Shown in pieces: positions 1-64,000 of a stretch of DNA of 64,000 nt. Made by a program: the position numbers and the translations under genes. The DNA is from an uncultured Methanoregulaceae archaeon (lineage in GTDB: Archaea; Halobacteriota; Methanomicrobia; Methanomicrobiales; Methanospirillaceae). The stretch is from assembly GCA_963737635.1 (NCBI GenBank), contig CAVTTL010000001.1:896001-960000 (forward strand), read 5' to 3'. Each line of letters begins with the position of its first letter. The first letter of the stretch is position 1. The notes beneath the pieces are model-generated. The model searched no databases. It worked only from the letters and a program-made list of their open reading frames with translations, and was not told where the DNA came from.

Positions 1-865
1 GGGTCGCCGGTTTCCGTACCCGGACCGTGAGAATGCCGATGATGCTTGCAAACAGGCCGAATGCGCACATCACAATAGGGAAGAGGACGCCGTTCTCGCC
101 GAAGACCGGGAAGAGCGCAACACCGAGGATCATCGCACCGATATTTTCGGCAGCGGTGGACTCGAAGAGATCGGCGCCGCGGCCGGCACAGTCACCAACG
201 TTATCCCCGACGAGATCTGCGACAACAGCCGGATTCCGGACATCGTCTTCAGGAATGCCCGCCTCAACTTTGCCTACGAGGTCTGCACCGACATCGGCGG
301 CCTTAGTATAGATACCGCCGCCGAGCTGGGCAAAGAGTGCGACAAATGAGGCCCCAAAACCATAGCCGACAATAATAAACGGCGTGGTCTGCGGGTTTGC
401 ACCAAGGGCGTAGTAGGTGAGCGAGACCCCCAGAAGGGACATAGCGACGATAATCAGGCCCGAGATCGCACCGCCCCGAAACGAGGTTTCAAGGGCTTTT
501 GCGGCACTGCTTTGGGCAGCTGCCGCGGTGCGGACATTCGATCGCACAGCGACCGACATGCCTATAACCCCGGCGAGGGCGCTGCAGAACGCACCGAAAA
601 GGTACGCAAGTGCAGTGTCAATGGCAAGCCCTTGCTGACCGGTGAGGAAGTACACGCAGAAGATAGCTAAAGCGAGTACTATCGCTAATCCTGCGATGGT
701 CGAATACTGTCGCTTGATGAATGCTTCCGCACCCACCCGGATCGCATCGGCAACTTCCTTCATCTTGGGCGTCCCCTCATCTTGGGCGAGGACACTGCGT
801 GCGAGAAGGCCTGCGACGATCAGTGCGATGATGCTTATGATAACGACAACTGCAATTTCAAACAT
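1..865 (-). CDS. hppA: Membrane-bound H+/Na+-translocating pyrophosphatase (5' part; runs off the window)
   Basis: Minus-strand translation from ATG at 865 (MFEIAVVVIISIIALIVAG...) contains GGGIYTKAADVGADLVGKVEAGIPEDDVRNPAVVADLVGDNVGDCAGRGADLFE, the M-PPase signature. GGAGG RBS upstream. Absent from the ORF track because it has no stop in the window. Confidence 0.95.
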   Translation of the reverse strand, partial: MFEIAVVVIISIIALIVAGLLARSVLAQDEGTPKMKEVADAIRVGAEAFIKRQYSTIAGLAIVLALAIFCVYFLTGQQGLAIDTALAYLFGAFCSALAGVIGMSVAVRSNVRTAAAAQSSAAKALETSFRGGAISGLIIVAMSLLGVSLTYYALGANPQTTPFIIVGYGFGASFVALFAQLGGGIYTKAADVGADLVGKVEAGIPEDDVRNPAVVADLVGDNVGDCAGRGADLFESTAAENIGAMILGVALFPVFGENGVLFPIVMCAFGLFASIIGILTVRVRKPAT

Positions 866-1294
866 TCCCTGACCTCCCTGCTATGTTGTGGAACCGTGGT
901 ATGCAAACCGCGATGCTGATACCGCTTCTCCGGAACAGCCGGTCTGATAGTAAGGCCATAACACATCAGGTTTGATGATCACAAGGCAGGACTCCCGTCA
1001 TACCCTGTGAATATGATACCCCTTCAGGATGGTGCCATGTCTTGGGATACAAATGTCCCTGCCACGCCGGCCACCCGCCATCAGGACAGTATTACTGCAT
1101 TTTTGTTACATTAAAATTTATCACAATTATTCCGGCGCGGGAAGAATCGCGGACGACCCTAAGAGATCTCAGCATAAATAGAACAGGAGTTTGGATAAAA
1201 ACCGAAGAGATCCGGGAAAGATTTCCCCCTCCTGCCGGTGTAACGCGATGAATTCAATACGATTAATAATGAAAAATCACCATAGTTCCGGTGG

Positions 1295-3207
1295 GTGGAT
1301 ATAAGCGTGCAGCTGTTACTCTTTCTTATCCTGTTTCCCCTGATAACGGCGTTCTTTATGCTTGCGGTGCGCCGGGATGCAGAGCGGGGCTGGATAGTAA
1401 AACTCTCGGCACTGGCAATAGGGGCAGTGACCGTCTTGCTCCTCTTGACCCAGTTTAATCAGGGGACCTTGTATTATGGGTTCGATGCAGAGGCTGTCAA
1501 CCTGTTGATGTTTGTCCTTGAGATGGCGATCACGGTCATCATCCTCGGTTTTGCCATCAGGTTCCGCAATTACCTGGTCATCGCTCTCACTCTTGCCGAG
1601 ACTGCGCTGATCATCTGGTTTGAGTCCGTTGCCACTCCTGCGGTGGCGGTGAAGTCTCCCCTCTTTATCGACCAGTTCTCCATCATCATGGCCCTTATCG
1701 TCGGCATCATCGGGAGCCTGATCTGCGTATATTCCCTCGGGTACATGCGGCATTTCTACCAGCACCATACCGGGATTCCCGACCGGACCAATACCTTCTT
1801 TCTCATTATTTTTGTTTTCATCTCCGCGATGTTCGGGCTGGTCTTTTCTAACAGCCTCATCTGGGTCTTCTTCTTCTGGGAAGTGACCACACTCTGTTCG
1901 TTCCTCCTCATCGGGTTCACTAAAACCGAGGAGGCGACAAAGAACGCGTTTACTGCCCTGTGGATGAACCTTCTCGGCGGCATTGCATTTGCGGCGGCCA
2001 TAGTCTACCTGACGTACCAGCCGGCTGGCATGCTCGGCCTTGATCAGGTTCTTGTCTCCGGAAAGGCACTTGTCCTTATTCCGGCAGCACTGATCGGGTT
2101 TGCCGGCCTTACCAAGGCCGCCCAGATGCCGTTCTCTTCGTGGCTCGTAGGGGCGATGGTAGCACCGACACCCGTCTCGGCCCTGCTCCATTCCAGCACC
2201 ATGGTAAAGGCCGGTGTCTATATTCTTGTCCGGTTCGCGCCGGTCTTCCAGGGAACCACCATAGGATATTCTCTTGCCTTTGTCGGGGCGTTTACCTTTC
2301 TCGTTGCGTCCGGGATCGCGATCTCCCAGACCAACGCCAAACGAGTGCTCGCATACTCTACGATTGCCAATCTTGGTCTCGTGGTAGCGTGCGCGGGGAT
2401 CGGGACGTACGAGCGATCTGGGCCGCGATCCTCCTGATCATCTTCCATGCGATCTCGAAGTCCCTCATGTTCTTGGCCGTGGGAACTGTCGAACACAGGA
2501 TCAAAAGCCGGGAGATTGAGGACATGAACGGGCTTATTGTCCGGATGCCCCGGATCGCCGCGATGATGGTAATCGGGATAGCCGGGATGTTCCTTGCACC
2601 GTTTGGGATGCTCATCTCCAAGTGGGCGGCGATTCAGGCATTCATTGATGCGCCGTTCGGCCTCGTCTTTGTCGTGATCCTGATCTTCGGTAGCGCCCTT
2701 ACCCTCTTTTTCTGGGCGAAATGGATGGGAAAACTCCTTATGATTACGCCGGATACGGAGAACGTTGAGGGTGCTGTTGACAAAAACGAGTGGGTGGCAC
2801 TTGTGTCGCTTTCAGGGCTTACGGCCGTCACCTGCTTTATCTTCCCGGTAATCTCTGCAATACTCATAGAGCCGTTCCTGCTCGCTAATTACGGCAGCAC
2901 CGCCCAGCTTTCTCAGGACAACATCATCATCATGGTAATGATGATGTTTTTAATCGTTCTCCTGCCCCTGAGCATCCTGCTTCCCCACAGGAAACACCGG
3001 AATCTTCCCCCGTATATGGGTGGCATAGTAACGACGCGGGATATGCATTTCCAAAGTTCTCTCGGGGTGAAGACTGAGATGAGACTCTCCAACTATTACG
3101 TGAGCTCATGGTTCGGTGAGGCCAAGCTTGCTATGGCCGGTATCTGCCTCGGCGCAGTCTTTATCGTCATCATGTTTACAGCAGCGGTTACCGGAGGCAT
3201 TTTATGA
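1295..3207 (+). CDS. echA: Ech hydrogenase subunit A (NuoL/MrpA-like antiporter subunit); apparent frameshift near 2413
   Basis: ORFs 1295-2437 and 2140-3207 join at GTYE/AIWAAI. Motifs FFFWE, KAAQMPFSSWLVGAMVAPTPVSALLHSSTMV, HAISKS. First gene of the ech operon. Confidence 0.9.
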
Positions 3208-4061
3208 TCTCTCTTGCCGGGGCTGTTGTTTTCGTCCTGCTTGCGCCAGTTATTGGTGGCCTTCTCGCAGGTATCGACCGCAAAGTGACTGCTCACATGC
3301 AGGGCAGGGTTGGCCCTTCGATTTTCCAGCCGTTCTACGATGTAGGAAAACTCTTCGAGAAAGAAGGTGCCATGGTGAACGAAACCCAGCGCTTCTATGT
3401 GCTCAGTTATTTTGTGTTTGCCATCTTCGCCGGGGGGCTCTTCTTTTCCGGCGGGAATCTCCTGCTTGTGGTCTTTGCACTCACGCTCGCTGAAGTGTTC
3501 CTGGTTCTCGGAGCTTACGCAGCAAACTCACCGTACAGCCACATTGGCGCGGAACGGGAGCTTATCCAGATCATGGCCTATGAGCCCATGCTCCTTCTTG
3601 CAGCGGTTGCTATGTACGTTGTCACGCGATCGTTCAACGTGAGCGATATCGTCGGATTTCCGGGGTTTCTTGTCGTTCTCCTGCCGGGGGTTTTCCTCGG
3701 TTTTATCTACATACTAACGATCAAGCTGCGCAAATCCCCATTCGATATCTCGACCTCCCATCACGCCCACCAGGAGATCGTTAAAGGGGTGACAATCGAG
3801 TTCTCGGGTCCGAACCTCGGCTTTATCGAAGTGGCACACTGGTACGAAGTGGTTCTCCTGCTTGGTTTTGTCTTCCTGTTCTTTGCGGTTAACTGGCTCG
3901 TTGGTATCATCGCAATCATCATTGTCTATCTGCTCGAACTTATCATAGACAACACCAATGCAAGGGTGAAGTGGCAGCTTGTTGTGAAGAGCTCGTGGGC
4001 GGTTGCCCTTATTTTTGGAGCAGCAAATATCGCGGTTTTATACTTCATCGGGAGAGTCTGA
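3204..4061 (+). CDS. echB: Ech hydrogenase subunit B (NuoH-like)
   Basis: DRKVTAHMQGRVGP, QPFYDVGKL, RKSPFD, HQEIVKG; operon position. Confidence 0.92.
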   Translation: MISLAGAVVFVLLAPVIGGLLAGIDRKVTAHMQGRVGPSIFQPFYDVGKLFEKEGAMVNETQRFYVLSYFVFAIFAGGLFFSGGNLLLVVFALTLAEVFLVLGAYAANSPYSHIGAERELIQIMAYEPMLLLAAVAMYVVTRSFNVSDIVGFPGFLVVLLPGVFLGFIYILTIKLRKSPFDISTSHHAHQEIVKGVTIEFSGPNLGFIEVAHWYEVVLLLGFVFLFFAVNWLVGIIAIIIVYLLELIIDNTNARVKWQLVVKSSWAVALIFGAANIAVLYFIGRV

Positions 4062-4067
4062 AACATC

Positions 4068-4556
4068 ATGGCATACTTAAAGAAATCACCTTGGATAATC
4101 CACTACGATGCTTCGAGCTGCAATGGCTGTGATATCGAGATTCTCGCCTGCCTTTCCCCCATGTACGATGTGGAACGTTTCGGGATCATCAATACCGGCA
4201 ACCCTAAGCATGCCGATATCTTTGTGGTGACTGGAACGGTCAACGAGCAGAACAAGTACGTGATAAAAAATATCTACGACCAAATGCCTAACCCGAAGGT
4301 TGTGGTGGCGGTAGGCATCTGTGCGACCTCTGCGGGCATTTTCCGGGAATGCTACAATGTCGCCGGGGGAATCGATACGACTATCCCGGTGGACGTCTAC
4401 GTGCCTGGCTGCGCTGCCCGACCTGAGTCCATTATTGATGGGATCGTTACGGCGCTTGGTATTCTTGAGGAGAAGCGGGCGGCTATGGTATTGGGCAGTT
4501 CCCAGAAGCAGCCGGTCCCTGCTGGTGCAGGGGAAAAACCCACGGGAGGTGCGTGA
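4068..4556 (+). CDS. echC: Ech hydrogenase small subunit C (NuoB-like)
   Basis: SCNGCDIE, NPKHAD, GICA, VDVYVPGCAARPE. Confidence 0.93.
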   Translation: MAYLKKSPWIIHYDASSCNGCDIEILACLSPMYDVERFGIINTGNPKHADIFVVTGTVNEQNKYVIKNIYDQMPNPKVVVAVGICATSAGIFRECYNVAGGIDTTIPVDVYVPGCAARPESIIDGIVTALGILEEKRAAMVLGSSQKQPVPAGAGEKPTGGA

Positions 4557-4936
4557 ATGGTCCTTGACCAGCAGACCACCATACCGATCGGCATTGATGA
4601 ACTGGTCTCCCGTACGGCGCAGATGAAAAAGGAGGGATGCCGGCTGGTCCAGATCGGCTGCACGAAGATCGGTGATGACTTCGAGATCAACTATGTGTTC
4701 GACAAGGACTTCGTGCTTACCGACCTGCGTATAACGGTAAAGCAAGACTCGGTCGTACCAAGTGTAAGCAGCGTGTATTTCGGGGCGTTTGTGTACAAAA
4801 TGAGATCCATGACCTGTACGGCATCACGGTCGCCGGGATGAACATCGACTTCGGCGGGCAGTTCTACCGGACAACGATCAAACAACCGTTCACGGTTACC
4901 ATCACCAAGGAGGACACCTCATGTCAAAACAAATAA
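4557..4936 (+). CDS. echD: Ech hydrogenase subunit D (NuoC-like); apparent frameshift near 4797
   Basis: RLVQIGCT...VPSVSSVYFGAFVY continues in another frame as NEIHDLYGITVAGMNIDFGGQFY...CQNK-stop at 4936. Confidence 0.88.
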
Positions 4937-6000
4937 CCGTCCCGTTCGGGCCCCAGCACCCAGTGCTTCCCGAACCAATCCATCTCGACCTTGTGCTCGA
5001 GGATGAGCGGGTAGTGGACGCGATTCCTTCAATCGGGTACGTCCACCGGGGCCTCGAAAAGCTCGTGGAGAAACGGGAATACCCTGAGTACATCTATGTT
5101 GCGGAACGCATCTGCGGGATCTGCAGCTGACATCCACAGCAACACGTATGCGCAGGGCATCGAGCAGATTATGAAAATTGAGGTGCCCGAGCGTGCGCAG
5201 TTCCTCCGGACCATCTGGTCGGAGTACTCGAGGTTGCATTCACACCTCCTCTGGCTTGGGCTTTTTGCAGACTCGATGGGCTTTGAGAGCGTCTTTATGA
5301 ACGCGTGGAAACTCCGGGAGCACATCCTCGATGATCTGGAATCTACCACAGGTGGCCGAGTGATCCAAGGTGTCTGCAAAGTGGGGGGTGTCCGGAGGGA
5401 CATTGCGCCTGAGAAATTGGACGAGATGGTAAAAGGACTCAAAGGGCTGGAGCCTGCGTTCCGCGATCTTACGAGTGTGTTCCTGAACGACGCTTCGGTC
5501 AGCCACCGGCTCAGGGGTATCGGGATACTCCAGAAAGGGGATGCCTACACCCTTGGTGCCGTCGGCCCCACGGCCCGGGGGAGCGGGATCGCAATCGACC
5601 TCCGCCAGACGGGCTATGCGGCGTACGACAGGATCAATTTCAAACCCGTTGTGGAGCATGATGGGGACTGCTATGCCCGGTGTGCGGTGCGGGCAAAGGA
5701 GCTCTTCACATCGGTTGATATCATCGAACAGTGCGCAAAGAAGATCCCCGACGGCCCGATCGAAGTGAAAGTAACCGGCGCCCGGACGGCGAGTACTTCT
5801 CCCGTGCCGAACAGCCCCGTGGTGAAGTCGTCCACTACATCAAGGGGAACGGCAAGAGAAACCTCGTCCGGCACCGGGTGAGAACACCGACATTTACGAA
5901 TCTCCCTCCACTTGTCACGCTCCTCAAAGGTTGTGAGCTTGCCGATGTGCCGGTTATTGTTCTCTCAATCGATCCCTGTGTCGGCTGCGCGGAGAGGTGA
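4921..6000 (+). CDS. echE: Ech hydrogenase large [NiFe] subunit E; apparent frameshifts near 5128 and 5782
   Basis: PFGPQHP, HRGLEK, L1 motif ERICGICS and C-terminal L2 motif DPCVGCAER with no C-terminal extension (group 4 type), spread over three overlapping ORFs. Confidence 0.92.
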
Positions 6001-6003
6001 AGC

Positions 6004-6405
6004 ATGACCTACTTTGAGATGACAAAGACCGTGATAAAGAGCCTTTTCTCCCGTCCTGCTACCCTGATGTACCCGGCAAAGCCGGCCAAGAAGACGAGTC
6101 TCACCCGCGGTCATGTGTGCATTGATCCGGAAAAATGCATTGCCTGCGGATCCTGTCAGCGTAAGTGCCCGACACAGGCGATCTGTGTGGTGATGAAGGA
6201 GAAGACCTGGCAGATAGACCGGCTGCGCTGCATCGTCTGCAACTGCTGTGTCGAGGTCTGCCCCACAAAGTGCCTTTCGATGGATACGCAGTATACTGCG
6301 GTTATGACCGTCCATGGTGGATTATACAAGGTGACGGTCGCCGGGCCAAAGAAAAAGGAACCGGCACCGGCAGGTGCTGAAGGCGCTAAACCGGTCAAGG
6401 AATAA
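6004..6405 (+). CDS. echF: Ech hydrogenase subunit F (2x[4Fe-4S], NuoI-like)
   Basis: PATLMYP, CIACGSCQRKCP and CIVCNCCVEVCP. Confidence 0.92.
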   Translation: MTYFEMTKTVIKSLFSRPATLMYPAKPAKKTSLTRGHVCIDPEKCIACGSCQRKCPTQAICVVMKEKTWQIDRLRCIVCNCCVEVCPTKCLSMDTQYTAVMTVHGGLYKVTVAGPKKKEPAPAGAEGAKPVKE

Positions 6406-6417
6406 TAATATCGAACC

Positions 6418-6424
6418 CTTTTTT
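6418..6424 (+). terminator. Oligo-T tract after echF
   Basis: T-run about 12 nt after the echF stop, between convergent genes; typical archaeal intrinsic terminator. Confidence 0.45.
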
Positions 6425-6437
6425 CAGGTCAATAATT

Positions 6438-8135
6438 TCACGTAAGGCCAAAGAGCATCCGGTATGCCCGGGCAATCTCTGACACACTCCACGCTTGGGC
6501 AATACATCCGTTAGGAAGGAAGGGGTAGTCTCCATCAAATATTTCAGATACATACCCCACTCCGCACTCCTTTAAATGATGGAGAATAGGGACAAGAACC
6601 TGAGCTGCTCTTTCCCGTGGAACCCCGTTCCGGAGAAGTGCCTCGCAGTAATAACCGGTAAGCCATGGCCAGACACACCCGTTATGATAACTACTGTCAC
6701 CGTTATACCGCCCGTGGTATTCCGGATCTGCCGGGGAAAGCGAACGAAGACCATAGGGTGTCAAGAGCAACCGACGGATAGTATTCAACGCGGCTGTGGC
6801 CTGTTTTTGGTCGACAAGACCCAGAGCGATTGCAATTACCTGATTAGGCCGGACTGAAGGATCAACCGGATCGATCACATCATAGAGGCATTTTCGATCC
6901 TCGTTCCAGAAGTGCCGGAATGCTTTCAACGCCGATTCTGAACTGACCGGAGTCCCGATCCCCATTGCCTCCGCTTCCACCAGAGCATGCACCCAGAGAG
7001 CGTTGATCTCGACTGGTTTTCCCTTTCGGGAAGTAAACTCCGTATCCATCCAGGTGCTTTTTGGGACAACGGTGATGAGATCATGATCCAAGGATGCGAC
7101 ATCTGAAGCGGGATACTTCATCAGGATATCCTCGATGACCGGTTTCATTGCCTCTATGAACGGATCATCCCCCCACCGGCTCCTGTACCGGAGGAGGGCC
7201 TGGATAAACCATAACGAGGCATCGCTTGTATGGTAGTTATCAGGAAACCTATTGGGGATCACGCCGTTCCTTCGCATATCGGAAAGTCGCTTGAGCACGG
7301 CCTGAGCTTTCTCTTTCAGGCCGCGATCGATGAGCAGGCCGACGACGCTGATCGTGGAATCCCGCCCCCAGGATTCGCAGAACCAGTGGTACCCCGCGAA
7401 TATTTCGTCGTTGTGGCAGAATGCGTCAGATGCCCATTCCAGCCAGTCAAGATCGTTTTGTGGTGATCGTATCCGTGCCGGATCGGAGTGACGAGACACA
7501 TCTCCTGTACACCGGAATGTAACGGTGGAATCCCGCACATGACCTTGGTAAACCCCTGGGGAATAAAGATCCTCCGAGGATTCGTACCCCCGTTCGTGTT
7601 CCCGCTGGTACCACACATCCCAGTAAGTATCCGGGAGAGGCTTGTAGGGAATATCGCCCTCGAAAGAAAGCCGGCTCCACCGGAAACCACGAGATTCCTG
7701 TATGCACTCCGGTGCAGGATCCCTCATTATTTCATGTACCGATCGATCAGTGATCAGGGGACGGATCCACAGGTCCGCCTCACCGGAAATATCGTACTCT
7801 ATCCTGAGGCCTTCGTCGAAAAGGATCCTTTTTTTGAGAATAACGCCCTCAATCCAGTAGACCCATAAAGGAGGATATGCTGAAAACGCCACAAGGTATC
7901 GGAGTCCCGTAGTGCTAGCATCCCCTTGGTATTGCTGGGCAGAGAGAGGGATTCCGTTTACCCGTTCGTCGAGCCCGGCAAGGAGCAGGCGCCCGTCCCG
8001 GATGAAAAGGCCGTGATATTTTCTGGTATTGGCACTTACCGTCGAGGAAGAATATGCATGATCCGCAGTCATGAGAAATTCAAGCGAACGGGCGATACCG
8101 GGGTCTTGAACCTCCCTCCCGTACTGGAATACCAT
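6438..8135 (-). CDS. Amylo-alpha-1,6-glucosidase (archaeal glycogen debranching enzyme family)
   Basis: NTRKYHGL, AGYHWFCESWGRD, STWMD, RKGKPVEINALW, RPNQ, SYHNGCVWPW, EIFDG, AQAWS. Start placed at MVFQYG. Confidence 0.9.
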   Translation of the reverse strand: MVFQYGREVQDPGIARSLEFLMTADHAYSSSTVSANTRKYHGLFIRDGRLLLAGLDERVNGIPLSAQQYQGDASTTGLRYLVAFSAYPPLWVYWIEGVILKKRILFDEGLRIEYDISGEADLWIRPLITDRSVHEIMRDPAPECIQESRGFRWSRLSFEGDIPYKPLPDTYWDVWYQREHERGYESSEDLYSPGVYQGHVRDSTVTFRCTGDVSRHSDPARIRSPQNDLDWLEWASDAFCHNDEIFAGYHWFCESWGRDSTISVVGLLIDRGLKEKAQAVLKRLSDMRRNGVIPNRFPDNYHTSDASLWFIQALLRYRSRWGDDPFIEAMKPVIEDILMKYPASDVASLDHDLITVVPKSTWMDTEFTSRKGKPVEINALWVHALVEAEAMGIGTPVSSESALKAFRHFWNEDRKCLYDVIDPVDPSVRPNQVIAIALGLVDQKQATAALNTIRRLLLTPYGLRSLSPADPEYHGRYNGDSSYHNGCVWPWLTGYYCEALLRNGVPRERAAQVLVPILHHLKECGVGYVSEIFDGDYPFLPNGCIAQAWSVSEIARAYRMLFGLT

Positions 8136-8154
8136 CAAAATCTCCGTCAGGTAG

Positions 8155-9397
8155 TTAGCTCCCGGAAATTTCCCGGTAGATCCTAAGAGTGTTTTCTGAA
8201 GCAGTTTCCCAGGTAAATTGATCGATAACCCGGGCCCTCCCGTTCTTTCCCATCGTTTCTGCAAGATCGGGATGTTTCAGGATATTGACTACGAATTTTG
8301 CGATATCCTGAGGTTCGTACGGATTAATATGGTACCCGCAAATTCCTTCGCCGTTGGGAATCACCTGCTCCCGGAAACCGGAAGTTCCCCGTGCGCCCAC
8401 AACGACCGGTTTTCCCATAGACATTGCTTCGGTACACACAATGCCAAAAGGCTCGTACTTTGAGGGCAGGACAACGATATCGGCAGCCGCATAATACAAG
8501 ATACGTTCTTCTTCCGGGGCCATCAAAAAATGCAGGATCACATTTTCTTCAAGGTGCAGGTTATGGACCATGTGCGAGAGCATCTGCTCCATGTCGCCTA
8601 CACCCAGAATAACCAGTTTTGCGTGAGGGAACTCTTTGAGGATAGCGGGCATCGCAAGGACGAGCATATCGGCTCCTTTTACCCAGGTGAGCCGGCCGAT
8701 AAAAAAGATCATCGGTGAATCCCCGACACCTATTTTCTCGCGGAACGCCTCGATCTGGCGGGGTGAAAACCGGGAGGGGTCATACTTCTTCTCATCAACG
8801 CCATTGTGAATCACGCGTATTTTATGCTCCGTATATCCGTAACTTACCAGCTCGTCTCTCATGGCATAGCTCTACTGTAACAATGGCGTCAGCAATGGTG
8901 GCCGACTGGCGTTCAATGTCCTTGATGGTCGGGGACCCGACCGGGTTCCTGCCCTGTTCCGTCGAATGGAAATGAAAAACGAACGGTAATCCGAGATTTT
9001 TTCTTGCGGTAATCCCGGCGAGTGCAGCAAGCCAGTCATGAGAAGCTACCAGATCGTAGTGCTGATTCTCCTTAGGAACGAGATAATTGACCAGTTTTGA
9101 CGCTGAAAGCAGATTGTAAAGAAGGGTCTCAGCGAAAAATTCCTGCCCGTTTTCATCCCATGTCCTGACTTCGTTTGGGTTAACAATGGAAATGATATCG
9201 GAAGTCTTCATCAACTTTGGCCGGTGGATATCTATTCCCGGGCGGATCTCCGAAGTAGGATCGTTGCCGGTATTTCGTGAAAAAACAGAAAGGGTATGCC
9301 CTCTGCGGACAAACTGGCGGGAGATCTCATCTGCATATGTCCCGAGCCCTCCCCGGAAAAAAGGAGGATATTCATCGACGAAATACGCAATTTTCAT
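8155..9397 (-). CDS. GT4 glycosyltransferase (glycogen synthase-like); apparent frameshift near 8871
   Basis: EYPPFFRGGLG, HDWL, HSTEQGR, then IHNGVD, GRLTWVKG, PSKYEPFGIVCTEAM. The two ORFs join at VTV/SYAMRDE. Confidence 0.88.
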
Positions 9398-10533
9398 GCG
9401 ACCACCCGTGCATACGTCCTGGTCATCTTTTCACCTATCGGGCCCCACAGGAACATCCGGTCAATTTTTTTCCTGCCCTGTTTCCCGAATGCAACCGCTT
9501 GAGAGGGTTTGTTTATGACCGTGTTAATGCCCTCTGCGAGCGCATCCGGTTGGGGTTCCACTTTAACGCCATCAATAAACGAATCGATGTTTTCCGAAAG
9601 ACCGCCTACATCGGATGCAACGACTCCTTTCTTGGCACTCCACGCCTCCAGAAGAACAAGACCGAATGGTTCATTCCTGCTCGGGATTACCACGAGATCG
9701 CAGGCATTGAGGAGACGAATATACTCGGCATCAGGAACATATCCGATGAAATTAACCGGGAGATCCTGCGCACGCTCCACCAGCACCTGACGCATGTCAC
9801 CTTCGCCGGCAACGATGAGTTTTGCGTCCCGGTGGTCCTGGCAGACGGTTTTTATCGCCCCGATAAGCAAGTCAGGGCCTTTCTGGTAAGCCAATCTGCC
9901 GATGAAAAGGATAAGCTGGTCAGATGGTTGAATCCCGTATGACTGCTTTATTTCAGCCGCATTGATCTCAGCATGAAACTGGCGCGGGATCACACCGTTT
10001 GGCACTACGTCGCATTTCCAGTCAGGAACGTTGTAGAGCTGCATGACCTCGTTTTTGAGGGTGGCAGACACGGCGGTTACGCGCTTTGCGATTAACCCCC
10101 CATACCATTCTTTGCCTGAGATCTCCTTAAATTCCCACCAGTCGCCAAAATGGTTGCCGCTTCTCCCGTATTCTGTCGAGTGATACGTCAGGATGGTGTT
10201 CCTGTCCTGCAGGAGATGGAGTGCCTGAACAGGATGCCAGTCGTTAAAATGAAGATAATCGAATTTCCGGCCATTGTCAAACCTGTGGAATTGCTCTACC
10301 ATCCCAAGGCTCATGTCGTTACAATATTCCACGATGTTATCGCCTTCCGGCTGACAGTAGTGATAAGCGACTTTGTTGACTGTTTGATCCGGGATCCAGC
10401 CGCGGGTGAAGAAATGTATCTCGTGATTCTTGGCAAGGGTCTCGGCAAGATGTGTCGCTGCTGGAGCAAGCCCCCCTACGCGTTCAGCATACAGCGATTC
10501 CCAGCAGAAAATGGCGATCTTAAGTGATTCCAA
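9394..10533 (-). CDS. GT4 glycosyltransferase (glycogen synthase-like)
   Basis: RVGGLA, HSTEYGR, PNGV, GRLAYQKG, PSRNEPFGLVLLEAW. TTG start at 10533 preceded by GGAGG. Confidence 0.88.
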   Translation of the reverse strand: MESLKIAIFCWESLYAERVGGLAPAATHLAETLAKNHEIHFFTRGWIPDQTVNKVAYHYCQPEGDNIVEYCNDMSLGMVEQFHRFDNGRKFDYLHFNDWHPVQALHLLQDRNTILTYHSTEYGRSGNHFGDWWEFKEISGKEWYGGLIAKRVTAVSATLKNEVMQLYNVPDWKCDVVPNGVIPRQFHAEINAAEIKQSYGIQPSDQLILFIGRLAYQKGPDLLIGAIKTVCQDHRDAKLIVAGEGDMRQVLVERAQDLPVNFIGYVPDAEYIRLLNACDLVVIPSRNEPFGLVLLEAWSAKKGVVASDVGGLSENIDSFIDGVKVEPQPDALAEGINTVINKPSQAVAFGKQGRKKIDRMFLWGPIGEKMTRTYARVVA

Positions 10534-10833
10534 AAATAATCCCTCCGTTAAAGAATGAGATTTTTCGGGCCCCCGGCCCTTCCAACAACCGGCGCTTTTG
10601 CAGTGAATCGGTTGGGTTACCAACACAGGATTCTTTTTGCAAAACCGTCTCCTTGTTTTCAGCAAAGGTAACGGTATCCGGGGGAAAATATATACCTTCG
10701 CCTGTTACTTAGGGTTGCAGGGGAATCGTTATCCGGAAAGAAAATGTCATCCAGAGTTCGTCAACCTCAAAAATAAATATGGTTGACGATAATTGTTTAT
10801 GCGATACGCTCACGGAAGGCGGAGGATTTTTTC

Positions 10834-12300
10834 ATGGATGACCTGCCCAGAATCCCCAAGTGCATGAGCACCCAGCACCCCGATAATGTCCATGTCCCTT
10901 TTTTTGCTGAATCCTCTGAGTTCGGCGGCGAGGACGAGGTCAGGGAGGCGTATTACGTCTACTCTCACCTCCGCTGCCGGGAGCAGATGTGGGACTGCGA
11001 AGGAAAAGAAGTGGACAACTTCGTAGTAAAGAAACTCCTGACTGCCTATTCCTCCTTCTTCTCGGAGAACAAGCTGGGGCGGGATATATTCCTCACTCTC
11101 CGCGTCCCCAACCCCCAGATCGAGAAAGCCGAAGCCAAGATCCTGCTCGAAACCCTGGAAAGCATCCCCCGGTCCTTTGACAGCGCAAAACACTTCTACG
11201 GGGAAAATATTGCCCCGATCTTCGAAGTGATCCTCCCGATGACCGATTCGCACACGGCAATCGACAACATCTACCAGTATTACGCAGACTTCGTGATCGG
11301 TAAGCAGTACAAGCGGCTCGGCGGCAGGGACACCACCATTGCCGACTGGATTGGGACATTTGCTCCCCAGCACATCAACGTGATCCCGCTCTTTGAAGAC
11401 CGGGCAAGTATGCTTGCTGCCCACACGATCGTAAAACGGTACCTGCTCGATAAGCACCTTCCGTACCAGCGGGTCTTTCTTGCCCGCTCGGACCCGGCTA
11501 TGAACTATGGTCTTGTCAGTGCTGTCCTGCTCAACAAGATCGCCCTCGTTAATCTCCATGCCTTGCAGGAGCGGGCCGGCATCTCGCTTTATCCGATCAT
11601 CGGGGTGGGTTCCGCCCCGTTCCGGGGGAACCTGCGGCCGGATACCGTAGACCGGGTGAGCGCCGAGTACCCCTCAATCCATACGTTCACCATCCAGTCT
11701 GCGTTCAAGTACGACTACCCGCTCGATGCTGTTCAGGCCGCAGTACGCCAGCTCGAGAACCGTGAGGTGGGCTCGCCCTTAGCCGTCGACGAAAAACGCT
11801 GCCAGGAGATCATGGCGAAATATACGCAGACTTACATTAGTGAACTTCACCCGCTTTCAGACATTGTCAACCGGATTGCTGCCTACATCCCAAGCCGGCG
11901 CAAACGCAGGCTCCATATCGGCCTGTTCGGCTATACCCGGAGCACCGGTGGCATTACACTGCCCCGGGCTATCACATTTACCGCTGCCATGTACTCGATC
12001 GGTGTTCCTCCGGAACTGCTTGGCCTGTCCGCGCTGGACCGAGACGACCTTGCCTTCGTGCGGCGGGTGTACGTAAACTTCGACCGGGATCTTCAGGACG
12101 CGATCCGGTATATGAACCCCGGGTCGCCGTACCTCTCGCCCGCCATGAAAGAGGCGGCAGAACGAATCTGCGGCAGCGTGGTCCATGACGGGCATCGTGA
12201 GATTACCGATGCCATACTGCTTGCACTCCGCGAGAACCGGACAAATGACCTCCAGTCCCGGATCCTACAGGCCGCAAATATACGGAAATTTCTGGGATAA
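10834..12300 (+). CDS. ppcA: Archaeal-type phosphoenolpyruvate carboxylase
   Basis: MSTQHPDN, MWDCEGK, RVFLARSDPAMNYG, GSAPFRG, HIGLFGY, LPRAITF. Confidence 0.95.
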   Translation: MDDLPRIPKCMSTQHPDNVHVPFFAESSEFGGEDEVREAYYVYSHLRCREQMWDCEGKEVDNFVVKKLLTAYSSFFSENKLGRDIFLTLRVPNPQIEKAEAKILLETLESIPRSFDSAKHFYGENIAPIFEVILPMTDSHTAIDNIYQYYADFVIGKQYKRLGGRDTTIADWIGTFAPQHINVIPLFEDRASMLAAHTIVKRYLLDKHLPYQRVFLARSDPAMNYGLVSAVLLNKIALVNLHALQERAGISLYPIIGVGSAPFRGNLRPDTVDRVSAEYPSIHTFTIQSAFKYDYPLDAVQAAVRQLENREVGSPLAVDEKRCQEIMAKYTQTYISELHPLSDIVNRIAAYIPSRRKRRLHIGLFGYTRSTGGITLPRAITFTAAMYSIGVPPELLGLSALDRDDLAFVRRVYVNFDRDLQDAIRYMNPGSPYLSPAMKEAAERICGSVVHDGHREITDAILLALRENRTNDLQSRILQAANIRKFLG

Positions 12301-12308
12301 TTATCCAA

Positions 12309-13708
12309 TCACAAAAAGGTATAGGTCTCAGGTGCGAGGGTCTGGAGATCGACCATCACGGCCTGCGCCGGGGTCGGGTTTACGTTCATCTGTTTCTGGA
12401 ATGCGGTCTGGGATTGCCATGTGCCGGCATTGATCCCGAGTACCCCCCGGTACTGGGTAAGCCCCCGGATATGGACATGGCCCGTGTGGAGTATTTCCGG
12501 CAATGGGTCGATGATGAGACGGTCTGATTTTCCTGCAGCGATTGGGGTGCGCCTGCCGTACGCCGGAGCGAGGTGCCGTCGCTGGAGCATCTCCTCCATC
12601 ATCTTCCCGCTCTGTTCATAGGACGCCCCCGGGATAAGCCCGATCATGTCATCGATCGACCGGCCGTGGTACATCAGTACCCGCACGCCCTGCAAATTCA
12701 CCAGCGCCGGGTTCTCGACGAGCATGCAATTCCCGGGGAATTTTCTGGTGAACTGCTCCGGGATCACCGGCTGGGGCTCTGCACCCCGGACCACATCGTG
12801 GTTACCCGGCGCGACGATGATCTTGATCCGGTGCGGTATTGCGCTGATCATCTCGCCAAACGCGTCGTACTGTTCGTATATGTTTTTAATCGTCAGTTCC
12901 TGCTCCTGCCCCGGGAAGACTCCGATCCCATCCACGAGATCGCCTGCGATGAGGAGATACGAGGCATCGGACTCCCCGATCCAGTCGATAAACCGGTTCC
13001 AGCAGTCCGTAAGGAACGTATTGCTCCCCACGTGGACATCAGAGATAAAAACCGCCTTCCCCGGCTGTTCGCTTAAAAATGGTTTATTATCGATCCTGAT
13101 ATCGGGCCGGAACATCTGTTCAGCGAAAAAAAGACGGCCGTCGTTTGAGAGTTTGCCCTTGACCCCTATCACTTCGTCTGGGATCAGACGCTCTGCATCG
13201 GCAAAGACCGGCCTGTCCTTCCGGAACAGCACCGAAAGGTTTGCCTGGGTGTCCTCAATCTCGGCGATCCGGTGACCGTTTGTGGTGGTCTTGACATCAG
13301 ACACCATGCCGATCACCGTGCACTCTTCCTGCCGGTACCGGGACGAACGGATGAGCCCTTCGATCGGCATCGTCCCCACGCACCGGCTCCGGATCATACC
13401 GCCGAGCCGGCTGTACCTGTCGCGGAAATAGTGGAGATAGTCTGCGGTACCGTTGATGCTTCCGGATGTACCCGGCTCCCGGAAACGATCTCGACAGAAG
13501 GGTCGGATAAAAAGCGCATACCGTCACGGGTTGCGTTCATGCCCGGGATATGTTTTGCCGAGACGACCACGGTATCTTCCGGGACACCGGCGATGATGCG
13601 GTCGATCAGCTCCGGGTTGTCCTGCTCCTGAATGTATCGCACCACATCGGGATGCACCTGGAGCCGGGTATCGAGGAACCGGAGCGTGATCTGCTGCGCA
13701 TCGAGCAT
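12309..13708 (-). CDS. polB: DNA polymerase D small (exonuclease) subunit DP1; apparent frameshift near 13472
   Basis: N-terminal QVHPD, YFRDRYSRL, OB fold, and calcineurin-like motifs SDVHVGS, GDLVDG, PGNHD, YHGRS, RHLAP, GHVH, GTWQSQT. Confidence 0.92.
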
Positions 13709-13842
13709 AAGATAGTATAAAGCTGTACCGGGAAAAAAGATGATGCTATTCTGCATTCGCCCGGTCAGGAGAGAACTCTTGATATCGTCATCCGCCAAAT
13801 CCTGTTCACCTTACGGGCGCTCCCGGAAGAACTCCCGATACC

Positions 13843-14469
13843 ATGCTTGATACGCTCCAGATGTTTGTGCTGGCATTTATCGTCGGCCTGACCGGCGCAC
13901 TTGCACCGGGCCCTACGCTCGTAGCCACCATCAACGCATCGATGGCCGGCGGCTGGACAATAGGCCCGCGGGTTACCTTCGGGCATATGCTTTCTGAACT
14001 TATCGTCGTTATCCTGATTGTGGCCGGCCTCGGTACTGTCGCCCTGCAGTACACAACAGCAGTAGCGGTTATAGGTGGCGTGGCACTGATTCTGTTTGGT
14101 CTCTTCACGGTTGCCGGAAGCCGGCAGGTTTCTTTAGCGGGCAGCGAAGGCCGGGAGTCGGTCATCATAAAAAACCCGTACTTTGCTGGCTTTATGACTA
14201 GCGTCGCAAATCCGTATTTCTGGATCTGGTGGCTGACGGTCGGGGGCGCGATGGTGATCGCCGGGCTTGCCGGTGGGCTTTTTCTTGCCTGCGTCTTCAT
14301 GGCCGGGCACTGGTGTGCCGATCTCGGGTGGTACACGGTAATCTCAACCGGCATATCAAAGGGAAAGACCCTCCTCTCCGACACCACATACCGGCGTATA
14401 ATGCTTTCATGCGGACTCTTTCTTGTGATCTTTGGGAGTTATTACCTCCTGCGTATCGTTTATCCCTAA
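13843..14469 (+). CDS. LysE family translocator
   Basis: GALAPGP, GH..SE, NPYFWIWW; about 6 TM segments. Confidence 0.85.
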   Translation: MLDTLQMFVLAFIVGLTGALAPGPTLVATINASMAGGWTIGPRVTFGHMLSELIVVILIVAGLGTVALQYTTAVAVIGGVALILFGLFTVAGSRQVSLAGSEGRESVIIKNPYFAGFMTSVANPYFWIWWLTVGGAMVIAGLAGGLFLACVFMAGHWCADLGWYTVISTGISKGKTLLSDTTYRRIMLSCGLFLVIFGSYYLLRIVYP

Positions 14470-14535
14470 AGAGGGATGCGGACCGGAAAAGGGTGCGCTA
14501 TATTAACAAAAAACGCCAATAGAGACCGCTAAGGA

Positions 14536-15492
14536 ATGGCAGAAAAAGAAGAGTCTCGGGATATCCGCTCGATGATCAAGGCGTTCCGGACGAGTGAGCA
14601 CTGGGCAGCTTCCCTTGCCCGCGATCTTCTCTGGGTCGTCGCAGTGGTCGGGTGCATAGCACTTGCCCTTTACCTGATCTGCGGGACATGGCCGGCAGTT
14701 GTTACCGTAGAATCGGGAAGCATGGAACCCCATATGAACATCGGGGATCTGGTCGTGGTGGTGCAGCAGGACCGGTTCGGGCCTGTCCAGACTTGGGATG
14801 AGGCCAAGGCGACGGGATATAAGAAGTTCGGCGACTACGGCGACGTGATCATCTACAGACCTGACGGCCAGACAGATTTCTGGGCCTCAATCGGCCTGCT
14901 GCCGCTCTCCAGCCAGCATCCGATCATCCACCGGGCCATGACCTGGGTCAACGCCGGCCAACCCGAACCGTCCTATCTCAATCCCTATGGGGGGGAAGTA
15001 ACCCCGACTGAATATATTCCCCTTGCAACAAGCAACACCACTACGTTCGGGTACTACCTCCTTTACCCTGAAAATGCAACCCCCCCGGAAAATATCTCTG
15101 CAGACGCACGAGGTATAGGATTTTCCACAGTGGATACGAGATATTTCCTTCCCGATCAGTATGTAGTCAGCGATCAGGGGTACATCCGCTATTCTGACCC
15201 CACTATCCATGGTGGCTATATCACCAAGGGAGACAATAACCAGGTCAGCGATGAAGGCTATCTCACGATCAATAACAACCAGACCATCGAACCGGTGGAA
15301 AAAAACTGGGTCGTAGGAAAAGCCCTCTTCACGATTCCCCTTATTGGCCTGCTGCCGCTCCACATCTGGTGGGTCATCGTTGTTGTTATTGTGGCGATAG
15401 TTCTCTGGGACTGGTACGCGAAAAAGAAGGAAGAAGCCCCCGCCAGAAAGACCAGGAAATCAAAGCAAAAGAGCTCCCGATCAAAGAAATAA
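14536..15492 (+). CDS. Signal peptidase I (S26B/Sec11 type)
   Basis: TM followed by VESGSMEP, GDLV, GDVIIY, IIHRA, TKGDNN, VGKA; C-terminal TM and basic tail. Confidence 0.9.
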   Translation: MAEKEESRDIRSMIKAFRTSEHWAASLARDLLWVVAVVGCIALALYLICGTWPAVVTVESGSMEPHMNIGDLVVVVQQDRFGPVQTWDEAKATGYKKFGDYGDVIIYRPDGQTDFWASIGLLPLSSQHPIIHRAMTWVNAGQPEPSYLNPYGGEVTPTEYIPLATSNTTTFGYYLLYPENATPPENISADARGIGFSTVDTRYFLPDQYVVSDQGYIRYSDPTIHGGYITKGDNNQVSDEGYLTINNNQTIEPVEKNWVVGKALFTIPLIGLLPLHIWWVIVVVIVAIVLWDWYAKKKEEAPARKTRKSKQKSSRSKK

Positions 15493-15519
15493 TCTGACCC
15501 TCCTGCCGACGTGACGAGC

Positions 15520-16609
15520 ATGGTTCCTGCACTTACTCCCCTCCTTCGCGATGTAGGGGCCGGTCACCGACTTACACCTGAAGAGGGTGAATTCCTCATG
15601 AAGACGACCGGCCGCGATGTCTTCCGGGTGACCGCCGCAGCCGACGAAATGCGCGAAAAAAAAGTCGGGGATGTCGTAACGTATGTCAGGAACCAGAACC
15701 TGCATGTGACCAACATCTGCAAGAACCTCTGCGGGTTCTGTGGTTTTGGGAAGAAAGCGACCGATCCCGAAGCCTATTGTCTCGATCGCGAGGAGATACA
15801 GGCCGGAGTCCAGCTTGCACAAAAACGCAAAGTTACCGAAGTCTGTTTCCTTTCCGGTGTTAACCCCGCGTTCGATCTCGAAAGCTATACAGGTCTTATC
15901 ACCGCGGTTCATGAGATCGCCTCGGAGATCCACGTCCACGCATTCAGTCCCGACGAGGTGGCTCATGCGGCCCGGAAAGGCCGTTGCACGACGACAGAGG
16001 TTCTCGCGGCACTCAAGAATGCTGGCCTTGGATCCCTTCAGGGAACCGCAGCAGAGATCCTCATCGAACCGGTCCGAAAGGTGATCTGCCCCAAGAAAGT
16101 TTCCGGCGCTGAATGGACGAGGATCATCAGGGAGGCACATGCGTTAGGGATACGGACCTCTGCCACGATCATGTACGGCTCGTATGAAACAGCCCGTGAC
16201 CAGGTGAATCACCTGGCGATCCTCCGGGAGATCCAAGATGAGACCCATGGGTTTACCGAGTTCATCCCCATGTCGTATATCCACGCCAACACCCCGCTTT
16301 ACACGTCCGGCATCGCAAGAGCCGGGGCGACCGGGAGAGAAGACCTGTTAATGATCGCCGTTTCCCGGCTCTTTCTCGACAATTTTGACAATGTCCAGGT
16401 CTCGTGGGGCAAGCTCGGGCTTAAGATGACCCAGCTTGCACTCCTGTGCGGTGGCAATGATCTCGCCGGCACGATGTTTACCGATGAGGTCTCTGTAGAT
16501 GCAGGGGCTGGCGATGCGAGCTACCTTGATCCTGCAGTCATGGAAAGGATGACAGCTGGATCTCGGCCGGACGCTCCGGCAGCGGACGACCCTCTATGAG
16601 CTGATGTGA
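15520..16609 (+). CDS. cofH: FO synthase subunit 2 (CofH), paralog 1; apparent frameshift near 16558
   Basis: VTYVRNQN, radical SAM CKNLCGFC, GTAAEIL, ATIMYG, GGNDLAGT. The shifted tail DLGRTLRQRTTLYELM matches the tail of paralog 2. Confidence 0.9.
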
Positions 16610-16654
16610 GTAACAGAGGACCGGAGTCAGGTGGAAGGCGATCAGACTCTATCT

Positions 16655-17995
16655 TCAACTATCTGAATGAATTCCCCGGTCATGCATTGTCTCGGTGTTT
16701 TTCAGACGGAAGATAAACTCAGTACCGTTATCCGCCCGGACATTGATATCCGCCCTGAGCTGGTGGCAGGCAAGAAAGTTCACCAGTTTGAGGCCGAGTG
16801 ATTTTGATTTCAGGGGATCGAATCCCTCCGGTAATCCGCGGCCGTTATCAGCCACGGTGAGGACGTCCGTCCCATCTTCGTGGGAAAGCGAGACCTGTAT
16901 CGTACAGGGTTCCCCCCGTACAGCCATACAGTCAAACCCCGGCGGGAATGCGTACTTGAACGAGTTGGTTACCAGTTCGTTGATGATCAGGCCGGCAGGG
17001 GTAGCCCGGTCGATGTCGAGAGCCACTTCATGGACATCAACGGTGGTCCGGATCTTCCAATTCTCTGAGTACGTGCCGGCGATCTGGGTGACCAGGTTAT
17101 TCAGGTATATCTCCATATTGACGTTTGAAAATTTTCCGGTCCGGTACAGGGTCTCATGGATCAGGGCCATGCTTCGGGCACGGTTCTGGAGGTCCTTCCG
17201 GAGAGCCGTGCCCTCTTCGGTCTTCTCATAGGAGCCATCAAGACTCAGAAGCGAAATGAACGCGGTTAGGTTATTCTTTACACGGTGATGTACCTCAGAG
17301 AGCAGGATCTCTTTCTCTTTGAGTGCCATGGTAAGCCGCGCTTCATTTTGCCGCAGTTTTTCCTGCGCGACGGTAATTGTTTCGTAGGCGGTTTTGAGTT
17401 CATCAAGATCGTGACTTTTGAGAGCCAGGCTCTCCTCAGCTCTTACGCGATCAGTGATATCGCTGATTGCCATGCGGATGACTGGTTCCGCATCCCCAAT
17501 CTTGATCCGGATGCTTTCCAGCCTTGCATTGATAACTAAACCGTCACTTTTCCTGAGTCTCAACGCGCAAATCCGCTTGTCTTCGGTGCGCAGAACGCTG
17601 GCAAAATACTGGTTCCAAAGATCACGGTCATCGTCTGCGACAAATTTCCTGAACCGGCTTTTGATCAGTTTCCGTCGGTCAACCTCAAGGATTGTTGCCC
17701 CGGTGAGATTTCCTTCAATAATCACCGCATTTTTCGTGAGAGTCAGGTACCCGACTGGGGCAAATTCATACAGGTCGGCGTACTTGTCGCGAGATTCTTC
17801 AAGAGCGCATTGCGCTTCACGGAGGGCCTCATTCTGCATTTCCAGCTCAATCTGGTGGACATGAAGCTCATGTACTATCTCTGCAGAAGTGCTATCGGTG
17901 ACCCCGGGGGAAACCGCCTGATGCTCTGCATAGCGCTTTTCCGCAGCCTGCCGTAGGTCTTGCTTGTTCTTGGTTTCCCCGGTTTTTGACCGCAC
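16655..17995 (-). CDS. PAS-domain sensor histidine kinase (HisKA_2 type)
   Basis: HELHVHQIELEMQNE, PAS domain, H-box EVHHRVKNNL, NELVTNSFKYAF, DNGRG, SLGL. The frame stays open upstream to an ATA at 18112. Confidence 0.9.
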   Translation of the reverse strand: MRSKTGETKNKQDLRQAAEKRYAEHQAVSPGVTDSTSAEIVHELHVHQIELEMQNEALREAQCALEESRDKYADLYEFAPVGYLTLTKNAVIIEGNLTGATILEVDRRKLIKSRFRKFVADDDRDLWNQYFASVLRTEDKRICALRLRKSDGLVINARLESIRIKIGDAEPVIRMAISDITDRVRAEESLALKSHDLDELKTAYETITVAQEKLRQNEARLTMALKEKEILLSEVHHRVKNNLTAFISLLSLDGSYEKTEEGTALRKDLQNRARSMALIHETLYRTGKFSNVNMEIYLNNLVTQIAGTYSENWKIRTTVDVHEVALDIDRATPAGLIINELVTNSFKYAFPPGFDCMAVRGEPCTIQVSLSHEDGTDVLTVADNGRGLPEGFDPLKSKSLGLKLVNFLACHQLRADINVRADNGTEFIFRLKNTETMHDRGIHSDS

Positions 17996-18308
17996 TACGT
18001 CCTTCGCGGGGTGCCGGCCGCCAGTGTTATTGATAAGGCTCCTGCTCCCAGAGTGGACGTCCCCGGATTTTTTTATGTGCGCAGGTTTGGATTGTTTACC
18101 CTTTTTCGTTATCTATCATCTCGTGTGAATATATTAACGAACGATTAAAACTCATGTTATGGTGTAGAATGCGGGGGTAACGGGATAAACATATTGATAA
18201 TGCGTAGCTAAACATGCAACCCGGATTATAAGTCGCCGGAATCTTTCATTACATAATGATCCTGAATTGTGATATTCAAGCTGAATGAACCTTTTCCGGG
18301 GCACCATA

Positions 18309-21306
18309 TCAGGCAACCCGGGCTTTTTTGACTCCTACCTTCGTCGATTTATGGGTCGTAATGTCTTCCATTGCGAGGAGAATGAGACGGGACTCGCCAC
18401 TGTCGCTGAGAATGCGGCGGCCATTCAGTAGCATTTTCCGTTTTCCAATACTAAGGAATTCATGGTCAACTTCTATGTTCTCAAAATTGGTTTTTTCGGG
18501 AAGGACAATTTCCAGCAGTTCACGGAGCTTTGGGATATTCCACTGCTGGTTGCCTCAGCTCGAAAAGAGTACGCCCGATCGTTTCTTCAGGCGCCATCCG
18601 GAACGTGGAGTAAAAGGACCGGCTCGCAGAGACGACCTTAAACTCAGGATCAAGTACGACGAGTGGTTCACGTATAGTATCGATGACGTTTTCTGCAAGC
18701 TCGCGGGCACGGCGGGTTTCTAACCCCATCGATTTTATTGCAGTGATATCGGTAAAGGTGATCACCACCCCTTCGATTACATTCTCTAAAGTACGGTAGG
18801 GGCTGAAGTGAGCGAGATACCACATGTTATCCGTGGTCTGTACCTCCTTTTCCCGGGGGACCATGGTATCCAGCACTTCCTGCGCATCGGTTACGATATC
18901 CCCGGAAATAAGAGTGGACTTGATGTCGGCGAGGGGACGCCCCACATCAGTGGCAACCAACCGGAAGACACGCACTGCCTCCCGGGTGAACCGTTTAACA
19001 GAAAGGTTCTCATCTAAAAATATCGTCCCTATGTTTGTGCTGTCAAGAAGGTTTTTCATATCGTTCTGAATGTCGGTGAGCTGTTCGATCTTTGCCTGCA
19101 GTTCCGCATTGACGGTTACAATCTCTTCATTGACGGACTGGAGTTCCTCCTTTGAGGTTTCGAGTTCCTCATTTGTGGATTGCAATTCTTCGTTTGTTGA
19201 CTGGAGTTCTTCGTTTGTCGATTTGAGTTCTTCGTTTGCAGCCTGCATTTCGATCAGGTTTGCCTGCATATTCTCCTTTGTATACAAAAGCTCCTGCTCA
19301 AGCTCATCCACTCTCTTCGACTGCCCTATCCTTGCCGACGTCCTGCGGTGTGGGGATTTTTCCTTATCTTCCGGTTCTGCGTCCCCGAAACTCACGATCA
19401 GAATCTCTTTTGCAGTACCAGGGTCAGTGAGTGGACGGACTGTAACGTCGACATGATGCATCCCGCCGTTTATCCTGACCGGCAATCCCGGGGCGATCGC
19501 TTGGGTCTTATTCTTTACCGCGGTATGGATGGCTTTGCGCAATCCCAATTGCAGCCCTTCGCGGGCCATGTCTGTGACATTCAGATTCGCCTGGCCAGGG
19601 GCTGGGCGGAGATAATTTCCGGTGTCTCCGTGCACATAGAGTATGTTGCCCTCATCATCGACGATCACAGAGGGGGGTGCATAGGTCTGGAGGAGGATTC
19701 CCCGTGTAAGTTCGACAAAGTTTGTTTCCTTTGGTTTCGTGGCCAGATCCTGCTTGCCATACCCGGTTTGACCGGGAGTTATGGGGAAGTTGAAATGTTC
19801 TTCTGTGCGGGCAGGAAGGATTAATTTTCGGGCATGGTAGAACTTCCACTTCCTGTTGATCGGGGCAAAGAGATCGATGAACCGCCCGATACTCTCTGAG
19901 GGGCTGATAAAGAGGATGCCGCCGGGGTTCAGGGCATAGTGGAACACCGGGATCAATCGGTTCTGAAGTTCCGGTTCAAAGTAGATCATGAGATTACGGC
20001 AGCTGAGCAGGTCAAGCCGGGTGAACGGGGGGTCCTTCGTCACGTCCTGCACAGCAAAGACGACTATCTCCCGGATCTCTTTTTTTATCTGGAAACCGGT
20101 CTCTTCCTTGGTAAAAAACCTCCTGAGCCGTTCCGGGGAGATATCGATCGAGATATTGGGAGGATACATTCCGCTCCGGGCAACCGCAATCGCGTCTTCG
20201 TTGATATCTGTGCTGTAGATCTGGACTTTAAACGGGTGCCGGGCAGTATCCAAACATTCCCGGAAGATCATGGCGATGGAGTATGCCTCTTCGCCGGTCG
20301 CACAACCGGCTACCCAGACCCTGAAAACATAGTTCTCAGGCTTGTTTTCTAAGAGCGGGGGGAGGATCTCGGTTTTCAGGATCTCGAAGGCTTCCGGGTC
20401 ACGGAAGAAACTGGTTACATTAATGAGGAGTTCCTTGAAGAGGAGGCGAACCTCGGATGGGTTCTCGGCGAGGTACCGGGCATACGCATCAGGGTCATCA
20501 ATGGTATGCATGCCCATGCGCCGTTCGATGCGGCGGCGGATCGTGGTCGGCTTGTACAAGGAAAAATCGTGACCGGTTTTTGTCCGGAGAACCATCAGAA
20601 TTTTGGTAAAAGGGTGTTTTCCTTCCGGGGTGGGAAGAGGAGAGGGAATCTTGAGAGTCAGGTAATTATGAACGTAATCTGCAATTTCCTTGTATATCTT
20701 CTCTACCGGCAGAACAAACGTGGCGAGACCGCTCTGGATCGCACTCGTGGGCATACTATCGTATTTCGCTGTCGCAGGATCTTGTACAAATGAGACCCCA
20801 CCGGCACCTTGCACCGCCCGAAGACCGAGGGTTCCATCAGTTCCGCTTCCTGAGAAGATTGCAGCTATAGCCTTCTCCCCGGCGTCTTCTGCGAGGGATC
20901 GCAGGAAAGTGTCGATCGGCATTCTCTGTCCCCGCAGCTGGCCAGGGACGCTGAGCTGGAGCGTTCCGTGGAAGATGGTCAAGTCCCGGTTCGGCGGGAT
21001 AACATAGACATGGTCAGGCTCAACAATCATCTGGTTTCCGGCCTCAACGACCGGGATACTCGTGACCCGTTGCAGGATCTCCACAAGCATGCTCGCATGG
21101 TCAGGGTCGAGGTGGGATACCAGGATAAACGCCATGCCGCTGTTAGGAGGGATCTCCTTAAAAAAGACCTCGAACGCTTCGAGTCCACCGGCCGATGCAC
21201 CGATTCCAATAGTGGGAAAACCGGTTTTCACATCAGGTTTCTTTACCACATCGGGGTGTTTCTTAGAGGTTCTGGCTTTTTTTGGTCCGGGGGTCTTCTT
21301 CGTCAT
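18309..21306 (-). CDS. CheB methylesterase/CheR methyltransferase fusion with coiled coil and PAS domains; apparent frameshift near 18555
   Basis: CheB GASAGG, HLDPDH, GSGTDG; CheR INVTSFFRD, CATGEEAYS, CRNLMIYF; (EELQSTN)n; PAS tail continues in another frame as QWNIPKLRELLE...LLAMEDIT to a stop at 18309. Confidence 0.9.
19124..19237 (-). repeat. Degenerate 21-bp tandem repeat encoding the heptad coiled coil NEELQST
   Basis: ANEELKSTNEELQSTNEELQSTNEELETSKEELQSVNEE within the CheB/CheR gene. Confidence 0.8.
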
Positions 21307-21639
21307 AGTTATCTTCTCATCATCGCATCGTTCAACTTGCAAAAAGTTCCCATTTTTATACGATTTGTACCTGCAGGAATCATTGGATTTGCCCTTTACG
21401 GTATTGCATATACCGGGATTTCCCCAGCATTTTACTTAGGTGATTTCATAATGGGCACTATGTTTTTTAGGGATGATAATATATACGTCCGTTATGAATT
21501 CCCCAATTGATGAAAAATCGGTCACCAACAACAGACTGACGGCAGCTGTTTAATTGATCGTTTTTGAGGGAGTAAATCCCTCAATTGGCTTCTAGTATTA
21601 ATAACTGAAAAAAAGTACAGCATCTTCGTACAGGTTCAA

Positions 21640-21939
21640 TCACAGCAGTTCCAGCGCTTCCTTGCCGGTCATCCCGTTTTTGATCCCGCGACTCATCGCC
21701 CCACGGTTTGCCTCTTTTATAATACCGGTGAGGATATCGTTGGTGTTCACGATCGAGGGACCATTTGCGGGGCGGACTTTCGCTGCCGGGTAGCTGAACG
21801 AATCCAGTGCCGCCACATCAAATGCACCACACCCAACCATTCCTACATCGGTGACGACAGTAACAAGGTTCGCCGGCCCCAGAGGGATGACATACCCATC
21901 GGCGACCTTGTGCGACAAACGAACGGTGACTTTTTCCAT
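21640..21939 (-). CDS. YunC/DUF1805 family protein
   Basis: GMVGCGAFDV, PAAKV and terminal GMTGKEAL; 99 aa. Confidence 0.85.
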   Translation of the reverse strand: MEKVTVRLSHKVADGYVIPLGPANLVTVVTDVGMVGCGAFDVAALDSFSYPAAKVRPANGPSIVNTNDILTGIIKEANRGAMSRGIKNGMTGKEALELL

Positions 21940-22058
21940 AACGCTCTGAAATTGACGTTAGTGTCGCGGCGTTATAAGTATACTGGGGAAGAAAGGCAAT
22001 ACGATAGATTTTACGTTACGTATGACACAGTGTGACACACAGGACGAAAGGTGACGGC

Positions 22059-23147
22059 ATGGACAGGGCTCTCTCAACTATCCTCTCTGATGCAGCAGGC
22101 GGGAACCGGATCAGCGAAAAGGATGCGATGCGCCTTTTTGCCACACAGGATCGCGATGTCTGGAAGATCGCCGCCGCCGCTGATGAAAAGCGGGAAAATA
22201 TCGCCGGTGACGCCGTAACCTATGTCCGCAACCAGAACATCAATGTGACTAACATCTGCATCAATGCCTGTGGGTTCTGCGGTTTTTCCAAGAAGCCGGG
22301 TGACGAAGGATCCTATTTCCACAATGAAGAGGTAATCCGGGAGAAAGCCGCCCTTGCAAAGTCCCGCAATGTTACTGAAATCTGCACGGTCAGCGGCCTG
22401 CACCCGGCATTTATCGCGCAGTCCTATATCGACGTCTACCGCTGGATCAGCGAAGCTGCGCCGGGAGTGCATCTCCACGCGAGCAACCCGATGGAGGTCG
22501 CCTATGCCGCGAGAAAGAGCGGGATCGATACAAAAGCGGTACTCACCGCGATGAAAGGGGCGGGTCTTGCTTCTATGTGCGGGACAGCTGCTGAGATCCT
22601 CGTCGATCCTGTCCGCGAGAAAATCTGCCCGCAGAAGATTTCGACTGCGGAATGGGCGCGTATCATCCGGGAGGCGCACCACATGGGTATTCCCACGACT
22701 GCGACCATCATGTACGGTCACTGTGAGAGTAATGCGGACCGGATACGCCACCTCGCCATCCTCAGAGAGATCCAAGATGAGACCCACGGGTTTACAGAAT
22801 TTGTCCCGCTTTCGTTCATCCACATGAATACACCAATCTTCCGGGAGGGGATAGCCCGGGCGGGAGCGACCGGCCGCGAAGATCTCCTGATGGTTGCGGT
22901 CGCGAGGCTCTTTCTGGACAATTTCAAAAATATTCAGGTCTCATGGGTCAAGGAAGGGATCAAGATGGCGCAGTTGGGCCTTCTCGCCGGCGCAAACGAC
23001 CTTGGCGGCACGATGTTCGAAGAGAGTATCTCCAAAGGGGCCGGAGCATCCAACACCGATTACCTCGATCCGGCCGAGATGCAGCGGATTGCAGAAGACC
23101 TTAGGCGGACGCTCTGCCGGCGTACAACTCTCTATCAGCTGGTCTGA
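22059..23147 (+). CDS. cofH: FO synthase subunit 2 (CofH), paralog 2
   Basis: VTYVRNQNINVTNICINACGFC, GTAAEIL, ATIMYGH, GANDLGGTMFEESIS, RTTLY. GGTGA RBS before ATG 22059. Confidence 0.92.
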   Translation: MDRALSTILSDAAGGNRISEKDAMRLFATQDRDVWKIAAAADEKRENIAGDAVTYVRNQNINVTNICINACGFCGFSKKPGDEGSYFHNEEVIREKAALAKSRNVTEICTVSGLHPAFIAQSYIDVYRWISEAAPGVHLHASNPMEVAYAARKSGIDTKAVLTAMKGAGLASMCGTAAEILVDPVREKICPQKISTAEWARIIREAHHMGIPTTATIMYGHCESNADRIRHLAILREIQDETHGFTEFVPLSFIHMNTPIFREGIARAGATGREDLLMVAVARLFLDNFKNIQVSWVKEGIKMAQLGLLAGANDLGGTMFEESISKGAGASNTDYLDPAEMQRIAEDLRRTLCRRTTLYQLV

Positions 23148-23205
23148 TCTTACCTCTTTTGCCCGGTATTTTTATTCTGGTGGATTCAACCGGTAAATCG
23201 GTACC

Positions 23206-23664
23206 ATGAGAAGAAAAGACCAGGAGATCACGGATCGCGGCATAATGGAATCGATCCTCAACAGTGCAGAGGTGTGCAGGATTGCACTAGCTGAGAAGAA
23301 TGAACCTTACCTCGTGCCGGTCTGTTTTGCGTACAAGGACAATGCGATTTATTTCCACTCTGCACCGGCGGGAAAAAAGATCGATATGCTGACCAAAAAC
23401 CCGCGCTGCTGTGTCGAGGTGGACAGCTCTTCCGGCCCAATCAAAAGAGACGATCCCTGCAGCTGGGAGATGCGATATATGAGTGTCATCTGTACCGGAA
23501 ACGCCCGGATCCTCACCGGATATAAGGAAAAATGTGCAGCGATGAACTGTATTCTGCGGCATTATGGCAGCCCGGAACACCCGTTTTCAGAAAAAGAGAT
23601 GGAAAGGGTTTGCCTGGTGAAGATCTCTCTTGACGGGATGACCGGGAAACACTACGGTTACTGA
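23206..23664 (+). CDS. Pyridoxamine 5'-phosphate oxidase-like flavin-binding protein (NimA family)
   Basis: MRRKDQEI, PYLVP, YFHSAPAGKK, YMSVICTG, MTGK. Confidence 0.85.
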   Translation: MRRKDQEITDRGIMESILNSAEVCRIALAEKNEPYLVPVCFAYKDNAIYFHSAPAGKKIDMLTKNPRCCVEVDSSSGPIKRDDPCSWEMRYMSVICTGNARILTGYKEKCAAMNCILRHYGSPEHPFSEKEMERVCLVKISLDGMTGKHYGY

Positions 23665-23758
23665 GGGCGGCTCTTTTCAATCGTGATGGGGGAGAAGCAG
23701 CTGGACGATCTTGTCTCCCCGCTCTTGTTGCATACGCCAGGCCTTTGTATTCTTCATA

Positions 23759-24647
23759 CTATTCCCTCTTCCGTACCGGATTCCTTGCATCACAAGGAAC
23801 GCCGGTCTGGCACAACCCGCATCCATAATCATCGATGCCAAACTGCTTTTTTACGTACGGACTGGTGATGCCCATCAGGTACGCATGGCATAATCCCTTG
23901 TCGTGTCCCTTTTCCGAGATTGCCCCCGCTGGGCAGCGCACGATACATTTTCCGCAGGTGTCGTGCGTGGAGTGCAAGCAATATGCATGAGGATCGGTAT
24001 AAGGTCTGGGAGTTGGTGGAACCACGATACGCGCAATGACCGAGCCACAGCGCATGGCTTTGCCCTTTTGGGTGATCAGACCGTCGCAGAGGCCAAATGT
24101 TCCCAGCCCGGACACATACGCGGCATGTCGTTCGGACCAGACTGAAGCAAATCCGTACTTCGGTGACACGCCAACCGAAAAGAACGGTGTGTATTGGGGT
24201 GCGACTGCAGTATATCCTGCATTCTTCAAGAGATCAACGACGTACTGGGAGAGTATCCTATCAAACGTGGATCCGTAATGCTTCGCCCGTGCCCACCGTT
24301 CGGAAGGCAGTGAAGTTTCCCTTGCGTTATCCGAAATGGTCGCCGGGATATTGGGCAGGATCCAGCTGATCACTGTGAGATCTTCTGCCTTGGCATCGGT
24401 TTCCGGAAAAGATTTCCTGAATATTTCTATCGGCATCATGAAGGGAGATCCGATATCCTTTTGAAGGAACTCGTACAGCGGGTCCGCCCCGTTTGAGAAC
24501 CCGATCAAGGGTTCATCGCAGGCCCGGTCATGCTCCGCATTCATGAGACTATTCTCAGGCGATGTCCGGCAGAACTCCCGGATGCTCCCGGTCAGCCAGA
24601 CAGCGGGATTATTCCCGGTATCGTGGTTCTCAGATTTCAGCTTTCAT
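23759..24647 (-). CDS. QueG/reductive-dehalogenase-like 4Fe-4S protein; apparent frameshift near 24636
   Basis: WSERHAAYVSGLGTFG, RCGS, CGKCIVRCP, CGLCQTGVPC. GAAGGAG RBS plus ATG at 24647 lies one base out of frame with the body. Confidence 0.75.
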
Positions 24648-24725
24648 AACTCCTTCACACTCATCGGGCACCCGCCCGTTCTGATACTATATTATTCATA
24701 GGTTCCGGCAGATAGGGCATGACTG

Positions 24726-25301
24726 TCACGTCGCGTCGTGGCTTGGAATAGTCGCATATTTTTTCTTTAAATGTTTTGGATACCAGATAGTGAAGATGAT
24801 CCCGCACACAAGGACGATATAGGTTGTTACCTGTACGTTCCCCCGGATAGTTCCCGGGACAACGAGCATGATCGCGCTCAGTCCGAGATTTACCAAAAAA
24901 ACCCCAGCCCATACACCCGTAATCAGGATATTAACCCGGATAAAGAAGGGATTCTCCCATAGTTTCTTATCAACCATTTCGCGTGCATACTGCAGGGTGA
25001 ATGGCATACCAACCAGGATCGATCCGATCGTGACTGCTGCAAGCGCCGCATAGATAAGGACTCCCATATACGGGATAACTCCCACAATGCCAAAGATACC
25101 GATTGCGATCAGAGCGCACCCGAACAACACGAGGTTTGCCCATATCAGGATCATACCTTTGCGCAGATCTGTCCACCCGATAACGATGGTAGCAACGGTT
25201 GCTGCCGCAAGTGCCATTGTGACGCTGAAGACGGAACTCCCGGCAAGGACACCATAGATGATCAAAGGGACAAAACCAAGGAACAGGCCGGCATTTCTCA
25301 T
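24726..25301 (-). CDS. Hypothetical integral membrane protein (about 6 TM)
   Basis: Hydrophobic 191 aa with PFTLQYARE and FIRVN..IT.VW; lies in an operon. Confidence 0.75.
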   Translation of the reverse strand: MRNAGLFLGFVPLIIYGVLAGSSVFSVTMALAAATVATIVIGWTDLRKGMILIWANLVLFGCALIAIGIFGIVGVIPYMGVLIYAALAAVTIGSILVGMPFTLQYAREMVDKKLWENPFFIRVNILITGVWAGVFLVNLGLSAIMLVVPGTIRGNVQVTTYIVLVCGIIFTIWYPKHLKKKYATIPSHDAT

Positions 25302-25316
25302 TATTCATCTCCGTAA

Positions 25317-26687
25317 TCATGCATTCCGGAGCACGCTCTCAAACGGCTGGATCATATGGTGTTTTATATCGGCGAACACTTTTTTCCGGAAACCGGGGAT
25401 TCGGGTAAGTGGGATGAGGATTGCATTAAATAATCGGGTCTTAAAGTCAGTCTGCGGAAAATCAAACATGCCGTGTTCTTTGAAGTACCGGTAATCTGCC
25501 TGGAATGCCAACCTTAAACTCCCGTAAATGCTATCACGGAATATTTTGTGGCCTCCGATCGCGTAGAAGGTATGCGGAGGTATGTAATCTATCTCTGCAC
25601 ATTGCAAAAGACGCGATGCCATGGCATCAAGCAGGGTATCAAGTTCCCTGGAACCTGAAACTTCGTCGGTAACAAATTGTCCATTACATCCGCCATTGTC
25701 GACCCACGCGGCAAGTGCCTCTTTCAGGTGAGGGATCTGGTGGAAGGGACCTGCGATTACAAACCCGATCTGTTTGCCTTTAAGACTTGGTGTATGCCCA
25801 TTGAAAAAACTCCGGTCGAAAAACTGCTTCCACGTCGATGAAAGATACCGGTCGTGTACCGAGCCTGCCATAATAATGATATCAGCAGGCACGAGTTTGC
25901 TTTTGAAAAAGTCAACATATCCATCGTTATAGATGCAGGTGTTATCATACCCGCACTGGCAGCACCCGAGACAGCCTCCCTTTATATTCAGGTCATGGAG
26001 ATTGATCAGCTCAACAGAACCGGAAAAATTCTCCGAAAGCCTGCCGGTCATCGTCGCGAGATTGGGTGAACTGCCATCGGAATCAGTGAGGATGGCAACC
26101 TTTTTTGCACCTGTTTTAACCGTTTTTTGCTGTGTACCTGGAACGTACGAAAAGACCGGCCAGACAAGGGGAGCGTTCTCCCGCTGGACCGGGATCTTTT
26201 CCTGAACTGCGGCAATGAGGAGAGACGCGAATTTCTCCAGACGCTTTTGCTCCTCGACCTTTAAGAGATCCCTCATCTCCGCGGAATAAAACCCGAGATA
26301 TTTCATCCCGAGATCGTCACTGATGGCATGGATGTAGGCATGAGCGGTCTGGTCGAAGAAATGGATCGATGTTGAAAGAGATGCAGAGTATGCCCCGGCG
26401 AATGCATCCTGTGCTTTTCGCTCAAAGATGAGTTCGATAAACCGCTTGTACTGGGAGCAGACGACGAGGTAATAGAGAGGGAATGCCCAGAGGACAATAT
26501 CTGCAGATCGGATGATTTCAAGAATGTTATTCCATGTCGCGGTATCCTTCTCAATCCTTTTGATCTCAGCTGCTACATTGAACACTTCATACGTATGGTC
26601 CGGGAATTTTTTCCGGATATAAGCAACATACTGCATTGTGACACTGACATCGCCTTTCGGGCTGCCATTCAACACAACAATTTTCAT
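25317..26687 (-). CDS. Tandem flavodoxin-fold NAD(P)H-dependent oxidoreductase / iron-sulfur flavoprotein-like
   Basis: N-domain LNGSPKG...FPLYY; C-domain with CLGCCQCGYDNTC and KQFFDR. Confidence 0.82.
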   Translation of the reverse strand: MKIVVLNGSPKGDVSVTMQYVAYIRKKFPDHTYEVFNVAAEIKRIEKDTATWNNILEIIRSADIVLWAFPLYYLVVCSQYKRFIELIFERKAQDAFAGAYSASLSTSIHFFDQTAHAYIHAISDDLGMKYLGFYSAEMRDLLKVEEQKRLEKFASLLIAAVQEKIPVQRENAPLVWPVFSYVPGTQQKTVKTGAKKVAILTDSDGSSPNLATMTGRLSENFSGSVELINLHDLNIKGGCLGCCQCGYDNTCIYNDGYVDFFKSKLVPADIIIMAGSVHDRYLSSTWKQFFDRSFFNGHTPSLKGKQIGFVIAGPFHQIPHLKEALAAWVDNGGCNGQFVTDEVSGSRELDTLLDAMASRLLQCAEIDYIPPHTFYAIGGHKIFRDSIYGSLRLAFQADYRYFKEHGMFDFPQTDFKTRLFNAILIPLTRIPGFRKKVFADIKHHMIQPFESVLRNA

Positions 26688-26731
26688 ACCGTTATTCCCC
26701 AAATTCCGTCTCGGATTTTTTTCATGATTAT

Positions 26732-26962
26732 TTATTCGTCGGGCTTACTTGCACTGTCAAGGATCTGCCGTGCGAATTCCTGGAGGGCATCTGCTTTCAC
26801 AAGCGCTATGCCGCGTTCCACGTCACCGAGCACCAGAAGGATATCCCCCTGCTTGATGTCGAAAATCTCCCGGGCTTCCTTTGGAATGACAATCTGCCCC
26901 CGTTCACCGACTTTCACGCTGCCAAAGAGGTATTTGGTTTTCTCCTTCCGTGGTGCGATCAT
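26732..26962 (-). CDS. AbrB/MazE/SpoVT family DNA-binding protein
   Basis: FGSVKVGERGQIVIPKEAREIFDIKQGD; 76 aa from MIAPRK. Confidence 0.88.
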   Translation of the reverse strand: MIAPRKEKTKYLFGSVKVGERGQIVIPKEAREIFDIKQGDILLVLGDVERGIALVKADALQEFARQILDSASKPDE

Positions 26963-26989
26963 ATCGCTTACAAGATCTTCTTCTCCACA

Positions 26990-27050
26990 TTTCATATTTT
27001 TCATACTTATCATATTTGTATGATTAATTGTATTTATCATTTTCTTTGTA
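26990..27050. promoter_or_regulatory. 9-bp-periodic TCATA/TTGTA array upstream of the abrB-like gene (putative operator)
   Basis: TCATA at 26992, 27001, 27010; TATGA at 27019; TTGTA at 27028; TCATT at 27037; TTGTA at 27046, next to a minus-strand TATA-like TTATATTTA. Confidence 0.55.
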
Positions 27051-27376
27051 ATAAATATAACAGGATGGAGAGATGTTGTACCTGGATCTCTCTGTCGATC
27101 AGGACGAAGTTTTCTTTTAAAATAGGTTTCCACTTTTGGAACGAGCGGCAAAAATCACCGAGGTAGTATTGAACAAATATCTATCTCTTTTACATTAAAC
27201 GGATAAATCCGCGAAGAATATGTGTGCATATGGACAGGCAAAAATCGGGCTAACCTGAATTTTGCAATTTTAACATCAGGGACTATCTGTCAAATGGATA
27301 AAGCCCGGAAAAATAACGCACGGAAAAATGCCCAGGTTAAAAGAATTATAAAAATGATGGATCTTTATCCTACGAT

Positions 27377-27932
27377 TTAATCGTGGTGGGGGAGCAGCAG
27401 CCGGACTATCTTGTCACCGGTCTTTTTGGCATGGGCAAGGGCTTTTTCATCGCTCATAATATCACCTTCGTCCGTTCCAATCCCGGTGACCGACCCCAGG
27501 GATGCAAATTCGTGGGCGTCAAGGAAGCCTTCTATCGTCTTAACTGCCCGTTCCGCACCAGCCGATGCGTTGACAGCTACTGCAATCCCCTTTCGGCCGG
27601 CTGAGCTTGCGCTCATGGTAAAGCGAGTACGTGCGGTCGATGAAATTCTTGAGCTGGCCGCAGACATCATAGTAATAGGTGGGTGACCCGATTACAAGCA
27701 CCTCGCACTCAAGCATCTTCTCAGCAATGCTTCCCCAGTCGTCTCCTTCAAGAGCGCACCAGTTCTTTTCTCTGCACTTCCCACAACCGATGCAGGGAAG
27801 GATCTTCTTGCCGGCAAGGGAGACAAATTCTGTTTTGATTCCTCCATCTTTGCACTGCCCTAGGATCACCTGGATGAGCTGGGCCGTGTTTCCCTCTTTT
27901 CGCATGCTGCCCGATATCCCGAGAACTTTCAT
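27377..27932 (-). CDS. Iron-sulfur flavoprotein (Isf)/flavodoxin family; apparent frameshift near 27602
   Basis: GISGSMRKEGNT, CIGCGKC..C, GSPTYY, LKNFIDR; continues as GRKGIAVAV in another frame. Confidence 0.85.
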
Positions 27933-28384
27933 AGGTTACCCCTCCCTTTTGGGATAATGATAGTTTTGATTCCGGAAGTGAGCCCAAGGCCGGCACATGC
28001 CGCAATGATCTCCTGCCCGGGGTCCTCATCTCGGTACAGAAGATGGGACGGGCAGTCGCAGTCGCTGCACCCGAATCCTGGTACTTCAGGTCCACTAAGG
28101 GCTTCTGCAAGCCGGCATTCGAGCCGTTCTGTAGTCGGGGCGGATACCGCGTACGCGACAGCAAACCGGGGATCCGTGAGCAGGTAATCGATATGCCATT
28201 TCGGCCGCTTGTCCCGGTGCTCTGCGAGACTGAGGTGTCGTTCGAGCCGCACAAGCCCCCCGGGCCCGAGAGCAGATCCGACGTAGCAGTGCCACCCTTT
28301 CGCAAACGAAAGGGGACCAAGCGCCCCGACCCACACCGTGCAGGCAGGATTTTTTAAAACGAGACAGTAGATCCCTTTATCCAT
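27929..28384 (-). CDS. DUF123 / GIY-YIG (Uri) superfamily nuclease
   Basis: KGIYCL, YVGSA, RLERH, WHIDYL, GFGCSDCDCPSHL. Confidence 0.87.
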   Translation of the reverse strand: MDKGIYCLVLKNPACTVWVGALGPLSFAKGWHCYVGSALGPGGLVRLERHLSLAEHRDKRPKWHIDYLLTDPRFAVAYAVSAPTTERLECRLAEALSGPEVPGFGCSDCDCPSHLLYRDEDPGQEIIAACAGLGLTSGIKTIIIPKGRGNL

Positions 28385-28979
28385 ACCCGGCCTTCATGAG
28401 CTGCCGGGCCGCTTCGATGTGCCGTTTTCCGCCACAGTCCACTGGCTGGCCATGACCCGGATACAGGCCCTCTACATCAAGCTCCCCGAGCCGGTCGAGA
28501 GATTTTTCCAGTGCCTGCCTGCTTCCCCCGGGGAAATCGAACCGGCCGAACGCACCGTCAGTAAACACCGTATCGCCGCTGATGAGTACCTTGTCCGGCG
28601 CAGAGTAGAGGCAGATGCTCCCCGGGGTATGGCCCGGGGTATGGATGACCCGAAGGCCGCCGATAGTGTCGCCATCGTTGAGGATGATATCCGGTGCAAT
28701 TCCGGGAGAACGGGAACCAAAGTGCATTGAAAGGCTTTTTGCATCCTCGACAAGCCCAGCGGCATCTTCATGGTGGATCGCGATCTTTGCCTTGCACATG
28801 TGGGCGATCTCTTTTACATGGGCGATATGGTCAAAGTGGCAGTGGGTCAGGACGATGGTATCGATCCCGGCCTTGTATTCCCTGATGGCCATCGGGAGAA
28901 GACCGGCGTCTACCAGGATATTTCCGAAAATATACGAGTTTGCAAACGCTCCCTGTTCGGGGATCCACCTGACCTTCAT
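28377..28979 (-). CDS. Metallo-beta-lactamase fold hydrolase (glyoxalase II-like)
   Basis: THCHFDH, HTPGHTPG, SGD, PGHG; start MKVRWIP. Confidence 0.9.
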   Translation of the reverse strand: MKVRWIPEQGAFANSYIFGNILVDAGLLPMAIREYKAGIDTIVLTHCHFDHIAHVKEIAHMCKAKIAIHHEDAAGLVEDAKSLSMHFGSRSPGIAPDIILNDGDTIGGLRVIHTPGHTPGSICLYSAPDKVLISGDTVFTDGAFGRFDFPGGSRQALEKSLDRLGELDVEGLYPGHGQPVDCGGKRHIEAARQLMKAGYG

Positions 28980-29013
28980 GCACAATAATAAAGCATCCCA
29001 ACAGATGTTTGTT

Positions 29014-30294
29014 ATGGATGTGCTAATCCGCAGCTGCTCTTCCGGTGTTCCCGAAAACGTCGCAGAAGTAGCACGGGCGGAGGGCATGGACCCTGAGAAG
29101 ATGGCCCGGCGGATCGCTGCCGGGCGGATCGTGATCCCGGTAAACCCAAAGCGCCGGCACCGTTCCTGTGCCATCGGGCAGGGATGCACTGTCAAGGTAA
29201 ATGTGAATGTAGGGACCTCCGGCACCAGGTGCGATCTCTCGCTCGAGGAGAAGAAGGCCCAGGCTGCGCTCGATAACGGTGCCGATGCAATCATGGATCT
29301 TTCGACCGGAGGTGATCTTGTCGCAATCCGGAAAAAGATGCTTGCTCTTGACACCATGATCGGGACAGTACCGGTCTACGAAGCAGTCCGACGGGCGGGA
29401 AACGCGGCCGATGTGGACAGCGACCTGCTTTTTAAGGTCATCCGGGAACATTGCGAACAGGGCGTGGATTTTCTAACGCTTCACTGCGGGGTAAACCGGC
29501 AGGCACTCGACGCCCTCCGGCATGATCCGCGCCTGATGGGAGTGGTAAGCCGGGGCGGAACCTTCCACTGCGCGATGATGATGCTCCGTGACGAGGAAAA
29601 TCCGCTTTTTTCCGAATTCGATTATCTGTTAGAGATACTGGGGGAGTACGATGTCACGATCAGCCTTGGAGACGGGATGCGGCCTGGCTGTTTGCATGAC
29701 GCAGGCAAACTCGCAAAATCCGTGGAGTACGTGACGCTCGGGACGCTTGCAAAACGTGCACTGGCAAAGGGCGTACAGCGGATGATCGAAGGGCCGGGCC
29801 ATATGCCGTTCGACCAAGTGGGCTACAACGTGCGGATGATCAAGGAGATCACCGATCATGCACCTCTCTACCTGCTCGGGCCTATAGTGACTGACATTGC
29901 GCCGGGCTACGACCATGTAGTCGCGGCAATCGGTGGTGCGGAAGCCTGCCGGAACGGGGCAGATTTCCTCTGCATGGTCTCGCCAAGCGAACACCTCGCA
30001 TTGCCGGATGTCGAAGATATCATCGAGGGAACCCGGGTTGCGAAGATCGCGGCACATGTGGGGGATATAGTCCGGCGCCACGAGGGATTCAGGATGGAGC
30101 GCGAGGTGCAGATGGCAGAGGCCCGGCACCGGCTTGATTGGGACGCCCAGTTTCGTCTTGCCCTGTACGGCGATCACGCACGGGTGATCCACTGCCGTGA
30201 CGGGGAGACGGATACCTGCTCGATGTGCGGGGACTTCTGCGCGATCAAAATGGTTCGGGAACTGTTCGAAGGAAAGGATAATAATCGAAAGTAA
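29014..30294 (+). CDS. thiC: Phosphomethylpyrimidine synthase ThiC family radical SAM enzyme (short archaeal type)
   Basis: KVNVNVGTS, MDLSTGG, GTVPVY, VSRGG, SLGDGMRPG, EGPGH, APGYDH, EHLALP, CSMCGDFC. Confidence 0.85.
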   Translation: MDVLIRSCSSGVPENVAEVARAEGMDPEKMARRIAAGRIVIPVNPKRRHRSCAIGQGCTVKVNVNVGTSGTRCDLSLEEKKAQAALDNGADAIMDLSTGGDLVAIRKKMLALDTMIGTVPVYEAVRRAGNAADVDSDLLFKVIREHCEQGVDFLTLHCGVNRQALDALRHDPRLMGVVSRGGTFHCAMMMLRDEENPLFSEFDYLLEILGEYDVTISLGDGMRPGCLHDAGKLAKSVEYVTLGTLAKRALAKGVQRMIEGPGHMPFDQVGYNVRMIKEITDHAPLYLLGPIVTDIAPGYDHVVAAIGGAEACRNGADFLCMVSPSEHLALPDVEDIIEGTRVAKIAAHVGDIVRRHEGFRMEREVQMAEARHRLDWDAQFRLALYGDHARVIHCRDGETDTCSMCGDFCAIKMVRELFEGKDNNRK

Positions 30295-30309
30295 AGGTCA
30301 GTATTGAAA

Positions 30310-30744
30310 CTAGTCCTTTTTCTGGCCGGTTACCATTCCGACAATTTCTGCCCTGCTGACAGGTATCGTCCGGGAAAATCGTACCGGCTTTGAGATCAAC
30401 AGGAACGTTACTACCGCTGTTCCTTCGATCGTCACTTCTATCCCTCCCTTGATGATCAGTGCTGCAAACGCTCCGGCAAGTGCTGTATTGTGCGATGTAA
30501 CCAGGATTCGAATCACGGTTGAAGACCGGGCCGGGATCTTCGCGCTTCCGGTGTTTCCCGTCCCGATCTGAAGGTTATCGCCGTCTTTCAGGTACATGAC
30601 GGTAAAAGGACATTCCTGTAAGTCAGCACCCAACGGGTTGGGATTCTCCACACGGATCACCACCTCGAGATCGAGAGTCGAGAATGAAACGTTCTGGATC
30701 GATACACCTTCGAGCGTTACGACAGGGTCGGCAAGGATAGACAT
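30310..30744 (-). CDS. LEA type 2 / WHy domain protein
   Basis: VENPNP motif in a beta-rich 144-aa protein. Confidence 0.78.
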   Translation of the reverse strand: MSILADPVVTLEGVSIQNVSFSTLDLEVVIRVENPNPLGADLQECPFTVMYLKDGDNLQIGTGNTGSAKIPARSSTVIRILVTSHNTALAGAFAALIIKGGIEVTIEGTAVVTFLLISKPVRFSRTIPVSRAEIVGMVTGQKKD

Positions 30745-30801
30745 CCTACAAACCTTGGGAACGTAACGGGATAATCCTGCCCACGCGGGTATTCCTGTGT
30801 C

Positions 30802-31194
30802 TTACTTCGCTGCCAGTTTCAGGATACGGATTGCGAGATGTGCCGCGTTGTCGCCATTGTCGACACCCACGCACGCGACCGGCACGCCCTTTGGCATCTG
30901 GACGATCGAAAGAAGGGCATCAAAGCCATTCAGGGTCCCGCTGACCGGTACTCCTATAACGGGCTTGTTGGTCTTTGATGCGATAACACCGGGCAGTGCC
31001 GCAGAGAGCCCGGCAATGGCGATATAGACCCTGCATGCAGAGTTTTTGATATAGGCATCCAGCTTATCCGGGTCGCGGTGGGCTGAGATTATCTCGTAGT
31101 CCCAGGAGATCCCGTGCTCATCGAGAACCTTCTTTGCCTTATCGGCAATCGCGGCATCGGAAGCCGATCCGCAGATGATTGCTACGTCTGTCAT
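30802..31194 (-). CDS. purE: AIR carboxylase / N5-CAIR mutase
   Basis: [35 protein letters not shown]. Confidence 0.93.
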
Positions 31195-31217
31195 AAACGC
31201 CATCCAAACTTATATCC

Positions 31218-31235
31218 AGTATATATAAATATACT
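31218..31235. promoter_or_regulatory. Palindromic bidirectional TATA element between purE and the aminotransferase-rib operon
   Basis: AGTATAT-ATAA-ATATACT, a perfect 7-bp inverted repeat in a 55-bp divergent spacer. Confidence 0.5.
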
Positions 31236-31249
31236 ATTGGCAGATCCAC

Positions 31250-32838
<1,589 letters not shown>

Positions 32839-32881
32839 GCCTATCTACAGATTTATGTGGATGCAAACAAGATGATCAACT

Positions 32882-33301
32882 ATGTGTGACACAAAACCGA
32901 TAAAACTGGGATTTGTTGTTGCGGAGTTCAACCGCGACATCACCTACATGATGGAGATCGAGGCGCGGGAACATGCCGCGTTTCTCGGTGCAGAAGTGAC
33001 CGACTGCCTGTACGTGCCGGGTGCCTTTGACATGCCGCTTGCCATAAAAAAGATGCTCGCAGCAGGAAAAGTCGATGCGGTCGTTACCGTTGGCTGCGTC
33101 ATCGAAGGGGCGACGCAGCACGATGAGATTGTCGTGCAGCATGCAGCCCGGAAAATCATCGACCTCTCACTTGAGTTCGGTAAGCCCGTAGCCCTTGGCA
33201 TTTCCGGACCCGGCATGAGCCGGCTCGAGGCAAATGAGCGGATTGATTATGCGAAGCGCGCCGTGGAATCTGCCGTAAAAATGGTTAAAAGATTACAATG
33301 A
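32882..33301 (+). CDS. ribH: 6,7-dimethyl-8-ribityllumazine synthase
   Basis: [30 protein letters not shown]. Confidence 0.93.
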
Positions 33302-34437
33302 GGCCTCTTTCGGAGAAGGTTGCGGCGATCGTCCCATCCGCGACTATCGAGATCTCCAACCGGGCAAAAAAGATGCAGCGGGAGGGGATTGATGTCATCA
33401 GCCTCTCGATCGGTGAGCCCGATTTTGATACCCCGAAACATATCCGGGATGCCTGCATCGATGCCCTGAACCGGGGAGAGACTCACTACGCACCCAGCAA
33501 CGGTATTCCCGAACTGCTTACCGCGATCAGCCAAAAGATTACCGCCGAGAATAAGTTCCCCTGCAAGCCGAACCAGGTAATCGTTACCTGCGGGGCAAAG
33601 GACGCCATCTACGAAGGCATGGAAGCAATCCTGAATCCCGGCGACGAAGTTCTCCTTCTTACACCGGCATGGGTCTCGTACGAGCCTTGTGTCCAGATGG
33701 CTGGAGGTAAGGTTGTCAAGCATGCGGTCAACCAGAAGACCTTCCAGCTCGATGACTCCATCCTTGAGCGGGTCAATGCCTCTACCAAGATGATCATAGT
33801 TAACTCGCCATCGAACCCTTCAGGAGCTGTATTTGACCGGAAATCGATGAATCTTATCGCCGATCTCTGTGAGGATCACGATCTCTATGCGATGTCCGAC
33901 GAGATCTACGAGAAACTGGTCTACGGAAAAGAGCATATCTCGCTTGCCAGTATCGATGATATGGCAGAGCGGACGATTACGATCAACGGCTTTTCCAAAG
34001 CCTATGCAATGACTGGCTGGCGGCTCGGGTACGCGGTGGCTCCATCAAAGATCATCAACGAGATGTCCAAGGTGCAGCAGCACTCAGTTTCCCAGGCAAC
34101 CACGTTTGCCATGTGGGGTGCGGTCGCGGCTCTCAACGGGGACCAGCGCTGCGTCGAAGAGATGCGCACCGAGTTTGATCGGCGGCGTACCTATGTCATG
34201 CAAGAACTCGTCCGGATGGGTTACAAGACCGCACCGGCAGATGGTGCGTTCTATGCTTTCGTGAAAGTAGCCAGTGATGACATGGAAATTGCGACCCGGT
34301 GGCTTGAGAAGGGACATGTGGCAGCAACCCCGGGCAGCGCCTTTGATGCACCCGGCTGGATCCGGCTCTCGTATGCAGCCTCCATGGACCGGCTCAAAGA
34401 AGCGATGGACCGGATCAGAAACGCTGGTGGAAACTAA
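33298..34437 (+). CDS. Class I/II PLP aminotransferase (aspartate aminotransferase-like)
   Basis: [36 protein letters not shown]. Confidence 0.9.
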
Positions 34438-34598
34438 AATCCACCGCGTTGTCATATACTTTTTTTAAAATGATTAGGTCTCAGTGAGGCAGCTTCAAAA
34501 TAATTATTTTTAGAGCCGGGCACGCCAGTGTGTCAGTTGATAGTACAGGTCGACAGGTACATTAACCTGATATGGTAATCTTTCACAAGATACCCACC

Positions 34599-36012
34599 AT
34601 GGACGCGAAGCAGAAGCTCATTATAGCGATTCTCATGCTCGGTACGCTCATGGGATCGGTTGATTCCACCATCGTTATTCTCGCCTTTCCCACTATCACA
34701 TCCTCCCTGCATGCAACCTTCATCGCCACCCTTTGGGTGATCCTGATCTACCTTCTGGTTGTCGCGGTCTGCACAACCCAGCTCGGCCGGATCGGCGATA
34801 TCTATGGCAGGAGCCGGATGTTCAATGCCCGGCTTTGGGATCTTCACGGTCGGTTCACTTTTCTGCGGCCTCTCATCCAGTATCTCGTTGCTAATCGCCT
34901 CCCGGGTTGTTCAGGGCATCGGAGGAGCACTGATGCAGGCAAACAGCGGCGCCATCGTCGCTGATACGTTCCCGCCAAATGTGCGGGGAACGGCATTTGG
35001 CTATATCTCTCTTGGCTGGACAAGCGGGGCGATGCTCGGTATCGTCCTTGGCGGCCTCATCACGACCTATGTGGGCTGGGAATACATCTTTTTTATCAAC
35101 GTTCCCATCGGTATTCTGGCTACCGTTCTCGGATTCCGGTACCTCACGGAGAATCCCCGGGTACATGCAAATCTGGATCTCCCGGGGATGATTCTCCTTG
35201 GTGGAGCACTTACTTCATTCTCTTTTTCCGGGGTAGACTTTGCAACCGAGGGAACGGCCCTCCCAAACATTGTCACATTCTGTCTCGGGATTGTTCTTAT
35301 CGTTCTTTTCGTACTCTTCGAACGAAGTACTGCAAAGCCTATTATCGATTTTTCTGCATTACGCAACCGTATCCTCAGGTATTCCATGATGGCGGCCTTC
35401 TTCCTAAGCCTCGGGTACCTGTCCGTGGTATTTCTTATTACGATGTACCTCCAGGGGATCCGTGCCTTGTCCCCTCTTGACGCCGCACTCCTCCTTACCC
35501 CGGGATATGTCGTGGGCAGCTTCCTCTCCCCGTACATGGGCAGGCTCTCTGATCGGTACGGGGCGCGGATTCTTGCTACCTCCGGAACAGCGATGCTGAT
35601 CCTTGCTACGCTCATCTACGTGACGTTCACCGTTGATACCCCCCTCTGGGAGGTACTGGTTGCATCGGGCATCTCCGGTCTCGGAACGGCGATGTTTTTC
35701 CCATCAAACAACAGTGCGGTCATGGCAAACACACCGGAGGGTTCCTATGGGGGGATATCCGGTATCCTCAGGACCGTACAGAATATCGGGATCCTGGGAA
35801 GTTTCGTCATTGCCATTACGGTCTCCGCGGCCGCAATACCCCGTGAAGTGGCGTTCGAGGTCTTCATCGGCACCACCAATCTCGTGGGCGGGGTCTCCTA
35901 TGCGTTCATCAAGGGCATCGATGGTGCTCTTCTTGCATCGGTTCTCATTATCGGCATTGCCGGGGCGCTGTCGTGGATGAGAGGACACGAAATCCGGGAA
36001 TCAGCGCTGTAA
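34599..36012 (+). CDS. MFS transporter (DHA2/EmrB-like); apparent frameshift near 34830
   Basis: D.TIV..A.P, GRIGDIYGR, RVVQGIGG, FFINVPIG, GRLSDRYG. Confidence 0.88.
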
Positions 36013-36070
36013 GAAGAAACAGGAATTCCTGTTCGAAAATCGTTTTACGCTCGTCAAATCGTGAGGGGGA

Positions 36071-36934
36071 TCATTGTCCCTTTTTCCACCAGATCTTCGC
36101 AAACGTCGACTCGCCGGAGATAACAACATCATCGCCATCAGTGTGCAACAGTGACGCCAAGTACGTACCCAGCACCTGTTCCTGCGTCGGGGTCGCTGCA
36201 TCAAACCTCTTACGGAAAAAGTCCGTCATCTCCCTGCGTGACGGGAACCGGTACTCCTTATCGAGCGGGAGCATCTCGACATTTGCATAGATCCCCATCT
36301 GGTACAACACATTCCAGAGGCAGTCCGCTTTCGGTCCAGGATAATAGGGTATTCCATGGAGCGGCATGACCAGATCGGCATACATCCGCTCCCAGAACGG
36401 CAAATCGACGAACCAGTACAAACATACCTCCCCACAGGAGGCCGTGTCCATCTTTAACACCGCCTCCCGGATATCGTGCATCGTGAGGGAAAGTGAGGCA
36501 ATCACAAGGTCATAAGGCACGGAAAGGTCGCGGTCAAGATCCACGTCCTCCCATGTTTTTTCGATACAGGTAATGTTGGCGATCCCCGCTTTTCCTGCCT
36601 TTTCCTTCAGTGCGGCAATCATCCCGGCGCCGGGTTCTACTGCCGTAACATCCTTGACCTTGGCCGCAAGCGGGAGAGCAAGCGTCCCTGGCCCGGCGCC
36701 AATGTCAAGCACACGTGTAGTTTGGCTGACAGAAAGACCGTCAAGGGTCATCCTGATGCGTTTCTGGAACTCTCCATCAGAGCCTGCCGCGTACCGGTCC
36801 GCATTCTCCTTTTTGTCCCAATCGTGAGAGGTATCCCCCTTGATTCGTGCGGCGTCGTGCCAGACCTGCCGCGCCTTCCAGACCTCGTTCCAGTCCACAT
36901 CGCTGCAATCACGAGGAAAAACAGGCCCCGGCAT
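36071..36934 (-). CDS. Class I SAM-dependent methyltransferase
   Basis: VLDIGAGPG, TAVEP, YDLVIAS; start uncertain. Confidence 0.85.
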   Translation of the reverse strand: MPGPVFPRDCSDVDWNEVWKARQVWHDAARIKGDTSHDWDKKENADRYAAGSDGEFQKRIRMTLDGLSVSQTTRVLDIGAGPGTLALPLAAKVKDVTAVEPGAGMIAALKEKAGKAGIANITCIEKTWEDVDLDRDLSVPYDLVIASLSLTMHDIREAVLKMDTASCGEVCLYWFVDLPFWERMYADLVMPLHGIPYYPGPKADCLWNVLYQMGIYANVEMLPLDKEYRFPSRREMTDFFRKRFDAATPTQEQVLGTYLASLLHTDGDDVVISGESTFAKIWWKKGQ

Positions 36935-37076
36935 ACAGGAAAAGGGTAGACGTGGCCGGTAATAGAAGTATGCCCAAGAGCCTTCTCTTTTTTTAGAATA
37001 CCACCGGAAGCCATCCATAAAAATTCGCTTGTATAACGTATAATCGCAGACACCAAAACACAAAAGTGTTCCACAA

Positions 37077-37092
37077 TGTATATATTTGTACA
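37077..37092 (+). promoter_or_regulatory. Putative TrpY operator (two TRP boxes) overlapping the trpB2 TATA box
   Basis: TGTATA-TATT-TGTACA ends 18 nt before the trpB2 ATG; the TRP-box consensus TGTACA is known from Methanothermobacter. Confidence 0.6.
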
Positions 37093-37109
37093 AAACAGAA
37101 TATCCGGGC

Positions 37110-38468
37110 ATGCAGACTAAGATCCTCCTTGATGAGGAGCAGATCCCCAGGAAATGGTATAACGTTCAGGCGGACCTGCCCACTCCTCTCGACCCCCCTC
37201 TTCATCCTGCCACCCACAAACCGGTCGGCCCGGATGATCTCAAGGCTATTTTCCCCATGGAACTCATCCGCCAGGAAGTCACGACAGACCGCTACGTGGA
37301 CATACCAGAAGATGTGCGTGAGGTGCTCAGGCTCTGGAGACCGAGCCCCTTGTACCGCGCCCACCGGCTGGAAAAGTTCCTCAAGACACCGGCGAAGATC
37401 TATTATAAGTGGGAGGGTGTGAGCCCGGCCGGGAGCCACAAGACCAACACGTCTGTCCCGCAGGCCTACTATAACATGAAGGCAGGTATTGAGCGGATTG
37501 CCACTGAAACCGGAGCCGGGCAGTGGGGTTCAGCTCTTGCCTTTGCAACGATGCTCTACGATCTGGAATGCACCATCTACATGGTGCGGTCCAGTTACAC
37601 CCAGAAACCGTACCGGAAATCAATGATGCATGTCTGGGGTGCGGAGTGTATTCCCAGCCCCAGCACAAAGACGAAGTCCGGGCAGGCAATCCTGGAAAAA
37701 GATCCTGAGACTCCCGGGGCACTTGGCATTGCCATCTCAGAAGCGGTTGAAGATGCAGCAACCCACGAAAACACTAACTATGCGCTGGGGTCGGTGCTGA
37801 ACCACGTCTGTCTCCACCAGACCGTTATCGGGCAGGAATGCCGGGAGCAGCTTGCTCGTGTCGATGAATATCCGGACATAGTGATCGGGTGCGTGGGCGG
37901 CGGTTCCAACTTTGCCGGCATCTCGTTTCCGTTCGCCGGGGACAAGCTGAGCGGAAAACACAAGGATATCGATATTATCGGCGTCGAACCCGCCTCCTGC
38001 CCAACGCTGACAAAGGGACTGTATACGTACGACTTCGGCGATGTAGCCGGCCTCACACCCCTTCTCAAGATGTTCACGCTCGGCCATGATTTCATCCCGC
38101 CGGCCATGCATGCAGGGGGTCTTCGCTATCACGGTGATTCACCGATCGTTTCGCGCCTGGTGCACGATGGTGTAATGCGGGCGGTAGCCTACCACCAGAG
38201 TGAGGTATTCGACGCAGCCCAGACCTTTGCCCGGACTGAAGGAATCATCGTTGCGCCGGAGACCTCCCATGCCGTGAGGTCCGCCATCGACGAGGCTCTT
38301 GCCTGCAAAAAGACCGGTGAGGACAAGACCATCCTCTTTAACTGCTCCGGTCACGGCAACTTTGACATGACGGCCTACGATGCGTTCTATAGCGGCGAGC
38401 TGGTTGACTACGAATATCCGGACGAGCTGATTAAGCAGGCAATCGGCCGGATCCCAAAAATATCCTGA
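37110..38468 (+). CDS. trpB2: TrpB2 (TrpB-like PLP enzyme)
   Basis: [57 protein letters not shown]. Confidence 0.93.
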
Positions 38469-38482
38469 AATCTTCCTTTTTT

Positions 38483-39583
38483 ATGCGTCGTATCGGTTTC
38501 CTCATCAACCCTGTTGCCGGTATGGGCGGATCGGTTGGACTCAAGGGAACTGACGGGAACGTTGACGAGGCACGCCGTCGCGGGGCAAGACCCCGGGCGC
38601 AGGAACGGGCGGCGATTACTCTTCGTCTGCTTTCATCCCACCAAGAAATCTTTTTCGTTACGTGTTCCGGGGAGATGGGGGCCTCAGCCTTACATGACTG
38701 CGGAGTGTCAAATTTCCGGATCGTTTACCAGTGCGAGAGAACCAGCACAGCCGACGATACAAAAAGAGCGGTGGCCGCGTTTCTCCGGGAAGGCGTTGAC
38801 CTGATCCTGTTCTGTGGGGGGGATGGTACCGCCCGGGATGTTTTTACCGTCGCACAGCGAACGGTTCCGATCCTTGGGATCCCTGCCGGAGTAAAGATGT
38901 ATTCTGCAGTATTTGCTCTCGACCCGGTGACCGCAGCAGCACTTGTTTCCGGCTCTTCCGACATGCAGGATGCAGAAGTGATGGACGTGGATGAGGAAGC
39001 GTACCGGAAAGGGGTGCTTGACACGCACCTGTTCGGGATTGCGCGTGTGCCTGCCCGTGCCCATATGACACAGGCCGCAAAACAGGTGTTCGAAGAAGCG
39101 GACGAAGACCGGGCAAAAGAGGAGATCGCACGTTTCCTGCAGGAAGTGATGATCCCCGGTGTGCTCTATATTGTCGGAGCAGGGACCACTACGGAAGCGA
39201 TCGCGCGGCGTTTGGGAATCGCAAAAACCCTGCTCGGTGTGGATGTAATACGTGACGGGAACCTTGTAGCGGTGGACGCAGATGAAAAGACACTTCTCGA
39301 TCTGGCCAGCCGGTATCCGGAAACCAGGATCATCATCAGCCCTATCGGTGCCCAGGGTTTTATCCTTGGCAGGGGAAACCAGCAGATCAGCCCGGCGGTG
39401 ATCAGGACCGCAGGACCGCAGAACCTCATCGTAGTCGCTACGCCACACAAACTCCGGGAAACACCTTCGCTGTATATGGACTCCGGGGACCCGGCGCTTG
39501 ACCGTGAGTTCGGGGAATCCATCCAGGTTATTTCAGGCTACCGGATCGCCCAAAGGAAAAAAATCTCGCGACCGGAATCATAA
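38483..39583 (+). CDS. ATP-NAD kinase family protein
   Basis: NPVAGMGG..GLKGTDG, GGDGTARD, GIPAGVKMYS, GRGNQQ, DSGD. Confidence 0.87.
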   Translation: MRRIGFLINPVAGMGGSVGLKGTDGNVDEARRRGARPRAQERAAITLRLLSSHQEIFFVTCSGEMGASALHDCGVSNFRIVYQCERTSTADDTKRAVAAFLREGVDLILFCGGDGTARDVFTVAQRTVPILGIPAGVKMYSAVFALDPVTAAALVSGSSDMQDAEVMDVDEEAYRKGVLDTHLFGIARVPARAHMTQAAKQVFEEADEDRAKEEIARFLQEVMIPGVLYIVGAGTTTEAIARRLGIAKTLLGVDVIRDGNLVAVDADEKTLLDLASRYPETRIIISPIGAQGFILGRGNQQISPAVIRTAGPQNLIVVATPHKLRETPSLYMDSGDPALDREFGESIQVISGYRIAQRKKISRPES

Positions 39584-39604
39584 AAAAGGGATTGTTCATC
39601 TGTC

Positions 39605-40210
39605 TTACAGGATGGTTTTGCCGAGAGGTGCAACGGTCTTTTTGTACGTCTCGTTGAGCACCTGCGCAAGACCTGCGTAGATTGCAAGGAACCCGCAGAG
39701 GATCCCGACGTACCCCCCTATCACTGTAACGGTCCCGTTACCGGTAACCGCCCCGATTGCCAGCAGGAAGAACAGGATCGCGAGGGTGCCAAATACCGAC
39801 TGGAGAGCGTAATTTGCCTTGAGCGTCCCGACAAACATGACAAGCGTGAAGATGCCCCACATCGCCAAGTAGGCTGCCATAGAGGTCCCATCCGGTGCAT
39901 CGGCAAGCCCCATCTTCGGAAGTACCAGGAGAGCGACAAGCGTCAGCCAGAACGCCCCGTAGGAGGTAAACGCGGTTGCCCCGAACGTGTTGTTCTTCTT
40001 CCATTCCTCGATTCCGGCAATGATCTGGGCAAGGCCCCCGTAGAATAGCCCCATTGCAAGGATCACGGATCCGAACGCAAAAAAACCTGCATTATGCAGG
40101 TTCAAGAGTACGGTCGTCATGCCAAACCCGAGCAGACCAAGAGGTGCCGGGTTTGCGGTCATATCCAGATTTTTCACATTTGTTGCCTGTGGTGTCGTAT
40201 CACTTTGCAT
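39605..40210 (-). CDS. satP: Acetate uptake transporter (SatP/GPR1/FUN34/YaaH)
   Basis: [33 protein letters not shown]; directly downstream of acs. Confidence 0.93.
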
Positions 40211-40278
40211 TTAGTCACATCTTCATGTTTTTTTCCCGCTCATATGTTCAATTGTCGTTACCGGAATTCTTTTCGCAT

Positions 40279-42174
40279 TCATTCTTCAAGCGTCGAGATA
40301 TCCCCCGGATCCATCCCGAGCTCTTTTGCCTTCAGGACCCGGCGCATGATCTTGCCGCTACGGGTCTTGGGCAGTTTATCGACGTATTCGATTTCATGCG
40401 GTACCGCTATGGGACCAAGGGTCATGCGCACGTGGTACAGGAGGTCCTGGGTGAGTTTCTCGCTCGGTGTGTTCCCAAGCCTGAGGATGACAAATGCCTT
40501 GATGGCATTGCCTTTGATGGGATCGGGTTTCCCGATCACGGCAGCTTCGGCTATCGCGTGGTGGGAGACAAGTGCGCTTTCCACTTCCGCGGTGCCGATG
40601 TTATGCCCGGAGACGATGATGATATCGTCAGCCCTGCCGATGACCATGATATAGCCGTCCTGCCCTTTGACTGCAAGATCTTCTGCAGCATAGACCCCTT
40701 CGATGGTCTCCCAGTATTTCCGGTACCGTGCGTCATTTTTGTAGATCGTGCGCATCATGGACGGCCACGGTCTTTTGATTACGAGAAAACCTCCCTGGCC
40801 CGGGGGTGTGGAATTCCCTTTCTTGTCCGTGACATCTACCTCAACGCCCGGTATTGCTTTTCCTACAAATCCCGGACGCATCGGTTCCCCGACCATAGTC
40901 GTAATCATCTGCATACCGGTCTCTGTCTGCCACCAGGTATCCACGATCGGGCACCTGCTTTTACCGATCACCCGGTAATACCACTCGAACGCCTCTGGAT
41001 TGAGCGGCTCCCCAACTGATCCGATGATCCGCAGGGAGCTAAGGTCGTATTTATTCGGCCACTCCTCCCCGACTTTCATGAACGTCCGGATTGCCGTTGG
41101 GGCCGTGTAGAATACCGAGATACGCTGTTCTTGGATAAGCTTCCACCAGCTGCCGGGATCAGGGTGATCCGGGGTGATCTCAGAGATAAACACGGTGGCT
41201 CCCACTGAGAGCGGGCCGTACACGATATAGGAATGGCCGGTGATCCAGCCGGGGTCTGCCGTGCACCAGTAGATGTCCCGCTCTTTGAGATCGAAGACAA
41301 TCTTTGTCGAGTAATATGCCCCGACCATATACCCTCCGCATGTGTGGACGACCCCCTTAGGTGAACCGGTTGAACCACTCGTGTAGAGAATAAACAGTGG
41401 ATCTTCGGCGTCCATTTTTTCAGGAGGGCAATCAGCCGGTACATCTTCCATGATACCATAGAAATCATGTTCCCGCCCCCGGATCTCAACCGGGGGTTCT
41501 TTTCGCCTCCGGTAGATAACGACATGCTCCACTGATGGTACATTGACGATGGACTCCTGGACGATAGTAATCAGGGGGATTGCCTTACCGCGCCGGATTG
41601 AAATATCTGCGGTTATCACTACTTTTGCCTCAGCCTCTTTGATCCGCATGTTCAGTGCGGTCGTCCCAAAACCCGCAAAAACGACGCAGTGTACGGCACC
41701 GATACGGGCGCAGGCAAGCATGGCGATCAGCTGCTCGGGTACCATGGGCATGTAGATACAGACCCTGTCACCCTTCTTCACGCCCAGATTCTTGAGGCCG
41801 TTTGCAAACTTCACGACTTCGCCAAGCAGCCGCTGGTAGGAGTACACCCGCTCTTTTCCTTCTTCCCCTCTCCAGATGAGGGCGACTTTGTTGCGGCGGT
41901 CACCGGCAACATGACGATCGAGACAGTTGGTGGTAATGTTGAGTTGTGCATTCACAAACCATCTGGCGTAGGGATACTTCCATTCGCAGACCTGGTCCCA
42001 AGGCCGGATCCATTCGAGCTCCTTTGCGATCTTGTCCCAGAACGCATCAGGATCCGAGAGGAACTGCTGGTAGGTCTTCCCATAGTCTCCTATCCACGAC
42101 GAACGCTTGTACTCCGCATCTGGCGTGTAGTACTTTGCATTCTCGACGAGTTTGACATCGAATTCATCGGTCAC
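40279..42174 (-). CDS. acs: AMP-forming acetyl-CoA synthetase
   Basis: [52 protein letters not shown]. Confidence 0.95.
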
Positions 42175-42390
42175 ATCTCATCCACTCCATATTCTACATA
42201 ATTAATCATGTTAAATCTTAAAATACATTTTGGTTGAATGGGTTTCTCCCGACCAATGAGTTCATTTTCATATATTAAAATGTCCTCATATCGCCAAGTA
42301 CAGTCTTCACTTCATAAATTGATAATGAAATTCGCGAAAAAAGACAAATACAAGAATCATTATCTATCGGAGTCTTTCAATATTGTATCA

Positions 42391-43302
42391 ATGCTGGAAC
42401 GCATAAAGGGGTGTATGCTCGGGGCGGCAGTGGGTGATGCCCTTGGCATGCCAAACGAAAGCACCACGCCCAGCCTTTCCAAGATGCGGTACGGGTTCCG
42501 CAAAGCATACAAGGGACATCCTAACGATGGCCTGATCCCCGGTCAGTATACTGACGATACCCAGACCATGCTCATCGTTGCCACACTCCTTGCCGACGGA
42601 CGATATACCGACGAGCGGTACGGCCTTGCCTTAAAGGAGTTTTATGCCCGCGAGTTGCTCCGGTTCCCTGACGGTTCGGTAACTGCTGCCTGTGACCATA
42701 TGGTTTCAGGTCAGGCACCTCCGTGCGGGGTAAAATCTACAACCGCTGGCTGTCTCCCCCCGGCACTCCCATTTGCCCTTGTTTATCCCGATATCCACGA
42801 GGGAATCGAACGAGCTGTGCGGGCGTGCTCGGTAACCCACACCCACCCCGCAGCCCATGCAGCGGTCTCCACGTTTTTGACGCTGCTGTATTGCTCCATC
42901 CATGAAATTTCCGACCCGGTCAAGACAGCTTGTCTGCAGGCCAACCGTGAGGATGAGGTGTTGGGTGGCAAGATCCATAACGCGATTAACCTTGAAAAAG
43001 AGGGTGTAGAGACGGAAACTGCCATTCTCAAAATTGGCAACGACGTGTCATTGTACCAGACGCTCCCCATCGCTTTTTTCCTGATCGGCAGGTACCAGCA
43101 CCCTGCCGACCTCTTGACTGTCGCCGCAAATGTCGGTGGAAACACGGACACGATCGGTTTTCTCTGCGGGGCATACCTTGGGGCGAGCAAGGGCGCCAGT
43201 GCAATTCCGGAGGATCTCCTGAAGAGTCTTGAAGATCGCCAGCGTATCGAGATCCTCAGCCAGAGGCTCTTTGATATTTACACCCGGAAACTTGAATCCT
43301 GA
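42391..43302 (+). CDS. ADP-ribosylglycohydrolase family protein
   Basis: GAAVGDALG, YTDDTQ, VTHTHP, GGNTDT. Confidence 0.87.
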   Translation: MLERIKGCMLGAAVGDALGMPNESTTPSLSKMRYGFRKAYKGHPNDGLIPGQYTDDTQTMLIVATLLADGRYTDERYGLALKEFYARELLRFPDGSVTAACDHMVSGQAPPCGVKSTTAGCLPPALPFALVYPDIHEGIERAVRACSVTHTHPAAHAAVSTFLTLLYCSIHEISDPVKTACLQANREDEVLGGKIHNAINLEKEGVETETAILKIGNDVSLYQTLPIAFFLIGRYQHPADLLTVAANVGGNTDTIGFLCGAYLGASKGASAIPEDLLKSLEDRQRIEILSQRLFDIYTRKLES

Positions 43303-43491
43303 TTTCCATTATGAATTTAAGTAAAAACTATTTTTTGTGATCCTTCAATAATCTAAATGAAGCGATCAACAACAACCTTGAAAATTCGTCCTTCAATTTT
43401 TTATCGAATTTTATGATTTACGTATGAATGCTGTTGATTTATGCATGGCACTCAAGAAAGAGTCCAAAAAAAAGAAAATTAAGAGAGCTCA

Positions 43492-43992
43492 TTAGCCCAG
43501 TGCTGCTGTAATACCTACAACACCTGACTGGATGATCAAGGCAACTGCGATGATGACGCCGGCAATTTCAAGCGCGACCGCGACATTGCCATTTTTAAGT
43601 TCTTCGAACGCCTTGATCTGCTTGGTGAGCCTGTCAAAGATGTTTATGGCAAGGTAGATGGAGCCGATTGCAAGGAGGACGCCCAGCACCAGCTGGACGA
43701 TCGCGACAACGATCACAATCAGACCGTCAACTGATGTAAATCCAAGGGCTGAAGCCTTGCTGATGCCAACCGAAATACCGGTAACACCGGACTGAACAAC
43801 AATCCCAATCGCGACAAAGATTGCAGCGACAATAATACCGAATGCAACATTACCCTTCGCAAGTTCCTTTTGCTCGTCAATGTCTCTGGTGACTTTGCCA
43901 AAGACAGAGAATCCGATATACAGTGCCACCACAGCAAAGATGACTGCTATGATCAACTGGATAATTCCAACAGCTACTGTTAAAAGATCCAT
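43492..43992 (-). CDS. DUF350 family membrane protein (internal duplication)
   Basis: Two repeats ending ELAKGNVAFG / ELKNGNVAVA. Confidence 0.82.
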   Translation of the reverse strand: MDLLTVAVGIIQLIIAVIFAVVALYIGFSVFGKVTRDIDEQKELAKGNVAFGIIVAAIFVAIGIVVQSGVTGISVGISKASALGFTSVDGLIVIVVAIVQLVLGVLLAIGSIYLAINIFDRLTKQIKAFEELKNGNVAVALEIAGVIIAVALIIQSGVVGITAALG

Positions 43993-44158
43993 AATCAAAC
44001 CTCATTTTTAATATTTGATTGTAGGCTATGTGGTACATAAATATATCTAAGACAGGAGACGCTAAAAATTTTGGATTTTACGGCATTTTCACAATATTTT
44101 TGGAGAGCGCCGGCATTCCCGCAAAAGGTTAAGTTTTCAGGAATGGAAAGATTCATGT

Positions 44159-45145
44159 ATGAAAGTTGCGATTGTCGGTGCATCCGGGTACGCCGGTGGC
44201 GAGCTGGTTCGTCTCCTGTACCATCATTCTTCTGCGGAAGTTGTCTGCGTCACGTCGCGGACACTCGCCGGGACGCCACTGGATGAGGTACACCCCCACC
44301 TTAAGGGATTTTCCTGTCTCAAATTCGAGAATCCCGCACCTGATGCCATTGATGTGGATGTTGCCCTCCTCGCTGTTCCGCACACAGCTGCCATGACGAT
44401 CGCAGGAAAACTGCTCTCGCGGGGGATCCGGGTTGTCGACCTGAGCGCCGATTACCGCCTCCCAAAGCTAGTATTTGAGAAAGTATACGGCGTCACTCAT
44501 GCGGATTATTTCTCTGCCCCGTACGGCATCCCCGAGCTGCACCGGAAGGAGTGCATCAACGCAAAGTTTGTCTCAAACCCCGGGTGTTTCCCCACCGGGG
44601 CAACGCTCGCCGCCGCACCGCTCGCACAGGCTGCACATACCATCATATTTGACTCGAAGACCGGTGTAAGCGGAGCTGGTGATAATCCTTCGGCAACGAC
44701 GCACTATCCCAACATCGGGGATAACGTCAACCCGTACAAATGGACCAGCCACCGCCACCTTGCGGAGATGAAACAGGAACTGGCATTCCTTGGTTCGAAA
44801 GCGAAATGCTACTTCACGCCTCACCTTGTCCCGGTAAACCGCGGCATCCTCACGACTGCCCACATTCTCCTCAATGAACCCATGGAGACAAAAGAGGTCG
44901 AAAAGCTCTACCGGGATTTCTACAAGGATGAGTTTTTCGTCCGGTACCAGACGCCAATGCTCGCTGCTGTGCGCGGGAGCAATTTCTGCGACATCAAGGT
45001 CGAGAGCGAGGGCCTGCGGGTTGTGGCGATCTCCGCGATCGACAACCTCGTAAAAGGTGCAAGCGGACAGGCAATCCAGAATATGAACATCATGTGTGGG
45101 TTTAAAGAGACAGACGGCATTCTTGCAGCAGGGATGCTACCCTGA
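44159..45145 (+). CDS. argC: N-acetyl-gamma-glutamyl-phosphate reductase
   Basis: [39 protein letters not shown]. Confidence 0.96.
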
Positions 45146-45160
45146 ATAAGGTGATACCCG

Positions 45161-45637
45161 ATGCTTGTTTCAGAAGCCATGACAAAAAATCCATTGACCT
45201 GCACTGTTGATACCCCGCTCCGCGATGCGGTGGCAATCCTGCGTAAGCACCATATCGGGGGATTGCCGGTACTGGAAGGTGATACCCTTGCCGGAATTCT
45301 TACGGAGTCCGATATCATCGCCCAGCTGGAGACTGAAAAGCTGTCTAATGATCTCTGGCTCCCGTCCCCCCTTGAGATCATCGAAGTCCCGATACGGGAA
45401 TATGTTAACTGGGAGAAGACCAAGAATGCCCTGCGAAACATCGGGGATACACCGGTAAAAAAGGTGATGACCCACCGGGTGGTCACCGCAACCGGGGACA
45501 TGGATATCGAGGCCGCTGCCGCCCTTATGCTCAAGGAGGGCATTGCCCGGCTGCCGGTTCTTAACGGGAAAAAACTTGTCGGTATTCTCACCCGTGCGGA
45601 TATCGTCCAGGCAGTGGGCGCGTCTTATTCAACCTGA
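45161..45637 (+). CDS. CBS-pair protein
   Basis: Two CBS motifs (GLPV..GILTESD; RLPV..GILTRAD). Confidence 0.9.
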   Translation: MLVSEAMTKNPLTCTVDTPLRDAVAILRKHHIGGLPVLEGDTLAGILTESDIIAQLETEKLSNDLWLPSPLEIIEVPIREYVNWEKTKNALRNIGDTPVKKVMTHRVVTATGDMDIEAAAALMLKEGIARLPVLNGKKLVGILTRADIVQAVGASYST

Positions 45638-45681
45638 TACATCAGACACTCAATAACAGCAACTCTCGGAGGATTACGAAT

Positions 45682-46839
45682 ATGGCCTATAAGAGTTTGT
45701 GTGCGGTAAAAGGAGTCACCGCAAACGGTATTAAGGAAGGAAAGTTCGGTCTCGCCCTTATCCGGGCAAGTGGAACAGCGGCAGGCGTGTTCACATCGAA
45801 TCTTGCCAAGGCGGCACCGATTGAACTGATGCGAAAGCAGATTAAAAAAGGAAAACTGGACGCGGTGATCGCAAACAGCGGTTGCGCCAATGCCTATACC
45901 GGCAAGAGGGGATACGAAGACGCTGTTACCATGACAGACTATGCCGGATCCGCACTGGGCGTGGATGGTACCTCGGTCGGCGTGGCAAGCACCGGTGTTA
46001 TCGGCAGGTACCTTGATCTGCCCTTAATCCGGCGCCAGTGCGCGGATGTTGCGCTCAACCTTACTTCAACGCCGGATGCAGAGGACCGGGCGGTCCGGGC
46101 GATCATGACCACGGATCTCCATCCCAAACATGCGCTGGTCGAAAAGGAAGGTTTCACCATCGGGGCGATTGCCAAAGGAAGCGGCATGATCGCACCCAAC
46201 ATGGGTACCATGCTCGCGTTCATCTATACTGATGCGGAGATTGGGGCAAAGCCTCTCAGGGAGACGCTCAGGCAGGCGACAGCCCGGACATTCAACCGTG
46301 TCGTTGTGGACGGCGACACGAGTACCAACGACATCGCACTCTGCATTGCAACTGGTGAATCCGGGAAAGTAAATCTCGGGGAATTCTCCACCGCGCTCGA
46401 GGCGTGCTGCCGCTCGCTTGCGCAGCAGATCGCAGCCGACGGCGAAGGTGCAAGCAAGCTGCTCGAAGTCACCGTCCGGGGCGCCCCAAAAGAGGAGGCT
46501 GCCGCAAAAGTGGCCCGGGTCGTGATCGAATCGCCGCTCGTGAAGACGGCGGTATACGGTGAGGACCCCAACTGGGGCCGGGTCATTGCTGCGGCAGGCC
46601 GCGCCGGCGTAAAATTTGACCCTAACGCGGTCTCCCTCTGGATCAGCGATGGGAACAACCAGTATCCCCTGGTAAAATCCGGCGAGATCATTGCCGATCT
46701 GACAAAGGCCAAGGCTGCGATGCACGGTGACAAGGTTATTTTCGTGCTCGATCTTGGGGCCGGAAAAGAAGAAGCCACAGCATGGGGCTGCGACCTCACG
46801 GAAAAGTATGTCGAGATCAACGGGAGGTACACAACATGA
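45682..46839 (+). CDS. argJ: Ornithine acetyltransferase / N-acetylglutamate synthase
   Basis: [49 protein letters not shown]. Confidence 0.96.
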
Positions 46840-47711
46840 TGAAACGCGAGGACGTCCTGATGGAAGCCCTTCCTTACATCCAGCAGTTCCACGGTAAAAC
46901 GATCGTTATCAAGCTCGGGGGGCACGCGATGGTCGATCCGGTCGTCCTTGAAAACGCTATAAAGGACGCCGTCCTCCTCCATTATGTCGGGATCCACGTC
47001 GTGCTTGTCCATGGCGGGGGACCGGAAATCACCGAGAAGATGAAGGCCCTCGGAAAGGAATCGGTCTTTGTAGGGGGGCTTCGGGTCACCGATCAGGAAA
47101 CGCTCGAGATCGCCCAGATGGTGCTCGTCGGTAAGATTAACAAGGGAATCATCTCCCTGATTGCAAAATGCGGTGCAAAAGGCGTGGGGCTCTCGGGAAG
47201 CGACGGGAACATTATTATCGCAAAGAAAATGGATCTCCAGAAGATCAACGTGGAGGGTGTGGAACAGGAAGTCGACCTTGGGCGTGTCGGTGAGATCGAA
47301 TGGATCGATCCCGAGCTGCTCAATATCCTTCTTGAACGGGGGTATATCCCGGTTATCTCCCCGATTGCTATCGACCGGAATGGGGGGAATCTCAACATTA
47401 ACGCAGATACCGCCGCAGGGGACATTGCTGTCGCACTCAAGGCATACAAGCTGATCAACATGACCGATGTCGACGGCGTGATGGATGCGAAGCGAACCCA
47501 TGTTTTCCGTAAGCTCTCCATCAATGAGGCCCATTCTCTTCTTTCATCTGGCGCCATCGGCGAGGGAATGATCCCAAAAGTGACTTCGGTGATAAAAGCA
47601 GTGGAGAATGGTGTCCGCTATGCCCATATTATCAACGGCAACGTGGAGCACAACCTCATCCTCGAACTCTTCACCCATGAGGGTGTGGGGACAATGATCT
47701 CCCTCCAGTAG
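46836..47711 (+). CDS. argB: Acetylglutamate kinase
   Basis: [35 protein letters not shown]. Confidence 0.96.
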
Positions 47712-47788
47712 GTTTTTTTGCCGCTGCGGCAACATTCATGTGCCAAAAGATCAATATTCCAGCACAATAAGCGGACAGGTGTCACCGG

Positions 47789-48193
47789 ATGGACAAGGTC
47801 ATAAAATTCGTTATTGCACTGTTTGTGATTATCGCTCTTGGAAGCCTTGCGTATGTTCTTTTTTCCGCCCCGGCATCTTCTTCCGGTACGACCTCGGCCG
47901 CAAACGATACTATCGTCTATTATTTCTATGGCCAGGGATGCCCGCACTGCGCAAAGGTTGAGCCATTCATGGAGAATATGACAAAAGAATATCCTGATGT
48001 CGATATCCGGATGCTCGAAGTCTGGTATAACCAGACCAACCAGCAGATCTATGCTCAGGTGAATGCGCAAGCAGGCATCTCCACACCACCGGGAGTACCT
48101 GAAATTGTCATCGGCAAAACGGTCCTTGTTGGAGAAGTTGATATCCCTGCAAAACTCGAAGGATACCTCCAGGCCATCGAAAAAAAAAAGTAA
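47789..48193 (+). CDS. Membrane-anchored thioredoxin/glutaredoxin-fold protein (possibly the N-terminus of a longer fusion)
   Basis: N-terminal hydrophobic anchor, FYGQGCPHC, GVP cis-Pro motif; ends EKKK-stop on an A10 run. Confidence 0.8.
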   Translation: MDKVIKFVIALFVIIALGSLAYVLFSAPASSSGTTSAANDTIVYYFYGQGCPHCAKVEPFMENMTKEYPDVDIRMLEVWYNQTNQQIYAQVNAQAGISTPPGVPEIVIGKTVLVGEVDIPAKLEGYLQAIEKKK

Positions 48194-48201
48194 CCCCTGA
48201 T

Positions 48202-49271
48202 TTGTCAGGAGCGAAAAACCAGTCCTCAATCTCATCCCTCGGAACAGATCTGAATCGCACGGTTGTCGGGTACTTTTTCTACGGCGACGGGTGCAGCCAC
48301 TGCGATAATATAAAACCGTTTATTTCGGAAATACAATCCCGCTACCCGGATCTCGATCTCGAGCAGCTCGAGGTCTACCACAACGCCACCAACCAGGCCC
48401 TTTTCCTTGGGATGGATCAAAAGCTTGGCATACCTTCCGCAGGAGTCCCCACCATCATTATCGGCGACCATGTTCTCGTTGGCGAGGATCAGATCCGGAA
48501 CCAGCTGGAGCAGGTAATTCAGGAGGAACAGGCATCTCCCGCAAGTGCGGCACAGGGAAATGTAACCTCAGCCAAAAACTGCCCGGTACCTTCACGACCC
48601 TGACCGTGCCACTGGTGATCTTCTGTGCAGGAATAGACAGCATTAACCCCTGTGCATTCTCGGTCCTGATCATTCTCCTGCTCTCCATCATCGCTCTCCA
48701 GACCCGCCGACAGGTGCTGATGGTAGGAATCACGTACATCGCCGCGGTTTTCTTGTTTTATTTCATCTCCGGTATCGGTGTCCTCTCCTTTGTGCATGTT
48801 TCCGGGGTTTCAAGCCTGATATCACAGGCAGCGGCGATTATTGCCATCGTCCTTGGTTTAGTTTATATCGTTGATGCAGCGGTGAAGAAGGAGGGATTTA
48901 TCCTTGCCATTCCCGCCTCGAAAAAACCGGTAATCGAGCGCTATATCATGACTGCAACGCTTCCCGCTGCTTTTGTCCTTGGCGTCCTTGTGGGTATCTT
49001 TGAACTTCCCTGCACCGGGGGAATCTACCTGACTATTCTCAGCCTGATAAGTAATACCCTTACCCTTTCAGAAGGAATTCCCTACCTGCTCCTCTATAAC
49101 TTTATCTTCGTCATGCCGCTCATCCTGATCCTTATTGCTGTTGTCGTAGGTATACCTCCCGAACGGGTCAATGCGTGGAGAATGGAGAACCGCCGGAAGC
49201 TCCGGTTTGTTATTGGCTTCGCTATGATTCTTGTTGGGATCTTCATCTTCTTTGGCCCCCTCTTCTTGTAA
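48202..49271 (+). CDS. Thioredoxin-fold domain plus CcdA/DsbD-beta membrane domain; apparent frameshift near 48590
   Basis: FYGDGCSHC...GVP, then DSINPCAF and ELPCTGGIY with about 6 TM segments. Confidence 0.8.
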
Positions 49272-49338
49272 AAAATGCCGGGGAAATTCCCGTTTTTTCC
49301 GGATAAAAAAAACAGAGAATAAGGTTTGTAAATATTAT

Positions 49339-49636
49339 TTACGGGCTGTTTTTTTTCGGCATGGGTTTTTCCAGGGCAGCCCGTTGTGCTTTCTCGTTCA
49401 TGGCGATAAGGGTCTCAAATATTGCCTTGATCGGGACTGGATCGATATGGTTTGCCTTTGAGAGTTTCATCACGTATTCGAGTACGTCGAGTTTGCGCTG
49501 GTTGTCATGGACCGGTATTCCCCGCTCCTGTTTGATGGCGGCGATTTTTCCGGCAAGGCTCTGCCCGGTGTGCGATGAGGTGGATAATCTCCTCATCGAT
49601 CTGGGTTATCTCCGCCCGGATCTCTTCAATTGTCAT
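49339..49636 (-). CDS. Chorismate mutase (AroQ type); apparent frameshift near 49565
   Basis: MTIEEIRAEITQIDEEIIHLIAHR/QSLAGKIAAIK...PVHDNQR...Q. Confidence 0.82.
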
Positions 49637-49739
49637 AGGGAAGTACATTGCAGGAAAAAGTGATAAACGTGATGATGCGCTGTGGTACCCTACACGAAAA
49701 CACATATGACAGAAACGCACTATCTGATCCAGTGGTTTC

Positions 49740-50393
49740 ATGCTTGGAAAAATTACACGGCGCGAGGAATATGATCTTTTTGCTGCATGGCTGGCAGTAT
49801 CCCTTTCGTTTGCAATCATCAAACTGGCACCATACGGTGTTCTTGGTCCTATACAGCCCGTCGAACCGATGATTGCCCTGACTTATCTTGTTATTGCCCT
49901 TCTCACCGTGGGGATAGGTCTGGTGCTGCATGAACTGGCGCATAAATTCGCCGCCATAAAATACGGGTTCTGGGCTGAGTTCAGGAAAAGCAACTTCATG
50001 CTGCTCGTGGCAATTGCCCTTGCGGCGTTGGTGGGATTTGTGTTTGCTGCACCAGGCGCAACCGTGATCTCCAGCGTCAGGCCTGACGGAAGGCAGCTCA
50101 GCCGTGAAGAAAACGGGAAGATATCTGCAGCCGGGCCACTCACGAACCTCCTTCTCTGTATACCGTTTGCCTTCCTTCTTCTTGTCAGCGGAGGCCTCTC
50201 CCTCTCTCCGGGAAGCCTCCTCAGCCAGATTGGTATATTCGGGATCCAGATCAATGCCATGATCGCCGCATTCAACATGCTTCCGATCAGTATCCTTGAT
50301 GGGAACAAGGTTTTGTCCTGGAACATACCTGTTTTCGTGATACTGCTCGGGGTGTCATTCAGCCTGCTTGTGAGCTCTTTTTATATCCTCTGA
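49740..50393 (+). CDS. M50 family (site-2) zinc metalloprotease
   Basis: HELAH, FAAPGA, AGP, FNMLP..LDG. Confidence 0.88.
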   Translation: MLGKITRREEYDLFAAWLAVSLSFAIIKLAPYGVLGPIQPVEPMIALTYLVIALLTVGIGLVLHELAHKFAAIKYGFWAEFRKSNFMLLVAIALAALVGFVFAAPGATVISSVRPDGRQLSREENGKISAAGPLTNLLLCIPFAFLLLVSGGLSLSPGSLLSQIGIFGIQINAMIAAFNMLPISILDGNKVLSWNIPVFVILLGVSFSLLVSSFYIL

Positions 50394-50422
50394 TACATCT
50401 TTTTTTGTCTGCTTTTGCGTTT

Positions 50423-51031
50423 TTAGTTGCTTCCAATGATCTTCTCCAGGTCCCGCACGCTCTGCTGTCCCATTTCATACGCCTCTTTTAATGCGGTCGG
50501 GTGATTTTTGATACCGTTATAACCGTCCATGTTATTTGCAACGATATTGAGAGTATAGTCAAATCCCACATCATGGAAGAGGGCGGTAATCGCCGGGAAT
50601 GCGCTGTCAAATACCTTAGTGGAGTTCTGCCCTGCAGTCGAAATGAACACACCCTTATGCGTCTTTGAGTGATTTTCTGAGAAGTCCAGTGTTTTTAGGA
50701 TAAACTTCCGTGCCCAGAGATATTGCGCCCGGTCGATGAACCCTTTGAGTTGGGCGGTAATCCCCATGCTGTAGATGGGGGACGCGACAGCAACGCAATC
50801 GGCTGCCAATATCTTATCATATAAACCCGGGGCATCATCCTTCACGATACACTGGCCGGTCTTATGGCAGGCGTTGCATCCCCGGCAGGGAGAATAATTG
50901 AGCTCTTGGAGCACCACTTTTTCCACAGATGCCCCGGCGGCTTTGGCTCCTTCAAGGAAACTGTCAAGGAGGGTTTCAGTATTTCCGTGGCGGTGCGGAC
51001 TTCCTGAAATACCGAGTACTTTTACGGTCAT
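50423..51031 (-). CDS. Iron-sulfur flavoprotein (Isf)/flavodoxin family
   Basis: GSPHRHGNT, CRGCNAC....C, SPIY, KGFIDR. Confidence 0.88.
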   Translation of the reverse strand: MTVKVLGISGSPHRHGNTETLLDSFLEGAKAAGASVEKVVLQELNYSPCRGCNACHKTGQCIVKDDAPGLYDKILAADCVAVASPIYSMGITAQLKGFIDRAQYLWARKFILKTLDFSENHSKTHKGVFISTAGQNSTKVFDSAFPAITALFHDVGFDYTLNIVANNMDGYNGIKNHPTALKEAYEMGQQSVRDLEKIIGSN

Positions 51032-51654
51032 GTCTTTGGCCCTTCTGCCAGTCTTTTTTTCAGTTCAGCAATGACGGTCTTTCCCAGTTTTTCGGCATCG
51101 GAGCGGGCAGTGGGGTGGCTGTTGATCGCACCCTTCTCATCTACACCGTTTATCATGAGGTAGCTGATATCTGCGTCCCTGATATCGATCACATGGTAAA
51201 AACATTTGACCGACGGTACCGCCGCATCAAACACATTCGGCCACGTTTGTCCCGCGGTCGCAAGAAAGACCCCTAGGCGTTTGCCCTTTCTTTCCGGCGG
51301 GACAATCGGTAGTTTAAGAACATATTTCCGGGACCGGAAAACCTGTGCACGATCGACGAGAGCTTTTACCTGCGAGCAGAGCCCCATGCAAAAGATAGGG
51401 GATGAAAGAACGATACAATCTGCTTCGACAATCTTGTCATGCCAGATATCCATCCCATCGCGCTGGACGCACTTGTTGAGTTTTTCGCACGCGTTGCACC
51501 CCCGGCAGGGATTGATATTGGCCTCGGACAGCGGGACCTTCTCGATAGTGACGTCCTGTTCTCCTGCCATGGATGCAAGCATCCAATCGAGCAGCGTCTC
51601 CGAATTGCCAAACCTGCGCGGGCTGCCGGCAAACGCGAGGATCTTTATAGGCAT
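51028..51654 (-). CDS. Iron-sulfur flavoprotein (Isf)/flavodoxin family
   Basis: GSPRRFGNS, CRGCNAC....C, SPIF, KALVDR. Confidence 0.88.
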   Translation of the reverse strand: MPIKILAFAGSPRRFGNSETLLDWMLASMAGEQDVTIEKVPLSEANINPCRGCNACEKLNKCVQRDGMDIWHDKIVEADCIVLSSPIFCMGLCSQVKALVDRAQVFRSRKYVLKLPIVPPERKGKRLGVFLATAGQTWPNVFDAAVPSVKCFYHVIDIRDADISYLMINGVDEKGAINSHPTARSDAEKLGKTVIAELKKRLAEGPKT

Positions 51655-51798
51655 GGATGATGCTTGGATACGGATGGTGAAAAATCATTGGATATGGAAT
51701 CTGCCACATACAGGAGCATATGCGATCCAATCGGATCAGCGTAGTAAATTGGACGAAAATCTCTGAAAAACAAAAAAATGATCTGACCTATCGCGGTA

Positions 51799-52182
51799 TT
51801 ATTTTTTCATGACTTCATCCAGCTGTGCCTTCCCGTAGACATACGCCGGCATCCCTGAAAGAAGGAAGGTAACCCGGAGTGCCTCTTCTACCTCAGCCTT
51901 AGTGACACCGAGGTTTGCAGCACCCATAAGTTGGGCACGGACGGCATGCTGGTCGCGAAGGGCCGCTGCTATTGCAATGGCAATCAGCTTCTTGGTCTTT
52001 TTCGTAAGCTTACCATCGTCCCAGATGTGGTCTTCCATCTTTATGACCAGCTTGTACATGTCGGGATCGCTTACGGTCAGTTCTCTGAAGAATTTGGGTA
52101 CTTTCCCGATCTTCTTTTCCAGTCCGTCAAGTTCTTTTGTGGTTTTGCTTTTTGCAACAGGCTTTTTGACAACCATACTCAT
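51799..52182 (-). CDS. Carboxymuconolactone decarboxylase/AhpD-like protein (no CxxC)
   Basis: [31 protein letters not shown]. Confidence 0.82.
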
Positions 52183-52307
52183 TCACTCACCAGTATCATT
52201 GGTTCCCCGCAGCAGACCAGTTCTCCGCCGCCGGCTTCTTTTACAACTACAATATTCCCGCAGATCTCACATTTGAAGACCTGCCCTTCTGCAGAAACAT
52301 TCACCAT
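52179..52307 (-). CDS. Desulforedoxin (stand-alone FeS4 domain), 42 aa; not in the ORF track
   Basis: [42 protein letters not shown] has the CxxC...CC motif. GGAGG RBS; its stop overlaps the start of the CMD gene. Confidence 0.88.
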
Positions 52308-52424
52308 GCTGAATCTTGTCCTCCGTCACGTTACGCTTACTGCAATACCGGCCCCCGGAAAACCTCTCAAAGGACCTCTCCGGGTATTCATAACTAGCAG
52401 TACAGATACCGGAAAAATAAGAAA

Positions 52425-52664
52425 TTACTGAAAGCTCTTACCCCGTCGTGGGGGATTCTTGGCATCATCTGGAGTCTTAATATCCGGCCGTATATGGGTC
52501 ATTGGAAAACACTGGTACTCCTCGCAGGAACAGGCCGGGCATTTACGGAGATCCTGTTCGCTCTTGTCCAAGGTCAGTTCCTTTCCGCAGTCAATACATA
52601 CGTATTTTCCCGGTCCAACCTTCTGGCCTGCCGTATACGTCTTTTGTTCGGTCAGATATATCAC
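52425..52664 (-). CDS. Small zinc-ribbon protein
   Basis: GPGKYVCIDCG...CPAC. Confidence 0.75.
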   Translation of the reverse strand: MIYLTEQKTYTAGQKVGPGKYVCIDCGKELTLDKSEQDLRKCPACSCEEYQCFPMTHIRPDIKTPDDAKNPPRRGKSFQ

Positions 52665-52733
52665 CAGACTTCACTTTCATGTCAAAGATATTTATCAGTT
52701 GTGTTAGTAGCTTCTGTCAAGTCTTAGGAGGTG

Positions 52734-52875
52734 GAGAGTTCTCAGGAAACTGCCAAAAAACTCGGCACATATGTGGGGGAGGTGGATCCCTTTCCCTCCC
52801 AACACTTTTTCCCGGGTGGTACCGGGCCGACGGCTTAGCAAAAGGGGATAAGTTGTAAAGTCTCCTGAAACTATC
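52734..52875. mobile_element. Possible MITE-like remnant
   Basis: Imperfect terminal inverted repeats GAGAGTTCTCAGGAAACT versus reverse-complemented GATAGTTTCAGGAGACT, enclosing hairpins. No clear target duplication. Confidence 0.3.
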
Positions 52876-52913
52876 GAAGTCTTTAAAAGTTAAGATTCTA
52901 TAATCATCCACAA

Positions 52914-54599
52914 ATGAATGTGGAGCCCAAATCGACACCTTTTGATCAGATACTCTTTTTGATCTTCATCGCCACGTTTGCAACGATGACGGTCTTCGAA
53001 TTGGCCGGGCAGGCTTTCTATCCGTACCCTCCCGATTGGCGTTCGAACCTGATTACCAGCCTCTTTACAAGCGGGCTCGCTGTCATCATTGCCTACTTTC
53101 CCCTCAACGCCTACTATGCCAAGAGTGTTGAGGTACTCTCGGAGATAGAGAGACGCCGCTTGGTGGAAATAGAATTACGGGAGAGCGAGGAGAAGTTCCG
53201 GGGCATCTTTGATACGATAAATGACGGAATCCACATCCACGAGATTGAACCGGACGGGAAACCCGGAAAATTCATAGAAGTAAACGAAATCGCCTGCCGG
53301 ATGCTGCAGTATACCCGTGAGGAACAGCTGGATCAGGGGCCCCTTGATATTGTCACCCAATACCATAGCCGGCCTTTCAAAGATATTATCGGGGAATTAT
53401 CAACGACCGGTCATGCCATCTTCGAGACCGAGCACCGGAGAAAGGATGGGATCATTGTTCCTGTCGAGATCAATGCCCACGTGGTCAGTCTCCAGGGAAA
53501 AAAGGTAATGGCATCAGTAGTCCGGGATATCACCGAACGCAAGAAAGCCGAAGAAGCACTCCACGAAAGTGAGGAGAAGTTCCGGACGGTCGTTGAGAAT
53601 ACCTTGGACGGCATACTGATTGTTACCTTGACCGGGGTAATTATTTTTCGTAATCGGGCATTGGCGAACATTTTCGATATTAAGGGAGACTCGTACCAGC
53701 TCAGTCCGAAAAACGTCATGGAGTTCATCTCCCCAGGATCGAGATCTCAAGTCCTCCATGACTTCAGTCAGGTTGCGCAAGGGATTGATAGCTACCCCAT
53801 GAATTACCAGGCTACAACAGCCGCAGGACGGCAGATCTGGGTTGAGAGCATCGGGAAGCGGATTCAGTTCCGGAATTCTCCTGCCATACTCATTTCGATC
53901 ACGGATATTACCTCGAGGAAACTCATGGAAGATGCGATACTGCGGGCAAACAAGCAGCTCAACCTCCTTTCAAGCATCACCCGCCATGACATCAACAACC
54001 AGCTTCAGGCACTGAACGGGTCGGCCGAAATGTTACATATGAAAATGGTCGATTCCTCATTTGAAAACGATTTCTCCCGTATCATGGAGGCAATCGGCCG
54101 GATCACCGCCATGATCCAGTTCACCAAAGAATATGAGGAAATTGGTGTACGTGCTACGGTCTGGCAAAATCTTCAGACTCTGGTGAACAGCGCAGGAAAG
54201 AGTGCCACACTCGGACAGGTCACACTTAAAAACGATATTCCCGCAAATACGGAAGTGTTTGCCGATCCGCTGATCGTTAAGGTTTTTTTCAACTTGATAG
54301 ATAATGCTCTGCGGCATGGAGGTAAAATCAGAACAATCCGGTTCTATCTCGAGGCACGCGATGAGAACTGGATCATTGTATGCGAAGACGATGGGGATGG
54401 TGTAGTCACTGAGGTGAAAGAGAGGATATTCTATCGAGGGTTCGGGAAGAACACTGGTTTTGGACTGGCCATTTCCAGGGAGATTCTTGATATCACAGGC
54501 ATCACGATTCGTGAGACTGGTGAGCCGGGCAAAGGTGCTCGGTTCGATATGGTCGTGCCAAAAGAAGCATATCGTGTAGTCAATCTAACAGAGAGATAA
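52914..54599 (+). CDS. Membrane PAS-PAS sensor histidine kinase (orphan)
   Basis: Two N-terminal TMs, two PAS domains ending RDIT/TDIT, H-box TRHDINN, NLIDNALRHG, DDGDG, GFGKNTGFGL. Confidence 0.9.
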   Translation: MNVEPKSTPFDQILFLIFIATFATMTVFELAGQAFYPYPPDWRSNLITSLFTSGLAVIIAYFPLNAYYAKSVEVLSEIERRRLVEIELRESEEKFRGIFDTINDGIHIHEIEPDGKPGKFIEVNEIACRMLQYTREEQLDQGPLDIVTQYHSRPFKDIIGELSTTGHAIFETEHRRKDGIIVPVEINAHVVSLQGKKVMASVVRDITERKKAEEALHESEEKFRTVVENTLDGILIVTLTGVIIFRNRALANIFDIKGDSYQLSPKNVMEFISPGSRSQVLHDFSQVAQGIDSYPMNYQATTAAGRQIWVESIGKRIQFRNSPAILISITDITSRKLMEDAILRANKQLNLLSSITRHDINNQLQALNGSAEMLHMKMVDSSFENDFSRIMEAIGRITAMIQFTKEYEEIGVRATVWQNLQTLVNSAGKSATLGQVTLKNDIPANTEVFADPLIVKVFFNLIDNALRHGGKIRTIRFYLEARDENWIIVCEDDGDGVVTEVKERIFYRGFGKNTGFGLAISREILDITGITIRETGEPGKGARFDMVVPKEAYRVVNLTER

Positions 54600-54810
54600 T
54601 TGACGAGAGCATTCCTGGTGCCAGTGGGGGCCCGCTGGCGTTGTTCCCCACTCTTGCCGAGCTTCTGCCGAGCGAGCTTCACGATTGCCTTGAAGCGAGG
54701 CTTCTATCAAGTTGCCGGGAGGCGAAGAGCGCTCGGGAAACGCTATTCAAATTTTGATAAATGAGATGAGCATCGCGAGATTATTTATATATAAAAAACG
54801 ATATCCAAGT

Positions 54811-54954
54811 ATGCGTTCGGAATTGGTTCCGCCGACAAATCCGAAAAACCGGGGAACGATCATAGATACTCCACTCAGTTCATTTAAACGAAAATTTATG
54901 GGTCTACCCTATGTTTTGTGGTTATCGAATAAACAGGATAAAGAAAAGAAATAA
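54811..54954 (+). CDS. Candidate leaderless small protein (47 aa)
   Basis: TTTATATA at 54785 sits 26 nt before the ATG; T-run right after the stop; no recognisable motif. Confidence 0.35.
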   Translation: MRSELVPPTNPKNRGTIIDTPLSSFKRKFMGLPYVLWLSNKQDKEKK

Positions 54955-55109
54955 TTTTTTACCATATTTCTGCGGAGTCAGCATCATATTCGCGTTTCTC
55001 TCCGTTAACTACAATCTGGTTGTATATCCGTTTAAGTCGTCATCAGAAGTTATTGGGCCTCTCTTTTCCAAATGCAAAACTATATCGGGTTTTTTCTCCT
55101 AATGCCGGT

Positions 55110-55710
55110 ATGGTTTCAAAGGTCATCGGCCTCCTTGGCAGTCCTCTCCCCGAAGGCAACACGGCACAGCTGCTGGCGCGGGCTGTGCAGGGTGCCAAGG
55201 ACGCCGGCTGTACCTGTGGAACTCATCCCGGTGACCGGCCTGGATTTCCAAGGCTGCCAGGAAATGTTTTTTTGTCGGGATCACGAGACCTGCATTCTCG
55301 ACGATGCTATGCAGCAGATCTACCCGAAATTCGTAGATATGGACGGCCTGATTCTTGCAACCCCTGTAATGACAATGGGTATTCCCGGTACCCTCAAATC
55401 GTTTATGGACCGGTTCCAGGTCTTTTTCATGGCTAAGTATCAGCGGAACCAATCCCTCGTCTCCCCGGAACGAAAGGAGACGCGTGCTGGCCTTTTTATC
55501 TGCATCTCCGGCATGGACATCCCGGAAGTGTTCGTCGGCGCAAAACTAACAATACGGGCGTTCTTTGATATAATTGATTGTAAGTACCGGGACGAGCTGT
55601 TTATCAACGGTATGGACCGCATCAGGGATATCACGACACAACCGGATCTTCTCGAGTCGGCGTACAAAAAGGGATTTGCCCTTGGGAAATCACTTACTGC
55701 GCGTGAATAA
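55110..55710 (+). CDS. Iron-sulfur flavoprotein (Isf)/flavodoxin family; apparent frameshift near 55214
   Basis: GSPLPEGNT, then GCQEMFFCRDHETC, TPVM, KSFMDR. Confidence 0.83.
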
Positions 55711-55721
55711 TCCCCAAGAGA

Positions 55722-56384
55722 TCAGACCAGTCCTTTTTCTTTCATGCTGGAGAAGCCGGCCCGTGTGACGATGAGATGGTCGAGGAGCTGGATGCCGAGC
55801 AGAGCTCCAGCCTCATTGAGCTGCTGGGTGATGGCGATGTCCTGGGGGCTTGCTTCGAGGGTTCCTGAAGGATGGTTGTGCACACAGATGACTGATGCCG
55901 CCCGATCGGTAATTGGCCCGGCAAATACTTCCCGGGGATGGACAAGGCTGTGGTTGAGGATTCCAATAGTAACAACACGACTGCGGATCACTTCACCGGC
56001 TCCGGTCAGCGAGATGCAGATAAAATGCTCCTGCGGTTTTTCCCGGTAGGAACTCACCAGCGGCAGCACATCCTCCGGTTTCTGGATTTTTACCGTTCCG
56101 GTAGGTTCGTACCTCCGGCGCCCGAGTTCGAGGCAGGCCATGATCTGGGCCGCTTTTGTCGGTCCGGTACCTCCGATAGCAAGGAGCTCTTCATACCGGA
56201 TCTGCCGGAAAGGATCCTCAAGCATCGAGGCAATGTCGCGGGCAATTACCCTGACGTCCCGGTTTTGCACGCCTCTCCCAATGATTGCTTCGATAAGCTC
56301 CGTGGTGGTGAGTGCACGTACACCTTTTTTTGCGATTTTTTCTCTCGGGCGGTCATATTCAGGGACATCTTTCATCTTTTTCAT
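55722..56384 (-). CDS. radC: RadC / JAB-domain protein
   Basis: RPREK, HhH GTGPTKA, VHPREVF, HNHPSG, S..D, LLDHLIV. Confidence 0.92.
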   Translation of the reverse strand: MKKMKDVPEYDRPREKIAKKGVRALTTTELIEAIIGRGVQNRDVRVIARDIASMLEDPFRQIRYEELLAIGGTGPTKAAQIMACLELGRRRYEPTGTVKIQKPEDVLPLVSSYREKPQEHFICISLTGAGEVIRSRVVTIGILNHSLVHPREVFAGPITDRAASVICVHNHPSGTLEASPQDIAITQQLNEAGALLGIQLLDHLIVTRAGFSSMKEKGLV

Positions 56385-56564
56385 GGTACAACCCGGCCGG
56401 GTAAAAAGATCTATGAGCCTGCACTTTTTCACTCATGTGTATGTGTGGTGTTCCAAAATCTATAACCTCTTTTATAGTTCTTTCAGCAAGTTCCGGGTTC
56501 TCGTCGGCGTCTGGCTGTGCAGCATAAAGAATCTTTAAGTAAAAATCAAACTATACGTTCCCTT

Positions 56565-57068
56565 ATGACAACCCAGAAGAATGCAATGGACGCATTTGCC
56601 GGAGAATCCCAGGCCAACAGGAAATACCTCGCGTTTTCTGAAAAAGCTGCTGCCGAAGGATTTACTAACATCGCCACACTTTACAAGGCGGCATCAGAGG
56701 CCGAGGCAATTCATGCGGCGAAGCTCTTGAAAGTTCTGGGTGCAGTTAATGTGACCGAGAAGAACCTTGAAGGGAGTATAGAAGGGGAGACGCATGAGTA
56801 CACCTCCATGTATCCCGGATTTATTAGGGAGGCTGAGGTGGAGAAGAAGAGTGATGCAGTGCTTGCGTTCAGCCAGGCTATGAAGGCAGAAGAAGTCCAT
56901 GCAGGACTGTACAAAAAAGCGCTTGCTGCCCTTAAAGCCGGTCACGATCTCGAGCGGGAAAAGATTTTCCTCTGTCCAGTCTGTGGCAATATCGAGATCG
57001 GAAAAGCTCCTGATAAGTGCCCGATTTGCGGGGTATTCGGGAAACAGTTCCGTGAAATTACGTTCTGA
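56565..57068 (+). CDS. rbr: Rubrerythrin
   Basis: AFAGESQANRKY, EAIHA, GETHE..MYP, EEVH, C-terminal CPVCG..CPICG. Confidence 0.93.
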   Translation: MTTQKNAMDAFAGESQANRKYLAFSEKAAAEGFTNIATLYKAASEAEAIHAAKLLKVLGAVNVTEKNLEGSIEGETHEYTSMYPGFIREAEVEKKSDAVLAFSQAMKAEEVHAGLYKKALAALKAGHDLEREKIFLCPVCGNIEIGKAPDKCPICGVFGKQFREITF

Positions 57069-57110
57069 TCCTTTTTTAGCGCCTGCCGACTTTTAGTCCT
57101 GACAAAGAAG

Positions 57111-58391
57111 TTATTTTTTTGTGCGTCGCATGTGGGCCCAGACGATAACTACAATAAGAGCGATCAACGTTACCCACGAAGCTGAATAAAACACGATGAT
57201 CGGGTATTCAAGAATTGCTTTAGGCAGGGAAGACGCCGGATTCTCTTGTACTGCGCTGCAGGCAAAGGTAATAATCGTGCTTGCGGGGAACCGGCCCGGG
57301 CCGCCAAAATAGTGAACGAACACGGTGGCATTTCCGGACGCAATGGTCCCGGTTGCCGGAGCGTTATACGGGACCGGGAACGCGACAACACGTGTGAGCC
57401 GGGTATTCTGGTCTTTGAGCTCCACATACCATTCATCAGCATATACGTCGGGATAGGCATCCGCGGCACCCACCGTCAGCTGGGAACCGGGTGGAACTGC
57501 CACATGCCAGGTCCCCTGCTCGCTCTGGTTTGAAAAAGTCAACCTCTCAGTGGCCGTATCTCCGGTACCCAGCATGAGCGAGCCCGAGGTGAGAAATATC
57601 GGTGGAGTTCCGGTGGGAAGCGACAAAATGTCGGTACCGGCGGCAGCGGTACACTGGTACCGGTCATCCATCTCCTCCCCGTACGAAAGTGCCCTGTTGT
57701 AAATCCTAACTTCGTCTATTCCTCCGGTAAGGTAATCCGGGGAATTCTGATCGGGCGATTCAGCTGATCCTGCGTTAGCGCCGAGTAGGACTGCGTTGTC
57801 ATCTGCGTACCGGATGGGGCCTGACGCATTCACCCGGTCGCGGAGAACACCGTCGAGATAAATGCTGGTGGTCTGGCCGTCATAGGTTCCGGTAACCTGG
57901 TGCCATTGAGCGGGAGCAATGTTTTCGTGAGGAATAACTACCGAAATACTTCTTGCGGGGGTGTCAAGGCCGAGTGTCCACAAGAGATCATTTCCCTCAT
58001 CGAACCCAAGCCGGTATCCCCCTCCATTATTATACGTCGATATTAGTGTCTGGGGAGTCGTGTCGTTCACGTAGAACCAGAGAGATACGGTGATGGCATC
58101 CTCCGGATGATTTGCGGATGTATAAGGTATGGATATGTAACTCCCATTTCCGGCAAGTACCAATGCTTTCACGCATCCGCTGTTATCAACCCGGTATGCG
58201 TCCCCATGGATAGTCCCGGTATTCCCCTGCCCGGATGTGTCAAATGCGAGATTGCCACTCCCTTCGTTGAATGTGAGATACACTACCGGTCCGCTTTGGG
58301 TGGATGTAGTTCCCGATGCAGCGGTTGCATACGAGGTGCCGAGCAGCAGCACAATTATGATCCCCCAGAATAGGTCACGTCCGGTATGCAT
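57111..58391 (-). CDS. Secreted LamG-like (concanavalin A fold) protein with C-terminal TM anchor
   Basis: Signal peptide, FNEGSG..A.DTSG, WHQVTGTYDG, YLDG, GGIDEVRIYNRALS, C-terminal TM and RRTKK. Confidence 0.85.
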   Translation of the reverse strand: MHTGRDLFWGIIIVLLLGTSYATAASGTTSTQSGPVVYLTFNEGSGNLAFDTSGQGNTGTIHGDAYRVDNSGCVKALVLAGNGSYISIPYTSANHPEDAITVSLWFYVNDTTPQTLISTYNNGGGYRLGFDEGNDLLWTLGLDTPARSISVVIPHENIAPAQWHQVTGTYDGQTTSIYLDGVLRDRVNASGPIRYADDNAVLLGANAGSAESPDQNSPDYLTGGIDEVRIYNRALSYGEEMDDRYQCTAAAGTDILSLPTGTPPIFLTSGSLMLGTGDTATERLTFSNQSEQGTWHVAVPPGSQLTVGAADAYPDVYADEWYVELKDQNTRLTRVVAFPVPYNAPATGTIASGNATVFVHYFGGPGRFPASTIITFACSAVQENPASSLPKAILEYPIIVFYSASWVTLIALIVVIVWAHMRRTKK

Positions 58392-58510
58392 AATGCGGTC
58401 CTGTTCCTGAATGGGTATTAGGTTTTGCTGGAAAAGAAATTTGCGCTTAATGCCGCTTTCTTCTGAGTCTGTTGCAAATCTTTATATTTGTCGCAAACCT
58501 CTTCGCATTC

Positions 58511-59662
58511 ATGAGGACGGTCACGGTATATTCCACCAAGAACTGCCCGTACTGCCGGATGGCAAAAGCGTTTCTTGAGAAGCAGGGGATCTTGTATACC
58601 TCCATTGACGTTGGTGCCGATGCAGCTGCGGCACAGAAGATGATCGCACTTTCGGGCCAGCGTGGTGTACCCGTTATTACCGTCGACGAAGAAGTCATTG
58701 TCGGCTATGATTCTCAGCGATTGAATGAACTGTTCGGTACCCACCCATCAGACCAGATCTATGATGTTGTTATCATAGGTGCGGGTCCGGCCGGGTTGAC
58801 TGCCGGGGTATACTGCGCGCGCAAACTTTTAAAGACCCTCATCGTTTCGGAGAATATCGGCGGCCAGGCACTGGAGTCATGGGCGATCGAGAACTACATG
58901 GGCTACCGGATGGTCACCGGAGAAGACCTGATGAAAAAGTTCGAGGAGCAGGTGCGGACTCTCGATGTACGGCTGGAGCTGGATCGCGTGAGTGGGATCA
59001 TGCCGGATCAGGATCTGTTTGCGGTCTCGACGGTATCCGGGATAACCGTAAAAGCGAAAAGCCTGATCCTGACCCAGGGAAAGCAACCGAGAAAACTCGG
59101 GGTTCAGGATGAGGGAAAGTATCTCGGGCGGGGACTCTCTATCTGCTCGACATGTGACGGTCCACTCTATAAGGGTAAAAAGGTCGCCGTAGTCGGTGGG
59201 GGTAATTCGGCGTTTCAGGCAGCGATCGAGCTGAGCGGGATTGCGACAGCGGTAAGCCTGATCGTCCGCAGCACGATTAAGGCGGATCCTCTCTATGTCA
59301 AAAAGGTAGAGGGAATAAAAAATATCACGGTGCACACCCATGCGCAGATTACCGCGCTCGCCGGTGAGCCGTTCCTCCAGCGTATCACGATAAAAGCAGA
59401 AGCGCAGGGCGAGCAGAGTATCGATGTGGACGGGGTTTTTATCGAGGTCGGCTGGACGCCGAACACAGATGCACTCGAGGGGCTTGTGGCTCTTAATGAG
59501 AACAAGGAAGTCGTGGTGGACGTCGACTGCCGGACGAGCCGGCCCGGGGTTTTTGCAGCCGGGGACGTTACCTCAGTCAGAAGCAAGCAGATTATTATAG
59601 CGGCCGGAGAAGGGGCAAAAGCGGCTCTTGAGGCATACGAGTACGTGATGAAACACGGCTGA
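58511..59662 (+). CDS. Glutaredoxin-thioredoxin reductase (AhpF-like) fusion
   Basis: N-terminal CPYC and GVP, then GAGPAG, CSTCDG, GGGNSA, GVFAAGD. Confidence 0.9.
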   Translation: MRTVTVYSTKNCPYCRMAKAFLEKQGILYTSIDVGADAAAAQKMIALSGQRGVPVITVDEEVIVGYDSQRLNELFGTHPSDQIYDVVIIGAGPAGLTAGVYCARKLLKTLIVSENIGGQALESWAIENYMGYRMVTGEDLMKKFEEQVRTLDVRLELDRVSGIMPDQDLFAVSTVSGITVKAKSLILTQGKQPRKLGVQDEGKYLGRGLSICSTCDGPLYKGKKVAVVGGGNSAFQAAIELSGIATAVSLIVRSTIKADPLYVKKVEGIKNITVHTHAQITALAGEPFLQRITIKAEAQGEQSIDVDGVFIEVGWTPNTDALEGLVALNENKEVVVDVDCRTSRPGVFAAGDVTSVRSKQIIIAAGEGAKAALEAYEYVMKHG

Positions 59663-59703
59663 AACGTTTTTGTCCGGCATCATTGGTAATGGGGATATGC
59701 CTG

Positions 59704-61171
59704 TTATCCGGCTGCCGGTTTTTTATTTTGCCGGTCCTTCTCCCGGTACCCTTCCAGCAGTACAGTCATGACGTTTTTCACCGGCTTTTTGGTATGGCTT
59801 GCGATATGGTACTCGCAGAACGGGCACGAGGTAATCACGATATCGGCCCCGGTCTTTTTTATCTCTTCTCCCCGGCGCCTGCCAGAGAGCTGCCGCCTCG
59901 TCAGGCACACCTGCCTTCACGCCACCCCCAGAGCCGCAACAGATAGATGGCATCTCGACGAGGTCGACGACCTGCCGGATCAACTGACGCGGCTCGTCCT
60001 GTATGCCCTGCCCCCGGAGCAGGTGGCAGGGGTCATGGTACGTAGCTTTCAAGGAGAGCCGTGCAGGACGTTCGATACTATAGTGCGTGAGCACCTCGTT
60101 GATGTCCATGACCTTAAACGGTGTTATGTAATCATGCTTGAGAGTCGAGCCGCAGCCGGCACACATGGTCATCACGGTATCGATCCCACAGAACGCATCG
60201 ATGTTTCGTTTTTTGAGCGTATCAATGAACGCCAGCTGGCCAGTCCGAATGAGCGGTGAACCGCAGCACACCTGTTCCCTCGGGATGATTACGCGGATGC
60301 CATTCCTGCGGAGTACTTCCATGGCATCGAGCGCGGACTGCTGTTGGCGCAGATTGTACATGCAACCTACGAAGAAACCGACGGTTGCTTTTACCGGGCC
60401 GTACGGTTCGAGGACCTCAACGGTCTTTTCGAGGAACGATTCAGAGGTGCGGGGGACGCTCCTGCCGGTCTTTTCAATGAGTGCAGCGACCTCCTGGTGC
60501 CTGGGGAGTGTGAACCCCTGTTCGTTTGCGAGCGCCCGGAGTTTCTCAATCGCCTTTGCCGGGATCCTGATCTTCTTTGGGCAGACTGCGAAGCAGGCTT
60601 GGCAGCTCGTACAGGTAAAAAGGCCGTCCCTGACCGCATCTGGTACGCGATTGCCGGTGTCCCGGGGATCGAGTACAAGCCGCATATTCTGTCGCATCGC
60701 GGTAGGCCCCAGGAAACTGGTCACTTCCATGGCCGGGCAGACCGAAACACACGCCAGGCATTCAATACACTCCCGTAATGGTTTTATCTCGTCGATCTGA
60801 GCCTTTGTTGGCAGCTTTATGTCTTGACCGGGCGCCGGTGTGAGCGATGCGATCGCCTCAATTTTCGGGAGAAGGTCAACGACAAGGTCTTTTTTGACCG
60901 GGAGGTTTAACGGGGTGATCGTGATGCCGTCTGTTGCCTCCTTCATACACGCAAGAACCGGCTCGCCGTCGACCCGGACAGCACAGCTTCCACACTGCCC
61001 GGACCCGCAGCAGTACCGGTAGGAAAGCATAGGATCGATCTCGTCGTGAATTGTGTGCAGGACATGAAGGATCCGGGCTCCTTCATTAACTGGTACGGTA
61101 TAGGATTCAAGGTGGGGCCGAGGATCTTTTTTCGGGTCAAAACGCTGGATCTTCACATGAACGCTTTTCAT
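59704..61171 (-). CDS. tfrB: Thiol:fumarate reductase subunit B; apparent frameshift near 59884
   Basis: 2Fe-2S CGSGQCGSC, two 4Fe-4S motifs, two CCG domains (CCGSP, HDPCH..CCGSGG..CPFC). Confidence 0.9.
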
Positions 61172-62795
61172 GCGGGTGCCTCGTGTTTGATGATACCCTC
61201 GCGGTCCTTGGAGATGTACGTGTGCCCGTAGGGAGAGTGTTTCGCATCCCAATCCTGCACAAGGTCCAAGCGCATGTCAGCACCCCGTGATTCCGGCCGG
61301 ATAAGGGCCGAACGGCAGATGAGCACCGAAGTGAGACACATGTTCCGGACAATGCAGCATTCAGCGGGACCTGAGGAGCTGACCGCCCGGAGCGGGGCCT
61401 GAAGAAGACGTTCTGCCACGGCAAGCGCACCTCTGAGCCCGGCTTCGTCCCGGAATATACCGGCTCCCTGCCACATCGCGCACTGGAGCTCTTTTCGGAC
61501 CTGTGCCGGGTTTTCATTGCCGGAGAAGAAGCTCGAAATACACGCCTGTACCCGGGATACCTGTGCGGGATCGATCCTTTTGGTCCGTTTCTCGTTCTGC
61601 CCGGCAAACGCCCCGGCGCGTTTCCCAAAGACCTGTGTTTCGGCAAGGGCATTGCCTCCCAAGCGGTTTGCCCCTTGCACGCCGCCGGCCGTTTCTCCAC
61701 AGGCAAAGAGGCCGGGTACCGTGGTTTCGCACGTGGGGGTAATCTTCAGGCCGCCCATAATATGGTGGGCTGTCGGAGCGACTTCCATGGGCTGAGTCCG
61801 GATGTCTAGGCCAAAGGTCAAAAACTGCTCGAGCATCACCGGTAACCGGGTCTCGATCTGCTCTTTTGGGAGGTGCGTGACATCGAGATAGACCCCCCCA
61901 TGGGATGTGCCCCGGCCGTTTGCAATCTCGGTTGCAATCGCCCGGGCCACGATGTCCCGGGTCGACAGCTCCATGCGTACCGGATCGTATCGCTCCATGA
62001 AACGCTCTCCGAGAACATTTTTCAGGATGCCGCCCTCTCCACGCACCGCTTCCGTAATAAGCCGCCCCCGGGCATCGTACGGGTAGACCGCACCGGTCGG
62101 GTGAAACTGCACCATCTCCATATCGATCAGTTCAGCTCCAGCGCGGTAGCCCATGGCAAAACCGTCACCGGTGCCGCTTGAGGAGTTCGTGGACACATCG
62201 TAGACCCGGGACCCTCCTCCGGTGGCGAGGATGGTGCTGTCGGCAGTTATGAAGGTCATCTCCCCGTTTTCATCGAGGGCAATAGCACCGATCACCCTGT
62301 CGCCTTCTTTGAGCAGATCTATCACGGTGACTTCTTCCATTTTTGTGGCACCGGAAGAATCAAGACGCTCGACCAGCGTCATCATCATCTCGTGGCCGTC
62401 CGGTCCCCGGCGTAGCAGGTCCGGGGGAACCGCTGGCCGCCAAACGGGCGCTGGGCTACTTCGCTCTCCCCGGAGAAATCGAAAACCGCTCCCCACCGGA
62501 TCAGATCCTCGATGCGCTGCGGGGATTCCCGCACGAGGATCTTTACGAGATCGGGATCGTTAAGATACGCGCCTCCCCTGAGTGTATCTTCGTAATGGAT
62601 CTCGCAGGAGTCCTCCTGCCGCAGCACCGCGTTATAGCCCCCTTCGGCCATGGGGGTACATCCGCCTTTTCCCGCGATGGTTTTTGAAACGAGAACAGTC
62701 TCCCCACACCGGGCTGCCTCGATTGCCGCCCGTACGCCAGCGCCGCCGCTACCGATTACGAGTACGTGGCAATCCACCACGTCGTCTGCACGCAT
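61168..62795 (-). CDS. tfrA: Thiol:fumarate reductase flavoprotein subunit A; apparent frameshift near 62397
   Basis: GSGGAG, MAEGG, RPFGG, QFHPTG, EAVRGEGG, ELSTRD, HHIMGG, GANRLGGNAL, ESRG. Confidence 0.9.
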
Positions 62796-62854
62796 ATTAT
62801 AATTCTGTGCGTCGTATAGTTACATAAATAAATGGTACAGCCGAGTGGACCAAT

Positions 62855-64000
62855 ATGAGATTTCTGATGAAATTTGGCGGGACGTCCGTCGCTGATGCAC
62901 AGTGTATCAGGAGCGTCGTTGACATCCTCGAAGAACACCATAAAGCTGGCGATGAAATAGTGGTCGTGGTCTCCGCCCAGCGGGGCGTTACCGACCAGCT
63001 CATCGCTCTTGCGGAAAAACTCCCTGCGGCAAAAGACTGCTCTGAGGTTCCACCTCTTATCGCGCACCTGCGTGAACGGCACATGACCACACTTAAAGGG
63101 GCTGCACCGGATCACATCAGGGAGGTTGAGGAAGTCATCGAAAAGCGCCTCGCGAGCCTCCAGCACATCCTTTTTGCAATCTACAATCTCAGGGAGCTCA
63201 CCCCCCGATCAAAGGATTACGTCATTTCGTACGGAGAGCGGCTGCTTGCGCCGGTACTAGGCGCAGCCCTACGCCAGCGGGACATCCCGTCGACCGTTCT
63301 TGACGGATGCGAGGCCGGTATCCTCACTACACCCCATCATGGCGAAGCGACCGCCCTCTCCCGGAGCGATGAACGCATTAAAAAGAAGATTGGGCCTCTT
63401 CTGAAAAAGGAGATCCCGGTCATTATGGGGTTTATGGGCTGTACGGAGGACGGGATTGTCACAACTCTCGGGCGGAGCGGTTCGGATTATTCTGCGTCCA
63501 TTGTCGGCGCCGGTATCGATGCCGATGAGATTTGGATCTGGACCGATGTCGATGGGATCATGACCTCCGATCCGCGAGTGATCAACGATGCCCGGGTACT
63601 CAAAAGCGTATCGTACATCGAAGTTATGGAGCTCTCGTATTTTGGAGCAAAGGTTATGCACCCCCGGTCGATTGACCCGGCCATGAGAAAGAACATCCTT
63701 GTACGGGTGAAAAACACCTTCAATCCTTCTGCCCCGGGCACCCTGATCGTAAGGAATGGCCACCGCGACAGCCGGATCGTAAAAGCGCTCACATATATCG
63801 AGAAGGTCGCCTCGATCAATATCAACGGCGCCCAGATGATCGGAAGGCCGGGGGTAGCAAAGGCGATCTTCTCCGCACTTGCTGACCGGGAAGTGAACGT
63901 GATGATGATCTCCCAAGGCTCATCGGAAGCCAACATCTCGCTCATCGTTGACGAATCCCACCTTGACGCTGCAGTGGACGCGCTTGAATTTCTCGTAACT
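62855..64000 (+). CDS. lysC: Aspartate kinase (runs off the window)
   Basis: MRFLMKFGGTSV, VVSA, SYGERL, TTLGRSGSDYSA, WTDVDG, ELSYFGAKVMHP and an ACT domain; absent from the ORF track because it has no stop in the window. Confidence 0.93.
   Translation, partial: MRFLMKFGGTSVADAQCIRSVVDILEEHHKAGDEIVVVVSAQRGVTDQLIALAEKLPAAKDCSEVPPLIAHLRERHMTTLKGAAPDHIREVEEVIEKRLASLQHILFAIYNLRELTPRSKDYVISYGERLLAPVLGAALRQRDIPSTVLDGCEAGILTTPHHGEATALSRSDERIKKKIGPLLKKEIPVIMGFMGCTEDGIVTTLGRSGSDYSASIVGAGIDADEIWIWTDVDGIMTSDPRVINDARVLKSVSYIEVMELSYFGAKVMHPRSIDPAMRKNILVRVKNTFNPSAPGTLIVRNGHRDSRIVKALTYIEKVASININGAQMIGRPGVAKAIFSALADREVNVMMISQGSSEANISLIVDESHLDAAVDALEFLVT

Follow-up and report, generated by a model that had tools for sequence, protein, structure and literature searches.

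A conserved A9–A11 tract in Methanoregula is a candidate recoding site between a thioredoxin and a thioredoxin–CcdA-like membrane protein

The window analyzed here is a 64,000-nt stretch of the genome of an uncultured Methanoregulaceae archaeon (contig CAVTTL010000001.1, positions 896,001–960,000). On its forward strand, a short ORF for a thioredoxin-like protein (Trx1) is followed, behind a run of 10 adenines, by a second thioredoxin-like domain (Trx2) and a membrane domain with resemblance to CcdA/DsbD. The features of the locus, in window coordinates and with the evidence by which each was placed, are as follows.

47789–48193, + strand: Trx1 ORF (0 frame), signal-anchored thioredoxin-like protein of 134 aa (ORF list, PF00085 match)
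47804–47860, + strand: hydrophobic segment near the N terminus of Trx1, signal anchor or peptide (hydropathy)
47939–47950, + strand: active-site motif CPHC of Trx1 (translation; motif kept in orthologues)
48180–48189, + strand: A10 tract, proposed recoding site (sequence, bridging contigs, 69 loci)
48191–48193, + strand: 0-frame stop codon TAA, 1 nt 3' of the A10 tract (sequence)
48190–48584, + strand: linker and Trx2 domain, −1 frame, leaderless (translation; orthologue model)
48196–48209, + strand: hairpin CCTGA-TTTG-TCAGG, judged to lie outside the mechanism (MFE fold)
48292–48303, + strand: active-site motif CSHC of Trx2 (translation; invariant cysteines in the alignment)
48584–48585, + strand: assembly error, one G missing (GG for GGG) (contigs of X2 and X3; orthologues)
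48585–49271, + strand: putative CcdA/DsbD-like six-helix membrane domain (translation, profile matches, Foldseek)
48651–48653 and 49011–49013, + strand: conserved cysteines of the membrane domain, in NPC and LPCTGG, respectively (translation; alignment)

Translated without a change of frame, the first ORF yields the 134-aa Trx1. An earlier, sequence-only reading of the locus had proposed that a programmed −1 frameshift supplies both a free thioredoxin and a Trx–Trx–CcdA fusion, and much of its description could be verified directly. The Trx1 ORF ends in GAA AAA AAA AAG TAA, in which the A10 run is found at 48180–48189 and the heptamer A_AAA_AAG is in phase. Beyond the tract, the −1 frame reads KKKVTPDLSG... 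and enters the CSHC domain (48292–48303), which has no hydrophobic leader and carries N-X-S/T sequons. The sole canonical start codon of Trx2 in the window is a TTG at 48202.

The continuation of the −1 frame into the CcdA domain, as originally described, had to be amended. In the window as assembled, this frame ends at a TGA (48601–48603), and the membrane domain, there spanning 48606–49271, lies in yet another −1 frame relative to Trx2, so that translation discloses a second frame break near 48585 that had been overlooked. Contigs of the public runs X2 (depth 12.6) and X3 (depth 6.18) have one more G after 48584; with it the sequence again encodes the peptide NCPGTF, which the orthologues show within a single open frame of 359–382 aa. 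Because the contigs of both runs carry this G and thereby give the orthologue-like peptide, the second break is an assembly error, and once the G missing at 48584/48585 is restored, the −1 frame does run into CcdA. A neighboring chorismate-mutase-like gene is also split in the assembly.

The A10 tract, on the other hand, is bridged without an indel by contigs of X2 (47891–49300), X6 (47902–48479), and X7 (48094–48533), which stem from three runs of three studies and, being contigs, drop rare variants. Among the runs matched to 47700–49300, none was of RNA. All of them have A10 and not A11; an assembly artefact at the tract is thus ruled out by the bridging contigs, and, as far as these show, A10 is not an assembly error. 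The warning that this assembly contains indels and that homopolymers are error-prone was justified for the missing G and, as far as contigs show, not for the tract. A genome scan showed that A/T runs of at least 9 nt are rare, with only 45 in 2.46 Mb, among which the A10 run stands out by its long open frames on both sides, their −1 relation, and the immediate 0-frame stop. Eight other long runs were inspected visually in translation, with no family searches, and showed no two-domain-like junction; the remaining ones were judged from open-frame lengths alone. Moreover, 54% of the lysine codons of this genome are AAA, yet AAA-AAA begins only 5 of 48 KKK triplets in long ORFs, and the genome thus avoids AAA-AAA runs in coding sequence.

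The tract and the −1 layout are conserved within the genus. Among the 108 Methanoregula loci fetched, 69 have Trx2–CcdA in the −1 frame behind an unbroken A9–A11 tract, 63 of them classed by frame relation and six recognized by eye. Adjacent Trx motifs occur in 70 loci, with the −1 relation in 63 of these, an in-frame relation in seven, and the +1 relation in none; these classes allowed any A run of at least 4, and the 63 −1 loci nonetheless all have a tract of at least 9. A9 occurs in 42, A10 in 25, and A11 in two of the 69 −1 loci, and a tract of just 6–8 A's in none. As anticipated by the sequence-only reading, the orthologous Trx1 ORFs end in ...KKK (69 genomes) and the −1 relation is kept; the hairpin also expected in the alignment is not. 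For the 67 resolved loci, the first A of the tract falls on codon position 1 in 15, on position 2 in 22, and on position 3 in 30; the tract is followed by G (46 loci), C (17), or T (four). Since both vary, it is the length of the tract that is conserved, and neither its phase nor its context. Every tract of at least 9 nt contains an in-phase A_AAA_AAA/G heptamer, with A_AAA_AAR/N in all 67 resolved loci. The 0-frame stop lies 0–16 nt 3' of the tract, and in 13 genomes the interval open to a frame change, from the last stop of the −1 frame to that of the 0 frame, measures 10 nt, i.e., the tract itself. In phase-3 loci the tract is preceded by the rare codons TTA (5% of Leu) and ATA (13% of Ile). 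The layout is seen in one-contig genomes of 99% completeness (G020, G092) and in many-contig genomes. In other genera of the order, neither the tract nor the −1 layout occurs in any of 28 resolved loci (excluding L011, L118, and L120).

Some orthologues are fused and others independent, with neither state being uniform. Neither of the observations named by the sequence-only reading as refuting it, A11 in place of A10 or such uniformity among the orthologues, was thus made. Relatives that lack the tract either are fused in frame or have a Trx2–CcdA with its own anchor. Seven congeners are fused in frame, as two or three Trx domains; six have two genes, with no long tract and with Trx2–CcdA bearing its own MEKTQK... 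anchor. At the in-frame junctions the peptide is KKKVTRNTP, identical to what the trans-frame product is predicted to read. Compared with the −1 layout, the tracts of the in-frame loci L047, L052, L102, and L110 differ by −2, −2, +1, and +1 nt (A7, A7, A10, and A11), so that either the tract also changes length in DNA or the assemblies miscall it. In the sister loci L004 and L031, a G-to-A substitution lengthens the run and leaves the frame unaltered, and the loci with A11, or with A replacing the following G, retain the −1 relation.

The hairpin at 48196–48209, to which the sequence-only reading gave a stimulatory role, is indeed present 5 nt after the heptamer and appears in the MFE fold. 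However, it is neither conserved nor unusually stable: beyond L001 and L022 it is absent among the listed junctions, and the folding z score of the interval 48190–48270 is +0.22, no better than chance. For the 60 nt following 70 junctions the mean z was −0.53, with z < −2 in seven. Over these 70 junctions no conserved 3' stem–loop or pseudoknot was found at a fixed distance, and the structures vary by locus. We therefore judged the hairpin to be no part of the mechanism.

Both soluble domains are predicted to adopt the thioredoxin fold. Trx1 matches the Pfam family Thioredoxin (PF00085) with 26.3 bits (cut-off 23.5), and Trx2 scores 19.2 bits, under the cut-off. In the AlphaFold2 model of the L003 orthologue, residues 29–120 form a Trx fold (Z 11.3 to thioredoxins, rmsd 1.6 over 81 residues), and in 84 sequences the residues C39, C42, and P91 of Trx2, i.e., the CxxC motif and the cis-proline, are invariant. 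The membrane domain shows weak matches that suggest a CcdA/DsbD-like protein. In 64 sequences, N19-P20-C21 and C141 are invariant and T142 and G143 nearly so (consensus ELPCTGG), which gives one cysteine in a Pro-Cys context per membrane half, as expected of CcdA/DsbD transporters. Its best Pfam match is SfLAP (PF11139; 36.5 bits, cut-off 35); Pfam DsbD is not matched, and the NCBIfam DsbD model is matched weakly (21.8 bits vs. a cut-off of 330, E 6e-5). When the membrane-domain alignment was run as a profile against PDB sequences, no matches were obtained at E up to 10. With the model of this domain (pLDDT 82), the top Foldseek match in the PDB was CcdA (5VKV), a weak one (E 0.21, probability 0.87, TM 0.40/0.41, 229 columns), and VIA-align placed the same structure, again weakly, at rank 35 (Z 5.5, rmsd 5.1, 175 residues). 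When the whole Trx2–CcdA model was used, both programs matched the Trx domain alone.

Trx2–CcdA mostly lacks the means to be expressed and exported by itself. In 51 of the 67 resolved loci, there is no ATG, GTG, or TTG in the −1 frame before the CxxC motif of Trx2; such a codon is present in the other 16, and is ATG in just two. The maximal Kyte–Doolittle hydropathy of Trx1 over 19 aa is 2.77 in the window (median 2.93 and minimum 2.46 in 61 loci), and that of the linker preceding Trx2 has a median of 0.10 and a maximum of 0.73 in the same number of loci. The only export signal at the locus is therefore the N-terminal hydrophobic segment of Trx1, and homologues with a start of their own all have their own anchor too. 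Sequons of the type N-X-S/T are found in 49 of 61 Trx2 linkers, and the K/R-rich loops QTRRQ, KKEG..SKKP, and ENRRKLR would place the N terminus of the membrane domain outside. In public gene calls, the second ORF is 305–314 aa long and starts 3' of CxxC; because these calls begin past the catalytic motif, the second protein in the databases is truncated and probably does not exist in that form, which is of consequence for annotation.

One gene thus probably gives rise to an anchored short Trx and a Trx–Trx–membrane fusion. The core of the original proposal, one locus with two products through a programmed −1 change, gains comparative support from 69 congeneric genomes, whereas its "free" thioredoxin does not hold, as the hydropathy of the short product reveals an N-terminal hydrophobic anchor or signal. 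Standard decoding would produce the 134-aa anchored, extracytoplasmic Trx1 (CPHC), which ends just past the A9–A11 tract, and in a fraction of expression events the frame would move to −1 inside the tract. We infer that this shift occurs, and we lean, with a confidence that stays below even, toward slippage of RNA polymerase on the A9–A11 tract as its cause, one extra A being added in some transcripts. Transcriptional slippage had been named as a secondary suggestion; it fits somewhat better because the tract never falls short of 9 nt, occurs in all codon phases, and is accompanied by no conserved stimulator. In many genomes, as described in the part of PMC1088944 used here, it is also at nine nucleotides that runs prone to slippage come under visible counter-selection. 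In the literature searched, no report was found of archaeal RNA polymerase slipping on A9–A11 in vivo.

The shifted product would be a protein of ~494 aa, with the order anchor–Trx1–Trx2 (CSHC)–CcdA-like membrane domain. Such a fusion appears to be needed, because Trx2–CcdA has neither its own start codon (51 of 67 loci) nor an export signal. The Trx1 anchor alone could set both Trx domains outside, before a membrane domain whose first helix would run from outside to inside. The fusion may then act as a DsbD-like conduit, passing cytoplasmic reducing equivalents to the two membrane cysteines and from there to Trx2 and Trx1, while the anchored Trx1 made separately may be its diffusible partner, the proportion of the two depending on how often slippage occurs; which way the electrons flow, and to which substrates, is in this scheme likewise what we infer. 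Put in full, polymerase slippage would provide a fixed ratio of two proteins and supply the export anchor for a transmembrane thiol-reducing module devoid of both a start codon and a signal of its own, which would make it the first conserved transcriptional realignment in a cellular archaeal gene, a proposal whose chances we rate as slightly poorer than even.

Close behind RNA polymerase slippage comes programmed −1 ribosomal frameshifting, by tandem or P-site slippage on A_AAA_AAG or A_AAA_AAA, which would yield the same two products and which we consider a real, if lesser, possibility. As every tract of at least 9 nt contains the heptamer, ribosomal slippage accounts for the same layout: A_AAA_AAR/N is in phase in 67 of 67 resolved loci, G comes next in 46, and the 0-frame stop is 0–16 nt downstream. 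A stop codon nearby can aid frameshifting. The proven archaeal cellular case, fucA1, uses A_AAA_AAT (PMC8211752), and archaeal Mg-chelatase overlaps with A_AAA_AAR have been proposed as sites (PMC5009743, PMC3711429). According to the portion of PMC3711429 cited here, the longer the poly-A tract, the more frameshifting was measured in E. coli reporters, where the two mechanisms were not separated. Nevertheless, 6–8 A's would suffice for a heptamer, yet all 69 −1 loci have at least 9; phase and 3' base are not constant; and no downstream structure is conserved or unusually stable (z +0.22 in the window, mean −0.53 over 70 junctions).

We regard it as unlikely that no recoding takes place, i.e., that Trx1 and Trx2–CcdA are made separately, through a non-canonical start or reinitiation, or that the N-terminal part of Trx2 is decaying and the tract is kept for another reason. 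A GTG, TTG, or ATG between tract and CxxC in 16 of 67 loci, including the TTG at 48202, would allow this, as would the two truly separate genes of six congeners, and annotation pipelines do call two genes. Yet the CxxC motif, the cis-proline, and the Trx2 fold are all conserved despite the lack of a canonical start in 51 of 67 loci, Trx2–CcdA on its own would be leaderless, and homologues with their own start always have their own anchor. Separate expression would also leave unexplained why the tract is conserved at the nucleotide level, against the codon habits of the genome.

Less probable still is phase variation in DNA, whereby replication would alter the tract, giving cells with a split (off) or a fused (on) gene, and most assemblies would have captured the off state. 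Long A tracts are mutable, and tract length is all that separates four in-frame congeners from the −1 layout, but across species-level genomes 69 loci are −1 and none is +1, A10 recurs in contigs of the same species from three studies (with the proviso that contigs drop rare variants), and the substitution distinguishing L004 and L031 extends the run without changing the frame. Least credible of all is a sequencing or assembly artefact hiding a true A11 and one ordinary ORF, for although the assembly has indel errors (the G missing at 48584/48585) and the adjoining chorismate-mutase-like gene is split, contigs of X2, X6, and X7 bridge the tract without an indel, 68 other genomes from many assemblies, including the one-contig G020 and G092, show the same layout, and the −1 relation persists with A11 or with A for the following G.

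Recoding in archaea is barely charted, and the Methanoregula site is a rare candidate for programmed frame-shifting in this domain. A 2021 review, in the part cited here, gives one demonstrated cellular archaeal −1 frameshift and few suggestions (PMC8211752). No published report of the Methanoregula site was found, nor any entry for it in the two supplements of PMC3711429 that the search covered; file 1 of that paper might list a Methanoregula cluster. Because the genus includes cultured methanogens with finished genomes, the question can be addressed at the bench, and the in-frame fusions, the two-gene forms with an anchored Trx2–CcdA, and the tract-length variants offer natural controls within the genus. 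The locus further suggests that these methanogens, which are not known to have any cytochrome c in need of maturation, possess an extracytoplasmic thiol-redox system that is as yet unexplored.

By analogy, the closest known case is dnaX of Thermus thermophilus. As proposed for Methanoregula, an A9 tract in its coding region lets one gene encode both a longer and a shorter protein at a defined ratio, with no need for an RNA structure, according to the sections of PMC1088944 drawn on here. Unlike in Thermus, where the templated frame is the long one, the templated frame is short in 69 Methanoregula genomes, and the dnaX-like polarity, with the long product templated, is found only in L102 and L110. 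Furthermore, dnaX is bacterial and its slippage is known, whereas the Methanoregula site is archaeal and its slippage is proposed. The dnaX and IS3-family sites of E. coli use a 3' stem–loop or pseudoknot and an upstream SD-like element. With these, the Methanoregula site shares the in-phase A_AAA_AAG, listed as a frameshift motif in PMC3711429, and the −1 direction; it differs from them in that no structure is conserved and even the shortest tract exceeds the heptamer in length. Another likeness is with E. coli copA, one gene from which a −1 frameshift yields a small partner domain, a 70-aa copper chaperone, besides the transporter that contains that domain (PMC5009743). However, the shift truncates the copA product and would extend that of Methanoregula, and copper is handled in the former case, presumably thiol–disulfide exchange in the latter.

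Among archaea, fucA1 of Saccharolobus solfataricus (A_AAA_AAT) is given in the cited part of PMC8211752 as the only demonstrated cellular −1 frameshift. It is similar in that an A-rich slippery site divides the gene into two ORFs in −1 relation, and in having full-length relatives that differ by tract length (PMC8211752). In contrast to Methanoregula, only the fusion is thought to be useful there, the split is confined to a few strains, and the site is flanked by a stem–loop and rare codons (PMC8211752); the Methanoregula split is kept in 69 species-level genomes, and its short product is a complete domain. Also comparable is the Mg/Co-chelatase gene chlD, including that of Methanococcus and Methanocaldococcus, in which poly-A (7–11) −1 overlaps recur across genera, a short and a long subunit have been proposed to come from one mRNA, and longer tracts shift more efficiently in E. 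coli reporters (PMC3711429, PMC5009743, PMC9227772). It belongs to another protein family, and downstream structures have been described for chlD in the portions of these sources used here, whereas none is conserved in Methanoregula.

With regard to the protein itself, the predicted fusion resembles DsbD, ScsB, and CcdA with partners of the ResA/TlpA type, in that a two-cysteine membrane core is combined with extracytoplasmic Trx domains. These systems consist of a membrane core with one cysteine per half-domain and linked extracytoplasmic thioredoxin folds. Relatives of the Methanoregula protein bear the database name "cytochrome c biogenesis protein CcdA/thioredoxin"; to our knowledge, the host order has no c-type cytochromes. 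Unlike in DsbD and CcdA, whose models it matches far under the cut-offs, the Trx domains of the Methanoregula protein are N-terminal, arranged in tandem, and carry the motifs CPHC and CSHC.

The locus comprises the following features.

47789-48193 (+): Trx1, an anchored thioredoxin-like ORF of 134 aa, hydrophobic at its N-terminus and bearing the thioredoxin motif CPHC
48292-48303 (+): CSHC motif of the second thioredoxin domain (Trx2), in the -1-frame translation
48606-49271 (+): membrane domain with NPC and LPCTGG motifs, in a third frame in the assembled window

As the sequence-only reading had described, Trx1, matched by the Pfam family Thioredoxin (26.3 bits, cut-off 23.5), ends in GAA AAA AAA AAG TAA with A10 at 48180-48189, and a hairpin is present at 48196-48209. 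The -1 frame is open through the tract (KKKVTPDLSG...) and enters Trx2 as that reading had it, but the claimed continuation into the membrane domain fails in the assembled sequence, where this frame ends at TGA 48601-48603; the assembled window has two -1 breaks rather than one. Upstream lie an argJ-like ORF (45682-46839, +) and an argB-like ORF (46782-47711, +). Because the Trx loci of the orthologues L002, L003, L017, L020 and L111 likewise come 3' of argB, the position is syntenic across layouts.

No RNA run covering positions 47700-49300 was found; Logan contigs from four DNA runs of four studies (X2, possibly the source sample, X3, X6 and X7) were compared with this stretch. In those of X2 and X3, 48584 is followed by an additional G, which converts ..NCPVPSRP* to ..NCPGTFTTL..; the orthologues are identical there, with one open frame of 359-382 aa. 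Because the extra G restores the orthologues' reading, the second break (48584/85) is an assembly error, of the kind against which the sequence-only reading had cautioned. At the A tract, whose length it had marked for checking, no indel was found in the bridging contigs of X2 (47891-49300), X6 (47902-48479) and X7 (48094-48533; from a relative that differs by 30 substitutions), all with at least 31 nt on either side, and A10 therefore stands. X3 was left out of this count because its pieces end in or near the tract. A break near 49575-49600, where there is a CCC/GGG run, divides the chorismate-mutase-like neighbour (49339-49822, -) into two overlapping ORFs, 49505-49822 and 49339-49596. Its orthologue in L003 is a single 164-aa ORF (2240-2734, -), and the split is probably another assembly indel. 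Extra frame breaks in Trx1, Trx2 or the membrane domain, absent from close relatives, occur in L032 (G107), L037 (G109), L042 (G112), L045 (G108) and L131 (G017), whose source genomes have few contigs and low completeness; they look like the indels that long-read assembly leaves at homopolymers, as also seen in the window's genome (G000).

The membrane domain was found in 101 of 108 species-representative Methanoregula genomes searched. For the layout survey 108 Methanoregula loci were fetched, and those with two adjacent Trx motifs were classed by how the frames relate across the longest intervening A run (at least 4 nt). Among 70 classed loci, the frame relation was -1 in 63, all with a tract of at least 9 nt, in frame in 7 and +1 in none. 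Among 48 loci set aside by the motif filter, reading by eye recognised six as -1 with A9 or A10 (L013, L050, L051, L095, L093 and L094), for a total of 69. The remaining 32 loci of the genus, only part of them inspected individually, are single-Trx, two-gene or cut by a contig end. Outside Methanoregula, the -1 layout occurred in 0 of 28 resolved loci. The proposed -1 phase is thus kept in 69 loci, with none in +1. The outcome that the sequence-only reading had set against itself, orthologues uniformly fused or independently started, did not hold, since these 69 stand beside in-frame and two-gene forms.

Tract and junction in Methanoregula loci of the -1 layout (67 resolved loci unless stated; L042 and L131 left out for further downstream indels)
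Tract length (69 loci): A9 in 42, A10 in 25, A11 in 2
Tract start: codon position 1 in 15, position 2 in 22, position 3 in 30
Base directly 3' of tract: G in 46, C in 17, T in 4
0-frame stop: 0-16 nt 3' of tract
Room for shift: confined to the tract (10 nt) in 13 genomes
-1 frame without ATG, GTG or TTG ahead of the Trx2 CxxC: 51
ATG within that -1-frame stretch: 2

The window's genome has 51.6% G+C and 45 A/T runs of at least 9 nt in 2.46 Mb; in its long ORFs AAA makes up 54% of Lys codons, AAA-AAA begins 5 of 48 KKK triplets, and TTA and ATA account for 5% of Leu and 13% of Ile codons. The codon preceding the tract is GAA in every phase-2 locus and mostly TTA or ATA in phase-3 loci, so that the run stays at 9 nt or more though neighbouring synonymous sites vary freely; between the sister loci L004 and L031, AAG became AAA, lengthening the run with the frame unaffected. 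To judge from these codons, it is the nucleotide run itself that is conserved. Eight of the 45 runs (contigs C1 and C4) were read by eye and lie mostly at ORF ends or between ORFs; C1:475527, C1:716319 and C1:1984669 are flanked on either side by long open frames that differ in phase, and may be assembly indels or chance.

We tentatively favor RNA polymerase slippage on the A tract, because the tract reaches at least 9 nt in 69 of 69 loci, in any codon phase and before any 3' base, without a conserved stimulator. In many genomes, selection against such runs becomes visible from nine nucleotides (PMC1088944). The hairpin, put forward earlier as a stimulator, recurs among the 70 junctions in L022 alone; in the window, the predicted fold of the 81 nt 3' of the tract is no more stable than that of shuffled sequence (z = +0.22), and no common structure was found in the 60 nt 3' of the 70 junctions (mean z -0.53, 7 of 70 below -2, folds unrelated). 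Ribosomal -1 slippage on A_AAA_AAR is a close rival: such a heptamer lies in phase at every locus, the sole archaeal case described as proven in PMC8211752 uses A_AAA_AAT, and the length-dependent poly-A shifting measured in PMC3711429 is presented there with the two mechanisms unseparated. Codon phase and 3' base that vary around a length never below nine speak against the ribosome.

It is unlikely that no recoding occurs, given the 51 loci without a start codon before the Trx2 CxxC and the anchor present in all homologues with their own start. These are six Methanoregula two-gene forms (L108, L109, L124-L126, L128), which lack a long tract at the end of Trx1 and whose Trx2-CcdA starts MEKTQK... 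followed by a hydrophobic helix, the single-Trx forms within the genus, and 20 loci of other genera, two with two in-frame Trx domains and none with an A run of at least 8 nt. The leader is strongly hydrophobic in every Trx1 (19-aa hydropathy, median 2.93, minimum 2.46); none was found in the Trx2 linkers (median 0.10, maximum 0.73), and 49 of 61 linkers carry N-X-S/T sequons, in agreement with the earlier description of Trx2 as sequon-bearing and free of a signal peptide. K/R-rich loops of the membrane domain come after helices 1, 3 and 5 (sequence and model helices), so by the positive-inside rule its N-terminus, and therefore Trx2, is predicted to lie outside the cell. Trx2-CcdA would thus depend on fusion to Trx1 for a leader. 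DNA phase variation is very improbable, and an assembly artefact even more so in view of the intact tract in X2, X6 and X7.

In public data, in-frame proteins with two (about 490-536 aa) or three Trx domains (602-643 aa) are common, so the fusion architecture is viable, and the in-frame junction of L102 (KKKVTRNTP) matches the predicted trans-frame product (KKKVTP..). Second copies in two genomes, L098 (G042:C43) and L101 (G081:C25), join three tandem Trx domains to the membrane domain in frame (635 and 648 aa), and metagenomes hold many similar proteins of 602-643 aa. In L111 (G048, 740-1954), Trx1 (CPHC, ending ..ELKKKTVSDGQ..) is fused in frame straight to the membrane domain, Trx2 being absent; apparently either Trx domain can serve the membrane module.

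In a maximum-likelihood tree of membrane-domain sequences from a quick search, -1 forms are spread through the 88-row Methanoregula clade, with in-frame, two-gene and single forms nested within. The recoded layout appears ancient within Methanoregula and has been resolved several times by different routes. Only the tract separates four in-frame loci from the -1 layout: L047 and L052 (A7, -2 nt), L102 (A10, +1 nt) and L110 (A11, +1 nt), changes that may be real mutations or homopolymer miscalls. L102 and L110 have an immediate stop in both alternative frames; the fusion would there be the default product, and the short protein would come from slippage.

CPHC is the DsbA-type motif, so electrons may flow in either direction. 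The CxxC and cis-Pro column of Trx2 are invariant in 84 sequences, and in the AlphaFold2 model of the L003 orthologue (pLDDT 83) residues 29-120 form a complete Trx fold (Z 11.3 to thioredoxins); public gene calls of 305-314 aa start past the CxxC and would lose half of this fold. The CcdA identity given to the membrane domain is plausible at the level of the superfamily, with one invariant cysteine in NPC, another in (L)PCTGG and a six-helix model, but matches to known families are weak: the Pfam match (SfLAP) is barely above cut-off, that to NCBIfam DsbD reaches 21.8 bits (cut-off 330), a PDB search with the sequence profile gave no match, and the top Foldseek match of the model, CcdA 5VKV, is weak (E 0.21, TM 0.40; VIA-align Z 5.5). 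Relatives are named "cytochrome c biogenesis protein CcdA/thioredoxin" or "GAP family protein". We read the protein as a putative thiol-disulfide conduit of the CcdA/DsbD superfamily with tandem extracytoplasmic Trx domains.

No earlier report of this Methanoregula site was found in the literature searched, one supplement of PMC3711429 lying outside that search. By its sequence conservation, the site is a well-supported candidate addition to the poly-A recoding cases with two products already known from dnaX (PMC1088944), copA (PMC5009743), chlD (PMC3711429) and fucA1 (PMC8211752). For archaea, where PMC8211752 describes the only cellular case proven so far, it adds a candidate, and its minimum of nine A's is like the A9 used by T. 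thermophilus dnaX (PMC1088944).
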